DNA of 10,481 nt, from contig CP070761.1 in assembly GCA_020348985.1 (NCBI GenBank), positions 244,862 to 255,342 of the forward strand, in the 5' to 3' direction. The notes below the pieces were generated by a model. That model ran no database searches and was not told the origin of the DNA. It worked only from the letters and a program-made list of their open reading frames with translations. Source of the stretch: Candidatus Thorarchaeota archaeon (GTDB lineage: Archaea; Asgardarchaeota; Thorarchaeia; Thorarchaeales; Thorarchaeaceae). Of this stretch, positions 1 through 10,481 are shown in pieces. Made by a program: the position numbers and the translations under genes. Position 1 is the first letter of the stretch. Every line of letters begins with the position of its first letter.

Positions 1-777
1 CATCAGTTCTTTGTCGTTCTTGATAGGTGTGCTCCTGATCTTGAACACTTTCAGGCAGTCTTGACAACCGATGGGACCGAGAATGTTGATGAGTTTGTGA
101 GCCAAATTGGGGAGGAGTCCTCCATAGGTCATATTAGCACTCTGGCAGTTATCGAAGGGGGAGCGTATCTAGTATGGGGCCAGTACGTCGGAAGCAACAT
201 GCTATCCAACCTCGGCAGTTTCCTTGGGGGCTTAGAACCGGTTCTGACTGTGGAGGTTCACCCACTCGTCTATTTCAGTTCAAAGAGCGAGTTGGAGCTG
301 ACTAGACTCCACTTGAGAGTTCTGAAATGCCTGAAGCAGAACCCACGGATGTCAATCAGTGAGATTGCTGAGAAATCAGGCCTTGCACCCAAGACGGTCA
401 GAAGAGCATTACGTGAGATGGAAGAATCTGAGTGTGTCTCCTACAAAGCGAGACCCGATTTGGCCGCTGGCGGGGTTGTGAACATTCACGTCAGGATAGA
501 TTGGGATCCAAAGAGAATAGAGATTTCGGATCTGATCCAGTGGCTGAATGAAGAGTTTCCCGTCTCATTCTGGTCACCTTGGATATCCGCATCCGATTCC
601 GTGGTGTTTGCAGAGTTCATGGTCGAAGATCTTCTCGAGGCCGAGTCCATCTCAAAGAAGATCAAATACACCCCGTTTGTCAAGTCCTGCGTTACACTAG
701 TAACCTACTCTAATGCGAAATTCCCATACTTGGCGGAGTTGCGGCTCGAAGAGATGCTGCAGGAGGCCGGACTCTAG
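1..777 (+). CDS. Lrp/AsnC-type winged-helix transcriptional regulator, 5'-truncated
   Basis: Frame +1 is open from base 1 (HQFFVVLDRCAPDLEHFQAV-LTTD...), so the TTG at 61 is probably internal. The internal HTH LTRLHLRVLKCLKQNPRMSISEIAEKSGLAPKTVRRALREMEE fits the Lrp/AsnC pattern. It is followed by a RAM-like alpha/beta domain and ends in TAG at 775-777. Confidence 0.8.
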   Translation, partial: HQFFVVLDRCAPDLEHFQAVLTTDGTENVDEFVSQIGEESSIGHISTLAVIEGGAYLVWGQYVGSNMLSNLGSFLGGLEPVLTVEVHPLVYFSSKSELELTRLHLRVLKCLKQNPRMSISEIAEKSGLAPKTVRRALREMEESECVSYKARPDLAAGGVVNIHVRIDWDPKRIEISDLIQWLNEEFPVSFWSPWISASDSVVFAEFMVEDLLEAESISKKIKYTPFVKSCVTLVTYSNAKFPYLAELRLEEMLQEAGL

Positions 778-784
778 TATCAAT

Positions 785-821
785 CAGCCCCATTGGTTTT
801 CGCACTGAGGGCTGCGGTTTT
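785..821 (+). terminator. Possible hairpin terminator after the regulator gene
   Basis: CAGCCC (785-790) pairs with GGGCTG (809-814), followed by CGGTTTT. It starts 7 nt after the stop, between convergent genes. Confidence 0.3.
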
Positions 822-1056
822 CAGACTCTCATTTTCCTGTATGTTCCTTTTCCCGCTGGTGCAGTGGACCATCCTTCCATATAGAATCTCTGTGCAATAG
901 TGTCTGAACTGCTATGGTTGCATGGATGAAGAAGAAAGCTGCAATTGTCAAGGATAGAATAGTAGCCTTTCGTCGCGCGGATCCTAGCCCGCAGAGACTC
1001 AGGCCTATACGATTGATGGCATATCCAACACGATACGATCTTCGCGGATAGAGTGC

Positions 1057-1599
1057 CTACTCTACCAAAAGAATCGCGTAGCGGTTCATTGTGTCTGAGT
1101 AATCCTTCAGTACATCAATAGGATACCCAATCTGTCTAACTGTCGAGAATACGTCAACACCCATAGCTTCAGGTGTAGGTCTCGCCCGCTTTGGATGTTT
1201 ACAGTCTGCTCTAATTGCAGTACATTCCTCACAAAGTTCACAAGCGTCCATGAACATCAGAAATGTCTTGACATACCCCGATAGAAAGACCTCTTTCTCC
1301 ACTTCCAGGAGTTGAATACTGGTTTCTCGTGTCCAGTCATGACGATCATCAGGATTGTCAAAAGATCTACTGAAGTGAAATATAGCTGCCAGATCGTACT
1401 CATCAAAGAACTCTCTGCAATCCGAAACAGATGGGACGTTCGGGGGGCAGGATGCAGCTTCACCGTAGTTAGGACATCCATACGTGCATTTCATCCGCAC
1501 CCACTGTGCGATGATGACCTGCTTGGGATCAATCCATTTGAAATCGTCAAAGCCTCTCTCACGGAAGATTTTCTTCAAAGCATCTTTTGCCTTACTCAT
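1057..1599 (-). CDS. DUF2284-family predicted metal-binding protein (~180 aa)
   Basis: Cys clusters VRMKCTYGCPNYGEAASCPPNVP and ACELCEECT...CKHP, plus ARPTPEAMGVDVFST and a C-terminal YAILLVE, match DUF2284 as I recall it. I chose the ATG at 1599 (MSKAK...), preceded by GAGGGA, over the ORF-track start at 1677 that overlaps the upstream gene. Confidence 0.85.
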   Translation of the reverse strand: MSKAKDALKKIFRERGFDDFKWIDPKQVIIAQWVRMKCTYGCPNYGEAASCPPNVPSVSDCREFFDEYDLAAIFHFSRSFDNPDDRHDWTRETSIQLLEVEKEVFLSGYVKTFLMFMDACELCEECTAIRADCKHPKRARPTPEAMGVDVFSTVRQIGYPIDVLKDYSDTMNRYAILLVE

Positions 1600-1673
1600 G
1601 TGGTTTCCCTCTATCATCAGTGCAATTTGAGGCGACATTCGAGAGTAAGATATAGCATGAGAATCACGCAATC

Positions 1674-2858
1674 TCAAGTTTCTTCTTCGATGAGGGCCTT
1701 GACTCTCTCAAGAGCCGCATGAATTGTCTCTTTTGACGTTGCATAAGAGAATCTAAGGTAACCTTCCCCATTCTCTCCAAAAGCGGTTCCAGGCAATGCG
1801 GCGACACTTCCCTTCTCCAGCAATAGAGTCGCTACTTCTTGAGACGTCATGCCAGTCTCCATGATATTGGGCCAGGCATAGAATGCGCCGCTTGGCGTAT
1901 AGCAGGAAAACCCTGACACTTCGTTCAGACCTTTGACGATGAGGTCTCTTCTGGTCCGATACTCTTGAAGCATTCTTTGCACGCCGTCTTGACTTCCTTT
2001 TAGTGCGGTTATCCCAGCTATCTGCACAAATGGTGCAGTGCAAGTAAGTGCGTTCAAGAATAGCAGACCGAGCTTCTCCATGAATCGTTCAGGACCAACG
2101 ACATATCCGAGTCGCCATCCAGTCATTGAGTATGACTTGGAGAAACCATCAACAATAATCGACATCTCTTTTGACTCGTCGGCTAGAGAAGGAGAAAAGA
2201 ATTCAGTATCATATACAAGCTTGGAGTAGATCTCATCCGCCAGAATGAAGCAGTCATTCTCACGAGCCAATTCTGCCACTTGTTCCATGTCCTTCTTTGT
2301 CATCACGCTTCCCGTTGGATTATGGGGAGAATTCAACAGAATGAGCTTAGTTCTTGGTGTAATCCTGCTTGCCACCTCATCAGGAGTAATCCTGAAATCA
2401 TTCTCCACCTTCAGACGAATGGTAACCGATTTGGCTCCCACATAATCACAGACAGAGCCGTAGGTCGGGAATCCGGGATCTGGCAGGATTACCTCATCTC
2501 CTTTGGAACAAGTCGCTACAATCGAGAAGAAAATCCCTGGTTTTGCCCCTGGTAGAACGAGTATTTGACCCAGAGACGGTCGAAAGCCGCGAGTAGTCTC
2601 GATTTCGTCCTGAATGGCTTCCTTCAGGGTTTGCATGCCCCCTGTAGCCACATATTCAGTCTGGTTCTTTTCTATCGCTTCGACACCAGCTTTCTTGATC
2701 TCTATCGGAGTAGGAAAGTCCGGCTGTCCAATCTCGAGCCTGTAGACGTTCTTTCCCTGATGCTCAAGTTCCCGAACCCGCTCCAAGACACTGAGGGCAC
2801 CCTCTCCACTCAATCGATACATTCCTTCAGCTAGCTCTCTCAATTGCGTGAGCTCCAA
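1674..2858 (-). CDS. Pyridoxal-phosphate-dependent aminotransferase, class I/II (aspartate/aromatic type)
   Basis: Motifs LEIGQPDF, PGAK, PDPGFPTY, LNSPHNPTG, ADEIY, the PLP-lysine motif DGFSKSYSMTGWRLG, GAFY and GEGYLRFSYA. TTG start; the exact start is uncertain by a few codons. Confidence 0.95.
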   Translation of the reverse strand: MELTQLRELAEGMYRLSGEGALSVLERVRELEHQGKNVYRLEIGQPDFPTPIEIKKAGVEAIEKNQTEYVATGGMQTLKEAIQDEIETTRGFRPSLGQILVLPGAKPGIFFSIVATCSKGDEVILPDPGFPTYGSVCDYVGAKSVTIRLKVENDFRITPDEVASRITPRTKLILLNSPHNPTGSVMTKKDMEQVAELARENDCFILADEIYSKLVYDTEFFSPSLADESKEMSIIVDGFSKSYSMTGWRLGYVVGPERFMEKLGLLFLNALTCTAPFVQIAGITALKGSQDGVQRMLQEYRTRRDLIVKGLNEVSGFSCYTPSGAFYAWPNIMETGMTSQEVATLLLEKGSVAALPGTAFGENGEGYLRFSYATSKETIHAALERVKALIEEET

Positions 2859-2898
2859 TCTTGATATTGATGCGGCAGAGCTTTCCTGTATATCAGAA

Positions 2899-3462
2899 TC
2901 ACTGTTTTACAGCAGAGTTCGTTCTTTTTGAACGACTTGGAATGACCAAGAGAAGACCGAAAACAACACCAAAACTGAGTAGAATCAAAGCCCACTTCAC
3001 TGTCGTAATTAGACTAGCAGCTAAGATGATAGATGGAGATAGGCCAGGGTAAGCAGCTATCTGTGATGCTATCAGCGCGTTTTCCAGAAAATCGGCCGCT
3101 GCTGCCATTATGGGGAGAGCAATCAGTCCTTTGAGCTCAGGCTTGTCAGGATATGCCCTTCTGACTTCCATGGTAATCCCAAAGACGATTGATAGGCAGT
3201 AGGCAATCGGGAAGAGTAAATCAAGCAAATGTACCTGCGACCAAATCCTAAGACCATCAGATCCAAGCGTGTCGAAGACTTGGGCTATCTCCTCGAACGT
3301 ATACACTACTCTTGTGTCTGGCATTGTCACATCGCCGTAGACATCATAGACAAGAGTCTGCGTGGCGTAGCCCATAACGGCTACAATGACCGCGCTTGAA
3401 ACGATTGCCAAAATGAGATTGCGCGTTGTCGCCAGTTTGTCAAGCTTCCGTACGACACTCAT
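2899..3462 (-). CDS. Uncharacterised integral membrane protein (about 4 TM helices)
   Basis: 187 aa with hydrophobic segments LILAIVSSAVIVAVMG, LLDLLFPIAYCLSIVFGI, LIALPIMAAAADFLENALIA and IILAASLITTVKWALILLSFGVVFGLLLVI. A GGAGGT RBS lies 8 nt before the ATG. Confidence 0.8.
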   Translation of the reverse strand: MSVVRKLDKLATTRNLILAIVSSAVIVAVMGYATQTLVYDVYGDVTMPDTRVVYTFEEIAQVFDTLGSDGLRIWSQVHLLDLLFPIAYCLSIVFGITMEVRRAYPDKPELKGLIALPIMAAAADFLENALIASQIAAYPGLSPSIILAASLITTVKWALILLSFGVVFGLLLVIPSRSKRTNSAVKQ

Positions 3463-3470
3463 AATACTCT

Positions 3471-3476
3471 ACCTCC
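3471..3476 (-). promoter_or_regulatory. Shine-Dalgarno site for the membrane protein gene
   Basis: The minus strand reads GGAGGT-agagtatt-ATG(3462). Confidence 0.7.
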
Positions 3477-3483
3477 AACTTCT

Positions 3484-4014
3484 TCAATGAGATGCTCTCC
3501 ACCTCAAGGCTTTCTCTTCGATACTTCGAATGAACTCTGACTTACCATCCGTGTATGCCAGTCTATCATCTCGGAACGTCTGAGCCAATTCAAGTTTAAG
3601 CGCTTCATATTTCTTAGCTTCATACGGATGGGCAAGCAAGTAGTCACGGAAATTGATGTGACGCTCGACATTTGGGCTCCCAATCTGGAAGGTGTGAACG
3701 TGAATGGTGCTACTGGAGTCGTTTTGTGACCTTCTCCTGTCGAAGAAGCGCCTTCTTGGAATTCCATGCTCTCCGTTCGGCTCGTATCCGTTTTCCCGAA
3801 AGGTGGGATCATAGGCGTCAACACGCTCAATATCCTTCACAACAACCAGTATGTCTACAATTGGTTTTGCGTGAATTCCAGGAATGGCTGTGCTGCCAAT
3901 GTGATAAACTGATTCTATCTCGTCTTTCATGATGCTTTCAAGTAACGCCTTTTGTTGCTTGAAGACATCCCCCCAATAGGAGTCATTTGATTCAATCTCT
4001 ACCAGTTCAATCAT
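3484..4014 (-). CDS. GrpB/UPF0157-family protein (nucleotidyltransferase-like fold)
   Basis: Family motifs HIGSTAIPGIHAKPIVDILVVV, GEHGIPRRRFF, HVH, HINFRDYL, YEALKLELA and YTDGKSEFI. The ATG at 4014 is preferred; the GTG at 4029 is an alternative. Confidence 0.92.
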   Translation of the reverse strand: MIELVEIESNDSYWGDVFKQQKALLESIMKDEIESVYHIGSTAIPGIHAKPIVDILVVVKDIERVDAYDPTFRENGYEPNGEHGIPRRRFFDRRRSQNDSSSTIHVHTFQIGSPNVERHINFRDYLLAHPYEAKKYEALKLELAQTFRDDRLAYTDGKSEFIRSIEEKALRWRASH

Positions 4015-4136
4015 AGCTTTCCCTATCACGCTACTCGATTTGACCGGATAAATGGCTCGACTGCGTTATACTCTCAAACCTCAAGGATAACCTAATAAGC
4101 CAAAATCCTCGTGCGTGTCATCGCCACGACAACCAT

Positions 4137-4211
4137 GGCCCGTGTGGTGTAGTGGTAACATAGAGGACTGTGGATCCTCTGCTGCGGGTTCGATTCCCGC
4201 CACGGGCCCCA
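4137..4211 (+). tRNA. tRNA-His (anticodon GUG), intronless, with genomic G-1 and CCA
   Basis: Acceptor stem GCCCGTG(4138-4144)/CACGGGC(4201-4207); D arm GTGT-AGTGGTA-ACAT; anticodon arm GAGGA-CTGTGGA-TCCTC with GTG at 4170-4172; T arm GCGGG-TTCGATT-CCCGC. G-1 (4137) sits opposite C73 (4208), the His identity element. CCA is at 4209-4211. Confidence 0.97.
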
Positions 4212-4212
4212 T
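4179..4212 (+). repeat. 34-bp direct repeat, copy 1 (tRNA-His 3' end; att-like)
   Basis: CTGCTGCGGGTTCGATTCCCGCCACGGGCCCCAT, identical to 5614-5647. The flanking bases mismatch on both sides. Confidence 0.97.
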
Positions 4213-4308
4213 TCTTCGATAGCCACGTCAAGACCATTAGAAAGAAGATGTACAAGTACCTCTCTCTCCTTAGTTTAGGGGAGTATGGACGTTCAGGACG
4301 TGTTGTGA

Positions 4309-5532
4309 ATGAAGCATTCGGATTATCTGGCAGCACTTCTCTTTCTTCTGCTCAGCTTAGCAGTGCATCCGATGCTACTAGCAGACACCCATCTTGTCGG
4401 TCATTCTGATGCTGTAACACATACAACGAAGCAGTATGATGAACCAATCTCATTGGACTCCGAGTCAGATCTCAGTTCTTTTGACTTGAATGGTTCTGGA
4501 ACTCAGAACGATCCTTTCGTAATATCAAATCTCTTCTTCTACCCCGATGAAACTAGTATCACAATCAAAAACACCCGGTCTCATTTGGTGATTGAGAATA
4601 TTGAATCGTGGAATCTGGATGAGTACTCAGGAGAGAATCCTGATGGTATCTCACTGGAAAACGTGACGAATGTTGTCATTCGTGAGTGTACTTTCAAGGT
4701 TCTCGGTTCGGGGATACAAATTGAGAATAGCTCAGATTGTGAGGTTTACAATAATACGATTCACAACAGTGCACGCGGCGTGGTATTGGGTCGTTCAAGA
4801 AACATCGGAGTTAGACAGAACACAGTCTACTCCAATAGTCATGGAATCTCAGTTGGCGACACAAATGATTCCCTGGTTTTCCAAAACACAGTAGTGTATT
4901 CGGCTTCAGAAGGAATCGTCATGTACGGCGAGAACAACCTAGTCTATGCCAATCGATTTGGCTGGAATGGTGCGGGAAACGCGCGCGAACTATCAGGGGA
5001 CAATCGTTGGGATGATGGAAGTGGGCTCGGAAACTTCTGGAGTGACTATGCAGGATCGGACACATATGAGATTCAGGGCCCGGGTGAAGGTGAGGACAGA
5101 TACCCCTCGCTTCTTTCAGGTGATTTTGCAGGTCCTGTTCTGTCAGGGGGGACATGGCTAGGAGGCCTTGGGGAAGGAGGGCCGCCATTGGATCGGCTTC
5201 ATTTCGAGGTGAGTGTGACTGACACCTCGGGAGTTGAGAGCGTATGTTTCTGGTACAAGGTTGGTGGTGGTGTCTGGAACTACACCCAGATGGCACATGA
5301 ACCAACCGCAGACAATCCCGCACGGTATGTCTATGAAATCCCCGGACCGATCTACGGAATCGAGATGGAATACTTCTACTCGGCAACTGACAGTCTTGGA
5401 TATTACTCTGAAACTAGGCATACATCATTCGCCATCTTCACTGACCCGTTTTACTGGTTGGGATGGGCAATTGCTATTGTCACAATCATTGCTGTCACTG
5501 TCATGGCCGTCTGCTACTATACGAGAAGGTAG
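4309..5532 (+). CDS. Secreted, C-terminally membrane-anchored NosD/CASH-like right-handed parallel beta-helix protein
   Basis: Signal peptide (YLAALLFLLLSLAV); GSGTQNDPFVISNL cap; PbH1-like repeats GISLENVTNVVIRECTF, GIQIENSSDCEVYNNTI, GVVLGRSRNIGVRQNTV and GISVGDTNDSLVFQNTV; NRWDDGSGLGNFWSDY...DRYP motif; Ig-like segment (VSVTDTSGVESV...YFYSATDSLG); TM helix WAIAIVTIIAVTVMAVCYY followed by TRR. Confidence 0.85.
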   Translation: MKHSDYLAALLFLLLSLAVHPMLLADTHLVGHSDAVTHTTKQYDEPISLDSESDLSSFDLNGSGTQNDPFVISNLFFYPDETSITIKNTRSHLVIENIESWNLDEYSGENPDGISLENVTNVVIRECTFKVLGSGIQIENSSDCEVYNNTIHNSARGVVLGRSRNIGVRQNTVYSNSHGISVGDTNDSLVFQNTVVYSASEGIVMYGENNLVYANRFGWNGAGNARELSGDNRWDDGSGLGNFWSDYAGSDTYEIQGPGEGEDRYPSLLSGDFAGPVLSGGTWLGGLGEGGPPLDRLHFEVSVTDTSGVESVCFWYKVGGGVWNYTQMAHEPTADNPARYVYEIPGPIYGIEMEYFYSATDSLGYYSETRHTSFAIFTDPFYWLGWAIAIVTIIAVTVMAVCYYTRR

Positions 5533-5613
5533 GCTTCTCTCAGCAACATTATCGCTCAGCATTCATAGAGGGGATGCTCGATTCTGCCTGCTTAACTACA
5601 GCCGCAAACAAGA

Positions 5614-5647
5614 CTGCTGCGGGTTCGATTCCCGCCACGGGCCCCAT
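5614..5647 (+). repeat. 34-bp direct repeat, copy 2 (duplicated tRNA-His 3' fragment; att-like)
   Basis: Exact match to 4179-4212. It covers the T arm, the 3' acceptor strand and CCA, with no 5' acceptor strand upstream. Confidence 0.97.
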
Positions 5648-5650
5648 CGC

Positions 5651-6661
5651 TCATCTGATTTTCCTTTTGGCAACGAAGAGAACAACAAATCCAATGCCGA
5701 CCCCAATGGCCCCTCCGACTATCACCATTGCCACTTCATTTCCCGAATCTGTCGATATCGTGAATGTAGAGCTTGTGAACTGGGTTTCCGAAGCGACAAA
5801 TGCCTCCATGTTGAGCATGCTGGTCTTTTCGCTATGTGCACCATCTTCTAGTTCGTCGAGAAGATTGAGTTCCGCACACTTCTCGAAGTCGTAATTGTAG
5901 AATACCCACATATCGCCAACTTCTGGATCAAAAATCACTGAGTACGCCGTGAGACGCTCGCGACCAGTCCACTGGAGTATACGACGGAAACTGTCGACAG
6001 TGATGTTCTCTGGACTCTCAATCCTATGAAGTCTACCTACACCCAAGTTGTATCTTTCACACGGATACCAGCCCAGCTCGGGCATGACTGGATTGAAGTT
6101 TGTGACAACTTGATATATCCCCTCCTTACTCGTGAAAGCGATTCTTCCGTCTGATCCCGGGGAGATGATTACCGAATCACCGTCCTTATCCACGACGAAG
6201 AACTGAATGTCCCAAACTCCAGTGCTATGTGTTGACCAGAGTGTATACTGTTCGAATAGAGAAACAACATCACCAGAATCAGAGCAGTCTTCGAGGATCA
6301 TAGCCATGACGTTTCGCGGGAATACTTGTTTATCCGTCTCGTTCATTGGTGTCAACGGAATCAAGAACGTATCCACGATCAGACCCTCTGTATTCATTCC
6401 TGCACGAAGATCATCGTATGGCAGTTCCGTTGCGCAGAATACGACGTAGCCAAATCGATCTTCTCGAGGTGGAACAAACCTGACGTTGAAATTGTTGTGA
6501 GATGGCCAGTCCTCGTTTAGGCCAACAAGGACTCTCTCTCCATACGAGGCAGTAATACCGGTACAGGCCTCTACTGGAACTGAAACTGTGCATAGCACAA
6601 TCACAATTGCTAGTGAAGAACCTAGTACTCTCCCTTTCACTTCTTCCGCCTTTGACGACAA
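5651..6661 (-). CDS. Secreted, membrane-anchored Ntn-hydrolase (choloylglycine hydrolase/peptidase C45-C59-like)
   Basis: The signal peptide ends in VEA and is directly followed by CTGITAS (Cys nucleophile, codon 6563-6565). Further motifs are GLNEDW, GMNTEGL, VVTNF, CERY and TAYSVIFD. A Ser/Thr-rich linker leads to TM VAMVIVGGAIGVGIGFVVLFVA and KRKIR. The start may be the TTG at 6661 or the GTG at 6640. Confidence 0.85.
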   Translation of the reverse strand: MSSKAEEVKGRVLGSSLAIVIVLCTVSVPVEACTGITASYGERVLVGLNEDWPSHNNFNVRFVPPREDRFGYVVFCATELPYDDLRAGMNTEGLIVDTFLIPLTPMNETDKQVFPRNVMAMILEDCSDSGDVVSLFEQYTLWSTHSTGVWDIQFFVVDKDGDSVIISPGSDGRIAFTSKEGIYQVVTNFNPVMPELGWYPCERYNLGVGRLHRIESPENITVDSFRRILQWTGRERLTAYSVIFDPEVGDMWVFYNYDFEKCAELNLLDELEDGAHSEKTSMLNMEAFVASETQFTSSTFTISTDSGNEVAMVIVGGAIGVGIGFVVLFVAKRKIR

Positions 6662-6736
6662 TCAAATTCCAATTTATTAAGGAGTCATTTCAGAGCAACG
6701 GAAAGAGTCTGATTGGTTTGCGTTACGGGACCAGAT

Positions 6737-7555
6737 TTACTTCTCCGCTACTCTGTCAAGCCACTCAGACACAAGTGCGTTGAACAGCTCAGTTTGTTCG
6801 AGCTGCAATGCATGACCAGTTCGATCCAGAACTGCGAAGGTTGCGCGAGGATATTTCTCCAGAATCTTCCACGTGTCTTGATAACCCACCCAATGATCTT
6901 GACGACCAACCAAGATGAGTGTGGGTGCGTCGAATGTGGTGGAACGCGAATCAACGTCGAAGCTGAACTCATCAACTGCGGGCTGTAGACGGTCGAGGAA
7001 CTTCATGTCTGCTAGCCTAACTCCAGGTGTGATGACTTTGGAATATTGGGTCCAATGGCTTCTTGTCTGGACCACAGCTACCTCCTCAAAGTCCTCACGC
7101 TCCTGGTCCCCGAGACTACTCAGCAGCTCAGGATCGCTGACCAGTACGACTTTCTCTGGAAGTGTTCTGTCTTCGGAACGAGAGATGATTCTGGGAACGA
7201 TTAGCAAAAGCCCATCTACCTGCGCTGGTCTCTGGTGAATCAATCCGCGAGCCAAATACCCCCCATAGGACAAACCCACGACAGTGAAGCTCATGTCTGG
7301 AATCACTTCGTCGATGAACTCTACTAGCAACTGAAGCATGTCATCTGAGTTCTTGATCCATTCTTGGCCAGGGGTCTTGCCGTGGCCGGGCAAATCGAGG
7401 TAGATTCGCTTCCAACCATCTCTATGCTCGAAGATTGGTTCCATACAGCCAAGCATTGATCTGTGGTCCAATGTGAACCCATGTAAGCTGATGATTGGCC
7501 TGCCTGTTCCACACATCTCATAGTAGACATCGGAGTCTCGTATTCGACACTTCAC
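6737..7555 (-). CDS. Alpha/beta fold hydrolase (~272 aa)
   Basis: LHGF oxyanion motif, DLPGHGKT, nucleophile elbow GLSYGG, acid GRQD and His in TGHAL. The GTG at 7555 (VKCRIRD...) has AGGAGG 9 nt upstream and is preferred over the ORF-track start at 7624. Confidence 0.93.
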   Translation of the reverse strand: MKCRIRDSDVYYEMCGTGRPIISLHGFTLDHRSMLGCMEPIFEHRDGWKRIYLDLPGHGKTPGQEWIKNSDDMLQLLVEFIDEVIPDMSFTVVGLSYGGYLARGLIHQRPAQVDGLLLIVPRIISRSEDRTLPEKVVLVSDPELLSSLGDQEREDFEEVAVVQTRSHWTQYSKVITPGVRLADMKFLDRLQPAVDEFSFDVDSRSTTFDAPTLILVGRQDHWVGYQDTWKILEKYPRATFAVLDRTGHALQLEQTELFNALVSEWLDRVAEK

Positions 7556-7564
7556 TGGTTGGCC

Positions 7565-7570
7565 CCTCCT
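7565..7570 (-). promoter_or_regulatory. Shine-Dalgarno site for the alpha/beta hydrolase
   Basis: The minus strand reads AGGAGG, 9 nt before GTG 7555. Confidence 0.65.
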
Positions 7571-7689
7571 TTCAAGCTCAGTTTGGCATGGGCTTTTACT
7601 CTTCCTCTCGGAGCAGGAGGCCAAGACTGATTCCTACGTTCTAATCTCCTCTCCAAGAGCGAATGCGCAAAACCAATGATTGCAAATCG

Positions 7690-7697
7690 TTAATACA
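7690..7697 (+). promoter_or_regulatory. Candidate archaeal TATA box for the M6 protease gene
   Basis: TTAATACA lies about 65 nt upstream of ATG 7762. A similar TTAATAAA (6673-6680, minus strand) precedes the Ntn-hydrolase. Confidence 0.35.
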
Positions 7698-7743
7698 GTT
7701 CGTTATTCTGGTTGCACCACTCGCTTGGGTCTCTTCGTGAGAA

Positions 7744-7750
7744 AGGAGGA
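7744..7750 (+). promoter_or_regulatory. Shine-Dalgarno site for the M6 protease gene
   Basis: AGGAGGA, 11 nt before ATG 7762. Confidence 0.6.
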
Positions 7751-7761
7751 CTGTTCCCCTG

Positions 7762-10481
7762 ATGCCGCGGCTGTCTCTGTATGTGGCAATATTCGTTGCA
7801 CTAGCACTGGCCATGCAGCCCGCATTAGTACCTGTAGTTCCAGTCGTTGAACTCGAAATGAAAAACCAACTGTCTGACACGAACAACTCGGGACCTCGCG
7901 AATTTGCAGTTGCTCCAATGAGCCCCGAAATTGCCTATAGTGGAGATCCTGGTGGTGGTTATTTCCCTGAGGCTCAGAAGGCCCCTACGGGGCCGCAAAC
8001 CCTAATCGTGATACTGGTGTACTTCAGTGATCTATCTAATACCGAGAGCAAATCCACGATTAGCTCGATTATCTTTGAGAACGTCAGTGACTACTATGAG
8101 GAGATTTCGTATGGTCAGTCAGCGATAACCGGAGCAGTCACCGATTGGTTCAATCTTGGTGCGGCAAAGGCATACTATGGGGCCGACGGAGACACATCTG
8201 GAGTCATAGATGACACGGACGATGATGGTGACAATGACAGTTGGCAATTAGTGGACGATGCACTTGCCGCCGCAGATCCGTATGTTGACTTCTCTTCTTA
8301 TGGTCACATCATGGTGGTCCATGCAGGCAATGGGCAAGAGAGCTCAGGCGTTTCTGACGACATATGGTCGGTGCGCTGGTCGTGGCCAGGTCATTTCCGG
8401 ACGAACGAGAAGACATTCGACTCCTGCTCCATAGTTCCCGAATACCAAGGTGGAGACGTTAACCGATCAATAGGAGTCATTGCTCACGAGTTCGGGCACG
8501 ATATAGGCCTCCCCGATTTGTACCATTACGGGGGTGCCGGCGGTGATGACTTGGTTGGCATATGGGGGCTAATGGCATCAGGCAGCTGGGGCGGCTCGCC
8601 ATCAGGAACCATCCCGACTCATATGACTGCGTACTCAAAGCTTATGCTTGACTGGTACGCAGACAATGAAATCTATGACCTTACTTCTGGGTCTTACGAG
8701 GCTACTCTCACTTCAAGTTACAATCAGACATCCGGCTTACGAGTCATAAGATACAATGTGTCCGAGGAGTACTACTACCTCGTTGAGTCGCGTTATCAGA
8801 TGGGCTTTGATTCCGGTATCCCGGAAAGCGGCGTTCTGATTACAAGAGTTGACACGACCAAAGGAAGCGGTCAGGGTATCGTCCAAGTACGCACCGATTC
8901 GATCTACAGCCTTTCATTGGCTACTTGGACTCCTGGACAGGAGTTTGTAGACGAGGTCTCTGGTTTTGCAGTGGAGGTCTTGTCACAAGAAGGCACATCA
9001 TTTAGAGTAAGAGTGACAACCGACCCTTTGGATGGATGGTTATACGAATTCGCCTTGAGCGGAAATGACCAGAGTGACTATCAAAGCCCCGTTATGGCGA
9101 CGAACCGCCTCGGTACTCTATATTGTGTCTACGTTGTTTGGGACTCTAGCTCTAGTCAGTATGCCATACATGTCAAGACAAGTGTAGACGGAGGCTACTC
9201 CTGGTCGAAGGCATTTGACTTCAGTTCATCATCACTCTCGTACATCAATCCATCAATTGTCATAGACCCTTATGATGACACCATCTACATTGCGTTCGAA
9301 AGCACTGATGGAAACTCGCATAGTGTGAACCTTGCTCGTTACTACTCAGATCATACCCAGTGGTCGATATCAACTGTAGCCTCCAACGCCAGAGATCCTA
9401 GTATTGAAATTGATTACGTATATGGGTCTGACAATTGGCTAATGATTGCGTATGAATCATGGGCTCGAGGAGAAAGCAGTACAATCAGGCTGGATAGGAG
9501 CACTAACCACGGAACGTCCTGGATCAATCGCAACTCACTAAGCATCGATACATTCAACCTGCAGCCTGAAATCGTTGGTTCGTATGGTTTCGATGGCTAC
9601 CAGAGGTGGCACCTTGTCTTTGTTGGAGGAAACACTCTATCAAACATAACCAAGATTGTTACTTGTAGGTCCAGTGACTACTTTGGCACGTACAATGGAT
9701 GGTTTCAAACTTTCCCAACGACCATCACTCACCCCTCTGTGACTGCGGTAAGAGGGACTCCAGAGGTCTACTATGCGTGGACAGTGAATAGCTACGAGGT
9801 GACGCCATCCTATCAACATGACATCTACATTTGGTATAGCAGAGATCACGGAGAATCCCTCTCTTCAAACACAACCCTTGTGAATACCAATGATGATGAG
9901 AAGTACCCGAGATTGGCCACAGACAATCAAGACTATGCCCGTTACGAAAAGGGAACAGTGTATCTCACATATTTCAACGGCGACAGTGTCTGTGTACGTA
10001 GAATATACTATGACCGGCCCAATGTTATTGGTGAAGAGGAGGTGCTCTGCAAAACTGCACATGACACGCCCGGCGGTATAGGGATAACAACACACTACAT
10101 TGGCAGTGTTGCGGGACGGTTTTACGCCGTTGTCTCATGGCTGAACAGCACTTCCGACCATGAAGTAGTCTGTTCAGTTCCTGGATACTACAAGGAGTTT
10201 GGTGCATCGTCACCCGGATACGCAATAATAGTCAATGGACAGGATTACACATGTCCCATTACACTTGGCCTGATGTTCGGCTTCACTTACGACATTGAAG
10301 TAGGATCTTATCAATCAGTTAGCAGCGAAGAGCGACTGAGGTTCGACAGTTGGGAAGCCCTTCCTGACGGTACAAGTGTTGGGACACAGAACTTCACGGT
10401 CTCTGTCAACAGGTTTGACACGGGCTACGATTTGATGTCGACTACTGAGTACTATCTCACCGTGACATCAACCTATGGCGT
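7762..10481 (+). CDS. Large secreted M6-family (immune inhibitor A-like) zinc metalloprotease with Asp-box beta-propeller region; 3'-truncated, >906 aa
   Basis: Not in the ORF track. I translated frame +1 by hand and found no stop from 7762 to the end. Signal peptide MPRLSLYVAIFVALALAMQPA. M6 motifs LIVILVYFSD, VSDYYEEISYGQ, VVHAGNGQE...DIWS, IGVIAHEFGHDIGLPDLY (HEFGH at 8485-8499), GIWGLMASGSW, P..MTAYSKLMLDW and EYYYLVESR...GFDSGIPESGVLI. Asp-box-like SVDGGYSW, STNHGTSW and SRDHGESL follow. Confidence 0.93.
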   Translation, partial: MPRLSLYVAIFVALALAMQPALVPVVPVVELEMKNQLSDTNNSGPREFAVAPMSPEIAYSGDPGGGYFPEAQKAPTGPQTLIVILVYFSDLSNTESKSTISSIIFENVSDYYEEISYGQSAITGAVTDWFNLGAAKAYYGADGDTSGVIDDTDDDGDNDSWQLVDDALAAADPYVDFSSYGHIMVVHAGNGQESSGVSDDIWSVRWSWPGHFRTNEKTFDSCSIVPEYQGGDVNRSIGVIAHEFGHDIGLPDLYHYGGAGGDDLVGIWGLMASGSWGGSPSGTIPTHMTAYSKLMLDWYADNEIYDLTSGSYEATLTSSYNQTSGLRVIRYNVSEEYYYLVESRYQMGFDSGIPESGVLITRVDTTKGSGQGIVQVRTDSIYSLSLATWTPGQEFVDEVSGFAVEVLSQEGTSFRVRVTTDPLDGWLYEFALSGNDQSDYQSPVMATNRLGTLYCVYVVWDSSSSQYAIHVKTSVDGGYSWSKAFDFSSSSLSYINPSIVIDPYDDTIYIAFESTDGNSHSVNLARYYSDHTQWSISTVASNARDPSIEIDYVYGSDNWLMIAYESWARGESSTIRLDRSTNHGTSWINRNSLSIDTFNLQPEIVGSYGFDGYQRWHLVFVGGNTLSNITKIVTCRSSDYFGTYNGWFQTFPTTITHPSVTAVRGTPEVYYAWTVNSYEVTPSYQHDIYIWYSRDHGESLSSNTTLVNTNDDEKYPRLATDNQDYARYEKGTVYLTYFNGDSVCVRRIYYDRPNVIGEEEVLCKTAHDTPGGIGITTHYIGSVAGRFYAVVSWLNSTSDHEVVCSVPGYYKEFGASSPGYAIIVNGQDYTCPITLGLMFGFTYDIEVGSYQSVSSEERLRFDSWEALPDGTSVGTQNFTVSVNRFDTGYDLMSTTEYYLTVTSTYG

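Follow-up and report, generated by a model that had tools for sequence, protein, structure and literature searches.

How a single intact gene came to lie between a complete tRNA-His gene and an exact second copy of the 3' end of that tRNA, with no integrase beside it, is the question raised by the locus analysed here. The window, that is, the whole stretch of 10,481 bp that was analysed, corresponds to one entire contig of an Asgard metagenome-assembled genome (MAG). This MAG, referred to below as the host genome, comprises 3.16 Mb in 131 pieces joined by runs of N, is 86% complete and encodes a eukaryote-type actin (PF00022, E 7e-132), as fits an archaeon of Asgard type. The features of the locus are collected in Table 1, and the unit enclosed by the two repeat copies is called here an islet.

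Table 1. Features of the tRNA-His locus, with positions counted from the first base of the window.
Feature	Position	Strand	Remarks
Conserved upstream block	1057..4029	-	DUF2284, aminotransferase, 187-aa unknown, GrpB; core-genome mark of the 5' side
tRNA-His(GTG)	4137..4211	+	Intact; encoded G-1 and CCA; ARAGORN (4138-4211), Rfam RF00005 65.7 bits
Repeat copy 1, attL-type	4179..4212	+	3' part of the working tRNA-His
Left spacer of the islet	4213..4308		96 nt, non-coding
NosD-like right-handed beta-helix protein (cargo), 407 aa	4309..5532	+	Only ORF between the repeat copies, intact
Right spacer of the islet	5533..5613		81 nt, non-coding
Repeat copy 2, attR-type	5614..5647	+	Orphan 34-nt tRNA-His 3' fragment
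Flanking gene, convergent on tRNA-His	5651..6661	-	336-aa membrane-anchored protein, weak AAT/C45-like match

The two repeat copies are identical at 34 of 34 nucleotides, with a start-to-start distance of 1,435 bp and 1,401 bp enclosed. The repeat and its period, together with the single intact gene and its flanks of 96 and 81 nt, had been reported in a preliminary description of this DNA, which proved correct in every detail. The repeat begins with the final base of the anticodon stem, takes in the variable loop, the T-arm and the 3' strand of the acceptor, and ends with CCA and the T that follows it (+1). None of 200 dinucleotide shuffles of the window gave such a repeat match, even with three mismatches allowed, and no third copy (at least 20 of 34 matches) was found within the window. 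ARAGORN recognized a single tRNA in the window, and in the whole assembly no second tRNA-His was found. Copy 2 was called as a tRNA neither by ARAGORN nor by Rfam. The G at position 4137 is the G-1 typical of tRNA-His and, as read from the sequence, it faces the discriminator C4208. In both copies the T-arm appears as GCGGG/TTCGATT/CCCGC (4184-4200 and 5619-5635), and this is likely to be the crossover core, with a 7-nt overlap. Moreover the stop codon of the convergent flanking gene is placed 3 nt past copy 2, so that this gene was left undamaged by the insertion.

The locus is a genuine attL-cargo-attR scar. Its features are those of integrase action: part of a tRNA present in direct repeat, the tRNA itself rebuilt, borders at or near tRNA loops, and a hotspot position whose 5' side is conserved. 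The earlier view, which saw an insertion between duplicates of a tRNA 3' end, its cargo undamaged and without traces of an integrase, is supported. Three other origins were considered and rejected. A transposon or casposon target duplication does not apply, as the duplications found at this and other islets (27-43 nt) are far too long for it, the known target-site duplications of such elements being far shorter. A tRNA-like RNA processing signal was discarded since upstream of copy 2 there is no 5' strand with which its acceptor could pair, since Rfam gives this copy no score, and since the fragments vary in orientation relative to their cargo. Templated insertion from elsewhere in the genome was discarded as well, the nearest paralogue of the cargo being only 33% identical. 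In archaea, the att sites within tRNA genes are as a rule identical over 40-50 bp, with extremes of 8 bp and more than 100 bp (PMC8371274).

The protein encoded by the cargo gene matches NosD (PF05048, E 1.5e-19, 70.7 bits against a cut-off of 23.6) and Beta_helix (PF13229, E 6.5e-14, 52.3 bits against a cut-off of 25.9). Hydropathy analysis gave hydrophobic segments at residues 5-27 and 380-406, and the protein carries a signal or anchor segment at its N-terminus and, towards its C-terminus, a beta-rich domain and then a transmembrane (TM) helix followed by RR. On account of the N-terminal hydrophobic segment and the C-terminal helix it is predicted to be a membrane-anchored surface protein. 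The family of the cargo is expanded to about 40 matches in the host genome, and the best relative among 40 genomes was 37% identical. The exact product is not on record, and among 5.8 billion proteins no other one matched it at E <=1e-10. A search of genome contigs returned a sole match, partial and 33% identical, in a bacterial MAG. As no near-identical copy was found in any of these searches, a recent transfer is not traceable. The explanation favoured below takes the cargo to be a NosD-like beta-helix protein that evolves fast and is anchored at the cell surface. The composition of the islet is host-like (GC 0.472 versus 0.478, with a dinucleotide distance within the null distribution of the genome), and a foreign composition was seen neither in GC content nor in dinucleotide signature.

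Comparison with relatives places the insertion at a variable position. The block of DUF2284, aminotransferase, 187-aa protein and GrpB genes lies next to tRNA-His in many members of the family, and the 3' side of the tRNA is different in every relative examined whereas the 5' synteny is conserved. This pattern indicates an integration hotspot. In a genome of the same genus (G001) tRNA-His is present without duplication. No orthologous empty site could be aligned in the relatives examined, the downstream flanks differing in each. The preliminary description had proposed to compare related genomes for absent or different cargo at tRNA-His, and small differing inserts do occur there in other genera. 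The relative G084 has an insert of ~0.95 kb, with HNH-like and zinc-ribbon ORFs, whose decayed end fragment starts at the T-loop; a second decayed tRNA-His fragment lies on another contig of this genome. On the metagenome contig L110 the insert is inverted and 0.68 kb long, its fragment starts in the T-stem, and the flank after the fragment resembles the native flank of the relative G004. The three independent inserts of the 3' type at tRNA-His have in common only the part from the T-loop to the 3' end, which fits a T-loop crossover between the T-stem arms, as had been suggested from the symmetry of the T-loop.

Fragments of the other end of the tRNA were found as well. In G004 and G060, 5' tRNA-His fragments with some upstream flank are located 0.73 kb and 1.78 kb upstream of the gene, respectively, and G050 has a 351-bp duplication in which the whole tRNA-His is included. 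The duplicated segments of these three genomes include 55-150 nt of diverged flank in addition to the tRNA part. Another relative (G067) carries a 41-nt 3' half of tRNA-Glu 1.6 kb downstream of tRNA-Glu. Among the relatives searched, the cargo gene was not found within a larger integrase-bearing island at tRNA-His, an arrangement that the preliminary description had named as contrary to its reading.

The tRNA-His islet is not alone in the host genome. Three genome-wide scans were performed, using BLAST of the tRNAs against the genome, motifs made of T-arm, acceptor and CCA, and perfect repeats of at least 22 nt within 12 kb, and all three gave the same short list. Besides the tRNA-His islet there are at least four compact islets bounded by tRNA fragments, of 0.9 kb (Ile), 1.3 kb (Leu), 2.6 kb (Glu) and 3.7 kb (Ser). 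The tRNA-Ile(GAT) islet, with a period of 890 bp and one membrane-protein gene, is bounded by a perfect 3' copy of 43 nt whose start lies in the anticodon loop. At tRNA-Glu(TTC) the perfect copy is of the 5' part, is 40 nt long and ends in the anticodon loop, and the period of 2,623 bp holds one gene for a 794-aa NosD-like protein. The tRNA-Leu(CAA) islet has an 85-nt 5' copy of 94% identity, a period of 1,265 bp and one gene for a protein with two TM segments, and that of tRNA-Ser(GCT) has a perfect 27-nt 3' copy (41 nt at 93%), a period of 3,682 bp and two enzyme genes. With the further examples in relatives, these confirm the earlier expectation that other small tRNA-fragment-bounded islets exist in the lineage.

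All islets of the host genome are compact, with intact ORFs and spacers of ~80-530 nt. The orientation of the fragment relative to the cargo varies among them, no sequence similarity or arm-type motifs common to them were found, and the left and right spacers of the tRNA-His islet have no 7-9-mers in common. It had been proposed that such islets exchange surface genes in an integron-like manner. This agrees with the NosD-like cargo of two islets and the other membrane proteins of two more, but not with the rest, which carry enzymes or transporters. Envelope proteins make up most of the cargo of the tRNA-docked units in the host genome. Older traces are present too: at 492-497.7 kb of the host genome increasingly decayed tRNA 3' ends lie between single genes, and a tRNA-Phe fragment (22/30) is placed 478 bp downstream of tRNA-Phe. 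Genome-wide there are ~26 perfect repeats of at least 22 nt within 12 kb, among which the tRNA cases look stand-alone; one of the non-tRNA repeats of this census was checked and is part of a 334-bp paralogous repeat. Given the incompleteness and the fragmentation of the MAG, large integrase-bearing elements may have been left unbinned, which biases the census towards small islets.

The enzyme responsible was sought in several ways. The window contains no integrase-like ORF, and the host assembly gave no matches to PF00589, PF16795 or PF00239. A lineage-specific profile, derived from 16 same-family integrases, gave no match in the host assembly either (best E 0.026). Split integrase halves, int(N) and int(C), are absent from the borders of the islet, which consist of only 96 and 81 nt of non-coding DNA without PF16795. 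Integrases are sporadic in the relatives, with tyrosine recombinases in 9 of 18, and none of the 16 integrase loci of relatives has a tRNA within ~10 kb. A 'tRNA-Ser' called by ARAGORN at one of these loci falls within an ORF and is spurious. A 33-mer of the repeat had no match in IMG/VR, and in the JGI contigs the search for attP with a 28-mer hit only two orthologous tRNA-His loci. Altogether neither an attP-bearing nor an integrase-bearing partner was detected in IMG/VR, the JGI contigs, the MAG or the integrase loci of relatives. Nor did the MAG, IMG/VR or the JGI contigs yield the 1,435-bp circle, an empty site or an integrase acting in trans, which the preliminary description had listed for checking.

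Taking these observations together, we favour, with a rough probability of 0.45, the explanation that the tRNA-His islet entered as a small non-autonomous one-gene cassette, by site-specific recombination and with the integrase acting in trans, in a manner similar to the cis-mobilizable elements (CIMEs) discussed below. A small circular DNA with a copy of the 34-bp tRNA-His 3' end would have recombined with the chromosomal tRNA-His in a reaction of the tyrosine-integrase type. The crossover would most likely have taken place in the T-loop, where 7 nt of overlap are framed by the 5-bp arms of the T-stem. The incoming copy would then have rebuilt the working tRNA-His (attL), and the original 3' end, with its native flank, would have been pushed 1,435 bp downstream (attR). 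The integrase may have been supplied by a virus or plasmid that is absent from the MAG, the cassette being inserted roughly as it is now. What we infer from the arrangement of the locus is where the crossover lay, that the intermediate was a circle and that the enzyme acted in trans. Entry as a small cassette is favoured because three islets have perfect repeats of 34-43 nt and because all of them are compact, with intact genes and free of pseudogene debris. In addition, the four att sites of the canonical Cre/loxP model do not differ from one another (PMC8371274); under this model a circle with the site on it could serve as substrate, which was counted towards the entry of a small cassette. 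For some archaeal integrases the identical stretch alone was insufficient in vitro (PMC8371274). Points that speak against cassette entry are, besides this, the missing att partner, the integrase genes of relatives, none of them near a tRNA, the host-like composition, the lack of a sequence common to the islets and the failure to find a near-identical copy of the cargo.

A somewhat unlikely explanation, which nevertheless has to be taken seriously, is that the islet is the residue of a larger integrative virus or plasmid, of ordinary size and with an integrase of its own, that had entered at tRNA-His and from which internal deletion, or excision by means of an alternative att site following tandem accretion, left one useful gene. 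Reduction by deletion was also the alternative given in the preliminary description. It would amount to gene capture as described for Sulfolobus, or to what the degenerate parts of tRNA-anchored islands represent. Among the documented fates of elements integrated at tRNAs, decay is the most frequent. In Thermococcaceae, partial and full tRNAs enclose elements of 9-23 kb (PMC9897764), and partial tRNAs and degenerate remnants occur throughout the islands of Prochlorococcus (10.1101/2020.12.28.424599). Old scars do persist in the host genome, as the series of decaying fragments at 492-497.7 kb indicates, and the host-like composition of the islet fits a long residence. Moreover the fragmentation of the MAG would hide large elements, and no helper integrase was found in the assembly, IMG/VR, the JGI contigs or the loci of relatives. 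The state of preservation speaks against a residue. The repeat is still perfect over its 34 nt, as are those of 40 and 43 nt in two more islets, and around the intact gene, with its very short flanks, there is no visible pseudogene debris. At least five independent islets are equally compact, and the assembly does not contain an integrase fragment anywhere.

The DNA could also have entered with no recombinase at all, coming from a related cell or as a circle looped out of a relative in which such an islet was already present, and being taken up by homologous (Campbell-type) or homology-facilitated illegitimate recombination, in which the tRNA serves as portable homology and is duplicated meanwhile. 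This would account for the lack of a recombinase in the host genome and for a cargo composition equal to that of the host, and the 55-150 nt of diverged flank in the duplications of G004, G060 and G050 are as expected from the homologous locus of a relative. It is nonetheless very unlikely, since the borders of the repeats are concentrated at or next to the T-arm and the anticodon loop, which are classical sublocations of integrases (PMC8371274), since 27-43 nt is little homology for a crossover, and since such a process cannot create the first fragment-bounded unit. An assembly artefact, in which a free 1.4-kb circle or a contig of another strain was threaded in via the shared 34-mer, has to be considered, as the window comes from a metagenome bin in which it forms one contig of 10.5 kb. 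The population data bear on this point. The locus, including the cargo, is present at >=99% identity in four sediment runs from three studies. These runs were available as Logan k=31 contigs, all of which break inside the 34-nt repeat, and the junctions of an empty site or a circle have no private 31-mer in them. One run contig does span 5613/5614, where the right end of the cargo meets the mid-tRNA sequence, and continues for 30 nt within the repeat. The depth of the cargo is not above that of its flanks; its lower value in X1 (4.6 against 5.9-9.7), a single figure for each contig under low coverage, carries no weight. In addition, a 1.4-kb circle without a replicon is unlikely to persist, and the same layout recurs on several other contigs of the MAG and in other assemblies. 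An artefact is for these reasons extremely improbable.

Several known systems resemble the islet in part. CIMEs are integrase-less, att-flanked derivatives of integrative elements in streptococci. The islet has the same organization, with both att sites (attL and attR) kept at its flanks and neither recombination nor transfer genes between them, and it resembles CIMEs also in a mobility that needs the recombinase of another element and in tandem accretion at one site. CIMEs differ in that the parent ICE, whose att sites they share, is known and in that they measure several kb or more, whereas the islet is a single-gene unit of 1.4 kb in an archaeal host and no parent element was found. A second likeness is to tRNA-anchored islands and tycheposons of marine bacteria (10.1101/2020.12.28.424599), in which flexible genes accumulate at one flank of a tRNA, partial tRNAs separate the insertions, newer insertions displace older ones and much of the island material is without integrases. 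Tycheposons come with a tyrosine or serine recombinase of their own and, in many cases, a replication module, whereas the islet has the NosD-like ORF alone. Unlike the marine tRNA islands, the islets have an archaeal host and comprise both 3'- and 5'-fragment types.

In archaea, gene capture is described by She et al. 2001/2002 (cited in PMC8371274) as the retention of captured DNA once the integrase function is lost. The islet is like these cases in that a tRNA gene is the integration site and a portion of this tRNA is directly repeated. The documented archaeal integrative elements (PMC9897764, PMC8371274) are ~9-23 kb or larger and have integrase genes, or split halves of the SSV type, at their borders; in an islet of 1.4 kb there is no room for these. 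A closer case in size is Caldiarchaeum subterraneum, in which an insertion of 1.87 kb lies between a tRNA-Thr 5' fragment and tRNA-Thr (PMC3293823). This insert is likewise very small, fragment-bounded, placed at an archaeal tRNA of an uncultured population and without a canonical integrase, but it is a repeated element of six copies with a putative DNA-binding or recombination protein, whereas the islets share no sequence and carry ordinary accessory cargo. With integron cassettes the islets have in common the single-ORF units, the minimal non-coding DNA, a presumed circle of ~1 kb, the non-autonomous nature and a possible stacking in arrays. They differ in lacking IntI, attI and attC, in using a tRNA fragment as the site, in occupying many tRNAs instead of one platform and in their mixed orientation. 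Integrase-less att-flanked units, additive tRNA islands and archaeal gene capture are already established, and no description of mini-islets such as these was found in the Asgard mobile-element literature searched.

Asgard archaea have large and flexible genomes with much acquired DNA. To our knowledge few of their mobile elements are known. The presence of at least five tRNA-docked units of one or two genes in the host genome, with no recognisable integrase, and of others in its relatives, points to a cheap and recurrent entry, and perhaps exit, of single genes. If the islets are only scars, tRNA-His is still marked as an integration hotspot and integrated elements would be stripped down quickly in this lineage. 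If they were moved in trans, tRNA genes would be general landing pads for minimal cassettes. A wider proposal, which we regard as distinctly unlikely, is that the Asgard archaea of this family possess a dedicated system in which single accessory genes, often for surface or membrane proteins, travel as circles of ~1-3 kb with a tRNA half or 3' end as their only cis element and are captured at the cognate tRNAs by a recombinase acting in trans, either unrecognised or virus-borne. Such a system, if real, would build up the flexible genome on the basis of tRNAs and be a functional analogue of integrons.

The gene enclosed between tRNA-Glu(TTC) and the copy of its 5' half in G000, the assembly that holds the window, encodes a single 794-aa NosD-like beta-helix protein, which belongs to the same family as the cargo of the tRNA-His islet. 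The copy comprises 3 nt of leader and nucleotides 1-37 of the tRNA, and thus ends in the anticodon loop. A third NosD-like gene also adjoins a tRNA in this genome, and by a rough estimate about 3 genes of this kind are immediate tRNA neighbours vs about 0.75 expected under random gene placement.

Two further islets of G000 are found at tRNA-Ile(GAT) and tRNA-Leu(CAA). The former tRNA contains an intron and was overlooked by ARAGORN at its default settings; its repeat is read through by the cargo ORF. The tRNA-Leu islet encloses a gene for a 217-aa protein with two TM segments.

tRNA islets and other features (window, L047 and L048, G000; L094, G084; L098, G004)
Feature	Location	Description
tRNA-Glu(TTC) islet	G000:C1:1349674-1352377 = L047:3675-6378	tRNA and perfect 40-nt repeat of the 5' half
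NosD-like gene, 689 aa	L048:8296-10365 = G000:C1:231150-233219	start directly upstream of tRNA-Ser(GCT)
tRNA-Ile(GAT) islet	G000:C1:1795258-1796251	perfect 43-nt 3' copy, 890 bp downstream
tRNA-Leu(CAA) islet	G000:C1:1837936-1839311	85-nt 5' copy, 1,265 bp upstream
G004 tRNA-His	L098:7371-7474 (G004:C6)	apparent 30-nt insertion, intron-like
G084 tRNA-His insert	L094:1985-3038 (G084:C41)	~0.95 kb, behind tRNA-His
L110 tRNA-His and orphan 3' fragment	L110:87-862 (JABAOF010139618.1)	inverted to each other, 0.68 kb apart
M6 (immune inhibitor A-like) peptidase gene, large	window 7762-10479	continues past contig end
Membrane-anchored protein gene	window 5651-6661	weak C45/AAT-like match

No match to PF00589, XerA-type included, was obtained in the whole G000 MAG. 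Integrases are sporadic and weak-scoring in its family (f1), being present in half of the members, and XerA-like matches (E below 1e-40) occur in other families of the phylum. Mobility based on a nuclease is conceivable at tRNA-His, as the insert of G084 has a 103-aa ORF with a borderline match to HNH endonucleases (21.8 bits vs a cut-off of 21.4); its second ORF encodes a 138-aa zinc-ribbon protein. The inverted layout of L110 is as expected from an att x att inversion and resembles the integrase-driven inversions of Thermococcales.

Introns of archaeal tRNAs were long ago proposed to block sites used for integration. The apparent insertion in tRNA-His of G004 sits exactly at the boundary between the 5' strand of the T-stem and the T-loop, which is the presumed crossover core, and fits this proposal.

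Moreover, on the variable side of tRNA-His in the window, the M6 peptidase and the product of 5651-6661 are candidate envelope or secreted hydrolases.
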